Shown here in pieces: positions 1 to 64,000 of a DNA stretch of 64,000 nucleotides. The notes under the pieces are model-generated. The model had not been told where the DNA came from. It worked only from the letters and a program-made list of their open reading frames with translations, and ran no database searches. The stretch's first letter is position 1; the number at the start of each line of letters is the position of its first letter. The stretch is from positions 2,144,001 to 2,208,000 of the forward strand of contig CBDAOI010000004.1 of the NCBI GenBank assembly GCA_965198005.1. The letters are read 5' to 3'. The translations under genes were made by a program, and so were the position numbers. This DNA is from Spirochaetia bacterium. Lineage in GTDB: Bacteria; Spirochaetota; Spirochaetia; SZUA-6; Bin103.

Positions 1-191
1 ACACCCCCTCGCCGCTCTCGATTCAGGATCCGGTAGACCCCCACCGGGTGACGCTGATCGAGCAATGGGAGTCCCCCGCGACGCTGGCCACGCATCTTCA
101 GGCACCACACATGAAGCAGTACGGGCCGCCCATGAACGAACTGCGTACCGGCGGCCTCACCGCCCGCGTCACCCGCCCGATCGACTCCTGA
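1..191 (+). CDS. Partial antibiotic biosynthesis monooxygenase (ABM/YgiN-like) protein, 3' end
   Basis: Frame 3 reads ...DPHRVTLIEQWESPATLATHLQAPHMKQY...IDS*; ExWxxxxxLxxHLxxPH is an ABM-family motif. Confidence 0.75.
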   Translation, partial: TPSPLSIQDPVDPHRVTLIEQWESPATLATHLQAPHMKQYGPPMNELRTGGLTARVTRPIDS

Positions 192-274
192 GAGATTCGC
201 CGGCCGCGCGCGCCCAACCCTCCGCCAGGGTACGACTGCGCCAACTGGCGGAACGCGTTGCCGGCGGCTATCTC

Positions 275-667
275 ATGCTGCTCCGCGTGAGCGCCGTGGT
301 GCTGATCGTGGCCGCGGCCGCGGCCGTGTGCGGGCTCATCATCGCCACGCCCTTGTGGCTGTTCGCGACTCGGGCCACCGCCTCTTACAACGTGTTCGTC
401 GCGGTCGTCGCGGTCGCCGCGCTGGGCGGGACGCTGGCTGTGCGCCTGGCGCGCCGTACGCGCCAGGCGCACAGCGGCCGCCGCGCATTGGTTTCCGGAG
501 CGCAGGTCCTGGCCCGCACGGTCGCGGCGATCGCAATTGCCTGCGCGCATCTGCTGGCCTTCACCCGCTGGGGGTTGATCGCTGGACTGGTGGGCCTGCC
601 GGTCACGCTCGGGGTGCTCGGGGTGCTCCTGTTCGGGGGCCGCCGTCCGCGCTCCGAGTCGTTCTGA
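275..667 (+). CDS. Hypothetical membrane protein (~4 TM)
   Basis: ATG at 275 within ORF 65..667; several hydrophobic segments. Confidence 0.65.
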   Translation: MLLRVSAVVLIVAAAAAVCGLIIATPLWLFATRATASYNVFVAVVAVAALGGTLAVRLARRTRQAHSGRRALVSGAQVLARTVAAIAIACAHLLAFTRWGLIAGLVGLPVTLGVLGVLLFGGRRPRSESF

Positions 668-685
668 GAAATCTGAGAATACTGC

Positions 686-715
686 TTGAACGCTTATCGG
701 AATGTTCGGTATAAT
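686..715 (+). promoter_or_regulatory. Sigma70-type promoter
   Basis: TTGAAC (686-691), 18 nt spacer, TATAAT (710-715). Confidence 0.7.
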
Positions 716-721
716 CGCTGG

Positions 722-912
722 TGACGAGCCGGAGGAGCGGTGGTGGTGCACTCGGCGGGTTCCGGGAAAGCCCACATCGTTGCTTCAGGTTTCGTCCATG
801 CTGTCGATAATTAGGGTGTCGGTAACAGCTATAGTTCCCCTCCCAGTTTACTATACTGATGTGCCGGCACCCGAAAGGGTAGGTCGGTCCCGTCCCGGGG
901 CCGACCTTTTTT
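722..912 (+). ncRNA. Candidate structured small RNA or leader (~190 nt), family not recognised
   Basis: Lies between a promoter and a terminator; hairpins at 723-796, 800-829, 830-855 (loop TCCCCTCCCAGTTT) and 869-880 (GAAA loop). Confidence 0.5.
881..912 (+). terminator. Intrinsic terminator
   Basis: AGGTCGGTCCC...GGGGCCGACCT stem-loop followed by a T-tract. Confidence 0.75.
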
Positions 913-913
913 A

Positions 914-3454
914 TTGCCGCTGCCACCGGCTCGGGCGCCCGGCAGGAGCGCTGTGCGCGTGACGCGTTCGCCGTGGCGGGTGGTGGTGTTCGCCGCCTGC
1001 ACGCTCGCAGCCGCCGGGGTGGGCGCACTGCTCGGGCTTGCGCTCGCCACCACGTCCAACATTCGCGGCCTCGACGAACCGGACCGGCCGGCGCTGCCGG
1101 CCCGGATTCTGGACCGGCACGGCCGGTTGATCACGGAGTTCTTTCGCGACGAAAAGCGGGAGATCATTCGCATCGAGGAGATCCCGCCACACTTGGTCCA
1201 CGCACTGCTGACCCGCGAAGACCGCCACTTCTTCCGGCATCGCGGGTTCCGGATTCCCGACATCGTTCGCGCTGCCTGGCATCTGGCAACCGGCCAGTTT
1301 CGCTCCGGGGCCTCCACCATTACCCAACAACTGGCCGGTTCCCTGTATGCCGACCGTAGCGAATTCTCGATTCGGCGCAAGCTGGTCGAGCTGTGGTGGG
1401 CCATTCAACTGGAGCGCTGGCTGACCAAGAACGAGATCCTGGAGCGCTATCTCAATCTGGTGTACTTCGGGAAAGGCACGCACGGCGTGGAGGCCGCTTC
1501 CCAGTTCTACTTCAAGCACTCGGCGCGCGAGGTGACCCTGGCCGAAAGCGCGATGCTGGTCATCCAGCTCAACCGGCCCGGCGGAAACTCACCCATCAAC
1601 TACCCGAACCGGGCCCGGCCACTGCAACTGGAGATTCTGAATCAGATGGTCGACCTGGGTTACGCCACGCGCGAACGGGCGGAGCTGTCCTTTCAACAGT
1701 ATTGGGACAGCTACGACTTCACGCGGTCGAACCAGGCCACGGCGTTTGTCGAACGTGAGGACGCCGCTCCCTACTTCAGCGAGTACGTCCGCCAGCAGCT
1801 TGACGAGTTGCTGCTGGGGTCGATGGACGTCTACGAAGAGGGATTGATCGTGCACACCACGCTCGACCTGGACTACCAGCGGGCCGCCCGCGGCACCCTC
1901 GCCCGCCACCTGCGGCGCGTCAACGACACCCGTGCCGCTCAAGCCGGCAGCCGGCTCAGGACCGCCGACCGCAGCTTTCTGCCGGTGCTCGACCTGCTGT
2001 CGCTCACCTTCAACGTCGAACAGATCCGTATCGCCGGCGTACGCGAACGCAAACAGGGTGTCGCCCGATTCGTCGATGGTATGGCGCCGACCCTCGACCT
2101 GCTCGGCATGATGCTGAACGCGGACGAACTGCGGTTCGTCTCTCAGGTCGCCTACCAGCGCGGCGAGCGGGACGCGCAGCGCACTCAGGTTGAGGCTGCG
2201 CTGGTGTCGCTCGATCCACGCACCGGCCACATCCTGGCCATGGTGGGTGGGAGCAAGTTCGAGACCGGCAACCAGTTCAACCGCGCCACCCAGGCGAAGC
2301 TGCAGCCGGGATCCGCCTTCAAGCCGTTGTACTACTCGGCAGCGATCAGTTCACGCCGCTTTACGCCCGCGTCGATGATCCTCGACGCGCCGGTCGTGTT
2401 CCGCAACGACGACGGCACCAACTACATTCCCTTGAACTACAAGGGCGAGTGGCAGGGGCGCGTCCTGTTGCGCCGGGCGCTGGCGAAGTCAATGAACGTT
2501 CCGTCGCTCAAGGTGCTCGACGAGATCGGTTTCGACGCCGCGATCGACCGTGCCAGCCGCATGCTCGGGATCACCGACCCGGAACAAGTCGAAGCCACGT
2601 TCCCGCGCAAGTACCCACTCGGGCTTGGCGTGATCGCCGTCTCGCCGCTGCAGATGGCGCGCGCCTACGCCACCTTCGCCAACCAGGGCAAGGCGGTGAC
2701 CCCGCTGGCGATTCAGTACATTGCCGATCGCCACGGCCGGGTGCTGCTGGAGGTGGAAAAGGAACTGCGCGCGCGGCAGAAGCTGGATCAGGACGAGTTG
2801 AGAATCATGACCCCGCAGGTGGCCTATATCATGACCGACATTCTCCGGAGCACCGTGGAGTGGGGTACGCTGCGCTGGGCGCGTGAACAGGCGGGAGGCT
2901 TCGACACCGCCATCGCCGGCAAGACCGGGACCACGCAGAACTGGTCGGATGCCTGGACCGTCGGCTTCAATCCCCGGGTCGTCACCGCGCTCTGGATGGG
3001 GTTCGATGAACGCGGAGAGACGTTGGGATTGTCGCTCACCGGCGCCACCGCCACGGGGCCGGCGTGGGCGCAGTACATGAAGGCGATCCAGCCGCAGGGA
3101 AACCTGCGGTTCAGTCGCCCCGACACCGGCTTGATCGAAGTCACCGTGAACGCCCGTTCGGGCCTGCTGCCCGCGGGCACCCCCGGCGAGGAGATAATTA
3201 CGGAACTGTTTCTGATCGGCACCGATCCCAAGGAGCGTGACGCCTTGGCGAGTCTCGAAACCGCCCGGCGGGAAACCGTCAAGCAGAACATTCGCAACGC
3301 GTTGCTCACGATCGATCTCGGCCCCGCGCCTCGAATCGAGCCCGTGGCGCTTCCGGCCGGGGTGGCGACGGCGCTCCCGTCAAGTGGTACATTGGACCAG
3401 GGAGCCGGCACCCCGGCACCGGCCCGGCCGGGGTCCAATCCCCTGATCGACTGA
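914..3454 (+). CDS. mrcA: Class A penicillin-binding protein (PBP1A family); true start possibly GTG ~959
   Basis: Transglycosylase motifs EDRHF, GASTITQQL, RKLVE, YLNLVYFG; transpeptidase SAFK, SMN, KTG. Confidence 0.93.
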   Translation: MPLPPARAPGRSAVRVTRSPWRVVVFAACTLAAAGVGALLGLALATTSNIRGLDEPDRPALPARILDRHGRLITEFFRDEKREIIRIEEIPPHLVHALLTREDRHFFRHRGFRIPDIVRAAWHLATGQFRSGASTITQQLAGSLYADRSEFSIRRKLVELWWAIQLERWLTKNEILERYLNLVYFGKGTHGVEAASQFYFKHSAREVTLAESAMLVIQLNRPGGNSPINYPNRARPLQLEILNQMVDLGYATRERAELSFQQYWDSYDFTRSNQATAFVEREDAAPYFSEYVRQQLDELLLGSMDVYEEGLIVHTTLDLDYQRAARGTLARHLRRVNDTRAAQAGSRLRTADRSFLPVLDLLSLTFNVEQIRIAGVRERKQGVARFVDGMAPTLDLLGMMLNADELRFVSQVAYQRGERDAQRTQVEAALVSLDPRTGHILAMVGGSKFETGNQFNRATQAKLQPGSAFKPLYYSAAISSRRFTPASMILDAPVVFRNDDGTNYIPLNYKGEWQGRVLLRRALAKSMNVPSLKVLDEIGFDAAIDRASRMLGITDPEQVEATFPRKYPLGLGVIAVSPLQMARAYATFANQGKAVTPLAIQYIADRHGRVLLEVEKELRARQKLDQDELRIMTPQVAYIMTDILRSTVEWGTLRWAREQAGGFDTAIAGKTGTTQNWSDAWTVGFNPRVVTALWMGFDERGETLGLSLTGATATGPAWAQYMKAIQPQGNLRFSRPDTGLIEVTVNARSGLLPAGTPGEEIITELFLIGTDPKERDALASLETARRETVKQNIRNALLTIDLGPAPRIEPVALPAGVATALPSSGTLDQGAGTPAPARPGSNPLID

Positions 3455-3465
3455 TCGAGCATCGT

Positions 3466-3864
3466 ATGGAACTGCGCTACACACACGATCATCAATGGGT
3501 CCGGCACGACGGGTCGGCGCCGGCCATGCCCATGCAAGTCACCGTGGGCCTGTCCGACTTCGCCCAACAGGAGTTGGGAGAGATCGCACATCTCGATCTG
3601 CCCCGGGTGGGCGCCCGGGTCGAACGCGGTCAGGTGGTGTGCGCAATCGAATCGCTGAAGTCGGCCAGCGAGCTGTATGCTCCGGCAACCGGCGTGGTAG
3701 TGGCTGCCAACCGGGATCTGACGACCGCCGCGGGGCGCACCCTGATCAATCGGGACCCGCTCGGGGCGGGCTGGATCTTCCGGCTCGAGCTGGCCGATCC
3801 CGCCGAGCTCGAGCAGCTGCTGTCGGCCCGCGACTACGCCCGCATGACGGCCTCCGAGCCGTAG
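3466..3864 (+). CDS. gcvH: Glycine cleavage system H protein
   Basis: YTHDHQW, GLSDFAQQELG, lipoyl-Lys IESLKSASELYAP, INRDPLGAGWIF. Confidence 0.9.
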   Translation: MELRYTHDHQWVRHDGSAPAMPMQVTVGLSDFAQQELGEIAHLDLPRVGARVERGQVVCAIESLKSASELYAPATGVVVAANRDLTTAAGRTLINRDPLGAGWIFRLELADPAELEQLLSARDYARMTASEP

Positions 3865-3872
3865 GCGCCGGC

Positions 3873-4313
3873 ATGAGCGGTCCCGTCCTGTCGGTCCCCA
3901 TCGGCTCGATCGTGGTGGGTAAGCGCATCCGCATCGATCTCGGCGATCTGGCACCGCTCATGGACAGTCTGCGCACCCATGGCCAGCTCAGCCCGATTCT
4001 GCTTACCCATGATCTGGAGCTGATCGCCGGCCACCGCCGGCTGGAGTCGGCGCGCCGCCTCGGCTGGACCAGCATCGACGCGATCCTGATGGACGACGTG
4101 GGCGAGTTGCGGGCGCTCGAGCTCGAGATCGAAGAGAATCTGCAGCGGCGCCAGCTCAGCGAGGAGGAACTGGCCGCGGCGCTCATCCGCCTGGATGGAC
4201 TGAAACGGGGAAGCTGGCCGCGGCGTGTGCTGCGCGGCCTTGGCGCGGTGTTCGGCCCGTGGCTCGAGGCCATGCGGCGCAGCCTGCGGCGGCTCCGGCG
4301 GCGGCGCGGCTGA
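3873..4313 (+). CDS. Short ParB N-terminal (Srx-like) domain protein
   Basis: LMDSLRTHGQLSPI, LIAGHRRL, EENLQRRQLS; ATG at 3873. Confidence 0.85.
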   Translation: MSGPVLSVPIGSIVVGKRIRIDLGDLAPLMDSLRTHGQLSPILLTHDLELIAGHRRLESARRLGWTSIDAILMDDVGELRALELEIEENLQRRQLSEEELAAALIRLDGLKRGSWPRRVLRGLGAVFGPWLEAMRRSLRRLRRRRG

Positions 4314-4329
4314 CCCGGTGCCGCGCCGG

Positions 4330-6036
4330 TCAGCGGCCGACACCGTGCAGGAGCTGCTCCCGCGTAACCGTCAACCAGAGCGGCCGCCCGTGCGGGCAAT
4401 GCTGGAGGTCGATGGCGAACGAACGCCGCAGGATCTCGCGCGCGGCGCCTGCGTCCAGCACTTCGCCATCCTTGACCGCCAGCTTGCAGGCCACGTTCGC
4501 GAACGCCGCGCGTTGCAGGTCGGCAGTGACACCGCGCAGTCCCGCTACGTGGGCGGCCAGCCAGTCGGCCGGGAGCTGGTGCAACGGTTCCGCCAGGGCC
4601 ACGATCCGCGCCGACCTCCCCTCCCCGGCCGCCGCTTCCACCACGATGCCGAGCTCCTCCAGCCGCGCGCAGGCCGCCTGCAGCGCCTCGACCTCGTCCT
4701 GGTTCAACTCCAACTCGATCGGCAGCAGCAGCCGTTGGATCGGAAACGCACGCCGGCACAGGTCCTCGTACAGGACCCGTTCGTGGGCCGCGTGCTGATC
4801 GACGAAGTACAGCTTCCCGCCGATCTCCACCAGCAGGAACACGCCCAGCGCCTGCCCGAGGTAGTGCAGGTCGTCACCGGCGGTCTCCGGCGGCTCGGCG
4901 GCGAACGCCGCCGGTACGGCGGGCGCACCCGATACGGCGGGCGCAGCCGCCGGTTCCGGCGCGGGGCGCGCGGGCGCGGCCGCCGGGGGCGGTGCACCCG
5001 CGGGCGCGGGGCTGAAGCTCGCGCGCGCCCCCGGGGCCGCCAGCGGCGACCGGTTCCCGAACCGGGGAGTCAGCTCCTGCGCGACGCGCGCCACCGCCTG
5101 ATGCAGCGGCGGCAGATGCCGAAACCGGACTTCGCGCTTGGCGGGATGGACGTTGAAGTCCACCAGGTGGGGAACGATCTCCACGAACAGGCACGCGACC
5201 GGATGGCGGCCGCCCGGCACGATCCCGGCGTAGCCGTACTCGACCGCCTGCAGCAGCGCGTACTCCTGGATCCGGCGCCGGTTGACGAACACCTGCAGCC
5301 GGGTGCGATCGCGGCCGGCCAGCTCGGGGCGGGCGCCGATGACCGTGATCGCGAAGTCGGCGAAGGTGCGTTCCGCGCTGGCCAGGTCACCGGGATCGAC
5401 GCGGTTGCCCAGCGCGTCCGCTACCCGCTGCAGCGGCGTGGTGGCAGGCAACACCAGGCTCACCGCGCCATCCGCCGCGAACCGAAAGGTCACCTGCGGA
5501 TGGGCGAGAGCCTTCTCCAGCATTGCGCGCCGGCACATCGCGGTCTCGGCACCGGGACGACGCAGGAACCGCCGGCGCGCGGGCAGATCCGCGAACAACC
5601 GGGTCACCTGCACCCGCGTACCCGCGGCCGCGGGGACACTGCCGATCCGGCGCCGCGCACCGGCAGCCACCAGCCGCGACGCGTGCGCCGCATCCGCGCT
5701 GCGCGTGGTCAACTCCAGCCGCGCGCAGGCTGCAATGCTGGCCAGTGCCTCGCCGCGAAACCCCAGCGTGGTGAGGCGCTCCAGATCGTGCTCGGTGGAG
5801 ATCTTGGAGGTGGCGTGGCGCAGGGCAACCCGCTCGAGGTCGGCGCGGGCGATGCCGTGCCCGTCGTCGCGGACCGCCACCAGCCCGAGCCCGCCCGACT
5901 CCACCTCCACCTCGATCCGACCGGCACCGGCGTCGAGCGCGTTGTCCAGCAGCTCGCGCACGATCGAGTACGGCCGGTCGATGACCTCGCCGGCGGCTAT
6001 TATCCCCGCAACCTGCTGGTCGAGGAGCCGAATCAC
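4330..6036 (-). CDS. mutL: DNA mismatch repair endonuclease MutL
   Basis: IAAGEVIDRP, ELLDNALDAGA, GFRGEAL, DQHAAHERVLYE, CPHGRP. Confidence 0.95.
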   Translation of the reverse strand: MIRLLDQQVAGIIAAGEVIDRPYSIVRELLDNALDAGAGRIEVEVESGGLGLVAVRDDGHGIARADLERVALRHATSKISTEHDLERLTTLGFRGEALASIAACARLELTTRSADAAHASRLVAAGARRRIGSVPAAAGTRVQVTRLFADLPARRRFLRRPGAETAMCRRAMLEKALAHPQVTFRFAADGAVSLVLPATTPLQRVADALGNRVDPGDLASAERTFADFAITVIGARPELAGRDRTRLQVFVNRRRIQEYALLQAVEYGYAGIVPGGRHPVACLFVEIVPHLVDFNVHPAKREVRFRHLPPLHQAVARVAQELTPRFGNRSPLAAPGARASFSPAPAGAPPPAAAPARPAPEPAAAPAVSGAPAVPAAFAAEPPETAGDDLHYLGQALGVFLLVEIGGKLYFVDQHAAHERVLYEDLCRRAFPIQRLLLPIELELNQDEVEALQAACARLEELGIVVEAAAGEGRSARIVALAEPLHQLPADWLAAHVAGLRGVTADLQRAAFANVACKLAVKDGEVLDAGAAREILRRSFAIDLQHCPHGRPLWLTVTREQLLHGVGR

Positions 6037-7397
6037 CAGAGCGTCACCATGCTCTCGATGCCGGAGCTGATCACGGGAGCGCCGTCCCCGTCCCTCAGCC
6101 GACTGTAGACGTAGGAGAGCACTACCGGACCGAACTGGTAGTTGACGCGCGCCCGGATGACGCTGGCGGTCTCGGCGATCATCAGGGCGCGCAGCCAGCC
6201 GCGACTGCGGGCGTTGGCGGGGTCGACGGTCTGGTCGTAGGTGAGGTCGAAGCTCAGGCCGCCGACGATGCCGGCGGGGAGGAACCCGCGGGCACGCAGG
6301 TGGGCGTACCCGCTGGCGGGACCCGGCTTCTCGGAGAGCTCGAACGGGCCGTCGAGGCTCAGGCTGACGCCGGCCCCGCTATCCAGGCGGATCCCCACCT
6401 GCGCCAGCCACCCCAGGTGGCCCAGCCGGTCCGGTTCGTCCTCCTTCTCCTCCTGCACCCGCAACGCCTCGTAGTTCCGCCGGCGCACGGTGTCGTAGGC
6501 GGGACCGAAGTAGCCGGGAATGAAGTTGTACGAGTGGTACCGGAGCTGGGCCCGCCAGTCGAACCAGGCCACCTTGCCGTCCAGGCCGATCGCCCCGCCG
6601 GTCGGTATCTTGGCCCGGTTGCTCCCGTGGTGGCTCCCGTGGAGCTGCGCCCCGTCCAGGAGCGCGGCCACCGACACCGGCCCGGTGTAGAGCAGCGGCA
6701 CCCGCAGGTCGATGCCGTAGCCCGCCACCCGCCCATCTTCCGCCGGCATGCGGTCGAACACGTAGGCCGCGCCGATCAGGATCTGCTGCAGGAACAGGCT
6801 GTCGCCGAGACTGAACGGACGGACGTACACCCGCGTGCCGATCAGGTCGAACGCGACGAGGTTGCCCACGAACAGTTGCGTGCCGAGGAACGGGACCCCC
6901 ACCAGCTCGCCATCCAGACCCACCTCGCCGCCGAACACCCGGCGGCGCGCCAGGAACAGCGTGTTGGCGTAGTGGTCGACGATGAAGCCGTTGCCGAAGG
7001 TGACGCCCTCGATCGAGCCGAACTGGAGGTACAGCGGGGCGCCGCGCTCGGCCCAGCGCAGGTACACGATCTTGGTCAGGTAGACGTCCAGGAACCGGCG
7101 CTCAGGCGTGGGCACCCAATCCGCGCGGCGGATCTCCACACCCCCTTCCGTGAGAATGCGGAAGTGGAGATCGAGATCCAGGCCCAGCGCGAACGGGCCG
7201 ACGCCGAAGTGCGGCAGCAGCGACAGCCGCTGGTAGGCGTGCTCGTCACTGAGAAAGAACTCGGTGCCCATGCCGAGACCGAGTCCGAACTCCAGGCGGG
7301 GCGCCAGCTCCTGGGCACCGGCCCGCGCCACGCCGGCGAGCGCCGCCAGCAGCGTCCAGAGGGCGATTGCGCTATACTTGCGCACGGTACGGCGCAT
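6033..7397 (-). CDS. Exported protein, probably beta-rich/outer-membrane
   Basis: Signal-peptide-like N-terminus from ATG 7397; alternating beta-strand pattern; C-terminal Trp; stop overlaps mutL start. Confidence 0.7.
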   Translation of the reverse strand: MRRTVRKYSAIALWTLLAALAGVARAGAQELAPRLEFGLGLGMGTEFFLSDEHAYQRLSLLPHFGVGPFALGLDLDLHFRILTEGGVEIRRADWVPTPERRFLDVYLTKIVYLRWAERGAPLYLQFGSIEGVTFGNGFIVDHYANTLFLARRRVFGGEVGLDGELVGVPFLGTQLFVGNLVAFDLIGTRVYVRPFSLGDSLFLQQILIGAAYVFDRMPAEDGRVAGYGIDLRVPLLYTGPVSVAALLDGAQLHGSHHGSNRAKIPTGGAIGLDGKVAWFDWRAQLRYHSYNFIPGYFGPAYDTVRRRNYEALRVQEEKEDEPDRLGHLGWLAQVGIRLDSGAGVSLSLDGPFELSEKPGPASGYAHLRARGFLPAGIVGGLSFDLTYDQTVDPANARSRGWLRALMIAETASVIRARVNYQFGPVVLSYVYSRLRDGDGAPVISSGIESMVTLW

Positions 7398-7683
7398 GGT
7401 GGTGTCGATGCTGCATCTGGTGGTCGATCTGCCAGGCGTGGGGTCCCTGAAGGAGAAACGGCGCGCCCTGGGCTCGCTCAAGGACCGCATTCGCGGCAAG
7501 TTCAAGGTGTCCGTGGCCGAAGTCGGCGGCAACGACCTGTGGCACGTGGCCGAGATCGGCTGTGCGGTCGTGTCCAATTCACATACCCACGGCGAGACGG
7601 TGCTGCACAAGATCGTCGCCTTCGCCGAGCACAACCTTGCGTTTCCGATTCGCAGCGCCCACGTGTTCTCCGAGCACTACTGA
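7396..7683 (+). CDS. DUF503 (YlxP-like) protein
   Basis: SLKEKRR, KFKVSVAEVGGNDLW, IGCAVVSN. Confidence 0.88.
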   Translation: MVVSMLHLVVDLPGVGSLKEKRRALGSLKDRIRGKFKVSVAEVGGNDLWHVAEIGCAVVSNSHTHGETVLHKIVAFAEHNLAFPIRSAHVFSEHY

Positions 7684-7838
7684 CCGGACCGGCGGCGGCA
7701 CTCCGGTCGTGCCGTCCCTGCGAGACCGGTTCGGCGTGGCGCACACCCGGCATTGAACCGTTCGCCGGTACCAGCGTCAAATACCCCGCCTGCTGCCCTG
7801 CTGCGCCCGGCGCCGTGCGAGCTTGCCGCCGGCGCCGG

Positions 7839-9140
7839 TCATCCGCGGCCACCGAGCAGCTCGCGGCCGAGCCCGGCCGCGGCGCGCAGCAGTCGCGGAT
7901 CGCGCCGCGTGATCAACGCGATGGCGCGCAGCCGGCCGCGGAAACCGGACACCACCGCGCCCGTGAATACCGTCGCGGAATCGATCAGCGCGGCCGCCGG
8001 CCGTCCCGGTTCCGCGCCGGAGTGATCGACCACGGTCAGATCGACGTCGAACGTCACCGGTTCGGGCAGGTCGACGATCACCTCGGCCGCGTCCACGGCG
8101 CCGCCGGTGGCACGCGCCAGCTCGGCCGCCAGCCGCTGCTCCACCTCCAGGCGCGCGGCCGGCGTCTCGAGGGCGCGATGGGTAGGACAGTCGGGGTCGT
8201 AGGGCACCGCGTACGCCCGCCGCAGCAGGTCACGCCGAAACACCCGCTCCGCCAGATCGAACGGCGCAACGCTGCGTTCCCTCAGCAGCCGGCGAAACCC
8301 CTCGTCGTCCAGCCCGTACAGTTCCCGGGGCTCAAGCCGCCCCGCGCGCAGCCCGAGCAGCACTGCCTTCTTGATCATCGCCGTCGCCACCCGCACCGTC
8401 TTGTGCCAGTACACGGTACGGTACATCAGGTACCGCGAAAACAGGATGCTCTCCACCGCCGGCAGTCCATTGGCGGAGATCGCCATGCCGCCGGCGCGCA
8501 GGCACAACTCGCCCAGGACGAAGTCGGTATCCTGGATCCCGTACGGTACGCCACAGTAGTAGGCATCGCGGTTCAGATAGTCCAGCTTGTCCGGATCGAG
8601 CACCCCCGACAACATCGTGCGGAACCGTGCCACCTCGCTGCCGGCGGGAATCGGCCGGCTCTCATCGACGATTGCCGCCACCAGCGCGGGATCGACGCCC
8701 ACGTCTTCACGGATGGTTCGCGCCGCGTCCCGATCGCCGAGTATCCACTCGGCTGTCAGTCGTTCATGAGCGCACACCTCGAGATCCTTCAACGAGTGCG
8801 CAAACGGATAGTGCCCGACGTCGTGTACCAACGCCGCGCACAGAAACGCAGCCGCTTCCTCGACCGACGGGCGCCAGTCCGGAGTGGCGCGCAGTAGCTG
8901 AATGAGCATTCGGCGCGCGAGATGGAGCACGCCGAGGCTGTGGCTGAAGCGGGTGTGGGTGGCTCCCGGGTACACCAGGTAGGCCGGCCCCAGTTGCTTG
9001 ATACCGCGCAACTGTTGGAACGCGGGCGTCCGAATCAGGCGCAGCAACGGCCGGGACACCTCGACGTGACGCCACAGGGGATCCCGGATCGGTTGATCGT
9101 ATGCCTCCCGCGCGTACTCCAGTGCCGGTCTGCTCGCCAT
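7839..9140 (-). CDS. HD-domain phosphohydrolase (YwfO/SAMHD1-like dNTPase family)
   Basis: FQQLRGIKQLG, YPGATHTRFSHSLG, HDVGHYPFAH, DPDKLDYLNRD. Confidence 0.9.
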   Translation of the reverse strand: MASRPALEYAREAYDQPIRDPLWRHVEVSRPLLRLIRTPAFQQLRGIKQLGPAYLVYPGATHTRFSHSLGVLHLARRMLIQLLRATPDWRPSVEEAAAFLCAALVHDVGHYPFAHSLKDLEVCAHERLTAEWILGDRDAARTIREDVGVDPALVAAIVDESRPIPAGSEVARFRTMLSGVLDPDKLDYLNRDAYYCGVPYGIQDTDFVLGELCLRAGGMAISANGLPAVESILFSRYLMYRTVYWHKTVRVATAMIKKAVLLGLRAGRLEPRELYGLDDEGFRRLLRERSVAPFDLAERVFRRDLLRRAYAVPYDPDCPTHRALETPAARLEVEQRLAAELARATGGAVDAAEVIVDLPEPVTFDVDLTVVDHSGAEPGRPAAALIDSATVFTGAVVSGFRGRLRAIALITRRDPRLLRAAAGLGRELLGGRG

Positions 9141-9215
9141 CCGCGGCCGCCGCGCCTATTGTACGGGGGCGCCGCCGATTTGACCAATGGGGACCGGCAC
9201 GGCACCTTCTCAGTA

Positions 9216-9860
9216 ATGACGTCAGTAATGACCGTTTCCCGCGCGCACGGATGGTTCCTGGCCCTGGCAGTGCTCGCCGCCTGGGGCGCGGCGGGGTGCG
9301 CGCGCGGCGGCGACGACCCCGCCGCCGGCACGCAGGAGCCCGCGCCGCCCGCGTCCGAATCCGCGGCCGGCGACGGCGCCGGCGCGCTGCCGCGCGCCGC
9401 CCAGCCTGAAGCCACCTTTCTGCAGCACCGCAGTACCCGAACCATGCCGCATGACTTCAGCATCGGCCGGCTGCACGATCGGCTGGCCGGTCGCGCCGCC
9501 GTAACCGAGACCGTGACGCGCTTCTTTGTCAGCCTGGCCGCCGGCACGATCGAGACCCGGCTCATCGCCGCCGATCGGCGCCGGAGCCTGACCGGTGCAT
9601 TGCGGCCGCACCTGGCGGCCGGCCACCTTCCCCAAGCGCTCCGGATCGGCACGCTCGCGGTAGCGGGCGACACCGCGCATGCCGCTATTCGGCTGTTCGG
9701 CCAACCGGGCCGCGCCGCCGGCGAGGTCTACCTCGCCCGCACCGCGCAGGGATGGCGCATCGCAGACCTCCAGATCGACCTGCAGCAGCTCGGCGTGCCG
9801 TACGCCGCCGCCGAGAGAGAGTTTCGCCCGCGCCGCGACCGCTGGATTCTGGTGCGCTGA
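9216..9860 (+). CDS. Putative lipoprotein
   Basis: Hydrophobic N-terminus ending WGAAGC (lipobox-like). Confidence 0.65.
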   Translation: MTSVMTVSRAHGWFLALAVLAAWGAAGCARGGDDPAAGTQEPAPPASESAAGDGAGALPRAAQPEATFLQHRSTRTMPHDFSIGRLHDRLAGRAAVTETVTRFFVSLAAGTIETRLIAADRRRSLTGALRPHLAAGHLPQALRIGTLAVAGDTAHAAIRLFGQPGRAAGEVYLARTAQGWRIADLQIDLQQLGVPYAAAEREFRPRRDRWILVR

Positions 9861-11458
9861 TGTCCATGGCGCTACGCGTGCGACTTGCCGCACTGCTGTT
9901 GGCCGGCACGGCACTCACCGCGGCCGCGCACGACAGCGGCGACTCGACGCTGACCACCGTGCAGCGGATCGACCGCATTGCGGAGGCCGCAGTGCAACTG
10001 GTGGCCGCCGCCGCCCCGGACGCCCCGGACGCAACCGTCCGCCTGCTGCCGTTTCTCACCGACGCCGGTGAGCGCACGCGGTTCGGACACCGGCTCCGGA
10101 GCGTGGTGTATCTGCGGCTGCTGCGTCACTACCGGGAGACCTCGGTCACGGCCGCCGCCGCAACGCCGGTAGCCGAGTCCACCGCCGCGGACGCGGCTGC
10201 CGCCTCGTCGGCAGCCGCCTTCGACCTGGAGATCGAGATCCAGCCGTTTCGGGCAGTGGTGCGCTTGCTGGTCAAGGTGATGCACGCGGGTGGTCTCCAC
10301 AGCGGCGACTGGGTCGACCTGGACTACAGCCCCGAGCTGCGCGACCTGCTGGGCGATGCCGCGGCTGCCGCCGACCGGTCACCCGTCCCGGCAACCACGC
10401 GACCGGATCCGCTTCCCGGTTCGAACGGCGAGGACCCGTTCGAACCGGATGACGTCGCCGGAGCGGAGGTGGTAATCGACCCGGCCGCCGCGACCGCGTT
10501 TACGCGTTTCCTGACTCCGGGCGACCGCGACCGGTTCTCGTTCTATCTGGGTCAGCCGGCTACGGTCGTGCTGGAGACGACCACCGAGCTCGATAGCCAG
10601 CTTCTGCTCTACGCAGACCGCGACAGCGTCCCGTTTTCGGTCAACGGCGACCGCACCGGTGGCGGCGGCTCGCGGCTGAGACAGGAGCTGGAGGCCGGCT
10701 GGTACGTAGCCGAGGTGGTCGGGTTCACCGATCAGGTCTCGGGCCCGTATCGGTTCCTGCTTACCGTGGATCGCGGCGACCGGGACCGACCGGAGGCGCC
10801 GCCCGCCGACCCGCCCGGTCCCGATCCCGCGCCGCGCGCACCGCCCGCCACCATCACCGCCGGCGACACCCAGGAGCGGCACACCACCGCGGGCGAGGAC
10901 TGGGTCGAGCTGCGGGTGCGGGAGCCCGGCTTCTACCTGCTGGAAGCGCGCTCGTACGGAGCACCCGTGGATCTTTCTCTGCACAGTGACCTCGGTCAGC
11001 CGGAACTGGTTGCCGCGGCCACCGGGTTCTCAACCCGGATCCGCTCCGTCGCTCTGTTCGTGGGGCTGAGCACGATCTACGCCCGGACGGCGACCGGCAC
11101 CGGAGAGGCGATCTACAGCCTCACGCTGAGCCGTGTCGACCCGCCGCGCAGATTTACCGACGGTGCTCCGCTCTCGGCGGAGCTGGAAGGCGGCGTAGCG
11201 TTCCATACCCTCCGCGTGTTTCGTCCCGGCAGCTACGCGCTCACGATCAACGGCAGTTCCGACGCGGTCGCCGTCAGGGTGTTCGGCGTGCCCGACATGC
11301 ACCCCCGACCGGAGCGCGCGCACCCGTCGGGCGCCGGCGTGCGCGAGTATCAACTGACGTCCGGCGACTATCTGGTAGAGCTGACCGGCGCGCGGCCCGG
11401 CGCGCGCGCCCGCGTGTGCTGGGCACCAGCCGCCGCCGCGGCACAGTGCCGCGCCTGA
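9860..11458 (+). CDS. Secreted protein with PPC/pre-peptidase-like beta domains
   Basis: Signal peptide; DPFEPDD, DRDRFSF, LEAGWYVAEV motifs; start overlaps upstream stop. Confidence 0.7.
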   Translation: MSMALRVRLAALLLAGTALTAAAHDSGDSTLTTVQRIDRIAEAAVQLVAAAAPDAPDATVRLLPFLTDAGERTRFGHRLRSVVYLRLLRHYRETSVTAAAATPVAESTAADAAAASSAAAFDLEIEIQPFRAVVRLLVKVMHAGGLHSGDWVDLDYSPELRDLLGDAAAAADRSPVPATTRPDPLPGSNGEDPFEPDDVAGAEVVIDPAAATAFTRFLTPGDRDRFSFYLGQPATVVLETTTELDSQLLLYADRDSVPFSVNGDRTGGGGSRLRQELEAGWYVAEVVGFTDQVSGPYRFLLTVDRGDRDRPEAPPADPPGPDPAPRAPPATITAGDTQERHTTAGEDWVELRVREPGFYLLEARSYGAPVDLSLHSDLGQPELVAAATGFSTRIRSVALFVGLSTIYARTATGTGEAIYSLTLSRVDPPRRFTDGAPLSAELEGGVAFHTLRVFRPGSYALTINGSSDAVAVRVFGVPDMHPRPERAHPSGAGVREYQLTSGDYLVELTGARPGARARVCWAPAAAAAQCRA

Positions 11459-11487
11459 CCCGGTGCAACCGGTACAAAACCGGATGC

Positions 11488-11517
11488 TTGACAAGTGGCG
11501 CCGTTCGACGTCACATT
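11488..11517 (+). promoter_or_regulatory. Putative promoter of the rpsF operon
   Basis: TTGACA at 11488, 18 nt spacer, CACATT. Confidence 0.45.
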
Positions 11518-11574
11518 AGAGTTCGGCGGGAGCCTGGGGAACGACCTCACGACTACCGCTACGGGGAGCGCTGG

Positions 11575-11892
11575 TTGAGATCTTATGAAGCCACGTTCGT
11601 GTTCCGCACGAACGAAGATGCGGTGGAACGCGGCAAACAGAGCGTCCGCAGCATTCTGCACAACGTCGCCGCACGCACCGTGCGCGAGAACGACGTCGGG
11701 GAGCGTCAACTGGCGTACGTGATAGACCGGCAGGAGCGCGGCTTCTACACCTTCTATGAAATCGAGAGCGCTCCCGAAAAGATCCGGGCGGTGAGGCAGG
11801 CGGTCGGGCTGGTGCCGGAAGTGCTGAAGTGCTTTATCGTCCGCGCGGAACAGAGCACCGGCAAGCGCAAGCCGAGGGAGTCGGAGACGTAA
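11575..11892 (+). CDS. rpsF: 30S ribosomal protein S6
   Basis: TTG start after GGGGAG; RSYEATFVF, GERQLAYVI, GFY; upstream of ssb. Confidence 0.9.
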   Translation: MRSYEATFVFRTNEDAVERGKQSVRSILHNVAARTVRENDVGERQLAYVIDRQERGFYTFYEIESAPEKIRAVRQAVGLVPEVLKCFIVRAEQSTGKRKPRESET

Positions 11893-11893
11893 C

Positions 11894-12334
11894 ATGGCGG
11901 ACATCAATCACGTGGTCCTGGTCGGGCGCCTCACGCGCGACGCCGAGTTGAAGTACACCAACTCGGGTCAGGCGGTTACCAACATTTCCGTGGCGATCAA
12001 TCAGCGTCGCAAACGGGACGACCAGTGGGTGGAGGAGGGACACTTCTTCGACTGTGTCGTGTGGGGCAAGACCGCCGAGTCGTTGAGTTCCTATCTGGTA
12101 AAGGGCAAGCAGGTCGGGATCGAAGGGCACCTGCGTCAGAACCGGTGGGAGCAGGAGGGACGCACGCGCAGCAAGGTCGAGATCTTTACCACCAACATAC
12201 AGTTGCTCGGGAGCCGTTCCGACAGCAGCACGGGGGCCGCCCCGCGCACCGATCGCGACGACCAGGTTCCAGCAGCGCCGCCCTCGGACGGAATTCCCGC
12301 GAACGACGAGTTCGCCGACGACATTCCCTTCTGA
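11894..12334 (+). CDS. ssb: Single-stranded DNA-binding protein
   Basis: [19 protein letters not shown]-terminal DDIPF. Confidence 0.97.
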
Positions 12335-12360
12335 ATACGATTTGTTGCAAGGATACTTTC

Positions 12361-12900
12361 ATGTCTGACACACCTTCCACGGCGGCTGCCGCGGCCGAGT
12401 CCGAAGCCGCGGCACCGGTTGCGCCGCCGGTCACCGAGGCCCCGCCTGTTGCCGGGGCCCAGCCTGCCGCCGAGGCCGCGCCTGCCGCGGGCGTGGCCGA
12501 CGCTGCGAAAACGCCGGCCACGCCCTCCGAACCCCGGTCCGACAGCGCCGTCCAGGCCGCGCCGGAACGGGGTGCCGCGCCGTCACGGCCCCCCTACGGT
12601 GGCGCACCCATGCGCGACCGCCGCGAGGTCAACCTGGGCGATCGCCGCGACAGCCGCCCGCGGGGTCGCCCGGGACGGCCGTTCTACCGCAAGAAATACT
12701 GCAAGTTCTGCGCGCGCAGTACCGGACGTGCAGTGGTGATCGACTACAAGGACGTCGACACGATCCGCCGCCTCATTACCGACCGCGGCAAGATTCTGCC
12801 CCGCCGGGTAACCGGCAACTGCGCCAAGTGCCAGCGCAAGCTATCGACCGCTATCAAACGCGCACGCGCCCTGGCGCTGCTTCCCTTCGCAGCGCAGTAG
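12361..12900 (+). CDS. rpsR: 30S ribosomal protein S18 with long Ala/Pro-rich N-terminal extension
   Basis: [42 protein letters not shown]. Confidence 0.92.
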
Positions 12901-12931
12901 AGCGAGCAGTCCTGCTTGGAGAAACCGAGCG

Positions 12932-13939
12932 GTGGACGAGCGGGGCTTCCCCAACCGCGTCTGGATCGAGATCGGAGTAGTCGTAGCCGTTGCGCTGGGA
13001 CTGCACGTGCTTACTCCCGGCCTGTCCTTGATCCCTCTTCAGATGCTCGTGGTGCGCCACGGCCGGCGGCCGTTCAGCTATGCGATGATCCTGCTGGTGC
13101 TGGCGGGCGCGCTGGTGGAACTGATGCTGCGCGGACAACCGGCGGCCGCGGATGACGCGTTGCTGCACGTGCGTTCCATCGGGTTGTTCCTCAACGTCGC
13201 ATTGCTGGGCGGCCTGTGGCTGGTGAACGAGTTCCGGGTTCTGCCCTACCGCAATCTGTTGCGGATCCTGACCGCCACCGCGGTTGCGGGATTGCTCGCC
13301 GTACCGTTCTTCGGCAGGTTCGCCGACGACCCGGAATTCACGACCATGATGAGCCGCATACTGGCCGAGCACCCGTTGTTCGCGCAATCGAACCTGGAGC
13401 CCGGCGCGGGCGCGGAATTGGCCTCCGAGTCGATCGAGCAGCTCACCGCGCTGGCGGGCCGGATGTTGCTGCGCATGGCCCTGCTGCTCTACATGCTGTA
13501 CCTGATTGCCGGCTGGTGGCTGGGGTCGCTCTGGGGGGCACGCTCGCTGGGCATGCCGTCGCCGGTGGGACGCCTGCTTTCGTTCCGCGTCGAACCGTGG
13601 TTCATCTGGGCGGCGCTGGTGAGCGGCGCCGTCGTTCTCGCCGACCTCCTGCTGGGCGGAGCCGGTCCGCTGTCCTACGTCGGCTGGAACGTGCTGGCCA
13701 TCTTCCTGTTTCTGTTCGGCCTGCAGGGCATCGGGGTGCTGCAATGGCTGTACCGGCGGTACAACGTTCCGGCTCCGATGCGGGTGATGATCGGGGTCTC
13801 GCTGGCATTCATGGTGCTGAGCAACGTGTTCAGCCTGGTGCCGTTGCTCGGGCTGCCATTGCTGGGCATGTCCGAGACCTGGGTTGATTTCAAACGGCCG
13901 CGGCCCGGTGCCGGTGCCGCGGGCACTGGTCCGAACTGA
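12932..13939 (+). CDS. DUF2232/YybS-like membrane protein
   Basis: Multi-TM; LQGIGV and LGMSETWVDFK motifs; lies between rpsR and rplI. Confidence 0.8.
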   Translation: MDERGFPNRVWIEIGVVVAVALGLHVLTPGLSLIPLQMLVVRHGRRPFSYAMILLVLAGALVELMLRGQPAAADDALLHVRSIGLFLNVALLGGLWLVNEFRVLPYRNLLRILTATAVAGLLAVPFFGRFADDPEFTTMMSRILAEHPLFAQSNLEPGAGAELASESIEQLTALAGRMLLRMALLLYMLYLIAGWWLGSLWGARSLGMPSPVGRLLSFRVEPWFIWAALVSGAVVLADLLLGGAGPLSYVGWNVLAIFLFLFGLQGIGVLQWLYRRYNVPAPMRVMIGVSLAFMVLSNVFSLVPLLGLPLLGMSETWVDFKRPRPGAGAAGTGPN

Positions 13940-13988
13940 GCGTCGGCGTTACAGTGAACGGGTCACACGGCGACCCGAGGAGGAAACG

Positions 13989-14441
13989 ATGAAGGTTATT
14001 CTACAGGCCGACGTCCCAGGAGTGGGCGAAGAGGGCGATATCTGCGACGTGGCGTCCGGTTATGCCCGCAACTACCTGTTCCGGCAACAGGCTGCCGTGC
14101 CCTACTCCAGCCACGCCGTCACGCTGCTGGACCATCGCCGCGGGACGATCGAGCGCCGCAGGGAGGAGAAGCGGGCCGGGGCCGCCGGCCTGCGCGAACG
14201 GTTGGAGAACGAGGATCTGACCTTCCACATGACCGCCGGCACCAGCGGCAAGTTGTTCGGCTCGGTCACCAGCGTCGCGATTGCCGCCGAGCTGGAGAAA
14301 CGGGGCTATTCGATCGACCGGAGACGGATCGAGGTGCCCGACCATTCGCTCAAGCTGGTCGGCGAGCACGAAGTGCGGGTGCGCCTCTACGAGAGTCAGG
14401 CCGCCACCTTGCGGGTGGTGATCGAACCCGACGCGCACTGA
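13989..14441 (+). CDS. rplI: 50S ribosomal protein L9
   Basis: MKVILQADV, GYARNYL, GKLFGSVT; RBS GAGGAGG. Confidence 0.96.
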   Translation: MKVILQADVPGVGEEGDICDVASGYARNYLFRQQAAVPYSSHAVTLLDHRRGTIERRREEKRAGAAGLRERLENEDLTFHMTAGTSGKLFGSVTSVAIAAELEKRGYSIDRRRIEVPDHSLKLVGEHEVRVRLYESQAATLRVVIEPDAH

Positions 14442-14451
14442 TGCCCGCCTG

Positions 14452-15813
14452 ATGGCCACGGCCGCACCGTCGGCGGCTGCCGGCCGCCGCGACCGGCAGC
14501 TTCGGGACGCCGTTCCGCCGCACAACCTCGACGCCGAGGTAGCCACCCTCGGCGCACTCCTGCTCGATTCGCAGGCGCTGGCCACCGTGTTGCGCTATCT
14601 CCGGGCCGACGACTTCTACCGGGCGAGCCATGGCAAGATCTACCAGGCGATCCTCGCACTGTTCGACCGCAACGAGGCGATCGACCTGATTACCCTCAGC
14701 GAAGAGCTGAACCGTGCGGGCGAACTTGAAGCCTGCGGCGGCAATGCCCGGATTCTGCAGCTCACCTCGGCGGTCCCTACCAGCGCCAACGTCGAGTACT
14801 ACGCGCGCATCGTTCGGGCGTTGAGCATGCGCCGGGCGCTGCAGCGGATCTCGGCGGCGATCATCGCCGATTCCCATGACGAGACGCTGGAAGTGCGCTA
14901 CATCATCGAGGAAGCGGAACGGCGCATCTTCGATATAACCGATCGCCAGCACAGCGGCTCGTTCCGACCGGCGAAAGAGATCATCGCGCAGACGGTCGAG
15001 GCGATCGAACGCCTCTACCACGCCAGCGGCAGCTACACCGGCATCCCCAGCGGATTTCCGGATCTCGACAGCCTCACCAGTGGCTTCCAGAACTCGGAGT
15101 TCATCATCATCGGGGCGCGCCCGTCGGTCGGCAAGACCGCGCTGGCGCTGACGATGGCCGCTCAGATTGCGGTTGAGCAGCAGCGTCCGGTCGGATTCTT
15201 CACCCTGGAAATGTCCGCCGTCGCCTTGATGCAGCGCCTGCTCGCCAGCGAAGCGCGCCTCGACTCCAACCGGATCCGGTCGGGGCTCCTCAAGGCCTCC
15301 GACTTCCACAAGATCACCGAAGCGGCCGGCCGCATCTACGATGCCCCCTTGTACATCGAGGACTCGCCCAACCTCAAGTTGCTCGATCTCCGCGCCCTGG
15401 CGCGGCGGATGAAGTCGAATCACGCGGTCGAGATCGTGTTCATCGACTATCTGACGCTGATCACTTCCGAGCACCTCGAGCTGGCCCGCCACGAGCAGAT
15501 CGCGGAAATCAGCCGTTCGCTCAAGGCCCTGGCGCGCGAGTTGGACCTGCCGGTGGTCGCGCTGTCTCAGGTGCGGCGCGAATCGGAAGGGAAACTGCCC
15601 AACTTGGCGGACCTGCGGGAGTCCGGATCGATCGAGCAGGATGCGGACGTGGTGATGTTCCTGCACCGTGAGCGCGGCACGGACGAGAATCTGAACGACG
15701 TGGAGACCGACCTGATCGTAGCCAAGCAACGGAACGGTCCGGTCGGCAAGGTCAACCTGGCGTTCATCCCCGAGTATACCAAGTTCGAATCGCTGTCGAA
15801 TCGGACTCCGTGA
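14452..15813 (+). CDS. dnaB: Replicative DNA helicase
   Basis: PPHNLDAE, GARPSVGKT, IDYL, DLRESGSIEQDAD, AKQRNGP. Confidence 0.97.
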   Translation: MATAAPSAAAGRRDRQLRDAVPPHNLDAEVATLGALLLDSQALATVLRYLRADDFYRASHGKIYQAILALFDRNEAIDLITLSEELNRAGELEACGGNARILQLTSAVPTSANVEYYARIVRALSMRRALQRISAAIIADSHDETLEVRYIIEEAERRIFDITDRQHSGSFRPAKEIIAQTVEAIERLYHASGSYTGIPSGFPDLDSLTSGFQNSEFIIIGARPSVGKTALALTMAAQIAVEQQRPVGFFTLEMSAVALMQRLLASEARLDSNRIRSGLLKASDFHKITEAAGRIYDAPLYIEDSPNLKLLDLRALARRMKSNHAVEIVFIDYLTLITSEHLELARHEQIAEISRSLKALARELDLPVVALSQVRRESEGKLPNLADLRESGSIEQDADVVMFLHRERGTDENLNDVETDLIVAKQRNGPVGKVNLAFIPEYTKFESLSNRTP

Positions 15814-15823
15814 CGGCGCCGCC

Positions 15824-17905
15824 CTACTGCCCGTAGGGGGTGACGACGTAGCGGTCCGCGCCGCGCGATTGCGCCACCTCTCCGGGTGGCGAGACCGCCA
15901 GCCATTCGAGGTCCCGAAACAGGTAGAGGTTGAACAGCACGCTGCGCCGGGCCCGGTCCCATACGGTGAACGAGGCGTCGGCATTGACCGACACGAGCAG
16001 CGTATCGGTCACGGTGAGTTGCCGCGGCCGGTGGCCCGACTGCTCCAGGTCGAGGAGCGTGTTCCCGTCCCACGCCCGTACCGTGTCTTCGCCAAGCGAG
16101 GAGTAGACCTGCCGCCGATCCGGGGCCACGGCGAGAGCGGCGAACAGATCTTCTCCAGGGTACGCGTCGATTACCCGTGAATGCGCGGCGTGGCGCCCGA
16201 AGTGCTGTTCCAGCACGGTCCGCCTACCCTCTTTCGCCACGCCCAGACTGACCAGCAGCCCGTTGTCGAGCAGGGCCAGGTCGTAGACCAGCAAGGAGGC
16301 CAGGGACAGAGGCAGTGTCTCTTCGGTGTCGGTGTCTACGTGCAGCAGCGGCGCCGCGAGATTGGATGCGCTGCGCGCGGCGATAAGCCGATTCGCGCTG
16401 CCCACCACGGTGCGCGCTCCGGGCGCCCAGAACCGCTGCAGCGGCCGTACCGGCCGGCCGCGGTCGGCGGCGAGCACCGCGCGCAGCGAGTAGAGCCGGA
16501 TGGTGCCCGCGCTGTCCAGCACCAGCAGGCGTTCGTCATCCATGACGCTCACCTGCCGCACCGGCGCCTCGAGCCCGGTCAGCCGGTAGCGAACCGCGCC
16601 GCTGCTCGGGTCGACCGTCGCCAGTGTGCCGGTCGCGCCCGCGCGCGGCCATATCAAAAAGGTCGCCCGGCGGGTGAACGGCGTCGTCCCGCCCGCCGCC
16701 GGCGGAATTGCGGTTACGCCCACCGGCGTCCCGAACGGATTGCGAATCACCTGCAGTCCGAGACTGGCCGGCAGGCGGCTGTCCGACCGCGGACTCGACC
16801 TGAAACGCGCCAGTATCAGCCGATCGCCGGTTGCCGCAAGCACAACGTCGGGGCGCCCGGCACGGCCCTCGACCGCCGCGAGTTGCACGCCCGTCAGCAA
16901 TTCGTTCCGCAACACGCGCTCTGTGCCGCCGCGCGGGTACAGTTCGGCGATTCCCCCCTGATCGGCGATGAACACCGACCGGTCCCCGTACGCGACCGCG
17001 GTCGCCGCTCCCTCCAAAGCGATCCCGCCGCTCACCCGGCGGCGCAGGCCCCGATCAATCTGCAGCCGGTCCGCCACGGTCTCGTCCCGGCTTCCGGTGC
17101 GCGCGGGGCGCAGCAGCGTGAGCTCCGAAATGCGCTCCGAAACGGCGAATCCGAGCGCATCGGGAACCGCGACCCGTCCCCGGACCCGGCCGGTAACGAC
17201 GTCCACGACCACCAGATCGGGCCCGTCACGGGCAACCATGAAGGCCTTGTCGTGACTGATGGAAATCCGATCCAGCCCCGGCGGTGCCCCGACCTGCGCG
17301 CTCAACGCGCCGCTCCGAGCGTCCCGGTACTGAATCAGTCCGGTCGGCTTGTAGGTCATGACGGTGCGCTCGTTGGTGGAGGTGGTCACGAACGACACGA
17401 TACCGAATGGTTCCCAGGTGCGGCCTCGGACCTCCCCGGTCAACGGATCCAGGAACACGACGCTGTCGAACCTGGCCCGCGTGTACACCAGTGCCGTGCC
17501 GCGGCTGGTGAAGCCGAAGTGAAGCGGCTCCTCTTCCACCAGGCGGGCGAACAATCGCTGGCCCGTGCTCCAGTTCCACACGCCGATCGACCTGGCGCCG
17601 GACTGGGTCCCGCTGCCGGTGGTCACGACCGCGGCCAACAGCGGCCGCGCCGGATGCACGGCGATCCGGTCCACCGGGTTCATTCCCAGGCGCACCTGCC
17701 CGACAATGCTGCGCCGGGCGTGACTCCACACCCGCACCGAACCATCCTCGCCGGCGGAGAACAACAATCGGCGGGCGGCGTCATACCGCAGTGCGGTCAC
17801 CGCCCCGACGTGGCCGCTGTTGATCAGCACCGGCTGCGCCGTGGCGGCCGCGGCCGCGCTCGCCAGCAGCGCCGCGACGAGCACCGGAGCAAGGCGTTGG
17901 GGCAT
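15824..17905 (-). CDS. Exported WD40/beta-propeller protein
   Basis: Signal peptide from ATG 17905; GHVGAVTAL...SAGEDGSVRVW. Confidence 0.8.
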   Translation of the reverse strand: MPQRLAPVLVAALLASAAAAATAQPVLINSGHVGAVTALRYDAARRLLFSAGEDGSVRVWSHARRSIVGQVRLGMNPVDRIAVHPARPLLAAVVTTGSGTQSGARSIGVWNWSTGQRLFARLVEEEPLHFGFTSRGTALVYTRARFDSVVFLDPLTGEVRGRTWEPFGIVSFVTTSTNERTVMTYKPTGLIQYRDARSGALSAQVGAPPGLDRISISHDKAFMVARDGPDLVVVDVVTGRVRGRVAVPDALGFAVSERISELTLLRPARTGSRDETVADRLQIDRGLRRRVSGGIALEGAATAVAYGDRSVFIADQGGIAELYPRGGTERVLRNELLTGVQLAAVEGRAGRPDVVLAATGDRLILARFRSSPRSDSRLPASLGLQVIRNPFGTPVGVTAIPPAAGGTTPFTRRATFLIWPRAGATGTLATVDPSSGAVRYRLTGLEAPVRQVSVMDDERLLVLDSAGTIRLYSLRAVLAADRGRPVRPLQRFWAPGARTVVGSANRLIAARSASNLAAPLLHVDTDTEETLPLSLASLLVYDLALLDNGLLVSLGVAKEGRRTVLEQHFGRHAAHSRVIDAYPGEDLFAALAVAPDRRQVYSSLGEDTVRAWDGNTLLDLEQSGHRPRQLTVTDTLLVSVNADASFTVWDRARRSVLFNLYLFRDLEWLAVSPPGEVAQSRGADRYVVTPYGQ

Positions 17906-17922
17906 GATTCGCGCGGCCCCCG

Positions 17923-19287
17923 CTACCTGCCGACGAAGAACAGAATATCGCCGAAGGTCACGACCAGGGCGAGGGTCAGCAACAACGAAAATCCCAGAAC
18001 CTGAATCCGATACAGCAGCGCCGGCGGCAACTGTCGGCCACGGATCAGTTCGATCAAGTACAGCACGATATGGCCGCCGTCCAGCGCCGGCAAAGGCAGC
18101 AGGTTCATGACGCACAACACGATGCTGATCGCGCACAGCAAGCGGAAAAACTGCACCAGGCCGGTCCCGACGCCGCGCGCGAAGCCGTCCGAGGCGGCTC
18201 GACCCACGTCGTAGGTGATGCGGAGCGGCCCCGCCACGGTGGGAGCATCGCCGCCGCCGAACAGCCGGGCCAGGGCATTCACGGTGGCGCCGATCAGGCG
18301 CCCGGTGTCCTGCCCCGCACGCGCGAGCGCCGCCGCCGGCGACAGCCGGGGAGTGCGCAGCCGCGGCACGACGAAGCCGAAGCCCGGGTCGCCCCCGGCC
18401 GGTGCCGGCTCCAGCGTCACGACCTGCCGTGCGCCGTCACGTTCGACCGCCACGGCCAGCGACAACCCCTCCGCGCTCGGTCGGAAGTGCTCGAGGACGT
18501 CGATCGAGTGCCGGACCGGCGACCCGTTCACCGCCACGATCCGGTCACCGGTGCGCAACCCGTCCGCGGCCGCCGCACCTCCGAGGCGTACCTCGACCAC
18601 CGGGTCGATCCACGGGTAGACCCAGATCCGTCCGGCGCCGGTCCGGGCGTCCAACTCCGGAGTGACGTCGGTCGCCAGCAGGGTACCGTCGCGCTCGACC
18701 ATCAGCTTCAGGAGCCGTCCGGGAGCCGCTGCCACGCGCCGCCTGAGCTCCCGAAAGGTGACGACTTCGTGGCCGTCGATGCTCACGATGCGGTCGCCGG
18801 AGCGCAGGCCGGCTGCAATTGCCGGAGTCTGCGCCGGCACCGCGTCCAACGTATGGTCGGCGGCCGACACGATCCTGGTACCGGGGCTGTCGATCCGGAA
18901 CCCCGCCCACCAGATGACCGTCAGCACGAGCAGCGCGAACAGCAGATTGGCCAGCGGACCGGCGGCTATGATCAGAATTCGTTGCCACGCCGCGGCCGCG
19001 AAGAACGATCCCTGCTCGGGTCGATGCTCGCTATCGCCGAGCCGCCACTCGGAGCGCAGCGTGGCGTCGTTCTCGCCCTTCATCCGGCAATAGCCGCCGA
19101 GCGGGAACCATGAGATCTGGTAGCTGGTGCCGCGATAGTCGAAGCCGACCAGCCGCCGGCCCCACCCCAGCGAAAACACCTCGACCGTCACTCCGTTGGC
19201 CTTGGCGGCCAGAAAGTGCCCGCATTCGTGCACGAAAATCAGGATGCCGAGCCCGAGCGCTCCGAACAGAATGGTGGCCAACAACAC
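17923..19287 (-). CDS. rseP: RIP metalloprotease RseP with two PDZ domains
   Basis: HECGH, GGYCRMKGE, AGPLAN, NLLPLPALDGG. Confidence 0.95.
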   Translation of the reverse strand: MLLATILFGALGLGILIFVHECGHFLAAKANGVTVEVFSLGWGRRLVGFDYRGTSYQISWFPLGGYCRMKGENDATLRSEWRLGDSEHRPEQGSFFAAAAWQRILIIAAGPLANLLFALLVLTVIWWAGFRIDSPGTRIVSAADHTLDAVPAQTPAIAAGLRSGDRIVSIDGHEVVTFRELRRRVAAAPGRLLKLMVERDGTLLATDVTPELDARTGAGRIWVYPWIDPVVEVRLGGAAAADGLRTGDRIVAVNGSPVRHSIDVLEHFRPSAEGLSLAVAVERDGARQVVTLEPAPAGGDPGFGFVVPRLRTPRLSPAAALARAGQDTGRLIGATVNALARLFGGGDAPTVAGPLRITYDVGRAASDGFARGVGTGLVQFFRLLCAISIVLCVMNLLPLPALDGGHIVLYLIELIRGRQLPPALLYRIQVLGFSLLLTLALVVTFGDILFFVGR

Positions 19288-19293
19288 TTCAGA

Positions 19294-20190
19294 TCACGTC
19301 CATTCGACTGACCGCATCCAGAAGAAGAACAACGGCGCGCACAGCAGCAGCGAGTCGATCGAATCCAGCAACCCGCCGCGGCCCGGAATGATCTTCCCGG
19401 AGTCCTTGACCCGGGCCGCACGTTTGAGAGCGGACTCGATGAGGTCTCCCACCACGGCGCACACACCGATTGCAGCGCCTCCCACGGCTGCCTCTATGGT
19501 ACCGAACCGCGGAGCTCCGGGAAACAGCCGGTGCGCCACGATCAGGGCCCCGACCGACGCCATGATCCCGGCGGCAAAGCCGATCGCCGTCTTGGCAGGA
19601 CTGACCGGCAGACCAATCGCCGTGCGTCCGCGGGCGAGCTTGCCCGCCACGTACGCGCTGGTGTCATTGGCAAACACCGCTACGAAAAACGTGAGCAACA
19701 TCCAGCGCGGATCGCCGACCCCGACCAGCCGCACAATGTAGCCGATGAACAACCCGGGATAGCACCCGGCGAACAGCGTCGCACTGGCGTGCTCCAGCAC
19801 CTGGGCCAACGTGCGACTGCGGTTGGCCCGCACCACCGCCACCACCAGGACCGAAACCACGACCGCGGTCACCAGCACTCCCAGGGCGTTAGCGGGCAGC
19901 AGGTCCCAGTTCTCGAGATAGGCGACCACCGGGAATGCCCCGGCGCTGAGTCCCGCCAGCCACCAGTCACCCGCGACTTTACGGTGGGCAAACAGCCCCG
20001 CCACCTCACGTGAACCGAGCACCGCCCCCACCACGGCGCAACTGCTGAACAACAGGTACCGGTAGCCGGGAACCAGGAAGATCAGCACGTAGAAGAACGG
20101 GATGGCGGCGACCAACAGCAGAAGTCGGATCCAGAAGCGGTCCGCCTGCGGAGGCGCCGGCACGTCAACGTCGTTCACCGCCTGTCGCAT
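19294..20190 (-). CDS. cdsA: Phosphatidate cytidylyltransferase
   Basis: NDTSAY, SPAKT, GDLIESALKR, KDSGKIIPGRGGLLDSIDS. Confidence 0.93.
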   Translation of the reverse strand: MRQAVNDVDVPAPPQADRFWIRLLLLVAAIPFFYVLIFLVPGYRYLLFSSCAVVGAVLGSREVAGLFAHRKVAGDWWLAGLSAGAFPVVAYLENWDLLPANALGVLVTAVVVSVLVVAVVRANRSRTLAQVLEHASATLFAGCYPGLFIGYIVRLVGVGDPRWMLLTFFVAVFANDTSAYVAGKLARGRTAIGLPVSPAKTAIGFAAGIMASVGALIVAHRLFPGAPRFGTIEAAVGGAAIGVCAVVGDLIESALKRAARVKDSGKIIPGRGGLLDSIDSLLLCAPLFFFWMRSVEWT

Positions 20191-20269
20191 TTCGACAGGC
20201 TCCTAACGCCCCGAAACCAGCCGCCTAGCGGCGCCGTCTTTCGCCTGTCGCATTTCGACAGGCTCCTAA
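20179..20269. repeat. Two identical 28-bp palindromic direct repeats separated by 35 bp
   Basis: CGCCTGTCGCATTTCGACAGGCTCCTAA at 20179-20206 and 20242-20269; internal stem GCCTGTCG/CGACAGGC. Confidence 0.9.
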
Positions 20270-20832
20270 ATCTCCATTATTTCCTGTTCTTTGGCGGCGA
20301 GCAGCGTGTTGATCTGCTCGATCCGTTCATTGGTAAGCGTCTGAATCCGGTCCACCCCGCGCTTGGCGTCGTCCTCGCTCAACCCCTCTTTCTTCTGCTG
20401 CTTGACACTCTCGTTCAGGTCCCGGCGGATGTTGCGCACCGCCACCCGCGCCTGTTCCGCGGCTGCCCGTGCCTGCCGGACAATCTCTTTGCGGCGCTCC
20501 TCGGTGAGCTGCGGGATACTGATGCGGATCACCTTGCCGTCGTTGTTCGGATTGAGCGAGAGGTCGGCCTTCTGGATGGCTCGCTCGATTCCGCCCAGCA
20601 GCGCGCGATCCCACGGCTGGATGATCACCAATCGAGCTTCGGGGATCGATATGGTCGCGGTCTGGTTCAGCGGCATCCGCTGCCCGTACGCTTCGACGCG
20701 AATCCGGTCGAACATCGCCGCACTGGCGCGTCCGGTTCGAATCGTCTTGAATTCGTCCGCCAACGCGTCGATCGACTTCTGCATGCGCTGGCTGGCTGTG
20801 CTGGAGAAATCGGCCACGCTACTCTCCCTCAA
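20266..20832 (-). CDS. frr: Ribosome recycling factor
   Basis: IRTGRAS, IQPWD, LTEERRKEIV, RVAVRNIRRD. Confidence 0.96.
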   Translation of the reverse strand: MRESSVADFSSTASQRMQKSIDALADEFKTIRTGRASAAMFDRIRVEAYGQRMPLNQTATISIPEARLVIIQPWDRALLGGIERAIQKADLSLNPNNDGKVIRISIPQLTEERRKEIVRQARAAAEQARVAVRNIRRDLNESVKQQKKEGLSEDDAKRGVDRIQTLTNERIEQINTLLAAKEQEIMEI

Positions 20833-21680
20833 GCTTCGGCGTTCTCACCCACCCGGTAGTATACGAACTCGCGGATCGCCACGTCGGTGCCGAGCGACCG
20901 GCCAAGGTCCGCCACCACCTGCCTGACGCTACGCTTCTGCTCCTTCACGAACGGCTGTTCCAGCAAGCATACCTCCTGCAGGTGCTTGCGCAGCTTTCCC
21001 TTCACGATGCCGGCCACCACGTGCGCGGGCTTGTCCAATCCTTCCGCCTGCTTGCGAAAGATCGCCTCATGCTCGGAGAGGTACCCGGCGTCCACCCGGT
21101 CGGGGCCCAGAAACGGCGGCGCGAACGCAGCGACGTGCAACGCGAGATCGAACGCCACCCGTCCGAGGCGTTCGTCCTGCGCCTTGGCAGCGTCCGCCGC
21201 GTTCAACTTGACCAGGACACCGATCGCGCCTTCGCCGTGGACGTAATCGGCAACATGGTCACCCGGCTCCACCGCCAGGTAGCGGAAGCGGCGTACCTCG
21301 ATGTTCTCCTTGATCTTGCCGATCGCCTCGGTCATCAGGCCCCGCATGTGCTCGGTGGGGGCGTCGGGACGGCTTTCGGCCACCGCGCTCACCAACCGCT
21401 CACCGAGCTCCACGAACTGCGAATTGCGCGCCACGAAGTCGGTTTCGGTGGACAACTCGAGGATCGCGGCGGTGCCCGAACCATTGGCGAGCGAGAACAC
21501 CCGCCCCTCGGTGGTGGCACGCCCGCTGCGCTTGGCGGCGGCGGCCAGGCCCATCTCCTTGAGCCGGCGCTCGGCCGCGGCGGAGTCTCCCCCCACCTCC
21601 ACCAGGGCGCGCTTGCAGTCCATCATGCCCGCCCCGGTCTGTTCTCTGAGACGTTTTACGTCCTTCGCTGTAATTGCCAC
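20829..21680 (-). CDS. tsf: Elongation factor Ts
   Basis: LREQTGAGMMDCKRAL, ETDFVARN. Confidence 0.97.
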   Translation of the reverse strand: MAITAKDVKRLREQTGAGMMDCKRALVEVGGDSAAAERRLKEMGLAAAAKRSGRATTEGRVFSLANGSGTAAILELSTETDFVARNSQFVELGERLVSAVAESRPDAPTEHMRGLMTEAIGKIKENIEVRRFRYLAVEPGDHVADYVHGEGAIGVLVKLNAADAAKAQDERLGRVAFDLALHVAAFAPPFLGPDRVDAGYLSEHEAIFRKQAEGLDKPAHVVAGIVKGKLRKHLQEVCLLEQPFVKEQKRSVRQVVADLGRSLGTDVAIREFVYYRVGENAEA

Positions 21681-21710
21681 GTACTGCTCCCGTTCACGTG
21701 CGACCAGGTT

Positions 21711-22709
21711 TCAGCGGCCGTCATACAGGGTATCTTCGTCGATCCCCGCCTTCTCGGTGACGGTCTCGGGTTCCGACTGAGCTTCTTTCCGCCCCTGCGC
21801 CTCCGGGTTGTAGTCGGAGTAGTCCCGGTCGGTGAAGCCTCCCGCGTCAGCCAAGCCCGCGTCGCCGCCCGCCGCAGTACCGGCCATCTCGCCCAGCGGG
21901 ACCGTCTCCGTCTGCACGCTCGCCTCGCCGTACTCGTCGCCGTACTGGTCCTTGTCGATCACCCGGTTGTAGTCGTATTCCTCGCTCCGGTCCTCATCCT
22001 GGAGAGTCTCGATGACTTCGAGACCAACCTCGTTCTCGGCCTCGACCACGGCGTTGGCTACGATCTGCGTGAACAGATTGATGGCGCGAATCGCGTCGTC
22101 GTTACCCGGGATCGGCAGGTCGATCACGTTCGGATTGCAGTTGGTGTCGACGATGGCCACGACCGGGATGTTCATCTTGTTGGCCTCGGCGATGGCGATC
22201 GCCTCCTTGCGCGTGTCGACCACGAACATGACGCCCGGCAGATCCTTCATCTCCTTGATGCCGCCGAGGTTGCGTTCCAGCCGGGCCTGCTCCTTCTGCA
22301 TGCGCGAGATCTCTTTCTTGGTCATGTTCGCGAACGTACCGTCGACTTCCATCTTCTCGATTTTCTTCAATTTCAGCACCGACCGCTTGATCGTGGAGAA
22401 ATTGGTGAGCATTCCCCCCAGCCACCGGCTGTTCACGTAATACATGCTGCAGCGCTTCGCTTCCCGTTCGATTGACTGCTGCGCCTGCTTCTTGGTGCCG
22501 ACGAACAGCACGTGCTTGCCGGCGAGCACCGCCTGGCGTACCGCCTCGTACGCCTCCTTGATGGCGGTGATGGTCTTCTGGAGATCGATGATGTGGATCC
22601 CGTTGCGCTCGGCGAAGATGTACCGCGCCATACGCGGATCCCAACGCTTGGTCTGATGCCCGAAGTGGACCCCGGACTCAAGCAGATTCTTCATGGTAAC
22701 GACGGCCAA
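21711..22709 (-). CDS. rpsB: 30S ribosomal protein S2 with acidic C-terminal tail
   Basis: [32 protein letters not shown]. Confidence 0.97.
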
Positions 22710-22756
22710 TTATTCCTCCCTGGCACCGCCATGGTCGCGTGCACGCCGCGGCGGTG

Positions 22757-23350
22757 CTACCGGAACCGGTAACCGGTCTGCGCCAACATACGATAAATCG
22801 TTTCCAGCGGCAACCCGACCACGTTGCTGTAGGAGCCGTGCACGCGCCGCACCAAAAGGCCGCCCCGGCCCTGAATGCGGTATCCGCCGGCCGCCCCGCG
22901 CCACTCGCCGGTGGCCAGATACCACTCCCGCTCGCACGGTGCAAGCGGCGCGAATTCCACCTCGGTACGCACCAGCCCGGTCACCGCCGCGCCGCCCGGC
23001 GGACACAGCGCCACCCCCGACAGCACCACGTGCGTGGTACCCGCCAGGCGGGCCAGGATGCGGGCCGCGGCGTCGCGGTCGGGCGGCTTGCCGACCAGCC
23101 GGCCGTCCAGCACGATCGCGGTGTCCGCGGCCACGATCCAGGCGGGGCGCCGGATGCGCCGCGCCACCGCGTCCGCCTTGCGCCGCGCCAGCTCCACCAC
23201 CGCCTGGCGCGGCGGCAGCGCCGCGGCCGCCGCCTCGTCCAGGTCCGGCGGGACGACCTGGACCGGCAGCGACACCGCCTCCAGCAGCCGCCGCCGCGGC
23301 GGCGACCGGGAGGCGAGCACGATGGTCGGCGAGAGTGGCGAGAGTGTCAT
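22757..23350 (-). CDS. maf: Maf family nucleotide pyrophosphatase
   Basis: IVLASRSPPRR, AADT, GKP, AGGYRIQG, NVVGLP. Confidence 0.9.
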   Translation of the reverse strand: MTLSPLSPTIVLASRSPPRRRLLEAVSLPVQVVPPDLDEAAAAALPPRQAVVELARRKADAVARRIRRPAWIVAADTAIVLDGRLVGKPPDRDAAARILARLAGTTHVVLSGVALCPPGGAAVTGLVRTEVEFAPLAPCEREWYLATGEWRGAAGGYRIQGRGGLLVRRVHGSYSNVVGLPLETIYRMLAQTGYRFR

Positions 23351-23402
23351 CACTTGCACCTTCAACGGTGGATTCGTAGGATGAGAGTTACACAGAGGAG
23401 CC

Positions 23403-24368
23403 ATGAGTACCAGACCACAGATCTTCAACACCTATGCCAATCTCGAAGCGGACCTCGTGGCGCGGCTCGAGGCCGCCGGCGACGTGCGTCCGGTCGCTGC
23501 CGGCGCGCGCGCCGACGTGCTGCGTCAGCTCGCGCCGGCGCACGGCCTGTTCGGCCACGTAGCCGTGGACGCGGAGCTGCTCGACGCGGCCCCTGACCTG
23601 AAAGTCGTAGCCACCGTCAGCGTCGGCTACGACCGCATCGACGTGACCGCCGCCACCGCGCGCGGCGTGGCGGTGTGCAACACGCCCGGCGTGCTGACCG
23701 GAGCGGTGGCGGACGTGACCACGGTGCTGATCATCATGCTCGCCCGGCGCATCCTGGAGAACGAGGCGTTCGCGCGCAGCGGCGCCTGGGGGCGGCGCGA
23801 GCGGCTGCCGGGGCTGGGCGTGGACATTGCCGGCAAGACCCTCGGGGTGGTCGGGTTCGGCCGTATCGGCCGTGAGGTCGCACGCCGCATGCAGGCGTTG
23901 GGGATGCGTCCGACCTGGTACGACATCTTCGATCAGCTTCCCGCGGGCGCGCCCGACGTGCCCTACCGGCCGCTGGACCAGTTGCTGCGCGAGTCGCACT
24001 TCGTGTCCGTTCACATGGACCTCAACGACAGCTCGCGCAAGCTGATCGGCGCCCGCGAACTGGGCCTGATGCGCGGCGACGCGTACCTGATCAACACCGC
24101 CCGTGGCGGCGCGGTGGATCAGGCGGCGCTCACCGACGCCCTGCGTAGCGGCAGCATTGCCGGCGCGGGGCTGGACGTGGTCGATCCGGAGCCCCCGGCC
24201 GAAGATGAACCGCTGGTCACCCTGCCCAACGCGATCGTCCTGCCGCACATGGCCAGCGCCACGCACGAAACCCGCCGGGCGATGCGCGAGTTGGCGGTGG
24301 ACAACGTGGTGGACGTGCTGGCGGGCAGACGGCCGCGGGCGATCGTCAATCCGGAAGTGCTGGAGTGA
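23403..24368 (+). CDS. D-2-hydroxyacid dehydrogenase (glyoxylate reductase-like)
   Basis: GVVGFGRIG, INTARG, GLDV..PEP, LPHMASAT. Confidence 0.92.
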   Translation: MSTRPQIFNTYANLEADLVARLEAAGDVRPVAAGARADVLRQLAPAHGLFGHVAVDAELLDAAPDLKVVATVSVGYDRIDVTAATARGVAVCNTPGVLTGAVADVTTVLIIMLARRILENEAFARSGAWGRRERLPGLGVDIAGKTLGVVGFGRIGREVARRMQALGMRPTWYDIFDQLPAGAPDVPYRPLDQLLRESHFVSVHMDLNDSSRKLIGARELGLMRGDAYLINTARGGAVDQAALTDALRSGSIAGAGLDVVDPEPPAEDEPLVTLPNAIVLPHMASATHETRRAMRELAVDNVVDVLAGRRPRAIVNPEVLE

Positions 24369-24512
24369 CCGGCCGGCAACCCCGGCAACCGGCGTGCCTG
24401 GACCGGAAGCCGCATTTTCTGCAATACTCGGTCATGCACCGACACGCACCTGCACGCTGGCGGCGGCGCGCAGGTGTGGCGACCTGAAACGTGCGGCGAG
24501 GTAAACGCGACC

Positions 24513-24761
24513 ATGAACGATGTTGATCTGCAGAGCGAGCTGGAACGGCTGAGGGCCGAAAATGCGGCGTTGAAGCGTCTCCGTACCGCCGGACTGACCT
24601 TGAAGGTAAGCGGCAAGGGCGCGTTGTCCGTCTACGGCCTCGGGCGGTTCCCGGTCACACTGTACCGGGAGCAATGGGAACGGCTGCTCAACATGACCGA
24701 CGAGATCCGGAGCTTCATAAGCGAGCACGCCTCCGAGTTCAAGACCCTGGCGGACCGGTAG
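24513..24761 (+). CDS. Small conserved hypothetical protein
   Basis: Coiled-coil N-terminus, then KVSGKGALSVYGLGRFPVTLYREQW; RBS GAGG. Confidence 0.8.
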   Translation: MNDVDLQSELERLRAENAALKRLRTAGLTLKVSGKGALSVYGLGRFPVTLYREQWERLLNMTDEIRSFISEHASEFKTLADR

Positions 24762-24771
24762 CCGGGGGTCT

Positions 24772-25572
24772 TTACCCGGTTGCGCCGATCAACTCGCGCA
24801 GCTTGGCCCCGGCGTCGTTCCAGAACTGGCGCAACACGCCGTGGTCGCCGCCCAGGGAAAAGTGGCGGACGCCCAGGTCCAGGTACGCCTGCGCCTCGTC
24901 GGGATGGGAGATCTCCGCGCGCGGCGCCACGCCCAATGCGAGTGCGCGCTCGAACACCTTGTCGCGCGCCGCCGCCACCTCGGGATGCGTGCTCCGGCCG
25001 TAGCCGGCACTGCCGTACCCGGAGCTCATCGCGAAGTCGGTGCCGCCCCATTGCACCAGGTCGACGCCCGGCACCGCCAGGATTTCCTCCAGGTTCTCCA
25101 GCGTCGGCTGCTTTTCGATCATGATCGCCACCACCACGTCCCGAATCGCCTGCAGGTACTCCGGGCTGCCGACTCCGGTGAGGGCATTGCGACGTACGGC
25201 CGCACCGTACAGTCCGCCGTCCTCGGGTGTGTCGGGACGGGCGACGCGCAGGCAGGCACGTACGTCGTCCGCCGAGCGGCAGTCGGTGAACAGCACCGAT
25301 TCGAACCCGGCGCCGATGCCACGCTGCGCCAGGAACCACTGGTGGCTCTGATCGATCTTGAACATCGACCCCATCCCGTGCAGCTCCGCGGCGCGGCAGA
25401 AGTTGTCCAGGTCGTGCATGTGGAAGGAACCATACTCGCCCACGAACTCGACGTAGTCGTAATGCCCGGTTTGTCCCGCGATCTCGACCAGGGTCGGGTC
25501 GCACACGTACAACCGCGTGCCGACGGTAATCTGGCCGGAGTTCAGCTTCCGGCGCAGGGAATTCGCTCTCAT
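24772..25572 (-). CDS. HpcH/HpaI aldolase family protein
   Basis: YDYVEFVGEY, IMIEK, EEILAVPGVDLVQWGGTD. Confidence 0.88.
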   Translation of the reverse strand: MRANSLRRKLNSGQITVGTRLYVCDPTLVEIAGQTGHYDYVEFVGEYGSFHMHDLDNFCRAAELHGMGSMFKIDQSHQWFLAQRGIGAGFESVLFTDCRSADDVRACLRVARPDTPEDGGLYGAAVRRNALTGVGSPEYLQAIRDVVVAIMIEKQPTLENLEEILAVPGVDLVQWGGTDFAMSSGYGSAGYGRSTHPEVAAARDKVFERALALGVAPRAEISHPDEAQAYLDLGVRHFSLGGDHGVLRQFWNDAGAKLRELIGATG

Positions 25573-25665
25573 GAAATCTCCTCGTTGGGTCGTCAGGGAT
25601 AGGACGTGACCGGTGGTAAGATAGCACGGTAGAGGGCTTGTGTGTGCGTGCCGCGGCGGCTCCGG

Positions 25666-26103
25666 TCAGTGGTGGTCGAACCGCATGCCGCGGCTGCGGC
25701 ACTGAAATCCGAGCTTCTCGTAGAACGGGACGAGCTGCCGGTCGCAGTCCAGGATCGTCTTGTAGCAGCCTGCCGCCGCCGCCCTCTGCAGCAGGTAACC
25801 GACCAGCGCGCGGCCGATCCCCCGCCCCTGCCGGTCCGCCGCCACCGCCACGTCTTCGACGTGGCCGGCCGTGCCGCCGCCGTGAATGAACTTGTGCTCG
25901 ATCAGCAGCGTCGCCGTCCCGACCACCCGGCCGTCGAGCTCCGCCACGGCCACCACGCAGTCGGGGTTGCGCTCCAGCCGCCGGAACACCGCGTGGGTCT
26001 GCTCCGGCTCGAGGCCGCTGGCCGGACGCAGCGCGTCCAGCGCCTGGAGGAACCCGTTTGCCAGATCGGCGGCCAGCAACGGCCGAATGATCACCCCGTC
26101 CAT
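25666..26103 (-). CDS. GNAT acetyltransferase, GNA1-like (glucosamine-6-phosphate N-acetyltransferase)
   Basis: IEHKFIHGGGTAGHVEDVAV, CYKTILDC, FYEKLGF. Confidence 0.85.
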   Translation of the reverse strand: MDGVIIRPLLAADLANGFLQALDALRPASGLEPEQTHAVFRRLERNPDCVVAVAELDGRVVGTATLLIEHKFIHGGGTAGHVEDVAVAADRQGRGIGRALVGYLLQRAAAAGCYKTILDCDRQLVPFYEKLGFQCRSRGMRFDHH

Positions 26104-26239
26104 GACCGCACCGTAGCGCGATTGCGTCCGACACGTCATGCGGGGTCATGCGCAGGTCATGCGCTATCCAGGCGGGCGCAATTGGGGCACTATCGGATAA
26201 TGGCGGCTGACGCCGCGCACCCGGGACCCGTGCGCGTAC

Positions 26240-27514
26240 ATGACTGACCTGAGGCGGGCGCTGCGCCTGCTCCACCCCGACGTCCGCAAGTACCTGCTGG
26301 TCGCCGCCCTGATCGGCATCAGCTACATGGGCTTCCAGACCGTGCTGTTCAACCTGTTCCTGTTGCGGATGGGGTACGGGACCGACTTCATCGGGATCAG
26401 CAATGGCGGCATGGCGCTCGCGTTCGCGGTGTGCTCGCTGCCGGCCGGGGCGCTGGGTAACCGCTTTGGGCCGCGGCGGGTCACCATGGCCGGGGTATTC
26501 TGTCTGACCGTCGGCAGCATCCTGGTGGCGTTTGCCGGTCTGCTGCCGGGAACCGGGCGTGATCTCTGGATCGTCGCGACGCGGGTTCTGGCCGGGATCG
26601 GATTCGCCCTGCACATGGTCAACGCCTTTCCCTATCTGGTGGCGGCGACCGGACCCGCCGAGCGCCCGCACGCGTTCGCGCTGCTGACGGCGATGCCGCC
26701 GATGGCCGGGTTCGCGGGCGCCATCGTCAGCGGTCTGTTGCCCGAATGGGTGGCCGGCATGCTCGGCCTGCCGCTGACCGACCCTACCCCGTTCGCCCTC
26801 CTGCTGGCGCTGTCCGGCGTGGTCCTGGTGCCGGGGATACTGGCGCAGATGAAGACGCAGGAGCGGCCGGTAGCGCGGCCGCCGCCCCGGACCCGGGCAC
26901 GCGGCGGCGACGCGGCGCACGGCATCGTGCTGGTGATCTTGTTCCTCGGCCTGACCGCGCTGCTGCGCATGGCCGGCGAGAGCGCGGCGCGCAACTTCGT
27001 CAACGTGTACCTGGAGGTGGAGCTCGGCCAGACGCCGGCGCGCATCGGCCTGCTGGTGGCGTTCGGCCAGCTCGTCGCCGGACCGGCCGCACTGGCCGGA
27101 CCGATGGTGGCGGCGCGCACCGGCAAGGTGGCGGCGATCACGGTCTCCACGCTGATCTCGGCGGTGGGCCTGGCGGCGATGGCGGTGATTCCCCACTGGG
27201 CGGTGGCGGGCCTGGGGTTCATCCTTGCGCTCGGCACCCGTTCGATGACCCAGTCGATGGCCAGCGTGCTGCACATGGAAATCGTGCCGGCGCACTGGCG
27301 CGGCGTGACCTCGGCGGTGGTGGCGATGTCGATGGGCACCGGCTTCACGTCAATGGCGTTCGCCGGCGGCTACCTGATCCCGGCGTTCGGATTCGGCGGC
27401 CTGTACGGTCTGGCCGCCGCCGTCGTGGCCTCCAGCGCGGCGGTGTTCTGGCTCTACTTCCGCGTCCCGCGCGGCGAGTACCGGGGCGGACCGGGGGCGC
27501 GGTCGCACGGCTGA
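26240..27514 (+). CDS. MFS transporter
   Basis: About 12 TM segments; GALGNRFGPRR (motif A). Confidence 0.88.
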   Translation: MTDLRRALRLLHPDVRKYLLVAALIGISYMGFQTVLFNLFLLRMGYGTDFIGISNGGMALAFAVCSLPAGALGNRFGPRRVTMAGVFCLTVGSILVAFAGLLPGTGRDLWIVATRVLAGIGFALHMVNAFPYLVAATGPAERPHAFALLTAMPPMAGFAGAIVSGLLPEWVAGMLGLPLTDPTPFALLLALSGVVLVPGILAQMKTQERPVARPPPRTRARGGDAAHGIVLVILFLGLTALLRMAGESAARNFVNVYLEVELGQTPARIGLLVAFGQLVAGPAALAGPMVAARTGKVAAITVSTLISAVGLAAMAVIPHWAVAGLGFILALGTRSMTQSMASVLHMEIVPAHWRGVTSAVVAMSMGTGFTSMAFAGGYLIPAFGFGGLYGLAAAVVASSAAVFWLYFRVPRGEYRGGPGARSHG

Positions 27515-27598
27515 CCGCACTGGCGGCCCGGCAGGGCGCGAACCGTGAAGTGAGCGCTCGCCCGCATGATCCGCCCGTCGGGGGGTCTTGACCGGGTC

Positions 27599-27628
27599 TT
27601 GACCGCCCGCCGACCGCGCCGGTACCGT
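27599..27628 (+). promoter_or_regulatory. Putative ferritin promoter
   Basis: TTGACC, 18 nt spacer, TACCGT; RBS AAGGAG follows. Confidence 0.45.
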
Positions 27629-27650
27629 GTAGGCTAAGGAGCACCCGCAC

Positions 27651-28163
27651 ATGATCTCTGAGAACATCACCCACGCCCTGAACGACCAGATCACCAACGA
27701 GCTGAATTCCAGCTACATCTACCTGGCGATGTCCGCACACTTCTCGGCGCTCAATCTCAACGGCTTCGCCCACTGGTTTCGCATCCAGTACGAAGAGGAG
27801 CGCGGCCATGCGCTACGGATCTATGATCACGTCCTGGACCGGGGGGGAACGGTGAACCTCGCGGCCCTGGCGCAACCCTCCCTGGAGTGGGACTCTCCGC
27901 TGTCGGCGTTTACCGAGGCGCGCGACGAAGAGCGCCGCATCGCCGGCAGCATCGATGAATTGATCGAGCTGGCGGTGGCCGCGAAGGATCACGCGACGCG
28001 CATCCTGCTGGACTGGTTCGTGAGCGAGCAGGTCGAGGAGGAGCGGATCACCACCGAGATCGTCGACCAGTTGCAGATGGTCGGCGACTCCCGGATCGGA
28101 CTGTTCATGATCGACGAGCGCCTCAAGAGCCGGGTCCCGGACGAGGAGCCGCCGGGCGGCTGA
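27651..28163 (+). CDS. ftnA: Non-heme ferritin
   Basis: LNDQITNELNSSYIYL, EERGHA, WFVSEQVEEE. Confidence 0.93.
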   Translation: MISENITHALNDQITNELNSSYIYLAMSAHFSALNLNGFAHWFRIQYEEERGHALRIYDHVLDRGGTVNLAALAQPSLEWDSPLSAFTEARDEERRIAGSIDELIELAVAAKDHATRILLDWFVSEQVEEERITTEIVDQLQMVGDSRIGLFMIDERLKSRVPDEEPPGG

Positions 28164-29289
28164 CCGGCGCGCCGGTCAGCGCCACGGTGACCGGCTGGCC
28201 GGTGTGGAATCGCCTGCAGGCGGGTACGTGCACCGTGAGTTCGCGCACGGCCGGCAGGTCGTCGTCCGCCGCGCCGGCTGAATCGTCGACCCTGACCCGC
28301 AGTTCGCGGAACTCACCCATGAACCGTTGCGCCTGAATCACGCCGCGCAGCCCGGGCGGGAGATGGCCGTTCGCCGAGTCCCCGCCGCTGTCCGTCGCGG
28401 CCGCGACCAGCAGTTGTGCGGGCCGCACGGATACCGCCGGCCCGCCGTTCAGCCGGAACGGCACGGCATTGGCCAGCCGGCCCAGCGCGCACCGCCACGC
28501 CGCACCCACCCGCCGTACCGCGAGCAGATTCGCCGCCCCCAGGTATTCGGCCACGAACGCGTTGGCGGGCGCGGAGTACAGGCTCTCCGCATCGCCCACC
28601 TGCTCGATCCGACCGCGATGCAGCAGCGCGATCCGGTCGGCGACGGTGAACGCTTCGTCGCGATCGTGGGTCACGAACACCGCCGTGGTCCGGGTGGCGC
28701 GCAGCACTTCGCGCACCTCGTGCAACAGGTGCCCCTTGAGCACCGGATCGAGATTGTTGAACGGCTCATCGAACAGCAGCAGCGCCGGCTGCGGTGCCAA
28801 CGCACGCCCGATCGCGGCCCGTTGCGCCTGACCGCCTGATACCTCGTGCGGATAGCGGTCGCGCAGGTCGGTGATGCGCATCAACCCGAGCGTGTGCTCG
28901 GCCCGCTGTCGCCGCCGCGGCTCGGGCAGGCGCCGCAGGCCGAAGCTGACGTTCTGAAGAATCGTGAGGTGCGGCAGCAGCGCGGTCTCCTGAAACACCA
29001 CTCCCACCGCCCGGTCCTCCGGGGGAACGGACACGCGCCCGCCGGCGACCAGGGTTCCGCCCAGATGGATGGTGCCGGCGCCGGGCTGATCGAACCCCGC
29101 CACCAGCCGCAACAGGGTGGTCTTGCCGCTGCCGCTCTCGCCCAGCAGGGCCAATACCGCCCCGCGCTCCAGTGCCAGGGAGACGCCGGCCAGAGCCGGA
29201 CGCGGATTGCCGGCGTACCGCTTGCCGACACCGCTCAACTGCAAGTAGGCCGGTTCCTGTGTCCCGCGGCCGCGCCCGCCGGTGACCAT
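28123..29289 (-). CDS. Fe3+ ABC transporter ATP-binding protein (FbpC-like)
   Basis: GESGSGKT, SGGQAQR, DEPF, VTHD. Confidence 0.9.
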   Translation of the reverse strand: MVTGGRGRGTQEPAYLQLSGVGKRYAGNPRPALAGVSLALERGAVLALLGESGSGKTTLLRLVAGFDQPGAGTIHLGGTLVAGGRVSVPPEDRAVGVVFQETALLPHLTILQNVSFGLRRLPEPRRRQRAEHTLGLMRITDLRDRYPHEVSGGQAQRAAIGRALAPQPALLLFDEPFNNLDPVLKGHLLHEVREVLRATRTTAVFVTHDRDEAFTVADRIALLHRGRIEQVGDAESLYSAPANAFVAEYLGAANLLAVRRVGAAWRCALGRLANAVPFRLNGGPAVSVRPAQLLVAAATDSGGDSANGHLPPGLRGVIQAQRFMGEFRELRVRVDDSAGAADDDLPAVRELTVHVPACRRFHTGQPVTVALTGAPVSRPAAPRPGPGS

Positions 29290-29302
29290 ACGCCGGCGCC
29301 GG

Positions 29303-31045
29303 TTACGCCGCGGCCGCCGGCTCGGCCGTTCCCAGCCGCACCAACGCGTGCTGCCGCCGCGTGGTGGCGAGCCGCTGCAGCACGATCACCGGCAGCACGC
29401 CGATCGCCACGATCAACAATGCCAGCACCGCGGACTCGGCCACCATCTCGTTGCTCGCCAGCCGGAATACCCGCGTCGCCAGGGTCTCCAGATTGAACGG
29501 GCGCAGGATCATGGTCAGCGGCAATTCCTTGAGCATGTCCACCACCAGCAGCACCGCGGCGCTGATCAGGGCCGGCCGCAGGTTGGGGATCCCCACCCGC
29601 AGCAGGGCTTGGCGCGGGCGCAGGCCGGACGCGCGCGCCACCTCGTCGAAACGGGTCGTCACGCGGCAGAAGCCGGAGTCGATGGTGTGGTAGCCCACGG
29701 CAAAGAAGCGCACCACGTAGGCCGCCAACAGCGCGGCCACGCCGCCGGTGATGATCAGTCCCGGCGACATTCCGAACAGCCAGCGGGCAGCCGCGATCAG
29801 GCGGTGATCGACCCACGTATAGGCGGTCGCGATGCCGACGGCGAGCACCGCGGCCGGAATCGCGTAGCCGACCGTGGCGAGCCGCGCCATCGACGAAACC
29901 CAGGGCCCGGACCGCAGGCGCGCCGCGTACGCCACCGTTACCGCCAGGACGATGATCATCAGCGCGGCGCCGGCGGCCAGACCGACGCTGGCGCCCAGCG
30001 CAGCGAGCGTCTGCGGGCGCAACAACTGCCCGGGGGCCGCCGCCGCCCACCAGAAGAGCTGCGCGACCGGCACCGCGAATCCCAGCAGCACCGGGGCGGC
30101 GCACGCCAGCGTGGCGCCGGCGGCCGCCCGCCCGCGCAGCCGTTGGCGCAGCAACGGCCGTTCCACCAGGCCGGGGGCGTGGTACCGGGCCCGGCGCCGC
30201 TGCCAGCACTCGCCGAAAACGATCAGTCCCACCACCAGCAGCAGCACCGCGGACAGGGCCAGCGCGGCCTGCACGTTGCCCAGCGCAAACCAGGCGCGAA
30301 AGATGCCGATGGTGAGGGTGTCCACCCCGAAGTAGTGCGCGGCACCGAACTCGCCCAGCGTCTCCATCGCGACCAGCATCACGCCGGCGACGATGGCCGG
30401 CCGCGCCAGCGGCAGCACCGCCCCGAAGAAGGTGCCGGTGGCCGAGTAGCCCGCGCCGCGCGCCAGCTCCAGCAACGCCGCGCTCTGGCGCGCGAACACC
30501 GCGCGCGCGGTGAGGTACACGTACGGGTAGACGGTGAACGCGAGCACGCAGCTCAACCCGACCGGATTCTGGATATCCACGGTCGGGTAGGTTCCCGGAG
30601 CCAGCTTCAGGGTGTTGCGCAGGAACAACTGAACCGGTCCGGTGAAGTCGACCAGCCCCACGTACGCGAACGCCGCGATGTAGGTGGGCAGCGCCAGCGG
30701 CAGCACCAGCAGCCAGCTCAGCGCCGCACGCCCCGGGAACTGGAACGCGGTCGTCAGCCACGCCGTCGCCACGCCGATCAGCCCGGCCAGCGCGGCTACC
30801 ACCACCACCAGCGTCACCGTGTTGAACAGGTAGCGCAGCAGCACCGTCTGCGCCAAGTGGCGGACTTCCTCGCCGCCCAGGGCAGTCACGTGCGCCGCCA
30901 CCACCAGCAGGGGAACGCCGATCAGCCCGGCCAGGAGCGCCGGGCCGAACAACCACACGCGTGAACTGGCCCGCTGCGGGACCAGGCGCCGGGCCACGGA
31001 GCGCACTGCCGCGACGCCCGACACGGCCGAAAACGTTCTAATCAT
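29303..31045 (-). CDS. Fe3+ ABC transporter permease (FbpB-like)
   Basis: Duplicated permease domains; LPLALPTYIAAFAY, KELPLTMILRPFNLETLA. Confidence 0.92.
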   Translation of the reverse strand: MIRTFSAVSGVAAVRSVARRLVPQRASSRVWLFGPALLAGLIGVPLLVVAAHVTALGGEEVRHLAQTVLLRYLFNTVTLVVVVAALAGLIGVATAWLTTAFQFPGRAALSWLLVLPLALPTYIAAFAYVGLVDFTGPVQLFLRNTLKLAPGTYPTVDIQNPVGLSCVLAFTVYPYVYLTARAVFARQSAALLELARGAGYSATGTFFGAVLPLARPAIVAGVMLVAMETLGEFGAAHYFGVDTLTIGIFRAWFALGNVQAALALSAVLLLVVGLIVFGECWQRRRARYHAPGLVERPLLRQRLRGRAAAGATLACAAPVLLGFAVPVAQLFWWAAAAPGQLLRPQTLAALGASVGLAAGAALMIIVLAVTVAYAARLRSGPWVSSMARLATVGYAIPAAVLAVGIATAYTWVDHRLIAAARWLFGMSPGLIITGGVAALLAAYVVRFFAVGYHTIDSGFCRVTTRFDEVARASGLRPRQALLRVGIPNLRPALISAAVLLVVDMLKELPLTMILRPFNLETLATRVFRLASNEMVAESAVLALLIVAIGVLPVIVLQRLATTRRQHALVRLGTAEPAAAA

Positions 31046-31160
31046 CCGAATTCATCCAAATTCATCCGAATCCTGGTGAATAGTCATGAAGATGGATTAA
31101 CTATGTCAAGTCCAATGAATAAGTCGAACGGATATTTATCGAATTTATCGAATTTATCGG
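31042..31160. repeat. AT-rich short tandem repeats in the Fe-ABC upstream region
   Basis: 3x TCATCC(G/A)AAT at 31042-31071 and 3x ATTTATCG(A/G) at 31134-31160; minus-strand TTGACA at 31104-31109. Confidence 0.8.
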
Positions 31161-31181
31161 CTGTTGGTGGCTCTCCCGGCC

Positions 31182-32912
31182 TCAGTAGCTGGTCAATGGG
31201 CTGGTAACGTCCTTGAACGACACGCGGAACGAGGTGACCACGTCGATCACCGTCGTGACCGTTGCCGGTAGCGCCGTGGCCAGAGCTTCCGCCAACTGGT
31301 CCGGTGTTTCGACCCGGATCCCGTTGCACCCCATCGACCGGGCGATCGCGGCGAAGTCCATCGGGGCGAAGTCGCTCGCGATGACCCGTTCGCTCTGGCC
31401 GTGCTTGACCCAGCCGAGCGCGCTGTTGTTCAGCACCACCACGGTAATCGGGATATCCTCGTCGCGCGAGGTCAGCAGGCCGTTCATACCCATCCCGAAG
31501 CCGCCGTCTCCGGTAACTGCGACCACCTGCCGCCCAGGATGGACCAACTTGGCAGCCATTGCCGCGGGCAGCGAGTAGCCCATCGCGCCGATGCCCGGCA
31601 TGATCAGCGACCCCGCGCTCTTGGTGCGGAAGAAGTGGGTCATGAACAACCGGTTCTCGCCCGCGTCGCAGGTAATGAAGGCATCGTCGGCGATCGCCCG
31701 GTGGATTTCGGCGAACACCCGCTGCGGCAGGATCGGAAGCTCGTCCGATTCGTATTCCGGATCGGCAAACAACCCGTCGGCGCGGCGGGTTTCGTCCGCC
31801 GCCGCCTGGCGGGTGGCGCGCACTGCGGCGGACGGCGCGCCCGCCCGCGTCACCGCCTCGGCAAGCTGCGCCAGCACCAGCGCGGCGTCCCCGACCACGC
31901 CCTGATCGCAGGGGAACGACCAGCCCACGTTCTTGGGCTCGACGTCGACCTGAACCAGCGTCTGCCGGCTGGGATCGAGCAGCGCAGGGTTCTCATTGGC
32001 GGTGTCGGCGGGACCGAGCCGGGTGCCGACCGCAAGCACCAGATCCGCGTTGCCGATCACGGTGTTCGCCGCCGTCTGCCCGAAGTTGCCGAACACGCCC
32101 AGCGCCAGCGGATGGGTCTCGGGAAACACCCCCTTGCCGGAAGCGGTGGTGGCCACCGGCGCGGCGAGCAGCTCCGCCAGGGCGGCGAGCTCGGCATACG
32201 CCTGACTGACACGCACGCCGTTGCCGGCGATCACGACCGGCCGCTGGGCGGCCGCCAGCAAGGACGCCGCCGCCTCGACCTGTCCCGGGTCGGCCTGGGT
32301 CTTCGCCGGCAGATAGGCGGCGGTCGGATAGAGCGCCGGCCGACTGTCCGGGCCGACCGTGCCGCCCAGGGCCGCGCTGTGATAGATCACCCCGACCGGG
32401 CCGCGTTCCCCGCTCAGCGCGTGCTTGATGGCGAGCTGGGTGACGTGCACCGCCTCGACCGGGGTATAGGCGACGGCAGTGTGCTTGGTGACGCCGTCCA
32501 GCGCCTTTCTGGTGTCGAACGAGCCGTAATCGCCGGTGCCGCCCTGGTAGGGAGAGTGCTGCGTGAACGGCGCCTGATCGGAGAGATCCGTCAGCAGCAG
32601 CATGGGTGAGCTGCCCATGTGCGCCTCCAGGGTGCCCAGCAGAGCGTTGGCCAGAATGAAGGCCCCCTGCCCTATCGCGACGCCCGGCTTGCCGGTCAGG
32701 CGGCCGTACACCTCGGCCATGACGCTGGCCAGCTGCTCATGCCGCACCAGCACCGCACGAATCGACGACCGGTGATCGTACAGCGCATCATAGATGCTCC
32801 CGGTGTTGCCCCCGATGATCCCGAATACCATATCGATGCCGGCGCCCTGCAGCGCGCGCACGATCCCCTCGACCGAACGAACCTCTTCCTGTAACAGCTT
32901 CTGTGTTGCCAC
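31182..32912 (-). CDS. Thiamine-pyrophosphate-binding enzyme (acetolactate synthase-like)
   Basis: VRHEQ, GDGGFGM...NNSALGWV. Confidence 0.9.
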   Translation of the reverse strand: MATQKLLQEEVRSVEGIVRALQGAGIDMVFGIIGGNTGSIYDALYDHRSSIRAVLVRHEQLASVMAEVYGRLTGKPGVAIGQGAFILANALLGTLEAHMGSSPMLLLTDLSDQAPFTQHSPYQGGTGDYGSFDTRKALDGVTKHTAVAYTPVEAVHVTQLAIKHALSGERGPVGVIYHSAALGGTVGPDSRPALYPTAAYLPAKTQADPGQVEAAASLLAAAQRPVVIAGNGVRVSQAYAELAALAELLAAPVATTASGKGVFPETHPLALGVFGNFGQTAANTVIGNADLVLAVGTRLGPADTANENPALLDPSRQTLVQVDVEPKNVGWSFPCDQGVVGDAALVLAQLAEAVTRAGAPSAAVRATRQAAADETRRADGLFADPEYESDELPILPQRVFAEIHRAIADDAFITCDAGENRLFMTHFFRTKSAGSLIMPGIGAMGYSLPAAMAAKLVHPGRQVVAVTGDGGFGMGMNGLLTSRDEDIPITVVVLNNSALGWVKHGQSERVIASDFAPMDFAAIARSMGCNGIRVETPDQLAEALATALPATVTTVIDVVTSFRVSFKDVTSPLTSY

Positions 32913-32964
32913 CCTACCCTTCCTGTTGCGAATTATTGCGTCACGCTATATCAAATTGTCGACT

Positions 32965-32996
32965 TGGTAAACCGGGTGGCTCCAGTATGGTTTACC
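32965..32996. promoter_or_regulatory. Paired palindromic operators (GntR/FadR-like)
   Basis: GGTAAACC (32966-32973) and GGTTTACC (32989-32996) upstream of the TPP enzyme. Confidence 0.35.
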
Positions 32997-33089
32997 TATC
33001 GATCCCGCAGCCGGCGATAGACTTCGAGACGCACTGCAACGCATAATGACAACCATGTCGTTCATGCTGCCCCCGCGTTCGTTGGCAAC

Positions 33090-36557
<3,468 letters not shown>

Positions 36558-36622
36558 GCCGCAAGCGACGTTCCGCCGCCCCCGCGGAAGAAAGGGGGAG
36601 CGGAGCCGTCGGAGAGGTGTAC

Positions 36623-36844
36623 GTGAGCGCAGAGCTGATCGGAATAATTGCCGCGCCGATCGTCCTCGGTACCGCCATGCTCGCGTCGATACGCAGCGTC
36701 CGCCACGACGTGCGCGGCGTCCGCGACGAGCTACGAGGCGAGATTCACGGCCTCCGCAACGAAATGAACTCCTTCCTATCCCATTTGCGTCGTTATTCTC
36801 CGCGCCAGATGGTCGAAGTCTTCATGGCACTTCTGTCGAATTGA
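36623..36844 (+). pseudogene. Truncated small TM + coiled-coil protein
   Basis: RBS GGAGAGG, GTG 36623; SAELIGIIAAPIVLGTAML then heptads; runs into the antisense of the next gene at ~36775. Confidence 0.5.
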
Positions 36845-37342
36845 GGCTACTCTCCGAGAGGCCTCCTCTCCCAACGGACCACGTCCACGGCCCGGATCAT
36901 TGGCCACACCCCGTTCTCGAGCAAGCACGGCAAAGTATCGCTCCTTCACGGATACTTCACTGCGGACGTCGGACCACCTCCAGTCGCTAGGGAGATCAAG
37001 ACCGGCGAGGACCCAGGTTTCCAACTCCTCCCACGCATTTTCGGCAAGGAACCGTCGGGGCAGGTTACCGAACTCTTTTTCGATTTGGTCGAGACGCCGG
37101 CGCCGCGAAGCAACACCGTCCCGGTCAACGCACAGGATGAACAGATCGGTCATCCCATCATACTGTTCGACGATTTCCGCCACCCGTTCTGACTTCAACG
37201 CCTCATCAACGCCTCCAAGCAACGGATCCGTGCACACCGTGACGGTCGCCCGCACACTCAGAGATCGGAACAACCGCTGGAAAAGAGGCCTGAGAATATA
37301 CTGATCATTCCGAAAGTCCTCAGGAATAATGAGGACGTTCAT
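36776..37342 (-). CDS. TOPRIM-like protein (DUF4276/RloB-like), partner of the ABC ATPase
   Basis: N-terminal IIPED, DLFILCVDRDG (DxD), ELETWVLAG; 4-bp overlap with the ATPase. Confidence 0.7.
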   Translation of the reverse strand: MNVLIIPEDFRNDQYILRPLFQRLFRSLSVRATVTVCTDPLLGGVDEALKSERVAEIVEQYDGMTDLFILCVDRDGVASRRRRLDQIEKEFGNLPRRFLAENAWEELETWVLAGLDLPSDWRWSDVRSEVSVKERYFAVLARERGVANDPGRGRGPLGEEASRRVASIRQKCHEDFDHLARRITTQMG

Positions 37343-38613
37343 CTAGAGTTTTCTCCATCCTTGCTCAGGTCGAACAGGACCGCGTTCTCCATCCAGCCGG
37401 ACCGGTGGAGCCGTCCCAGTCCCTGCGACCGGCGTAACTTGACGGCGTTGGGTAACTTCGAGACCGGAAGTACCACGGCATCGTCGGTATCCGGACGCCG
37501 GCACACAACGGACGTGTTCTCGAACGTGTCGGTGCCCACCAGTTCGATCAGGTCGGGTGAATGGGTAGTGGTAACCACCTGGTACTCGCCGTTTGAAGTC
37601 TGGCCTTCGATCAGGTCGATCAGTAACTGCTGACGTGACGGATGAATCCCGTTATCGATCTCTTCGAACACGTAGAGGCCGGCCGGATTGGTCCCGAGCA
37701 GGGCCGCCAGCATCGCGAGAAAGCGCAGCGTCCCATCCGATGCGGAATAGGCGGACACCCTGTTGCCGTTCCGTTCGCAAAAGACGAGCTGGACGTGCCC
37801 GGTAGTCGGATCGGTCGGAAACTCGAAGTCGTGCACGTCCATCGGCGTCAGGGCTCGGGTCCATTCCGCCAGTGTGATCTTGCGCCGTTCGTCCGTGCAA
37901 ATCTCTTTCAGTACGGTAGACAGATTCCCACCGCTATCGCCCAGTACGGTCTGGCCTGGAAACGCGGGTTGCCTCATACTGTTTGGCGACAAATCCAAGA
38001 AACGCATGTCGGCAAGGATCTTCATGACCCGCTCCGCCCATATCTTATGGAGCCTTACAACACGTTTGTGTTCTCCAATCTGTGCCAGCGCCGGCTGGTC
38101 CGACCGCACCGCGATTCGGTGGCCGTATTTTTTCTGCTCTCCGGTCTTTGCCATGCGAAGCAGGAGATGGTTTTCGTGATCCTGATCGTGAACCGGATCG
38201 TACTTTCCGGGATGGCTCGTGTAAATCGGAGATCCGGCTAATTTCAGTTGTTCCGCGATTACCTTGAATGATCCGGATTCTGCTCTGTCCATCCGAACCA
38301 CGATCACGTAGGTCACCGTACTGCCATTCAGGGCAAGTCTCAACGACAGAGTGAATTGGGAGTGGCCGAAGCGCACCAGTTCCCTGGCCGTGCCTCGAAT
38401 CTGCTCCCACTCAACGTGACCGCCGGCCCCGTACTTACCGCCAATGATGTCGGCCAGAGTGTACCCTCGCCCAATGCCGTGCAGGAATCTGAACGCGTCA
38501 CGGAGGTTGCTCTTGCCGCTCGCGTTGGCGCCCACGATCACGGTGAACGGGCCCATGCGTACCGTTGCGTCGGGAAAGTTTTTGAAGTTGATCAGACGAA
38601 GCGCAGTGATCAT
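37339..38613 (-). CDS. ABC/AAA_21-type ATPase
   Basis: LINFKNF, GANASGKSN, SDGTLRF, FEEIDNGIHP, TTHSP; lower GC. Confidence 0.9.
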   Translation of the reverse strand: MITALRLINFKNFPDATVRMGPFTVIVGANASGKSNLRDAFRFLHGIGRGYTLADIIGGKYGAGGHVEWEQIRGTARELVRFGHSQFTLSLRLALNGSTVTYVIVVRMDRAESGSFKVIAEQLKLAGSPIYTSHPGKYDPVHDQDHENHLLLRMAKTGEQKKYGHRIAVRSDQPALAQIGEHKRVVRLHKIWAERVMKILADMRFLDLSPNSMRQPAFPGQTVLGDSGGNLSTVLKEICTDERRKITLAEWTRALTPMDVHDFEFPTDPTTGHVQLVFCERNGNRVSAYSASDGTLRFLAMLAALLGTNPAGLYVFEEIDNGIHPSRQQLLIDLIEGQTSNGEYQVVTTTHSPDLIELVGTDTFENTSVVCRRPDTDDAVVLPVSKLPNAVKLRRSQGLGRLHRSGWMENAVLFDLSKDGENSR

Positions 38614-38719
38614 GGGCGTCGGTGCGGGTGCGTCGGCGGCATACCGGAAGTCATGGCGCAGATTATACCGTAAGGCCAACCAACTAGTCTGGCAACGGCA
38701 CCGTCGAGGTGGACGGGCG

Positions 38720-40375
38720 TCAGCCTTCGGCTTTCCCCAGCAGCTTCGCCTCTTCCTTCTTGATCTCGTCCATCAGCACGACCAGGTCGAGGACGTCATG
38801 GCTCGCTACGGTACCCAGGAACGCACCCGATTTCCGGTCGGTGACCGGGATCACGCCCAGCGAGTTGGCCGCCATCCGTTCCAGCACGTCGACGATATAC
38901 TCGTCCGGCCAGGCCCACGGCAGGTTCAGCCGGAGCGCGTCGCGCAACGGCGTGGCCGCCCATGAATCGTGGGGAATGGCGCGCAGCCGGGCCAGGGATA
39001 CGACTCCCGCCACCTCGCCCTCGCTGACCACCACGTAGTCCTGCTGATCGGGCATCAGCCAGTCGTCCATGAAGCCCTGCACCGACAGGGACGCCTCCGG
39101 ATAGGGCCGCGTCCGGTCCAGCACGCTGCTGACCTTGACGCCGTCGAGGGCGTAGCGGGCGTAGGACGGCGTGACCACCGGCGCCGGCACGGCTCGATCC
39201 GCCGTCCTGGCGCGCTTGACCGTGAAGTCGATCACAGGCGGCATCAACAGGATGTAGCCGAACATGATCAGCACGAACAGAGAGAACACGTCCTGCGCAA
39301 TCACGCCGCTCTCGAGCAGGACCAGCAGCAAGGCGATCTCGGCCACGCCCTTCGACATCAGCCCCGTTGCCAGCGTGAACGGCGCGTCCAGACGGGTCAG
39401 GTAGGTGCTCAGGAATGCGCCGACGAACTTTCCCGCCAGGGGGATCAGCACCAGCGCGACAATCGTCGCGGCCGGAATGGAGGTGAACGACAGATCGAAC
39501 TGCAGGCCCGCCGAGGCGAAGAACAGTGGCACGAACAGGCCCTCGGACGCGCTGCGCATGCCCGGGATGATGTCCCGCCGCACCCGCTGCGGCATGCCCG
39601 ACAGGGCGATACCGAACAGCAGGGCGCCGATCGTGCCGTGCAGGCCGATCTTTTCGGCCCCTACCACCACCAGAAACAGGCCGCCGATCAGCAGCCCGAA
39701 CGAGAGTTCCGGCACGTTCAGCAGGCGCTGCAGGAACAGGATCACCGGCGGCAGCACCCGCGTCGACAGAATCCACATCACGATCACGAAGCCCGCGATC
39801 TGCAGCAACAGCACCGGCACGCCGATCAGGCTGAAGTCGTGATGCTCGCCGATGGTGAACCCCACCACCAGCAGCGCGGTCACCTCCGCAATGATCACGA
39901 CCGTGAAGATCTTGAGCCCGATCGGCTCCTTGAGATGGCCGCCGTCGGCCAGCACCTTGGCCACCAGACCGAGGCTGGACAGCGACAGGATGCCCGCCAG
40001 CGCCAACGCCTCCGTGAAGCCGAGGCCGAGCGCGAACTCAAGGCCCAGGGGATCCGAAGTCACGATCATGGCGGTCAGCAGCGAGATGACCACCGACACG
40101 ACGGCGGCCACGAAGTAGCGGCCGCGGATGGTGGCCATGAAGCCCGGCAGGTCGATCTCGTCAAGACCGATCAGAAAGAACAGCACGAAGATGCCGATGC
40201 CGAGAAACAACTGGATCTCGGTAGTCGGCTCGACGATGCCGAGGACCGGGCCGAGCACGACTCCGGTCACCGTATAGGCCAGGATCGAGCTGAGACCGAA
40301 CCGGCTCAGCACTCCCTCGACCAGCTTGGCGACGACTATCAGCAGGCCGAGCGGAAGCAGGACTTCCAGTAACAT
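38720..40375 (-). CDS. Cation:proton antiporter (CPA2) with C-terminal CBS domains
   Basis: About 12 TM; GLFVPLFFASAG, KGVAEIA; CBS-like C-terminus. Confidence 0.88.
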   Translation of the reverse strand: MLLEVLLPLGLLIVVAKLVEGVLSRFGLSSILAYTVTGVVLGPVLGIVEPTTEIQLFLGIGIFVLFFLIGLDEIDLPGFMATIRGRYFVAAVVSVVISLLTAMIVTSDPLGLEFALGLGFTEALALAGILSLSSLGLVAKVLADGGHLKEPIGLKIFTVVIIAEVTALLVVGFTIGEHHDFSLIGVPVLLLQIAGFVIVMWILSTRVLPPVILFLQRLLNVPELSFGLLIGGLFLVVVGAEKIGLHGTIGALLFGIALSGMPQRVRRDIIPGMRSASEGLFVPLFFASAGLQFDLSFTSIPAATIVALVLIPLAGKFVGAFLSTYLTRLDAPFTLATGLMSKGVAEIALLLVLLESGVIAQDVFSLFVLIMFGYILLMPPVIDFTVKRARTADRAVPAPVVTPSYARYALDGVKVSSVLDRTRPYPEASLSVQGFMDDWLMPDQQDYVVVSEGEVAGVVSLARLRAIPHDSWAATPLRDALRLNLPWAWPDEYIVDVLERMAANSLGVIPVTDRKSGAFLGTVASHDVLDLVVLMDEIKKEEAKLLGKAEG

Positions 40376-40409
40376 CGCGCCTTCACCATAGGATAAAGTG
40401 GACGGCGGG

Positions 40410-41321
40410 TCATGCAAAAGGACCCGGCGGCTCGAAGTCGGGCGGGAGCGGTGCCTCGAAGGTGGATGCGGTTGCCGCTGCGGGCAGCGTGACCGTCAGA
40501 CGGCGGGCGTGCAGCAGCAGGCGCGGCGCCGTGCCGCGGGCGCGTCCCGCGTACAGCGGGTCGCCCAGGATCGGGTGGCCGAGCCAGCGCACGTGCACCC
40601 GGAGCTGGTGGGTGCGCCCGGTGACCGGGCGCAACGCGACCAGCGCCGCATCCGCCCGCCGCGCCAGCACGCGGTAGCGGGTAACGGCCGCCTTGCCCCG
40701 CGAGTCGGACACCCGGAAGCGCAGCGGATCACGCGGGTCGCGCTGCAGCCGGGTCGCAATCCGGCCGGTCGCCGGCAGCGGGTGGCCGGCGACCCACGCA
40801 TGGTAGATCTTCCGTACCCGCCGCGCGCTGAACTGGGCTGCCAGGCACGCATGGGCGGCCGCGTGCCGGGCCACGATGATCACGCCGGAGGTGTCCTTGT
40901 CCAGTCGATGCACGATCCCGGGGCGCAGCGAGTCGGGAAACCGGTCGGCCAGCTCCGGATACCGATACAGCAGGGCATTGACCAGAGTACCGCCGCGATT
41001 GCCGTCGCCCGGATGCACGACCATGCCGCTCGGCTTGTCCACGACCACGACGTTGCGGTCTTCGAACAGGATTCGCAGCGGGATCGGCGCCGGCTCGGCG
41101 TGACGCGGGCGCGGCGGCGTCAGCACCGCCTCCACCCGATCTCCGTTGCCCAACCGAGCACTCGGTTTTGCAGCGTGCCCGTTCACCCGCAAACCCGCGA
41201 GCCGCTGCCTCAGTTGACTGCGTGAAGCGATGTTCACCCGGTCACTCAGAAACCGGTCGGCGCGCAGTCCCGCACCGCCTTCATCCACGACCAACGAAAT
41301 CTCGACCGGGGCGGAGTCCAT
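40410..41321 (-). CDS. rluD: RluA/RluD family pseudouridine synthase
   Basis: S4-like N-terminus, [34 protein letters not shown]. Confidence 0.9.
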
Positions 41322-41327
41322 GCCGGC

Positions 41328-41783
41328 TCAGGGGGAGCGGGCCGCAGACCGGTCGTGGGACCTGCGTTCCTCGGCCGCCAGAATCTGGTCCACGATAGCG
41401 ACGCCGAGCGCCACCCCGACGGCCGCCAATGCGATGCCCACCTTTTCCCCGGTGTCGTAGGGATCCACGTCCCAACGGCGCACCAGCGGCACCCGGTCCG
41501 GGTCGAACCCCTCGCCTGCCCAGACCACGTAGTCGTACACCATCGCCGTAAACAGCAGGGCGATCGGGAACACGCCTACGGATACGATCTCGGCCCGCCG
41601 CAGGTCGTGCAGGATGGGCGCGAATTCCGCCGGGTCGTACGGCTCAGGCTCGGGTGGCGACTGCTGGGCCGCCAGGTTCGGAGAAGCGCCGGCCAGCAGC
41701 GCGACCACGGCAATCACGCCCGCGCGCCGCCGGCACGGATCACGCATCCGGTGCACCCGCAGCCAGCGCCGGCGGCTGCTCAC
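41328..41783 (-). CDS. Hypothetical membrane protein
   Basis: [19 protein letters not shown] plus two TM segments; in operon between yggS and rluD. Confidence 0.7.
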
Positions 41784-42498
41784 GCGGACCGAACAGCGCC
41801 GTGCCGAGCCGGATCAGGGTCGCTCCCTCCTCAATCGCCAACTCGTAGTCCGCGGACATGCCCATCGACAGCGTGTCGAAGCCGTCGCGTCCGGGCGCCA
41901 GCCGCTCGAACAGCCGGCGCAGTCGCTGGAAGCACCGGCGTACGGCGCGTGCGTCGTTGCTCCACACCGCCATGGTCATCAAACCGCGCACGCGAATCCG
42001 ATCCAACTGCGCGATCGCGTCCATCGCCCGCTGCAATTCGGTCTCACTCGCAAACCCATGTTTCGCCGTCTCCCCGGAGGTGTTCAGTTCCAGCAGCAGG
42101 TCCATGCCGCGCCCGCCGGGCTCGTCGGGGTCGCTCGCATCTCGGTGGCGGAGCACCCGGTGCAGCGCCACGGCCGTCTCCACCTTGTCGATCGACTGTA
42201 CCGTATGAAACAGCTCCGCCGCGCGCCGTGCCTTGTTGCGCTGCAGATGGCCGATCAGGTGGAGTTCGGCACCGGGCGGCACGGGGAACAACTTGGCGTC
42301 CGCTTCCTGTACCCGGTTCTCGCCGATCAGGCGCAGGCCGGCCTCAAGCGCGTCCTCCACCCGCGCGCGCGGCTGGGTCTTGGTCACCGCGAGAATGCGT
42401 ATCTCAGCCGGATCCCGCCCGGCGCGCGCGGCCGCCGCGGCCACCCGCTCGCCGGTCAGCGCGAGCCGCTCTCGAAGCTGCTGCGACGCTCGTTCCAT
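41740..42498 (-). CDS. yggS: PLP homeostasis protein YggS
   Basis: [41 protein letters not shown]. Confidence 0.95.
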
Positions 42499-42617
42499 CG
42501 TTTCCGTCGGCACCCAGCTTCCACGGTAGCGCATTCGACCGGTTCTGGCGAGGCCGGTGCGGCTGCCGCCCGCGGGCGCGTTGCCAGCTCCCCAGTCCGC
42601 GCCATATATTGTCCGCG

Positions 42618-43514
42618 ATGGTGAACGGCGACAAGAAAACCGGTACCTGGACGGTGAAGGCCGGACTGGCCCAGATGCTCAAGGGCGGCGTGATCATGGA
42701 CGTGGTGACCGCCGATCATGCGCGGATCGCCGAGGACGCGGGCGCCTGCGCGGTAATGGCGCTCGAGCGCGTACCGGCCGAAATCCGGGCGGCCGGCGGG
42801 GTGGCGCGCATGGCGGACCCCACCAAGATCGCCGAGATCCAGGACGCCGTCACGATCCCGGTCATGGCCAAGTGCCGGATCGGTCACTTCGTCGAGGCCC
42901 AGGTGCTGCAGGCGCTCGGCGTCGACTACATCGATGAATCGGAGGTGTTGACGCCGGCGGACGAGGCCCACCACGTGTGGAAACACGAGTTCTCGGTGCC
43001 GTTCGTGTGCGGTTGCCGAGATCTGGGGGAAGCCCTGCGCCGCATCGCCGAGGGAGCGGCGATGATCCGCACCAAGGGCGAAGCGGGAACCGGCAACGTG
43101 GTCGAAGCGGTCCGCCATGCGCGCGCGGTTCTGAGCGAGATGCGCCGCATCAAGACGTTGGGTGAGGATCAGTTGATGGCGGCCGCCAAGCAGCTCGACG
43201 CCCCGCTGGAGTTGATCCGCGGCGTCCATCGCGACGGCCGGCTGCCGGTCGTGAACTTCGCCGCGGGCGGCATCGCCACGCCGGCCGACGCCGCGCTCTT
43301 GATGCAGCTCGGAGTGGACGGCGTGTTCGTGGGCTCCGGCATCTTCAAGTCCGAGAACCCCGCGCGGATGGCGGATGCGATCGTGCGCGCCACCACCCAT
43401 TACCAGCAGCCGGAGATAGTGGCGGAGGTGTCGCGCGGCCTCGGGGCCGCGATGCCGGGGATCGACCTCAACGAGCTGCCCGCGGCCGAGCACCTGGCCA
43501 TACGCGGCTGGTAG
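42618..43514 (+). CDS. pdxS: PLP synthase subunit PdxS
   Basis: [41 protein letters not shown]. Confidence 0.97.
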
Positions 43515-43555
43515 CGCAACCACCGGCGCGCCCAACCGCGGCTGACGTTCGTCCG

Positions 43556-44155
43556 ATGTTGATCGGCGTCCTGGCGCTACAAGGCGACGTGGCCGAGCAC
43601 TGCGCCGCGCTGGCCGAGCTTGAGGTGCAGTCGTGCCCGGTGCGGCTGCCGGAGGAGCTGGAGCCGATCGACGCCCTGATCATCCCGGGCGGCGAGAGCA
43701 CCACCATGGCGCGCTTGCTGGACCTGTACCGGTTACGAGCGCCGCTGCAGGCGCGCATCGCCGGCGGCATGCCTACCTGGGGAACCTGCGCCGGCATGGT
43801 GCTGCTGGCGCGCCGGCTCACCGACGCCCGGCCCGAACCGCTCGGAACAATCGACATGGTGGTCAGTCGCAACGCGTTCGGCCGACAGATCGACAGCTTC
43901 GAGAGTGAACTGGCGGTAGCGGAGATCGGCCCGGGGCCGCTGCACGCCGTGTTCATCCGGGCGCCGGTGGTGCATGCGGTGGGGCCGGAGGTCGCAGTGC
44001 TGGCCCGGCTCGCGGACGGCCGTGCGGTGGCGGTCCGGCAGGGTCCTCACCTGGCCACCGCGTTCCATCCCGAGCTGACCGCCGATCGCCGTCTCCATCA
44101 CTACTTCCTGCGGATGGTGCGACCTGCGCGCGCCGCCGGGAGGCGTCTTTTATAA
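43556..44155 (+). CDS. pdxT: PLP synthase glutaminase subunit PdxT
   Basis: GVLALQG, PGGESTT, GTCAG, FIRAP, FHPE. Confidence 0.96.
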   Translation: MLIGVLALQGDVAEHCAALAELEVQSCPVRLPEELEPIDALIIPGGESTTMARLLDLYRLRAPLQARIAGGMPTWGTCAGMVLLARRLTDARPEPLGTIDMVVSRNAFGRQIDSFESELAVAEIGPGPLHAVFIRAPVVHAVGPEVAVLARLADGRAVAVRQGPHLATAFHPELTADRRLHHYFLRMVRPARAAGRRLL

Positions 44156-45192
44156 TGTCGCTTGAAGTCGCCATCGCGGTGGGCTTCGTAGCGCTGGTGG
44201 CGATCGAAACCGCCATCAGTTGGCGTCACGATCTCGGCTCCTACGAGTTCCGGGACACCACGGCCAACTTCCTCCTGGCGCTCGCCGACCTGCTCATGGC
44301 GGCCGCCATGAAGGGGTTGTTTCTGCTGCTGTTCGCGCTCCTGCACCGGTGGGCCCCGCTGGACTTCGGCCACGCGTGGTACGGGTGGGTGCTGCTGATC
44401 GTGGTGAACGACTTCATCTACTACGCGTTCCACCGCCTGGCGCATCGCAGCCGCTTCATGTGGGCGTTCCACGTCACCCACCATTCGTCGCGGAAATACA
44501 ATTTCTCGGTTGCGATCCGCCTCAACCTGTTCATCTTACCGCTCCACTTCCTGTTCATGCTGCCGCTGGCGCTCGTGGGGTTCCGGCCCGAGGCGATCCT
44601 GGTGGTCAACTCGATTGCCACGCTGTATCAGCTTTGGGTGCACACCGAGCTGGTCGGGAAGCTGGGCGTGCTCGACAAGGTCTTCAACACACCGTCCAAT
44701 CATCGCGTCCACCACGGCTCCAACTCCTGCTACCTGGACCGCAACTACGGGGCCATGTTCATCTTCTGGGACCGCCTGTTCGGCACCTACCAGCCGGAGG
44801 CGGAACGACCGGTCTACGGCCTCACGAATAACGTCGACACCTACAACCCGGTGACCCTCACGCTGCATGAGGTGCGGGCGATGATGCGCGACGTGGCCCG
44901 CCCCGGGCCATTGCGGCAGCGCCTGACGTACCTGTTCGGGCCGCCGGGATGGAAGCCGAAGCAGGCCGCGTCGCAGGCCGCGGCCCGCCGGTTCGGCACG
45001 CGTGCCGCCGGCGGCTCGAGGCGGCGTCCGGGAGCGGCCAGGCCGCCGCTGACCGGCCGCAGGCCGCTGCGACAGCGTCTGATCTACCGTCTCGCGGCTG
45101 CCGGCGGCGCACGCCCGGAGCGGACGCTGCAGTGGCTCCGCCTGCGCACTCGGCGGCTCCCGGACCCGGGCCGCCAGCACCACCGCGATTGA
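44155..45192 (+). CDS. Sterol desaturase/fatty acid hydroxylase family protein (alkylglycerol monooxygenase-like)
   Basis: His boxes HRLAH, HVTHH, HRVHH; NYG..FIFWDRLFGT. Confidence 0.88.
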   Translation: MSLEVAIAVGFVALVAIETAISWRHDLGSYEFRDTTANFLLALADLLMAAAMKGLFLLLFALLHRWAPLDFGHAWYGWVLLIVVNDFIYYAFHRLAHRSRFMWAFHVTHHSSRKYNFSVAIRLNLFILPLHFLFMLPLALVGFRPEAILVVNSIATLYQLWVHTELVGKLGVLDKVFNTPSNHRVHHGSNSCYLDRNYGAMFIFWDRLFGTYQPEAERPVYGLTNNVDTYNPVTLTLHEVRAMMRDVARPGPLRQRLTYLFGPPGWKPKQAASQAAARRFGTRAAGGSRRRPGAARPPLTGRRPLRQRLIYRLAAAGGARPERTLQWLRLRTRRLPDPGRQHHRD

Positions 45193-45220
45193 ACGCCCCC
45201 GGCGCGGCGGGCTGACGCCG

Positions 45221-46198
45221 ATGGCGCGCACCATGCTGGTTACCGGGGCGACCGGCCAGATCGGGCGGGCGCTGGTGCGGGCCCTGCTGGACGGCGGCGC
45301 CCGGGTGCGCTGTCTGGTGCGGGACCCCGAGCGGGCACGCGCCCTGCTGGGCAACGAGGTCGAGCTGGCGCGCGCGGACTTGACGGTGCCCGACTCGCTA
45401 CCAGCCGCGGTGCGTGGCGTCGAGGCGGTCGCGCACCTGGCCGGCAAGGCCTCCTACTGGCCGGCGCTGGGCCCGGCGATGCGCGCGGTGCACGTGGCCG
45501 GCACCTCCCACCTGCTGGACGCCTGCGCCCGGAACGGAGTGCGCAGGCTGCTGTACACCAGCTCGATCGCCACCCTCGGCTGGGTGGCCGGCGACGGCGC
45601 CGGCGACGAGACCACGGCCTACAACTGGCACGGCCTGGGCATCGACTATTTCGACACCAAGTACGAAGCGGAGCGCCGGGTGCTGGCCGAAGCGAGAATG
45701 GAGACGGTGGTGGTGAATCCGGGGCTGGTGTTCGGCGCCGGCGACAGCGCGGTGAACGGCCTGCGGCTGCTGCGCGAGATCGCCGCCGGCGTGCCCGGCT
45801 ATCCTCCCGGCGCCACTACCGCGGCCGTGCTCGACGACGTGGTGGCGGGACACGTCGCGGCTCTGGAGCGCGGGCGCCCCGGCCAGCGTTACGTCCTGGG
45901 AGGGGCCCCGTTGTCGTTCGCGGAGCTGTTCGCGGCCATCGCCGCGGTGGTGGGCGTGGCGGCGCCACGCCGCCGGTTGGCGCCGGCAGCGCTGGCCGGC
46001 ATGGCGCTGGTGTCGACCGGTCTCGGCTACCTGAGGCGCCGCGAACCGCGCGTCACCTTCCCCACCTACCGCATCCTGACCCGCAACCGGCGGTACAGCT
46101 CCGCCAAGGCGGTCGCGGAGCTGGGGTATCCGATCTCGCCGCTGGCGGCGGGGCTGCGTCAGTGCTGGGAGTGGGACCGTTCAAGGTATACCCAGTGA
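45221..46198 (+). CDS. NAD-dependent epimerase/dehydratase (HpnA/3-beta-HSD-like)
   Basis: VTGATGQIG, YTSS, YFDTK. Confidence 0.88.
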   Translation: MARTMLVTGATGQIGRALVRALLDGGARVRCLVRDPERARALLGNEVELARADLTVPDSLPAAVRGVEAVAHLAGKASYWPALGPAMRAVHVAGTSHLLDACARNGVRRLLYTSSIATLGWVAGDGAGDETTAYNWHGLGIDYFDTKYEAERRVLAEARMETVVVNPGLVFGAGDSAVNGLRLLREIAAGVPGYPPGATTAAVLDDVVAGHVAALERGRPGQRYVLGGAPLSFAELFAAIAAVVGVAAPRRRLAPAALAGMALVSTGLGYLRRREPRVTFPTYRILTRNRRYSSAKAVAELGYPISPLAAGLRQCWEWDRSRYTQ

Positions 46199-46211
46199 GC
46201 GCTCGGTTTTA

Positions 46212-47468
46212 TTAGCCTGAGCCGCCGCCCGCGGCTACCTCGGCCAGCGCGGCATCGGCGATGTCGATCGTGCGTTCGATGTCTTCCTCGGTGTGGGCGG
46301 CACTCAGAAACCAGTTGTGATAGGGATGCAGGTAGGCGCCGCGGCGGGTGGCCGCGGCACAGAATTGCTGAAACCGCATGAAGTCGTTCTCGGTGGCAAA
46401 GCGCACCTTGGGCATGCTCGGCAGTCCGGAAACGTGGAGCTGCTCACCATGGCGGGTCGCGACCTGCTGCAGCCCTTCGACCAGCCGGGTGCCGCGCTCG
46501 TGCATGAGCGTCACTGCGCCGATCTCCTTCAACCGCTGCAGGCAGGCGAGCGCCGCCGCCATCGGCCCCTGGTGCATCCAGAAGGTGCCGGTGGTGAACA
46601 CCGCGCTGGCGGCCGGCAGCAGGCCGCCGATCCCCATGCAGACCGCGATCGGGTAGCCGTTGGCGATCGCCTTCGAGAAGCAGGTCAGGTCCGCCCGGAA
46701 GCCGAACGCGCTGTGCGAGCCGTCGAGCGACGCGCGGAACCCCACCCGCACGTCGTCGCTGATGATCAGCGCACCGTATTCGTGGGCCAACGCGCCGATC
46801 CGCTGCAGAAACCCGTTCTCCGAGAACTCCGAGTCGAAGAACAGCGGATGATGGTAGGGGGTGACGATCACCGCCGCCAGATCGTGCGCATGCGCGGCCA
46901 GCAACTCCTCGGTGCCCGCGAAATCGTTCCAGGTGAAATCGTGGACGTGGGCGGTGTCCTCCGCGGTCAGGCCGGCGTGGCCCGGGGTCGACCACGGGTA
47001 GGAGCCGTGGTAGGCGCCGGCCGCCTTGAGCACCGTGCGCCGGCCGGTATGCCGGCGCGCCACCTGCAGCGCGAAGGTGGTCATGTCGGAGCCGTTCTTG
47101 CCGAACAGTGCCCAGTCCATCCGGTAGATGCGCCCGGTCAGGAACTCCGCCAGCTCCACCATCGCGGCCGTGGGATGATTGAAGCCGCTGCCGGCGCGCT
47201 CCGCGGCGCGCGCGGCCGTGTCCACCGTATCGTCGCCGTAGCCGAGAATGCAGGCACCGAACCCGCACAGGTAGTCGATGTACTCGTTGCCGTCCACGTC
47301 CCAGTAATGGGCGCCGCGGCCGCGGGCGGCGAACAGCGGATAGGAGCCGGGCGTCACCAGCCACGGCCCGCGCGTGCCGTAGATGCCGCGCGGAATCACC
47401 CGCGCCGCGCGCCGAAACAACTGGTCGCTCTGCACGGAACAACCGGTCGCCCCCACGAACCTCCGCAC
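46212..47468 (-). CDS. Class III aminotransferase (GSA-aminomutase-like); start uncertain
   Basis: WDVDGNEYIDY, KNGSD, DDVRVGFR, FSKAIANGYP. Confidence 0.88.
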   Translation of the reverse strand: MRRFVGATGCSVQSDQLFRRAARVIPRGIYGTRGPWLVTPGSYPLFAARGRGAHYWDVDGNEYIDYLCGFGACILGYGDDTVDTAARAAERAGSGFNHPTAAMVELAEFLTGRIYRMDWALFGKNGSDMTTFALQVARRHTGRRTVLKAAGAYHGSYPWSTPGHAGLTAEDTAHVHDFTWNDFAGTEELLAAHAHDLAAVIVTPYHHPLFFDSEFSENGFLQRIGALAHEYGALIISDDVRVGFRASLDGSHSAFGFRADLTCFSKAIANGYPIAVCMGIGGLLPAASAVFTTGTFWMHQGPMAAALACLQRLKEIGAVTLMHERGTRLVEGLQQVATRHGEQLHVSGLPSMPKVRFATENDFMRFQQFCAAATRRGAYLHPYHNWFLSAAHTEEDIERTIDIADAALAEVAAGGGSG

Positions 47469-47479
47469 TCATCGCACGC

Positions 47480-48269
47480 TCACTTCGACACCGTGAGGAA
47501 CGTGTCGACGTGCTCCATGACGCGCAGAATCGGTTCCAGCAGCAGCGGGTGTCCGCGCAGGCGGATCGCCCCCGTACCGAGCGCGGTCCAGAAGTCGAGC
47601 GCGCCGGTCAGCACGCTCGCAGGCGGTCGCGGCATCCCCGAACCGCACCGTGAGGTTGGGCGGCCGCTGCTCGCCGCGCGCCACTTGCAAGCGTCCGCCG
47701 GCGCTGCTGAGCTGCACCGGCGGATAACCGTCGAGGCCGATCGACACCACCCCGTCGAGCGTGGCGGCGGCCGCGATCCGGCGCGCCGGGCCCCAGGTCT
47801 CGGTCAGCACCTGAATGGCGTAGGCGAGCACGGCCAGGCGGATCGCCATCGCCGGCGCAAACGCGCCGTCCGCTTCCAGTCGCTGCCGCGGCGCGGTGAG
47901 GTAGTATTGCAGCCGGCCGCTGAGGGTGCGCAGGCCCGCGATCAGACGCGGCCGCCAGCCACCGATCCAGGGCAGCGGCGGGAGCGCCTTGCCCCCTTCG
48001 AACATGCGCACCGCGGCGCGCGCGCCCGGCAGCAGCAGGCCGAGCGTGGGCAGCACGCGGCCGTGCCGGTGGGCCACGACCCGGCCGCCGGCGACCTCCA
48101 GCCGCGCTGCCGGGCCGCCGGCTACGCGGAACTGGATGGTGCTGCGCCAGTCCGCCACCAGCGCCCCGGCGGCGGCGTCGACCCGCACCACCTCCTCCAA
48201 CTGCGGCAACACCGCGTGCAGGTAGAGATGCGCCTTGATCGTTTCGGTGGTCACGGCAGCCGGCGGCAC
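47480..48269 (-). CDS. SCP2-like lipid-binding domain protein, frameshift near 47617
   Basis: After RFGDAATA another frame gives SVLTGALDFWTALGTGAIRLRG...FLTVSK* (stop 47480-47482), an SCP2-like C-terminus. Confidence 0.55.
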
Positions 48270-48414
48270 CGTAGCGCACGCACCGTGCCCGTGGCAAGCT
48301 TGGCCGCACGCTGGTACGATGCGGCGGCGGCTCGGCGGGGACCGTAGGGCGAACGCTCTCCGAGCCGATCACACCCGTGCAGCGCCTGCGTCGCGCTGCG
48401 GTACGGAGGTCAGC

Positions 48415-48909
48415 ATGCGCACCCGATTTGCCTGGTGGACGCCGGTAGCGGTGACGGCGCTGGCGGCGCTCACGGCGACCCTCTCCGGATGCGTCGTCAT
48501 CTACCCGGGCGCGCCGTCGCCGCGTTCGTTGGCGGGCTACCGCATCGAGCTCACCAACAAGGAATCAGGCGGTCCTCTGATGGAGCACGCGCCGGCCGTG
48601 ACGCTCCTGCCGATCGACGATCGGGCTGTCTATCAGTTCAAGAGCGCGACCGAGGCGTTCGATTCCGCACTCAACCAGGCCTTGCACTGGTCGTATGAGA
48701 AAGACTCGTATCGCGGAGCGACCTTTATGATCACCTTCGCGTATGACCGCCTCTCCGACCTCGAGACGACCTGCGGGCTTCGTTTTCACGGTTACCTGAG
48801 CGGGACGCATCGGTGCGAATCCGTACTGAAGGGCACCAGAACAATAACCAAAGCGATCACCCACTCCGGATGGAGCACAGGCACCTTCCGCCTTGAGCGG
48901 CTCGAGTAA
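48415..48909 (+). CDS. Putative lipoprotein
   Basis: RBS GGAGG; signal ending LSGC. Confidence 0.75.
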   Translation: MRTRFAWWTPVAVTALAALTATLSGCVVIYPGAPSPRSLAGYRIELTNKESGGPLMEHAPAVTLLPIDDRAVYQFKSATEAFDSALNQALHWSYEKDSYRGATFMITFAYDRLSDLETTCGLRFHGYLSGTHRCESVLKGTRTITKAITHSGWSTGTFRLERLE

Positions 48910-50546
48910 TGAGCGCCCAAGGGGCACCGCCGGCGACTTCGCAACACCTGCTTCCGCCACCAGAGCCTGGAGTACGTGCAGGCGCCGGCACCGTGACCGG
49001 TGGCGCGGTCGGGCCAACGCACGCTCTGTCGAGTCTCGCAGCCTTGGGGCTGCTCGTGACGGGTACGCTGTGCCTGCTCGCGGCGGTCGGCTGCTCGGTC
49101 GGGGGGTTCCCCGACAAACCGTCGCCCACTCCCCTGGCCACGGTGACGCCATCCGATCCGACGCCGCCCGAGCCGGTGGCTCCCGTCGAGCCGTCCGACA
49201 CGCCCGCCACGCCGCCGGACGCGCCGGTTACTCCGGCCCCGGTCACTCCCGACCCGCCGATCGACCATGGCAATACGGCCGATACCGCAACCCTCATCCA
49301 GCCGGAGTCCCCGATCACCGGGCGGCTCGAAAGCGCGGACGACGTCGATTACTTCAAGCTCGAAGTGAGCTCCTCGAGCCTCGTGGTTGCAGCAGCCGAC
49401 TACGGCAAGATTTCGGACTACTTGTACCCCGACTACGGGAACGTCGTCGTCCGGATCGAAACCAGCGACTACCGGTCGGACAACGATGACCACTTTGACG
49501 CGGCGAGAGTGACCCTGTTCTCACCCCCGCCGCCGGCGTCTCCCAAAACACTCTACGTCAAGGTCACCAGCGCGCAGGGGGCAACCCGGTACGATCTTGC
49601 CGTCTGGTTGGCCGACCTCGCTGTTCCGAGCCACGCGGATGGACCCTTCCGGATCGACCTGTGGTTCCTCAGCCCGGAGCCGACCGCGGCGCAAAAGAAG
49701 ATCTTCGAGGAAGCCGTGCAGGTCTGGGAACGCGTCATCTCCGCGGGGGTGCGCGACTACTTCATGTCGAGGTCCTACTGGCGCTGCGACGACGACGATC
49801 CGTCCCCGTTCGGCCGGTACGTCGACGATCTGCTGATCTACGTCCGGATCGAGAGCATCGACGGTCGCGGCGGAACGGTGGCGCAGGCGGGGCCTTGCTG
49901 GGTGCGGGGGGCCGACGGCCTGCCGTTCGTGGGGAGCATGATCTTCGACAGCGCGGACTTGGCGAGACTGCAAGCTGACGGCCGGCTCCGCTCCATCGTC
50001 ACGCACGAAGCGGCCCACGTTCTCGGGTTCGGCGTGCGCTGGGACAACGTGCTCGGCGCCGACCTGCTTCCGCTGCTGCGAGAGCCGTCCATCGTCGATG
50101 ACATGCAAGTGCCGGGACGGGACACCTGGTTCGCCGGGCCGGACGCGATTGACGCGTTCGACGACGTCGGGGGCGCCGCGTACGCCGGGAACAAGGTGCC
50201 GGTCGAGAACGATACGGACAGGTTCGGCGCCGGCGGCCTGGACGTGCATTGGCGCGAGTCGGTATTCCGCGACGAGTTGATGACCTCCCTGGTGGGCGAG
50301 AACTTCCAACCGCTCAGCAAGGTGACCGTCGCGTCGTTCGCCGATCTCGGCTACGAGGTGGATTACTCCCATGGGGAGGACTACGCCCTTCCCGCCGCTC
50401 CATCGACCTTGTTGTCCGCGCGGATGGCAGCGCTCAGCGTCGACCGCGGCACGCATGCGTACCTGGGCGATGACGTGCGCTCGGGGCCGATCGGCGTGGC
50501 CGACGCGCCGGACGACCTGGAAGCAGTCATCGACCTGCTGCCGTGA
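48909..50546 (+). CDS. Leishmanolysin-like (M8-type) zinc metalloprotease lipoprotein with Pro-rich linker and PPC domain
   Basis: AVGC lipobox; HEAAHVLGFG, HWRESVFRDELMT, FADLGY. Confidence 0.82.
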   Translation: MSAQGAPPATSQHLLPPPEPGVRAGAGTVTGGAVGPTHALSSLAALGLLVTGTLCLLAAVGCSVGGFPDKPSPTPLATVTPSDPTPPEPVAPVEPSDTPATPPDAPVTPAPVTPDPPIDHGNTADTATLIQPESPITGRLESADDVDYFKLEVSSSSLVVAAADYGKISDYLYPDYGNVVVRIETSDYRSDNDDHFDAARVTLFSPPPPASPKTLYVKVTSAQGATRYDLAVWLADLAVPSHADGPFRIDLWFLSPEPTAAQKKIFEEAVQVWERVISAGVRDYFMSRSYWRCDDDDPSPFGRYVDDLLIYVRIESIDGRGGTVAQAGPCWVRGADGLPFVGSMIFDSADLARLQADGRLRSIVTHEAAHVLGFGVRWDNVLGADLLPLLREPSIVDDMQVPGRDTWFAGPDAIDAFDDVGGAAYAGNKVPVENDTDRFGAGGLDVHWRESVFRDELMTSLVGENFQPLSKVTVASFADLGYEVDYSHGEDYALPAAPSTLLSARMAALSVDRGTHAYLGDDVRSGPIGVADAPDDLEAVIDLLP

Positions 50547-50592
50547 GGAGAAGGTGCGCCCCCCTCGGGCCGGCATGTGCTACCATACCTGC

Positions 50593-51696
50593 GTGCCAAG
50601 ACTCGTAAGTGTCGAAGTTAACGGTTTCCGGTCCATTAAGGAAGCGAAGCTGGATCTCAGCCCGATCAACATTTGTGTTGGATCCAATGGAGCCGGAAAG
50701 AGCAATCTTATCGCCTTCTTCAAGTTGCTGAACGAGCTCATGGGCGGCCGCCTGCAGCACTATGTCGCTACCACTGGACGGGCGGCTGCCAATCTCTATT
50801 TCGGCCCGAAAATGACACCACAGCTTGAAGCGAAACTCAAATTCGAAGCCGATCAGGGCACGAACACTTACCATATGAGATTGTTCCACGCTGCCGGCGA
50901 TTTGCTCGTATTCGCAGAGGAAAGCCTCTCATTCCAGGCTCTCGATCGCGACTTTCCTCAACATGTATCTTTGGGAACAGGACATCAGGAGGCTCTAGTA
51001 AGAGAATTCGTCGAAGGAGAGCCGCTTCTGAATACTCTGAGGAACTTCCTGAATCACTGCCGCGTCTACCACTTCCATGACACTTCGCCGACTGCACGGA
51101 TTCACCAGCATTGTTTTGTCGAAGACAACCGCTGGTTGATGTCGGATGCCGGGAATCTCGCGGCGATCCTCTACCGAATGAAATCCGAGAGTAATGCAAC
51201 ATATCGTCGGATCGTGAGAAACATACGGCAGGTGGCGCCGTTCTTCCTAGACTTCGACCTCGAGCCGGCCGGTCCGCACAAGAAGGAGCTGCTCCTCAAC
51301 TGGCGTCACCGCGATTCGGATCTCCTGTTCGGCCCGCATCAGCTATCTGATGGAACGCTGCGTGCAATGTGCCTGATTACGCTGTTGCAGCAGCCGGGGG
51401 ATGACTTGCCCTACTTGGTCGTAGTCGATGAACCGGAGCTCGGATTGCATCCGCAAGCTCTCAATTTGATTGCATCACTGTTTCAGGCCGTAAGCGAGAA
51501 CTTGCAGATTCTCGTGAGTACGCAATCCAGCACGTTTGTAGATTGCTTCGATCCAGGGGACCTTATCGTCGTCGAACGAGAACAAGGCTCCACGACCTTC
51601 AAACGACCAGAGCCGGCAATGCTCGAAGCGTGGCTAGATGAGTACTCACTCGGTGAACTCTGGGAGAAGAACGTCATCGGCGGGGGACCGCATTAG
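50593..51696 (+). CDS. ABC/AAA_21-type ATPase, partner gene absent
   Basis: GFRSI, GSNGAGKSN, YHFHDTS, LSDGTLR, DEPELGLHP, STQS, WLDEYSLGELWEKN; lower GC. Confidence 0.9.
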   Translation: MPRLVSVEVNGFRSIKEAKLDLSPINICVGSNGAGKSNLIAFFKLLNELMGGRLQHYVATTGRAAANLYFGPKMTPQLEAKLKFEADQGTNTYHMRLFHAAGDLLVFAEESLSFQALDRDFPQHVSLGTGHQEALVREFVEGEPLLNTLRNFLNHCRVYHFHDTSPTARIHQHCFVEDNRWLMSDAGNLAAILYRMKSESNATYRRIVRNIRQVAPFFLDFDLEPAGPHKKELLLNWRHRDSDLLFGPHQLSDGTLRAMCLITLLQQPGDDLPYLVVVDEPELGLHPQALNLIASLFQAVSENLQILVSTQSSTFVDCFDPGDLIVVEREQGSTTFKRPEPAMLEAWLDEYSLGELWEKNVIGGGPH

Positions 51697-51727
51697 TGGC
51701 TCCCAATAAACAGACTTCGCAACTGCT

Positions 51728-54281
51728 TCACGTCTTCATCCGCGTGTCGGCGGGATCGAACGTCGTCAGGCCGGACGCGACGGTCACCGGAAAGCGCTCG
51801 TTCATGTACAGCACCTGCAGCTCGGTGGCGGGCACGGCGTGCTCGGGCGGCAGGTAGGCGAACAGCAGGTACCGGCCCACCGACGGCCCCATGCCGGCGG
51901 AAGTGACGCGCGACTCGCGACCGTGGCGGTCGACGATGCGCGCGCCGTCGGCGGTCAGGATCGGCTCGTTGCCGCCGGTGGGGAAGCGGGGGATGCCGGC
52001 CGCGCCGACGTGGTCGTCCATGGTCAGGGCGCACATCTGCGCCGCGGGGGCGGCGGCGCGCGCCTCGAGGTAGGCCGCCTTGCCGATGAAGTCCGCCGCG
52101 CTTCACCCGCGGCCGCGCCAGACCGGCCTCCACCGGCGAGTACTCGGCGCTGAGGTCGGAGCCCATCAGCAGGTAGCCCTTCTCCATGCGGCCGGTGGTG
52201 CCGTACACGCCGATGCCGACCGGCCGGGCGTCGAACCGGCGGCCCGCCTCCCACAGCGCGTCCCACAGGCGCACCCCATGCTGCGTGCGCGCGTAGAGTT
52301 CCCAGCCGCTGTCGCCCACGTAGGAGATGCGCAGCATGGTCACCGGCACGCCGTCGATGATCGCCTCCCGCACCGTGCCGTAGGGAAACTCCGCCTGCGA
52401 CAGGCCGGTGTCGGTGATGCCGGCCAGCAGGGCGCGCGCATCCGGCCCCCACACGCCGACGGTGCACAGCGCCGAGGACAGGTTCTCGAACTGCACCGAG
52501 CCGTCGGCCGGCAGGTGGCGGCGGAACCACACCTCGTCGCGCGCCCCGTCGAAAGCGCCGGTGACCACACGGAAGCGGTCGGCGGCCAGCCGCTGGATGG
52601 TGAGGTCGGCACGGATGCCGCCGTCCGGCGTGAGCAGCGGCGTGTAGATCGAGCTGCCCGCCGGCCGGTCGCACTTGTTGACCGTGAGCCGCTCCAGGTA
52701 GGGCACCACGCCGGGACCCGAGACGTCGAACACCTGGAACGCGCTCAGGTCGACGATCCCCACCTTCTCGCGCAGGTGCAGGTGCTCGCCGTTGATGATC
52801 GGCGACCACCAGCGCCGGTCCCACTCGTGCGGCCGGTCGGGCACGCCGTAGCGCTCCACCAAGTCGGCGTTCGACCCGTACCACTGCGGCCGCTCCCAGC
52901 CGCGCGCGTCGTAGTAGTCGGCGCCCAGGGCCTCCGTGCGGTCGTGGAACGGGGCGCGGTTCATGCCGCGTTCGGAGGCCCACTGCTCGCGCGGATGCAC
53001 GATGCCGTAGGTCTTGTTGAAGTGCTCGTCTGAGCGCGCGCGGACGTGCTGCTCGGTGCGCTCGTGGGGGTAGAAGCGGGTGATGTCGGAGGCGTGCGGA
53101 TCGCACAGCCGCGGGTAGCCGTAGGTGATCCACTCGGCGATCAGGCGCGCGGTGCCGGGCCCCTCCTTGATCCACACCGCCGCCGCCGCCCACAGCTTCT
53201 CCACCTCGGCGGTCTCGCCGAGCACCTGGTGCGTGTCCGGCGTCAGTGACAGCAGCCCGTTGACCGAGTACTGCATCTCCGACCCCGCGAGCAGCTCGCC
53301 CATGATCTCGCGTGCGTGGCCGAGCTGGGGCGCGAAGTCGTCGCCGGTGAACGGCAGCTCGGTGGGCGACCGCTCCGCCTCGGCGAGCGAGGGGATGTCG
53401 TCCGGGCGCACCAGGATCGGGCGATGGGCGTAGGAGCCCACCTCCATCGCCGTGTGGCTCTGCCGCTCGTACATGAACACGTCCACGTCACGCACGATCG
53501 GGTAGCCGATCTCGTTGCCGGTCCTGCTCAGCAGGTCGATCGGTCCCAGGTCGGCCATCTGGTGCACCGCCGCGGTGAGCGGGATGCTGGCCCCGGCCAT
53601 GGCGGCGATGCGCGGGCTCCACACGCCGCACGCGATCACCACCTGCTCGGTCGCGATGGCGCCGCGGTCGGTGACCACGGCGCGGATGCGCGGCCGGCCG
53701 AACGGGCGCGGCTCCACCTCCAGCCCGGTCACTTCGGTGTTGTCCAGCACGGTCAGCACGCCCTTGGCCAGCGCCCGCTCGCGCATGATGGTGCCCGCCT
53801 TCACCGAATCCACCACCGACACGCTCGGCGTGTAGAAGCCGCCCTTGATCACCGCGCCGTTGACGAACGGCACCCTGGCCACCACCTCGGCCGGCGTCAG
53901 CAGCTCGGTCTCGATCCCCCACGAGCGCGCCGAGGTCATGCGCCGGCGCAGCTCCTCCATGCGCTCCTCGGTGCGCGCCACCTCGACCCCGCCGCAGGTG
54001 GTGTTCACCCCCAACGCCTCGTACTGCCGCTGGCTCTCCAGCGTCAACATCGCGATCTCGCGGTTGTGATCGGTCGGAAAGATGAAGTTCGACGCGTGCC
54101 CGGTGGACCCGCCGGGATTGGGCAGCGGCCCCTTGTCGACCAGCACCAGCTCGTCCCACCCCAGCTCCGCCAAGTGCCCCACCAGGCAGTTGCCCACGAT
54201 CCCGGCGCCGATCACCACGATCCTCGCCCGCGCCGGCGCTACATTCGATCCTGATACCGTTTGTTCTTTCACGACGGCCAT
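51728..54281 (-). CDS. Dimethylglycine/sarcosine dehydrogenase-like FAD oxidoreductase-GcvT fusion, frameshift near 52101
   Basis: VVIGAGIVG, GSTGHAS, GWERP, RISYVGDSGWE; C-terminus continues in another frame as ADFIGKAAY...FDPADTRMKT*. Confidence 0.88.
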
Positions 54282-54391
54282 TGGCAAGATCCCGCAGGAT
54301 TTCGTCAAGCTTCGGAGGTCCAGGTTCAGTTCGCCCACGCAGGCCGGGGAGGCCGGCATGGCTATGGTTCCGCTGTCAGGCCGGCGCCAAT

Positions 54392-54715
54392 ACTGAGGGC
54401 CGACGGGCCTTGACGGGCTTGGCGGCCCTCAGCATTTGCCGCTCCTGCCGCTCCAGAAGAGCTTGACAGATTCCGCTCACTCTTGGTACCGTGCTGATAG
54501 CAGTACGCGGCAGCAGGTCTATGGTTCAGCGGGTTCGGGTCCATCAGGACGGTAGGGACGGGATTCGGACCCGCGACCCCTGGGTATCGCCAGGAGCACC
54601 GGTGTCTGAGGCCGGCGCAATAAACCACTCTGCCACCCTACCCTGCGGCGACTGGGGGCCGGCCGGCCGTGATTGGCTGGCGGCCCTCAGCGTTTTCCGC
54701 TCCCGTAGCTTGACA
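54392..54715. repeat. Diverged ~65-75 bp direct repeats flanking the tRNA-like gene
   Basis: 54392-54468 and 54651-54715 share ACTG(A/G)GGGCCG...GGCGGCCCTCAGC.TTT.CCGCTCC...AGCTTGACA. Confidence 0.8.
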
Positions 54716-55683
54716 CAGGCGGCCAACGGGATGGATGCTGCGCGGCCATCCAGCGTGTTTGCCCGGATGCGTCGCTCGATCAGGTCGACGAACGTGGGGT
54801 TCAACTCTACTCCGACCCATCTTCTTCCCAGGTCCTGGGCGGCGAGCAGCGTCGTGCCGGAACCGGCATATGGGTCGAGTACCACGTCGTCCGGACGGCT
54901 GGTAATGGCTACGCATCTCCGCGCCAACCTCATCGGCATCATCGCGGGATGATCATCCATCGTACCGTTGCGCCGTTGGGGCTCCGTCGGGATCTCCCAC
55001 ATTGTCCGCAAGCGGCGCCCGTTCGGACCGCGGACGACGTCGACGTCATAGTAGTAGTCCTGACTCTTGGAAAGCAGAAAAACCGTCTCATGCGCCTTGG
55101 TGGGACGATCACGAACCGATTCCGGATGCGCGTTCGGTTTGTGCCAGATGACTTCCGACCTGAGCCACCAACCGGCATCCTGAAGCGCGAACGCGAGGCG
55201 CCAGGGAATGCCGATCAGATCCTTGGGCTTGAGTCCGTCCGGCGTCACTGGCCGAACCGACATCGCGCGTGCTCGGTTCTTTCGGTCCGGCGCGCGATAG
55301 CGACGGTTTCCCGAGGTATAGGCGTCTCCGACGTTGAGCCACACGGTGCCGTCGTCGGTGAGAACGCGCCGGATCTTTTCGAAAGTCTCCACGATGTTGT
55401 CGAGATAGTCGGTCAGTGGGTCATCGCGACCGATCTGCCGCTCGACTTCGTAGTCGCGCAGCGACCAGTACGGCGGCGAGGTCAACACCGTCCGGACACT
55501 CCCGGCGGGCAGGGCGTCCACGGCTTCACTCGCGCACCCGCACACGAGTACGGACCGATCCAACGCCACCGTGGAGGTCAGACCATGCGCGTCCAGCCGA
55601 ACGTAATGGTGGTGTCCAGGATGCCTGACGGTGCCCACCGCAGCTTGGCGCCGTGACGTTACCTTCATGGGGTCGCTCCCCAT
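54544..55683 (-). CDS. Orphan site-specific DNA methyltransferase (N4-C/N6-A, beta class)
   Basis: TSPPYW precedes VLDPYAGSGTT; GTVWLNVGD, KPKDLIGIPW, HPAMMP. Confidence 0.9.
   Translation of the reverse strand: MGSDPMKVTSRRQAAVGTVRHPGHHHYVRLDAHGLTSTVALDRSVLVCGCASEAVDALPAGSVRTVLTSPPYWSLRDYEVERQIGRDDPLTDYLDNIVETFEKIRRVLTDDGTVWLNVGDAYTSGNRRYRAPDRKNRARAMSVRPVTPDGLKPKDLIGIPWRLAFALQDAGWWLRSEVIWHKPNAHPESVRDRPTKAHETVFLLSKSQDYYYDVDVVRGPNGRRLRTMWEIPTEPQRRNGTMDDHPAMMPMRLARRCVAITSRPDDVVLDPYAGSGTTLLAAQDLGRRWVGVELNPTFVDLIERRIRANTLDGRAASIPLAACVKLRERKTLRAASQSRPAGPQSPQGRVAEWFIAPASDTGAPGDTQGSRVRIPSLPS
54550..54642 (-). tRNA. tRNA-like gene: Ser-type body, CAG anticodon, possibly a pseudogene
   Basis: Cloverleaf GGTAGGG/CCCTACC, G73, D arm GCAG-AGTGGTTTA-TTGC, anticodon loop CT-CAG-AC, long variable arm, T arm GCGGG-TCCGAAT-CCCGT; no encoded CCA. 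Confidence 0.8.
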
Positions 55684-55771
55684 CGTAAACGATCGACGGC
55701 CACTTGTCCGCGCCGCTTCGGGCGCCGCGCGCGTCGTCAAGGTGTACGTCCGAGGCCTCTGAAGCCGGCGG

Positions 55772-56887
55772 TCAGATGCGTCCGGTCCGGTGCAGCAGCT
55801 TCAGGTGGTTGCGCACGTTGTCGTGCTCGAAGTAGGCGTCCTGCAGGTGGCGGCGGCCGGTCGAGCGCAGCGCCTCACGCCCATGCAGCACGCGGTGCGC
55901 GGCGATCAGCAGAATCTGCCCGCCCTCCAGCCGCAAGCAAGCCTGGGCGCCGGAGGCGTTGACGCGGGTCGACAGCTCGTGGTAGGCGGCGTAGAAGTCG
56001 CCCAGCCGCGGCGCGGACAGCGGAACGGCCTGCATCTGTTGGGTGTTGAAGCGCAGCAGCCTGACGTTGCCTGCGCCGTCCAGCTCGACCATGGGATTGA
56101 CCGCGTAGCTCTCGTCCTGTTCACTGAACAGCCGAAACGGCACCGGTACCGCGCACAACGTGTGGAACTTGTCGGGAAGGTCGCTGCGCAACCCGTCGAG
56201 CACGCCGAAGCCGTCCACGATCGAGGACCCGCCGCCCTCGCACTCGTTGGCCAGCATGTGCAGCACCTGCACGCTCGGCGGCCAGTTGTAGCTGGTGAAG
56301 TCGTTGTGCGGGGCGATCGGCAGGTCGGTGTGCGCGATGCTGTATCCCCTGGGGTCGACCACCACGTTGTGGATACGGTCGAACACCACCTCGCGGATCG
56401 GACCCAGGCGCGACGCGAGCTGCTCCGACGAGTCCGGTTCGGTGGGAGCGTTGACCAGCACGCACGCGCCGGTCCGCAGGAACTCCTCGATCAGGTCAGC
56501 CCCGGTCCGGTCGTCGCGCAGAAACTCCTGGTAGTCGAACCGGCGCGGGCGGAACCGGCCGTCCCAATACGTCAGCTCGGAGCGCAACGGCACGCTCGGG
56601 ATGGCGAGCTCCCACGGGCGATAGCGGGTGCGGTGCCCGTCCGGCCAGACGATCGCCAGCGCCTCGTCTTCGCGGCCGGGATGTTCGATGGCGACCCGCA
56701 GCGGCCGGAGTTCCTTCGCCACGCGGAAGATGTGGAACCGCTTCTCCGTGGTCTGCAGCACGCGGCACTCGCCGCAACCGCAGTTGTCGCGCAGCCAGAG
56801 GCAGGGAAGAACGGTCTCCCCGCCACCATACCAGACCGCCGTCAGGGCATCGCCGTGCTCGACGACGCGGCTGATGGAGTGCTCCAT
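55772..56887 (-). CDS. Fe(II)/2-oxoglutarate dioxygenase, gamma-butyrobetaine hydroxylase-like (TauD family)
   Basis: WLRDNCGCGEC and WPDGH N-domain; HNDF, RVLHGR, RHLQDAY. Confidence 0.9.
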   Translation of the reverse strand: MEHSISRVVEHGDALTAVWYGGGETVLPCLWLRDNCGCGECRVLQTTEKRFHIFRVAKELRPLRVAIEHPGREDEALAIVWPDGHRTRYRPWELAIPSVPLRSELTYWDGRFRPRRFDYQEFLRDDRTGADLIEEFLRTGACVLVNAPTEPDSSEQLASRLGPIREVVFDRIHNVVVDPRGYSIAHTDLPIAPHNDFTSYNWPPSVQVLHMLANECEGGGSSIVDGFGVLDGLRSDLPDKFHTLCAVPVPFRLFSEQDESYAVNPMVELDGAGNVRLLRFNTQQMQAVPLSAPRLGDFYAAYHELSTRVNASGAQACLRLEGGQILLIAAHRVLHGREALRSTGRRHLQDAYFEHDNVRNHLKLLHRTGRI

Positions 56888-57204
56888 ATTCAACCACCTC
56901 GATCCGTCGTGACCGGTCTGCGGCGCGCGCACACCGGAAGCCAGGGCGAAGGCCTGCTCCGCCATCGACGTGAAGCATGCAAACTGTGCAACCGATTTAA
57001 TAGGCAGAACCTGAATTGTCAAATGTTTTTTTTCGCGCCTGTTTCAGGCGCTGGCGGTGCGCCGGAAAAGCGCCGCGGAGTCTGCCGGATGCGGGCCGGT
57101 AGAGCACCGGAGCGAGCGCAGCGCGGAGCGGCGCCGGTGGCCTTGTTTGCCTTGTTGACCAGCGCCGTGATCCCGCATAAACCATGCACCGGAGGGAGCG
57201 GCGG

Positions 57205-57801
57205 ATGCAGAATACCCGGATCCCGAGCACCCCGGTGGTGAGCTTCACCAGCATGGCGAAGGGTACGCGCGCGGACTACGAGCTGCTGGCCCGGTTGGAG
57301 GAGCAGTTCGCCGCGCACGCCGCCGACCGGGTGCTGGAGCAGCTCCGCGGGCTGGCCGGTTCGCTGGCCGGCTATCAGGTCGACCGGCTGGAACACTCGC
57401 TGCAGACCGCCACCCGCGCCTGGCGCGACGGCGCCGGCGAAGAGCTGGTGGTGGCGGCGCTGCTGCACGACCTCGGTGATCGGCTGGCCCCGCACAGTCA
57501 CAGCGAGCTGGCCGCCGCGGTGCTGCGTCCGTTCGTGTCGGAGCGGACGTACTGGATCGTGCGCCACCACGGCCTGTTTCAGCTCTACTACTACGCACAC
57601 CACCTGGGCGGTGACCGCAATGCGCGTGACCGCTACCGAGATCATCCCTGGTATCAGGACGCGGTGGACTTCTGCCATCGCTGGGACCAACCCTCGTTCG
57701 ACCCCGATTATCAGTCTCTGCCGCTGGAGTTCTTCGAACCGATGGTGCGCCGGGTGTTCGCCCGCGAGCCGTTCAGCCTGGCGGAGCAGGAGGAGCCATG
57801 A
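57205..57801 (+). CDS. HD-domain protein, PhnZ/MIOX-like putative diiron oxygenase
   Basis: EHSLQTA, ALLHDLGD, HSELAA, WIVRHHG, WDQPSFDP. Confidence 0.82.
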   Translation: MQNTRIPSTPVVSFTSMAKGTRADYELLARLEEQFAAHAADRVLEQLRGLAGSLAGYQVDRLEHSLQTATRAWRDGAGEELVVAALLHDLGDRLAPHSHSELAAAVLRPFVSERTYWIVRHHGLFQLYYYAHHLGGDRNARDRYRDHPWYQDAVDFCHRWDQPSFDPDYQSLPLEFFEPMVRRVFAREPFSLAEQEEP

Positions 57802-59101
57802 TTCATCAGCCGCAAAGCGTCGACCAGTCCGACCGCATCGTGCCGATCAACCTGCGCCAGAGCGGCCGCACGCCCACCGAGCTGCTCATTTCCACCCGCG
57901 TGCGCAAGTCGCCCTACTGGCACCTGTCGCACGCGGCGGGCTGCTGGCGCGCCACCGTGTACAACCGGGTCTACCACCCGCGCGGCTACGTCCGTCCCGA
58001 GGAGGGCGGCGCCGCCGCCGAGCACGAGACGCTGACCCGTCACGTCACGCTGTGGAACGTCGCGGTCGAACGCCAGATCCGGGTCATGGGACCGGACGCC
58101 GAGCGGTTCGTGGACTACGTCATTACCCGCGACGCGACCCGGATCGAGCCGCTGCACGCCAAGTACGTCATCCTCTGCAACGAACGCGGCGGCATCCTCA
58201 ACGACCCGGTGCTGTTGCGGCTGTCCACGGACGAATTCTGGTTCTCGCTCGCGGACTCCGACATTCTGTTCTGGCTCCAGGGCGTCAACGTCGGGCTGCG
58301 CATGGACGTCCGGATCGACGAGATCGACGTCTGCCCGGTCCAGATCCAGGGGCCCAAGTCACTGGCGCTGATGACGGACCTGGTGGGCGACCAAGTCCGG
58401 GGCATCCCCTACTACGGTCTGTTGGAAGCGGAGATCGCGGGCTGCTCGGTAGTCGTGTCGCAATCCGGCTTCTCCGGCGAGAAGGGCTACGAGATCTACC
58501 TGCGCGACGCCACCCCGCACGCCGAGAAGCTGTGGCACGCGGTGCTGGAGGCGGGCAAGGCGCACCAGCTCGCGGTGATCGCCCCCGGACATCAGCGCCG
58601 CATCCAGGCCGGCATCCTGTCCTGGGGCCAGGACCTGGACCAGGAAACCGTGCCGTTCCAGTGCAACCTGGGGTACCAGGTTCCGCGCAGGAAGCAGGGC
58701 GACTACATCGGCAAGGCAGCGCTCGAGCGCATGCGGGCCGAGATCGCCGCCGGGCGGCCGCCGTTCTCGATGGTGCTGGTGGGGATGACTCTGGGCGGCA
58801 AGCCGATCGACGATTACGCGCCCGACTTCTGGCTGGTATCGGACGCGGCGGGGGTGACCCGCTCGGTTATTTGACGTCGCCGTGGCACGCCCCCGAGCTG
58901 GGCTGCAACATCGCCCTCGGTTACGTGCCGGTGCGGCTGTCCGCCATCGGCACCGAGCTTACGGTGTGGCTGCCCGACGAGTACGCCGGCACGCCGGGGC
59001 AGCCGGACCGGGCGCGGGTGTGCGAAGTGCCGTTTCGGCCGTCGGTCAATCCCAGCGCGCGCGAGCTGGCCCATGCGCGCGGCGACGACGCGACGCTGTA
59101 G
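57798..59101 (+). CDS. GcvT/DmdA-like THF-dependent aminomethyltransferase, frameshift in G-run at ~58850
   Basis: GGILNDPVLLRL, QIQGPKS, SGFSGEKGYEIY; C-terminus GYLTSPWHAPELGCNIALGYV is in another frame. Confidence 0.87.
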
Positions 59102-59193
59102 CGCCCCCGTGACAGTGTTTGCCAGACCGGTCCGTAACGCAAACGCACGGCAGGCCTTCAGGAGAAGTCGACCAGCTTCCGCCGAGGCTACCG

Positions 59194-59772
59194 CTACGCC
59201 GAGCGCGCCGGCTTGTGGGCCACCGTCAGGTAGATCTCGTCAGTCAGATGGCGCGGGTCTTCGGGAGCCAGACCGGCACTGCGCACGACCGAGGCCAGGT
59301 TCGCGTAGGTGATGCCGGTGGCGCCGTGCTTGGGCTGCCACTGAATGATCAGCGCCCTGCCGCCCGGCTTGAGCAGCCGGTGGACGTCGCGCGCCACCGC
59401 CACCCGGCCGGCCCGGGTCTCGGCGTAGTGCATGATCTGAACGCACAGCACCACGTCGGCCGCGCCGTCCGCCACCGGGGCGCGGCTGCCGTCGCTGAGG
59501 ACCGCCTCGCAGTTGCCGAAGCCGGCGGCGGCGGAGCGCCGGCGCACCAGGTCCACCATGCGCGGCTCCAGGTCCACGGCGTACACCTTCCCGGCGGCGC
59601 CGACCAGTTCCGCCGCGATCAGCGTGAAGTAGCCGGGGCCGCAGCCGTAGTCGACCACCCGGCTGCCCGCGGCCACCCCTGCCCCGGTCAGCATCGCCCG
59701 CACGTCGGCCCCGCCGAACCGGCTCGCTCCGTCCAGCAGGTTGTCGATCCACTGTTGCGCATACCGCTCCAT
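59194..59772 (-). CDS. Class I SAM-dependent methyltransferase
   Basis: VVDYGCGPG, VYAVDLE, LLKPGG. Confidence 0.88.
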   Translation of the reverse strand: MERYAQQWIDNLLDGASRFGGADVRAMLTGAGVAAGSRVVDYGCGPGYFTLIAAELVGAAGKVYAVDLEPRMVDLVRRRSAAAGFGNCEAVLSDGSRAPVADGAADVVLCVQIMHYAETRAGRVAVARDVHRLLKPGGRALIIQWQPKHGATGITYANLASVVRSAGLAPEDPRHLTDEIYLTVAHKPARSA

Positions 59773-59864
59773 CGTCTGCTCCTTTCAGGCCTGCGTCCCT
59801 TGCCCGGCGTGCACGGCATGCTGTCTGCCCGGCCTGCCGCCTGCGCCCGGTCCGTGGCTCCCGT

Positions 59865-60596
59865 TCAGCTTCCCAGCCGGGCAGCGAGGTCGACGAAATC
59901 CGCCGCCTCCAGGTCCCAGGCACCCTCGGGCGGTGGTGGTGCGCCGGTGCCGCCATGCTCCGCCGGCCGCGGGATGAACGCCGTGCGCAGGCCCACCGCG
60001 GCCGCGGCCCGCAGGTCGTCCGGGTGGGCGGCCACCATCAGCGCCTGTCCGGGTTCGAGACCGAGCAACTCGACCGCGGTGAGGTAACACTCCGGGTCGG
60101 GCTTGTAGTGGCGGGCCAGCTCCGCGCCCAGGATGCAATCCCACGGCAGCCCCGCGTGCTTGGCCAGGTCGGTGATCAGCGCCACGTTGCCGTTCGACAG
60201 CGCCGCGACGATGAACCTGCTCTTGAGTCGATACAGCCCCGGCACGGCGTCGGGCCACGGCGGCAGGAAGTGCCAAAACCGGGTCACTTGGGCTTTCTCG
60301 GCTTCGCTCAGGTCACTGATCCGGAACTCCGCGAGCACCTCCTCCAGCGACTGCCGGTGCAGCCCGTCGAGGTTGGTCCACGGCAGCTTGCCGCTGCGTA
60401 CCTGGTCCATGAACGGCCAGTACCTGCCGCGCCAGGCGTCGGTGAACGCAGCCCAGTCAGCGTCCAGCCCCTTCGCCCGCGCGAACCGTTCGCATTGCGC
60501 GACAATGCCGGAACGCCAATCCACCACCGTGCCGAACACGTCGCACAGGCACGCCTTCAATTCCCCGCGCAGTCCGCTCGGTGCCGCCGTCTTCAT
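59865..60596 (-). CDS. Haloacid dehalogenase type II
   Basis: DVFGTVVDW, PWPD, LSNGN, YKPDPECY, MVAAHPDDL. Confidence 0.92.
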   Translation of the reverse strand: MKTAAPSGLRGELKACLCDVFGTVVDWRSGIVAQCERFARAKGLDADWAAFTDAWRGRYWPFMDQVRSGKLPWTNLDGLHRQSLEEVLAEFRISDLSEAEKAQVTRFWHFLPPWPDAVPGLYRLKSRFIVAALSNGNVALITDLAKHAGLPWDCILGAELARHYKPDPECYLTAVELLGLEPGQALMVAAHPDDLRAAAAVGLRTAFIPRPAEHGGTGAPPPPEGAWDLEAADFVDLAARLGS

Positions 60597-60722
60597 CCTC
60601 CCACTATACTCGACGCACGGGCGATACGCGCCTACACGGCACGAGTCGCTGGAGGCCCAACGTCTTAGACGATCTGGTAGGCCGGGGTAGTCGCGTAGGT
60701 CGGGGTAGGTCGGGCGGTCCGA

Positions 60723-60752
60723 TTGACAGTCACATTGGTGTGAACCTATACT
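60723..60752 (+). promoter_or_regulatory. Strong sigma70 promoter, probably leaderless (duplicated near 62232)
   Basis: TTGACA, 18 nt spacer, TATACT, 7 nt, ATG; spacer contains TCACA-N4-TGTGA. Confidence 0.75.
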
Positions 60753-60759
60753 GAAGTGC

Positions 60760-61050
60760 ATGGAGTGGCTGGCGAGCACAGCGGACGTGGCTCTGATTCT
60801 CGGGGGATTGGTCGGGGCAGGCACGTTCCTATGGACAAGGAAGCGTGCGGGCCGCGGCGACTTGGTGACCGCGGTCAACGACCTCAGGACCGATATGAAC
60901 GGCCGGATGGACAGGCTGGACGGCCGGATGGACAAGCTGGACGGCCGGATGGACAGGCTGGACGGCGATCTCCAGGGTCTGGGCCAGCGGGTGGCGCGCA
61001 TCGAAGGGATGCTGTCCGGCAAGCCAGACGTACAGGTGCCAACCAGCTAA
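60760..61050 (+). CDS. Small TM-anchored coiled-coil protein with GRMD(R/K)LD heptad repeats
   Basis: One TM, three 21-bp repeats (60901-60963), ERVARIEG-like C-terminus. Confidence 0.8.
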   Translation: MEWLASTADVALILGGLVGAGTFLWTRKRAGRGDLVTAVNDLRTDMNGRMDRLDGRMDKLDGRMDRLDGDLQGLGQRVARIEGMLSGKPDVQVPTS

Positions 61051-61112
61051 CCAGTTAATAGTGGGATCATGCGACGGAGGGTTGACGTAAATGAAGAGAG
61101 CACCGCCATCCG

Positions 61113-61535
61113 ATGGGGGAACATAACGACAGGGAACCGCTATGGAGCGTCTCGGCCAAGCGACTGCCATATTACTTCCTCGTCTGCGCTCCACTGGTCT
61201 TAATAGCGAGTATCGACGCAGCGTTAACGGCATCGGGTAAGTTTTGGACTGCCGTTTTTACCGTATCCGAACGAATAGCCGTGCTTTGTGCGGCGGCTCT
61301 TGGTTTGGTGGTAATGATAGAGGGTCTGGTAATGGGAACGACCAAAATCATCTTTGAACGTGCTATTGCACGCGCTACTGAACGCGCAAGCAAACAAGCG
61401 AAAGCAGAAGGCATCCAGCAGGGGATTCAGCAGGGGATTCAGCAAGAGCGGGAAAGGCTGCAGCAAGCAGGTGTGCCAATTCCCCCGGACAATTCGTCAC
61501 CTGAACAGCGCGACAAACCGGGCGCCCCTGGGTAA
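61113..61535 (+). CDS. Small 2-TM protein with (GIQQ)3 Rpn-like tail
   Basis: Low GC; two hydrophobic segments; KAEGIQQGIQQGIQQERERL. Confidence 0.75.
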   Translation: MGEHNDREPLWSVSAKRLPYYFLVCAPLVLIASIDAALTASGKFWTAVFTVSERIAVLCAAALGLVVMIEGLVMGTTKIIFERAIARATERASKQAKAEGIQQGIQQGIQQERERLQQAGVPIPPDNSSPEQRDKPGAPG

Positions 61536-61583
61536 GACGGTATGTAATTCCCAAGAGTTTGACCGGTTAAGCCCGCGCGACGC

Positions 61584-61711
61584 ATGAAGTCGACCACGCG
61601 GCTGCCGGCGGCCACGCCCACTTCGGCCGGCATCTCGCTCACGTCGGCCGCGCCGAACCGGTTCGCGCCGTCCAGCAGGTTGTCGATCCATTGTTGCTCG
61701 TAGCGCACCAT
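61584..61711 (-). pseudogene. 5' fragment of the SAM methyltransferase
   Basis: MVRYEQQWIDNLLDGANRFG...GSRVVDF matches the N-terminus of 59194..59772. Confidence 0.8.
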
Positions 61712-61794
61712 CGTCCTCGCCTGTCCTTTCTGCTTGATCTGCCCTTGTCTGCCCTACCTGCCTCCGCCGCCCCGACGCACGCCCCCTCCCCCGG

Positions 61795-62195
61795 TCAGGT
61801 TCCCAGTTGCGCGGCGAGATCGACGAAATCGGCCGCCGCCAAGTCCCAGGAACCCGCGGCGGCCGGCGGATCGCGGGCGCCGCCATGCTCCGCCGGCCGC
61901 GGCATGTACGCCGTCCGCAGGCCCACCCCGGCCCGCGGCCCGCAGGTCGTCCGGGTGGGCGGCCACCGTCAGCGCTTGTCCGCGGTGAGGTAACACTCCG
62001 GGTCGGGCTTGTAGTGACGCGCCAGCTCCGCGCCCAGAATGCAGTCCCACGGCAGCCCCGCGTGCCTGGCCACGTCGGTCATCAGCGCGACGTTGCCGTT
62101 CGACAGCGCCGCCACGACGAAGCTGCTCTTGAGTCGATACAGCCCCGGTACGGCGTCGGGCCACGGCGGCAGGAAATGCCAGAAACGGGGCACCT
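61795..62195 (-). pseudogene. Degenerate 3' half of the haloacid dehalogenase
   Basis: FWHFLPPWPDAVPGLYRLKS...YKPDPECYLTA with internal deletions. Confidence 0.85.
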
Positions 62196-62268
62196 CGGCT
62201 GCGCTAAGGCCGCTGAGGTCGGGCGGTCCGATTGACAGTCACTTTGGTGTGAACCTATACTGAAGCGC

Positions 62269-62536
62269 ATGGAGTGGCTGGCGGGCACGGCGGACGCAGC
62301 TCTGATTCTCGGGATTGGTCGGGGCAGGCACGTTCCTATGGACAAGGAAGCGTGCGGGCCGCGGCGACTTGGTGACCGCGGTCAACGACCTCAGGACCGA
62401 TATGGACGGCCGGATGGACAAGCTGGACGGCCGGATGGACAGGCTGGACGGCGATCTCCAGGGTCTGGGCCAGCGGGTGGCGCGCATCGAAGGGATGCTG
62501 TCCGGCAAGCCAGACGTACAGGTGCCAACCAGCTAA
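62269..62536 (+). pseudogene. Second copy of the TM coiled-coil gene, frameshifted (2 G missing ~62310), two heptad repeats
   Basis: CTCGGGATTGG versus CTCGGGGGATTGG in copy 1. Confidence 0.75.
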
Positions 62537-62598
62537 CCAGTTAATAGTGGGATCATGCGACGGAGGGTTGACGTAAATGAAGAGAGCACCGCCATCCG

Positions 62599-63033
62599 AT
62601 GGGGGAACATAACGACAGGGAACCGCTATGGAGCGTCTCGGCCAAGCGACTGCCATATTACTTCCTCGTCTGCGCTCCACTGGTCTTAATAGCGAGTATC
62701 GACGCAGCGTTAACGGCATCGGGTAAGTTTTGGACTGCCGTTTTTACCGTATCCGAACGAATAGCCGTGCTTTGTGCGGCGGCTCTTGGTTTGGTGGTAA
62801 TGATAGAGGGTCTGGTAATGGGAACGACCAAAATCATCTTTGAACGTGCTATTGCACGCGCTACTGAACGCGCAAGCAAACAAGCGAAAGCAGAAGGCAT
62901 CCAGCAGGGGATTCAGCAGGGCATCCAGCAGGGCATCCAGCAAGAGCGGGAAAGGCTGCAGCAAGCAGGTGTGCCAATTCCCCCGGACAATTCGTCACCT
63001 GAACAGCGCGACAAACCGGGCGCCCCTGGGTAA
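62599..63033 (+). CDS. Second copy of the 2-TM protein, with (GIQQ)4
   Basis: Same protein as 61113..61535 plus one 12-bp unit. Confidence 0.78.
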   Translation: MGEHNDREPLWSVSAKRLPYYFLVCAPLVLIASIDAALTASGKFWTAVFTVSERIAVLCAAALGLVVMIEGLVMGTTKIIFERAIARATERASKQAKAEGIQQGIQQGIQQGIQQERERLQQAGVPIPPDNSSPEQRDKPGAPG

Positions 63034-63081
63034 GACGGTATGTAATTCCCAAGAGTTTGACCGGTTAAGCCCGCGCGGCGC

Positions 63082-63353
63082 ATGAAGCCGACCACGCGGC
63101 TGCCGGCGGCCACGCCCACTTCGGCCAGCATCTCGCTCACGGCGGCCGCGCCGAACCGGTTCGCGCCGTCCAGCAGGTTGTCGATCCATTTTTGCTCGTA
63201 GCGCACCAGCCAGTCAGCGTCCAACCCCGTGGCCCGCGCAAACCGTTCGCATTGCGCGACAATGCCGGAACGCCAATCCACCACCGTGCCGAACACGTTG
63301 CACAGGCACGCCTTCAATTCCCCGCGCAGTCCGCTCGGTGCCGCCGTCTTCAT
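63082..63353 (-). pseudogene. Chimeric HAD 5' fragment fused in frame to methyltransferase 5' fragment
   Basis: MKTAAPSGLRGELK...GLDADW joined to LVRYEQKWIDNLLDG; junction ~63208. Confidence 0.8.
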
Positions 63354-63674
63354 CCTCCCGCGGTGACCCCCATACCCTCACCCTCGGCGGCAGGCCGGCG
63401 GGGCGGCCGTTCCTACGCCACGGCCGGGGAAACAACCCGGCAGGGGCGACTCATCGGCCGGTCCGGGCTGGCCGGAACACCGGCATCGAGGCAGCCGGGC
63501 GCGGACCGCCGGACTCGGCACGGCGCCAGTAGCGCCATGTTCACCGATGGCGATCCGCCCAGAAAATGTACTTGTGCCGTATAATTCACAATTCGCCTTT
63601 ACAGGCGGTGCAAGCCCGTCGTACGGTGGCGGCTTCGAGCGGTCGATAAAGCAGGTAAAGCAGGCGGCGCCGTG

Positions 63675-64000
63675 ATGAAGATAGTATGTTGGAACGTAGA
63701 CAGACGCGTGGAGCCCTGGCGGTGGCTTGTCAAGATGGCAAAGGAGGGCGACGCCGACGTTGCGCTCCTGCAGGAGGCCGGGCAGCCGCCGGGGGACCTG
63801 ACAGGATCACTCGAACTTGACGATAGGATGTTCTGGCATCCGCTGGGGTTTGATCGTTTGCCAGTGGTCGTGAAGCTCTCCGATGCCGTCACGGTCGAGC
63901 CATACCGGCTGATGCCGCTGCTCCATGGTTTGCCAAAGGACGCGATGGGCGTCAGTGACATAGGCACCATCGCGGCCGCAAAGGTGACGCCGGTTGGCGA
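63675..64000 (+). CDS. Endonuclease/exonuclease/phosphatase family protein, 5' part
   Basis: MKIVCWNV...DADVALLQEA; open to the window end. Confidence 0.8.
   Translation, partial: MKIVCWNVDRRVEPWRWLVKMAKEGDADVALLQEAGQPPGDLTGSLELDDRMFWHPLGFDRLPVVVKLSDAVTVEPYRLMPLLHGLPKDAMGVSDIGTIAAAKVTPVG

Follow-up and report, generated by a model that had tools for sequence, protein, structure and literature searches.

Which amino acid would be placed at CUG codons by a tRNA whose body resembles that of tRNA-Ser and whose anticodon, CAG, is that of tRNA-Leu? The question is raised by a gene in the DNA of a high-GC spirochaete, from which a stretch of 64 kb was analysed (the whole of this stretch is referred to below as the window). 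Codon reassignment and programmed mistranslation draw their raw material from tRNAs whose charging identity does not correspond to their anticodon. In the portions of the literature cited here, a Ser/Leu mismatch in bacteria is documented only for structurally aberrant allo-tRNAs, and the decoding of CUG as Ser is described for yeasts only. A preliminary description of the locus had proposed that this tRNA, if expressed, would insert Ser at CUG; from the features reported below we infer the same, in the same conditional form.

Results

Fold and nucleotides of the tRNA gene

ARAGORN found a single tRNA in the window, at 54550..54642 on the minus strand, with the anticodon cag at position 35; the gene is solitary, with no tRNA array or tandem cluster elsewhere in the window. 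The Rfam model RF00005 covers the same interval from end to end (48.0 bits, E 3.5e-07, gathering threshold 29) and is the only RNA match at gathering level within the window. According to ARAGORN, Rfam and the covariance models described below, this is a 93-nt class-II tRNA gene with a 7/5 cloverleaf, a Ser-type body and the anticodon CAG. The acceptor stem of 7 bp includes G1-C72, G2-C71 and U3-A70, the D stem has 4 bp with a 9-nt loop in the ARAGORN fold, C11 is paired with G24, and the T stem has 5 bp. The anticodon C34-A35-G36 (54606..54608, minus strand) lies in the loop C32 U33 CAG A37 C38, and the closing position of the anticodon stem (54603..54611) is left unpaired by C31 (54611) and A39 (54603). 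In the ARAGORN bracket string, the variable region of 24 nt (54575..54598) consists of a 7-bp stem and a 6-nt loop and ends in C48; it is the longest among the 20 class-II tRNAs compared. The T loop, UCCGAAU, carries C55 (54568), and the discriminator G73 (54550) is followed by TCC, so that no CCA is encoded. The sequence, ARAGORN and Rfam thus confirm the 7/5 cloverleaf, CAG, G73, long variable arm, C31·A39, C55 and missing CCA of the preliminary description, and its statement that the other stems remain paired also holds, as all stem positions except 31-39 form Watson-Crick or G·U pairs.

The near-universal nucleotides U8, A14, G18G19, A21, U33, G53-C61, U54, C56 and A58 are all kept, and deviations among the near-universal positions and helices are limited to C55 and 31-39. 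Where the acceptor, anticodon and T stems differ from those of relatives, the changes are compensatory. On the Rfam model, nine Ser references reach 48.8-57.5 and the E. coli tRNA-Leu(CAG) genes 48.5, as against 48.0 for the query; in folding energy, its cloverleaf is 5.7 kcal/mol less stable than the minimum-free-energy fold, a gap that spans 0.5-6.9 in the references. By both measures, general tRNA score and energy of the cloverleaf, the gene falls inside the range of genuine tRNAs. The minimum-free-energy fold itself is not a cloverleaf, which is also the case for genuine tRNAs and hence uninformative.

Serine-type and leucine-type features

Judged by body scores and individual features, everything in this gene but the anticodon is Ser-type. 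On two home-made covariance models, built from 10 reference tRNA-Ser and 8 reference tRNA-Leu, respectively, the gene scored 67.1 bits with Ser and 28.4 bits with Leu, a difference that favours Ser over Leu but not over everything, since tRNA-Cys genes reach 55.4-59.0 bits and are not separated from Ser by the Ser models. True Leu tRNAs score 85-96 bits on the Leu model and Ser references at most 41.7, and the Leu references obtain 26.5-44.4 bits on the Ser model among the matches listed. With a Ser model free of any Ser(UGA) sequence (seven training sequences), the gene still reached 55.3 bits, compared with 52.0-74.8 for held-out genuine Ser tRNAs and at most 44.8 for every Leu tRNA. The preliminary description had named a best score with Leu as an outcome that would speak against it; this outcome did not occur, although Ser was not told apart from Cys.

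Single positions point in the same direction. G73 is found in 8 of the 10 Ser references (U73 in the other two), whereas all 8 Leu references have A73; G2-C71 contrasts with C2 in 8 of 8 Leu references, and the D-loop spacing G13-A14-G15-U16-G18-G19 is that of Ser rather than the GAAUUGG of the Leu references. In place of the A15-U48 Levitt pair of tRNA-Leu, the gene has G15 and C48, and with C55 it lacks the G18:U55 tertiary pair. All 13 aligned Ser-family sequences (the query among them) carry G1-C72, G2-C71, C11-G24 and G53-C61 without exception, and their pair 3-70 is A-U in eight, U-A in four and G-C in one. Of the SerRS determinants listed in the preliminary description, G1-C72, G2-C71, C11-G24, G73 and the long arm are therefore upheld, but U3-A70 is compatible with Ser identity without being diagnostic of it.

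The cited sections of one review of tRNA identity (PMC9976931) describe G1-C72 and G2-C71 as conserved in bacterial tRNA-Ser, the variable arm's size, and not its sequence, as the major Ser element, A73 as crucial for E. coli LeuRS and G73 of tRNA-Ser as a LeuRS antideterminant; they also state, as the preliminary description did, that SerRS does not read the anticodon and that LeuRS needs A73. Compared with a bacterial tRNA-Ser, the gene has the long variable arm, the identity pairs and G73, and lacks a Ser anticodon (NGA or GCU); compared with a bacterial tRNA-Leu, it has the anticodon, and lacks A73, A15-U48, the D-loop placement and G18:U55. The tRNA is predicted to be a substrate of SerRS, and LeuRS should reject it. 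Next to the anticodon, the gene has A37; G37 is found in four of the five distinct CUN-reading Leu references (the UAG, GAG and CAG tRNAs of E. coli and the Variovorax array) and in WDL1 Leu(GAG), and WDL1 Leu(CAG), a plasmid-array gene, has A37. C38 is common to both Variovorax Ser(UGA) genes.

Relatives of the gene

The closest relatives of the gene, as far as similarity indicates, are tRNA-Ser(UGA) genes. The top nine of 26 references by similarity are all tRNA-Ser (63.4-75.3%), and a Variovorax tRNA-Ser(UGA) is the only plasmid match in blastn at E ≤ 1e-3. At E ≤ 10 against plasmids and phages, bases 1-34 of the query match an annotated tRNA-Ser in 20 of 25 cases and a tRNA-Leu in none, among the matches listed; two weak plasmid matches (L013 and L014) were discarded as not being tRNAs. 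The Ser(UGA) relatives comprise two Variovorax plasmid-array genes (L001:2994-3087 and L016:3001-3093), a Phocaeicola gene (L015:1496-1581) and the tRNA encoded in P0244. They resemble the query in their 7/5 class-II cloverleaf, D arm of the GGCAGAG-GG...AUUGC type, G1-C72, G2-C71, C11-G24 and long variable arm, with 72-75% of query positions identical, and differ from it at the anticodon, where positions 34, 35 and 36 are all changed (UGA versus CAG). P0244 is a spurious ORF that represents a tRNA relative translated in the same frame, with an identical D-arm peptide and a variable arm equal in length to that of the query; its anticodon is U-R-A, that is, of the UGA type. The preliminary description had held that relatives with a normal Ser anticodon, coupled with random decay, would argue against it; P0244 provides the first half of this, and signs of decay were not seen.

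A pattern scan of 185,579 species genomes for the T arm, 3' acceptor strand and G73, with the anticodon left free, gave two loci, a tRNA-Ser(GCU) of Peribacteria and an odd Planctomycetota contig, and did not match the source genome; the Peribacteria gene is the only true tRNA sharing this 3' pattern among these genomes. The conserved CAG that the preliminary description sought in related sequences was not found: no CAG orthologue emerged from this 3'-half scan of species-representative genomes or from blastn against plasmids and phages, the 58-aa translated tail, used as the query of a word-index search in 5.8 billion proteins, gave no candidate, and HMMER against 1.84 billion representatives gave no CAG-bearing orthologue. 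DNA matching P0244 was absent from the plasmids searched.

The preliminary description had counted three oddities against function, of which the C31·A39 mismatch and the missing CCA have lost weight and C55 has not. Two of the 13 Ser-family sequences lack a pair at 31-39, and the Peribacteria tRNA-Ser is unpaired there. In P0244, the translated residues Ala (GCN) and Thr (ACN) imply an identical C31/A39, so the mismatch is not decay and appears to be ancestral rather than a new attenuator. Two Ser references likewise lack an encoded CCA, and such genes are ordinary. At position 55 of the T loop, in contrast, U or pseudouridine is near-universal, and among the 69 distinct reference tRNAs whose T loop has 7 nt, only four have C55, each of them in a Variovorax plasmid array. 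The idea that C55 is a family trait was dropped because the WDL1 orthologue of the RA8 Variovorax Ser(UGA) has U55 (and G73), C55 being confined to the RA8 copy; on this comparison, C55 is a real oddity.

Genomic neighbourhood

Two copies of a GC-rich hairpin element flank the gene on the minus strand. Copy 1 (54643..54705; fold −34.1 kcal/mol, z −2.6) lies directly upstream of the tRNA, with a 26-nt repeat core at 54678-54703, and copy 2 (54380..54445; −37.7 kcal/mol, z −3.9, with 0 of 200 shuffles equally stable) lies between the tRNA and the downstream gene, with its core at 54420-54445 (inverted repeat I1). The cores of the two copies are identical at 24 of 26 positions in blastn. A wider duplicated "A...B module" was reduced by blastn to this robust 26-nt core and the hairpin, and a permissive Rfam scan of the tRNA flanks gave only chance-level matches to miRNA-like hairpins and no known RNA element.

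The tRNA is overlapped by the ORF of a Type II N6/N4 DNA methyltransferase (54544..55740, minus strand; Pfam N6_N4_Mtase 3.2e-48; PADLOC MTase_II 2.3e-99, residues 61-328), whose unconserved tail runs across it. This tail lacks a coding GC pattern (0.66/0.68/0.72) and is present in 0 of 119 relatives, all 119 of which end 2-34 residues beyond the IERR helix; the homology ends about 50-100 nt before the tRNA, on the same strand. The C-terminus usual in this methyltransferase family was looked for as a frameshifted copy and is absent in all three frames. An "AEW/AGW-D/E/A-L/I-A..." tail in seven related methyltransferases was considered as tRNA read-through and rejected, as the implied position 8 varies among A, C and G. 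The methyltransferase shows 80-84% with relatives labelled Spirochaetaceae and DnaB 83-84% with its own; its divergence is about equal to that of DnaB, and the "mobile DNA" context is ambiguous. In tblastn, it matched 106 plasmid records (best 56%) and 234 phage records (best 50%), and these protein-level matches gave no lead to an adjoining tRNA that would make the two a mobile unit.

Downstream lies a gene with FAD oxidoreductase and GcvT domains, resembling dimethylglycine/sarcosine dehydrogenase (DMGDH) (51693..54359, minus strand; Pfam DAO, FAO_M and GCV_T; GC3 0.89). This 888-aa ORF was considered as a partner synthetase and discarded as a DMGDH-like oxidoreductase; no aminoacyl-tRNA synthetase lies near the tRNA gene. 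A defence-type HEC-01A ATPase is encoded at 50371-51696. Neither a sigma-70-like promoter nor an intrinsic terminator was found within 54200-55000, no integrase adjoins the gene, and the 3' end of the tRNA is not repeated, even in part, anywhere in the window (up to 3 mismatches in 21 nt).

Codon usage of the host

CTG is the commonest codon, accounting for 880 of 12,271 host codons (7.17%) and 65% of Leu codons. At the 26 CTG positions of DnaB, compared with 118 homologues, the majority residue is Leu at 22 and Ser at one; the DLRESG motif at residue 397 uses CTG (15613-15615) for its Leu. CUG means Leu in this host, so that no codon has been reassigned, in agreement with the preliminary description, which had pointed to this conserved Leu of DnaB.

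Discussion

At a probability of roughly 0.45, we favour the reading that the locus is a structurally intact tRNA gene of class II that belongs to the tRNA-Ser lineage, has Ser(UGA) genes as its nearest kin and has acquired CAG by a remodelling of its anticodon, and that it yields a cryptic hybrid-identity tRNA of low activity that is potentially mistranslating; we regard it less as a selected function than as a by-product of evolution. With no recognisable promoter of its own and a position behind the methyltransferase gene, the tRNA would most likely be transcribed by read-through of this same-strand gene, after which maturation would proceed through RNase P, 3' trimming and the addition of CCA. 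By the identity rules of bacteria, SerRS would charge it through G1-C72, G2-C71, C11-G24, G73, G15/C48 and the very long variable arm, ignoring the anticodon, and LeuRS would reject it for its G73 in place of A73 and its lack of A15-U48 and G18:U55. The mature Ser-tRNA(CAG) would compete at CUG with the normal tRNA-Leu of the host, placing Ser for Leu. If fully active, the tRNA would be expected to do serious harm at a codon of 7.2% usage; as CUG is the commonest codon of the host, the cell could tolerate no more than a weak or rare activity. The gene, its fold, the Ser-type body, the CAG anticodon, the relatives of the Ser(UGA) type and the reading of CUG as Leu by the host are shown here; transcription, processing, serylation and decoding, as well as low activity, we infer. 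Counted against this reading are the failure of the searches to find a CAG orthologue or a promoter, C55, the ORF across the gene and the UGA-type anticodon of P0244.

Among known systems, the bacterial tRNA-Pro hybrid family also combines an identity with the anticodon of another amino acid, in other amino-acid pairs, and there a dedicated synthetase adjoins, whereas none is near the query gene. tRNA-Sec differs from the query in its 8/5 branch (bacterial), its 6-bp D stem with a 4-nt loop and its UCA anticodon. The allo-tRNAs, as described in the cited part of PMC5389517, are like the query in being bacterial and in combining SerRS identity elements with non-Ser anticodons, but their 12-bp acceptor branch is arranged as 8/4 or 9/3 and that of the query is the canonical 7/5, which sets it outside this class. 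According to the same source (2017), in E. coli the GAG and UAA allo-tRNAs decode Leu codons as Ser and are toxic, and some copies are pseudogenes overlapping ORFs; its main text contains no occurrence of "CAG" and mentions no CAG allo-tRNA. The tRNA-Ser(CAG) of CUG-Ser1 and CUG-Ser2 yeasts, in the passages cited (PMC11415595, PMC8629427), is also of the Ser type and derived from a tRNA-Ser gene, and in CUG-Ser2 it has A37 as in the query. In Ascoidea, the same passages report, it coexists with tRNA-Leu(CAG), as the query tRNA could. The yeast tRNAs differ in being eukaryotic and nuclear and in having a CUG usage adapted to them, whereas in our host CUG is the commonest codon and aligned with Leu. 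Human tRNA-Ser anticodon variants (PMC11415595, section cited) are natural mismatches of identity and anticodon as well, with different amino-acid pairs.

Although the cryptic, weakly active hybrid tRNA is the most likely reading, a dead relic is nearly as likely: a former tRNA-Ser copy left over behind the methyltransferase gene, at a junction that has been rearranged, without meaningful transcription, processing or charging, whose anticodon has drifted. This would account for the missing promoter and terminator, the upstream ORF that crosses the tRNA, C55 and the unpaired 31-39, the failure to find a CAG orthologue and the UGA-type anticodon of the nearest translated relative; moreover, the methyltransferase loses its usual C-terminus where the hairpin element and the tRNA start, suggesting a rearrangement, an active copy is expected to be toxic at 7.2% codon usage, and the cited text of Mukai et al. 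(PMC5389517) describes an allo-tRNA pseudogene overlapping an ORF. Drift, however, fits poorly with five helices that are intact except for 31-39, a mismatch common to the P0244 relative, with the retention of all other near-universal positions, and with an Rfam score and cloverleaf energy in the genuine range. Furthermore, at least two substitutions are needed to reach CAG from any Ser anticodon, and the chance that at least two of five random hits over 93 nt fall in the three anticodon positions is, by our own estimate, about 1%. It is far less credible, indeed barely so, that the gene is the genuine tRNA-Leu(CAG) of the host, as the anticodon-based label of ARAGORN has it. A high-GC host needs such a tRNA, and A37 also occurs in one plasmid-array tRNA-Leu(CAG), but against the anticodon stand G73, a LeuRS antideterminant in the text cited (PMC9976931), G15/C48, G2-C71, the Ser-type D-loop spacing and 28.4 bits on a model that gives true Leu tRNAs 85-96.

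We consider it unlikely that the gene has been selected as a conditional mistranslator or toxic tRNA, attenuated by C31·A39 and C55 and expressed, for example, in stress or phage infection, for the sake of proteome diversity or growth arrest; the version that ties its expression to the methyltransferase transcript, or to the hairpin shared with the downstream catabolic gene, seems to us equally improbable. The intact structure, the hairpin copy preceding both the tRNA and that catabolic gene and the nearby defence-type genes (the Type II methyltransferase at 54544-55740 and the HEC-01A ATPase at 50371-51696) would suit such a role, and precedents in the cited passages are the G33 that curtails decoding by Candida tRNA-Ser(CAG) (PMC11415595) and the association of allo-tRNAs with toxin-antitoxin loci (PMC5389517). 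Yet the hairpin repeat is robust over 26 nt only and matches no Rfam element, the neighbours are not a recognised tRNA-containing system, and C31·A39 appears ancestral. A non-translational tRNA-like element, serving as a processing or stability signal of an operon transcript or left over from a former att target, is less probable still. tRNA genes are common integration targets, and this one lies between two same-strand genes with hairpin repeats on its flanks; however, a partial 3'-end copy is missing from the window and an adjoining integrase is lacking, and the full set of tRNA tertiary nucleotides that is kept would be needless for a processing signal.

If the gene is inactive, it serves as a caution, as annotation based on the anticodon calls it a tRNA-Leu even though its identity features argue against its being a substrate of LeuRS. 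If it is active, the tRNA could mis-insert Ser, and a conditional mistranslator, if that reading were true, would bring proteome-wide ambiguity at the most-used codon of the organism. A canonical tRNA-Ser(CAG) in a genome with 7% CUG would, if true, be an extreme test of cellular tolerance for ambiguity, and may be a snapshot of the first step on the ambiguous-intermediate route.

Results

tRNA gene and fold

The only tRNA gene that ARAGORN found in the 64-kb window lies at 54550–54642 on the minus strand and was labelled tRNA-Leu, a label taken from its CAG anticodon. The general tRNA model of Rfam aligned all 93 nt (48.0 bits, E 3.5e-07; gathering score 29), and this was the only gathering-level RNA match of the window. 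The structural features listed in the preliminary description were all borne out by the sequence and the ARAGORN bracket string: an acceptor stem of 7 bp and a T stem of 5 bp, the pairs G1-C72, G2-C71, U3-A70 and C11-G24, a discriminator G73 followed by TCC instead of CCA, a 24-nt variable region (7-bp stem, 6-nt loop), an unpaired C31·A39, and the T loop UCCGAAU, that is, with C55. The remaining near-universal positions (U8, A14, G18G19, A21, U33, U54, C56, A58 and G53-C61) are kept. On the general model, the score is about that of the E. coli tRNA-Leu(CAG) genes (48.5 bits) and at the low edge of nine Ser references (48.8–57.5); the gap between cloverleaf and minimum-energy fold is 5.7 kcal/mol, and in 19 genuine tRNAs it spans 0.5–6.9 kcal/mol.

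C55 is uncommon. Of 69 distinct references whose T loop has 7 nt, four carry it, all from two Variovorax plasmid arrays: Gly(UCC) of both plasmids, Ser(UGA) of RA8 and Cys of WDL1. We dropped C55 as a family trait because the RA8 Ser(UGA) has an orthologue in WDL1 with U55. These arrays (L001, 23 genes; L016, 27 genes) hold several non-canonical tRNAs, including 87-nt tRNA-Cys(GCA) genes bearing a long extra arm, two RA8 Ser genes with discriminator U73 and two WDL1 genes with an 8-nt T loop.

Serine or leucine identity

For isotype scoring, covariance models were trained on 10 Ser and 8 Leu sequences, none of them the query tRNA. E. coli K-12 supplied four of the Ser and five of the Leu references and the 23-tRNA array of a Variovorax plasmid four and three; the other two Ser references were a Peribacteria tRNA-Ser(GCU) and a Phocaeicola tRNA-Ser(UGA). 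The query scored 67.1 bits on the Ser model versus 28.4 on the Leu model. Training sequences reached 77–93 (Ser) and 85–96 bits (Leu) on their own models, Leu tRNAs scored 26.5–44.4 bits on the Ser model among the matches listed, and Ser tRNAs at most 41.7 on the Leu model. With a second Ser model of seven training sequences, from which every Ser(UGA) was held out, the query reached 55.3 bits, the held-out genuine Ser tRNAs 52.0–74.8 and all Leu tRNAs at most 44.8; such small Ser models do not split Ser from Cys (Cys 55.4–59.0 bits) and bear on 'Ser, not Leu' only.

Individual features agree with these scores in giving the query a Ser-type body. It has G73 and G2-C71, whereas all eight Leu references have A73 and C2; G15 and C48 stand where Leu has A15-U48, the D-loop spacing is of the Ser type, and position 37 is A37. 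In the text of PMC9976931 available to us, A73 is described as crucial to E. coli LeuRS, A15-U48, G18G19 and the G18:U55 pair as leucylation elements, G73 of tRNA-Ser as an antideterminant against LeuRS and TyrRS, and C2-G71 of tRNA-Leu as an antideterminant against SerRS. Both the structural observation and the identity logic of the preliminary description were right. Judged by its sequence, the query joins a leucine anticodon to a molecule of the tRNA-Ser type, and its anticodon-based annotation as Leu is wrong.

Relatives and descent

Searching plasmids by blastn (E<=1e-3) returned a single match, the tRNA-Ser(UGA) of the RA8 array (76.6% over 83% of the query), and the same search of phages returned nothing at that threshold. 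When the query was aligned globally with 26 references, its nine closest were all tRNA-Ser (63.4–75.3% of query positions identical), with Ser(UGA) genes ranking first, second and joint third; the best Leu reference reached 62.4%. A pattern scan of 185,579 species genomes, which used the T arm, 3' acceptor strand and G73 only and whose matches did not include the window's own genome, yielded one real tRNA, a tRNA-Ser(GCU). On the minus strand of a Planctomycetota MAG contig (L003), at about 555–500 and 363–250, we noted two units resembling circularly permuted tRNA genes, each consisting of a T arm and 3' acceptor strand, then the matching 5' acceptor strand (after a gap of 5 nt in one and 43 nt in the other), D arm and anticodon arm. 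In the second unit, the acceptor stem and G73 match those of the query, and the loop would yield the anticodon UCA; neither ARAGORN nor Rfam called these units.

An HMMER search of 1.84 billion representative proteins with the in-frame translation of the tRNA (32 residues) produced four matches at E<=1e-3; three were long repetitive proteins, and the fourth was P0244 (142 aa), evidently a spurious ORF spanning tandem tRNA genes. These are apparently three, one Ser(CGA)-like, one Ser(UGA)-like and a third visible only as a T-arm-like peptide. Residues 61–95 are a relative of the query translated in the same frame, with an identical D-arm peptide (VAEWFIAP) and an equal codon count from anticodon stem to T arm. 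Its Ala (GCN) and Thr (ACN) codons over positions 30–32 and 39–41 fix C31 and A39, which indicates that the query inherited its C31·A39 mismatch within a Ser(UGA)-type family and did not acquire it by decay. The Leu-Lys codons (TTR-AAR) over positions 33–38 give U33, U34, R35, A36 and A37, so that the anticodon, as read from the protein, is UGA with TTG or UAA with TTA as the Leu codon. P0244 had no match on plasmids. As this case illustrates, protein libraries contain translated tRNA genes, which can serve to find relatives of a tRNA.

These Ser-type relatives, P0244 included, make a tRNA-Ser(UGA) or tRNA-Ser(CGA) gene the most likely ancestor of the query; starting from UGA, the change to CAG would have taken three substitutions, and starting from CGA two, with the helices intact throughout.

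Genomic setting

The window is chromosomal (rpsB, tsf, cdsA, rseP, dnaB, mutL, a class A PBP and a UvrD-like helicase), with a GC content of about 60–73%. The closest named DnaB relatives (71–83% identity) come from MAGs labelled Spirochaetaceae or Spirochaetales, which makes a high-GC spirochaete the probable host. The tRNA is among four co-directional minus-strand genes, with a gamma-butyrobetaine-dioxygenase-like gene (55772–57022), a Type II N6/N4 DNA methyltransferase ORF (54544–55740) and a dimethylglycine/sarcosine-dehydrogenase-like (DMGDH-like) gene (51693–54359). In plasmid tblastn, the DMGDH-like protein matched haloarchaeal megaplasmids on top (48–51% identity) and alphaproteobacterial (Paracoccus) plasmids at 38–39% as the best among the matches listed; the haloarchaeal similarity hints at a saline habitat or inter-domain transfer of a catabolic gene. 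Convergent with this gene, and overlapping its end by 4 nt, is a plus-strand HEC-01A-type AAA ATPase (50371–51696; PADLOC candidate defence family, 8.4e-135), which has weaker matches to MAD3, AbiLi and Old-type ATPases and a low GC3 (0.65).

The methyltransferase ORF extends through the tRNA, and its tail there is non-coding: homology to profiles and relatives ends at about residue 328–349, GC1/2/3 is flat in the tail (0.66/0.68/0.72), and all 119 protein-database relatives end 2–34 residues from the conserved IERR helix, none with this tail. The protein departs from its family's usual C-terminus (TPNLFAA...) at about 54690–54760 on the minus strand. Seven of the 119 relatives (P0125, P0126, P0130, P0133, P0134, P0137 and P0139) share a recurrent C-terminal tail, AEW/AGW-D/E/A-L/I-A, after a linker of varying length, which looks like read-through of a conserved downstream element or an optional C-terminal motif. 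The methyltransferase is about 80–84% identical to relatives, two of them labelled Spirochaetaceae; despite its lower GC3 (0.75 vs 0.84–0.89 in native genes), it does not clearly appear mobile, because its divergence matches that of DnaB.

Two minus-strand copies of a stable, GC-rich hairpin element bracket the tRNA, one adjoining it upstream (54643–54705; −34.1 kcal/mol, z −2.6) and one between it and the DMGDH-like gene (54380–54445; −37.7 kcal/mol, z −3.9). Common to both is a 26-nt core, identical at 24 of 26 positions; the window contains no third copy, and Rfam did not match the element. The 64-kb window was also free of att-like partial copies of the tRNA.

Discussion

Of the 12,271 codons of 26 confident ORFs, 880 are CTG, which is 7.17% of all codons and 65% of those for Leu; Leu makes up 11.0% and Ser 4.9% of codons. 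At DnaB CTG positions, 76.7% of the cells across 118 homologues are Leu and 3.7% are Ser, and CTC and TTG positions are about equal. The majority residue is Leu at 22 of the 26 CTG positions and Ser at one, and Leu reaches at least 90% at 17. This conservation indicates that the host reads CUG as Leu.

We tentatively favour, with a probability of about 0.45, the reading that the query is a cryptic, weakly active hybrid tRNA, because the tRNA is intact, a read-through transcript is processable and SerRS is blind to the anticodon. Neither a sigma-70-like promoter nor an intrinsic terminator was found within 54200–55000, so that any transcript would come from the methyltransferase gene by read-through. 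Such a transcript would be cut to the mature tRNA by RNase P and the 3' processing enzymes, and the tRNA would be charged by SerRS, which ignores anticodons. A completely dead relic is almost as likely. Where the query differs from its relatives in the acceptor, anticodon and T stems, the changes are compensatory, and a 13-sequence alignment has standard pairs in 98.5% of pair cells and two-sided changes at 16 of 20 pairs. This record points to long-term structural selection in the family; it does not give the date at which selection ended in the query lineage. A bolder and quite improbable reading is that of a selected, conditional mistranslator.

A weakly active hybrid is predicted to work like the yeast tRNA-Ser(CAG) and the Ser-identity allo-tRNAs, yet the query belongs to neither system: it is bacterial and its host has not reassigned CUG, and it has a 7/5 architecture, unlike the 8/4 or 9/3 that defines allo-tRNAs. 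In the portions of the open literature available to us, supplements aside (PMC5389517, PMC7609411, PMC9976931, PMC8629427, PMC11415595), we found no canonical bacterial tRNA-Ser that carries the anticodon CAG. Growth arrest and death of E. coli are described for Ser-identity allo-tRNAs with Leu anticodons (Mukai et al., PMC5389517, in the text available to us). In the present host, a Ser-tRNA(CAG), if strongly active, would affect about one codon in fourteen.
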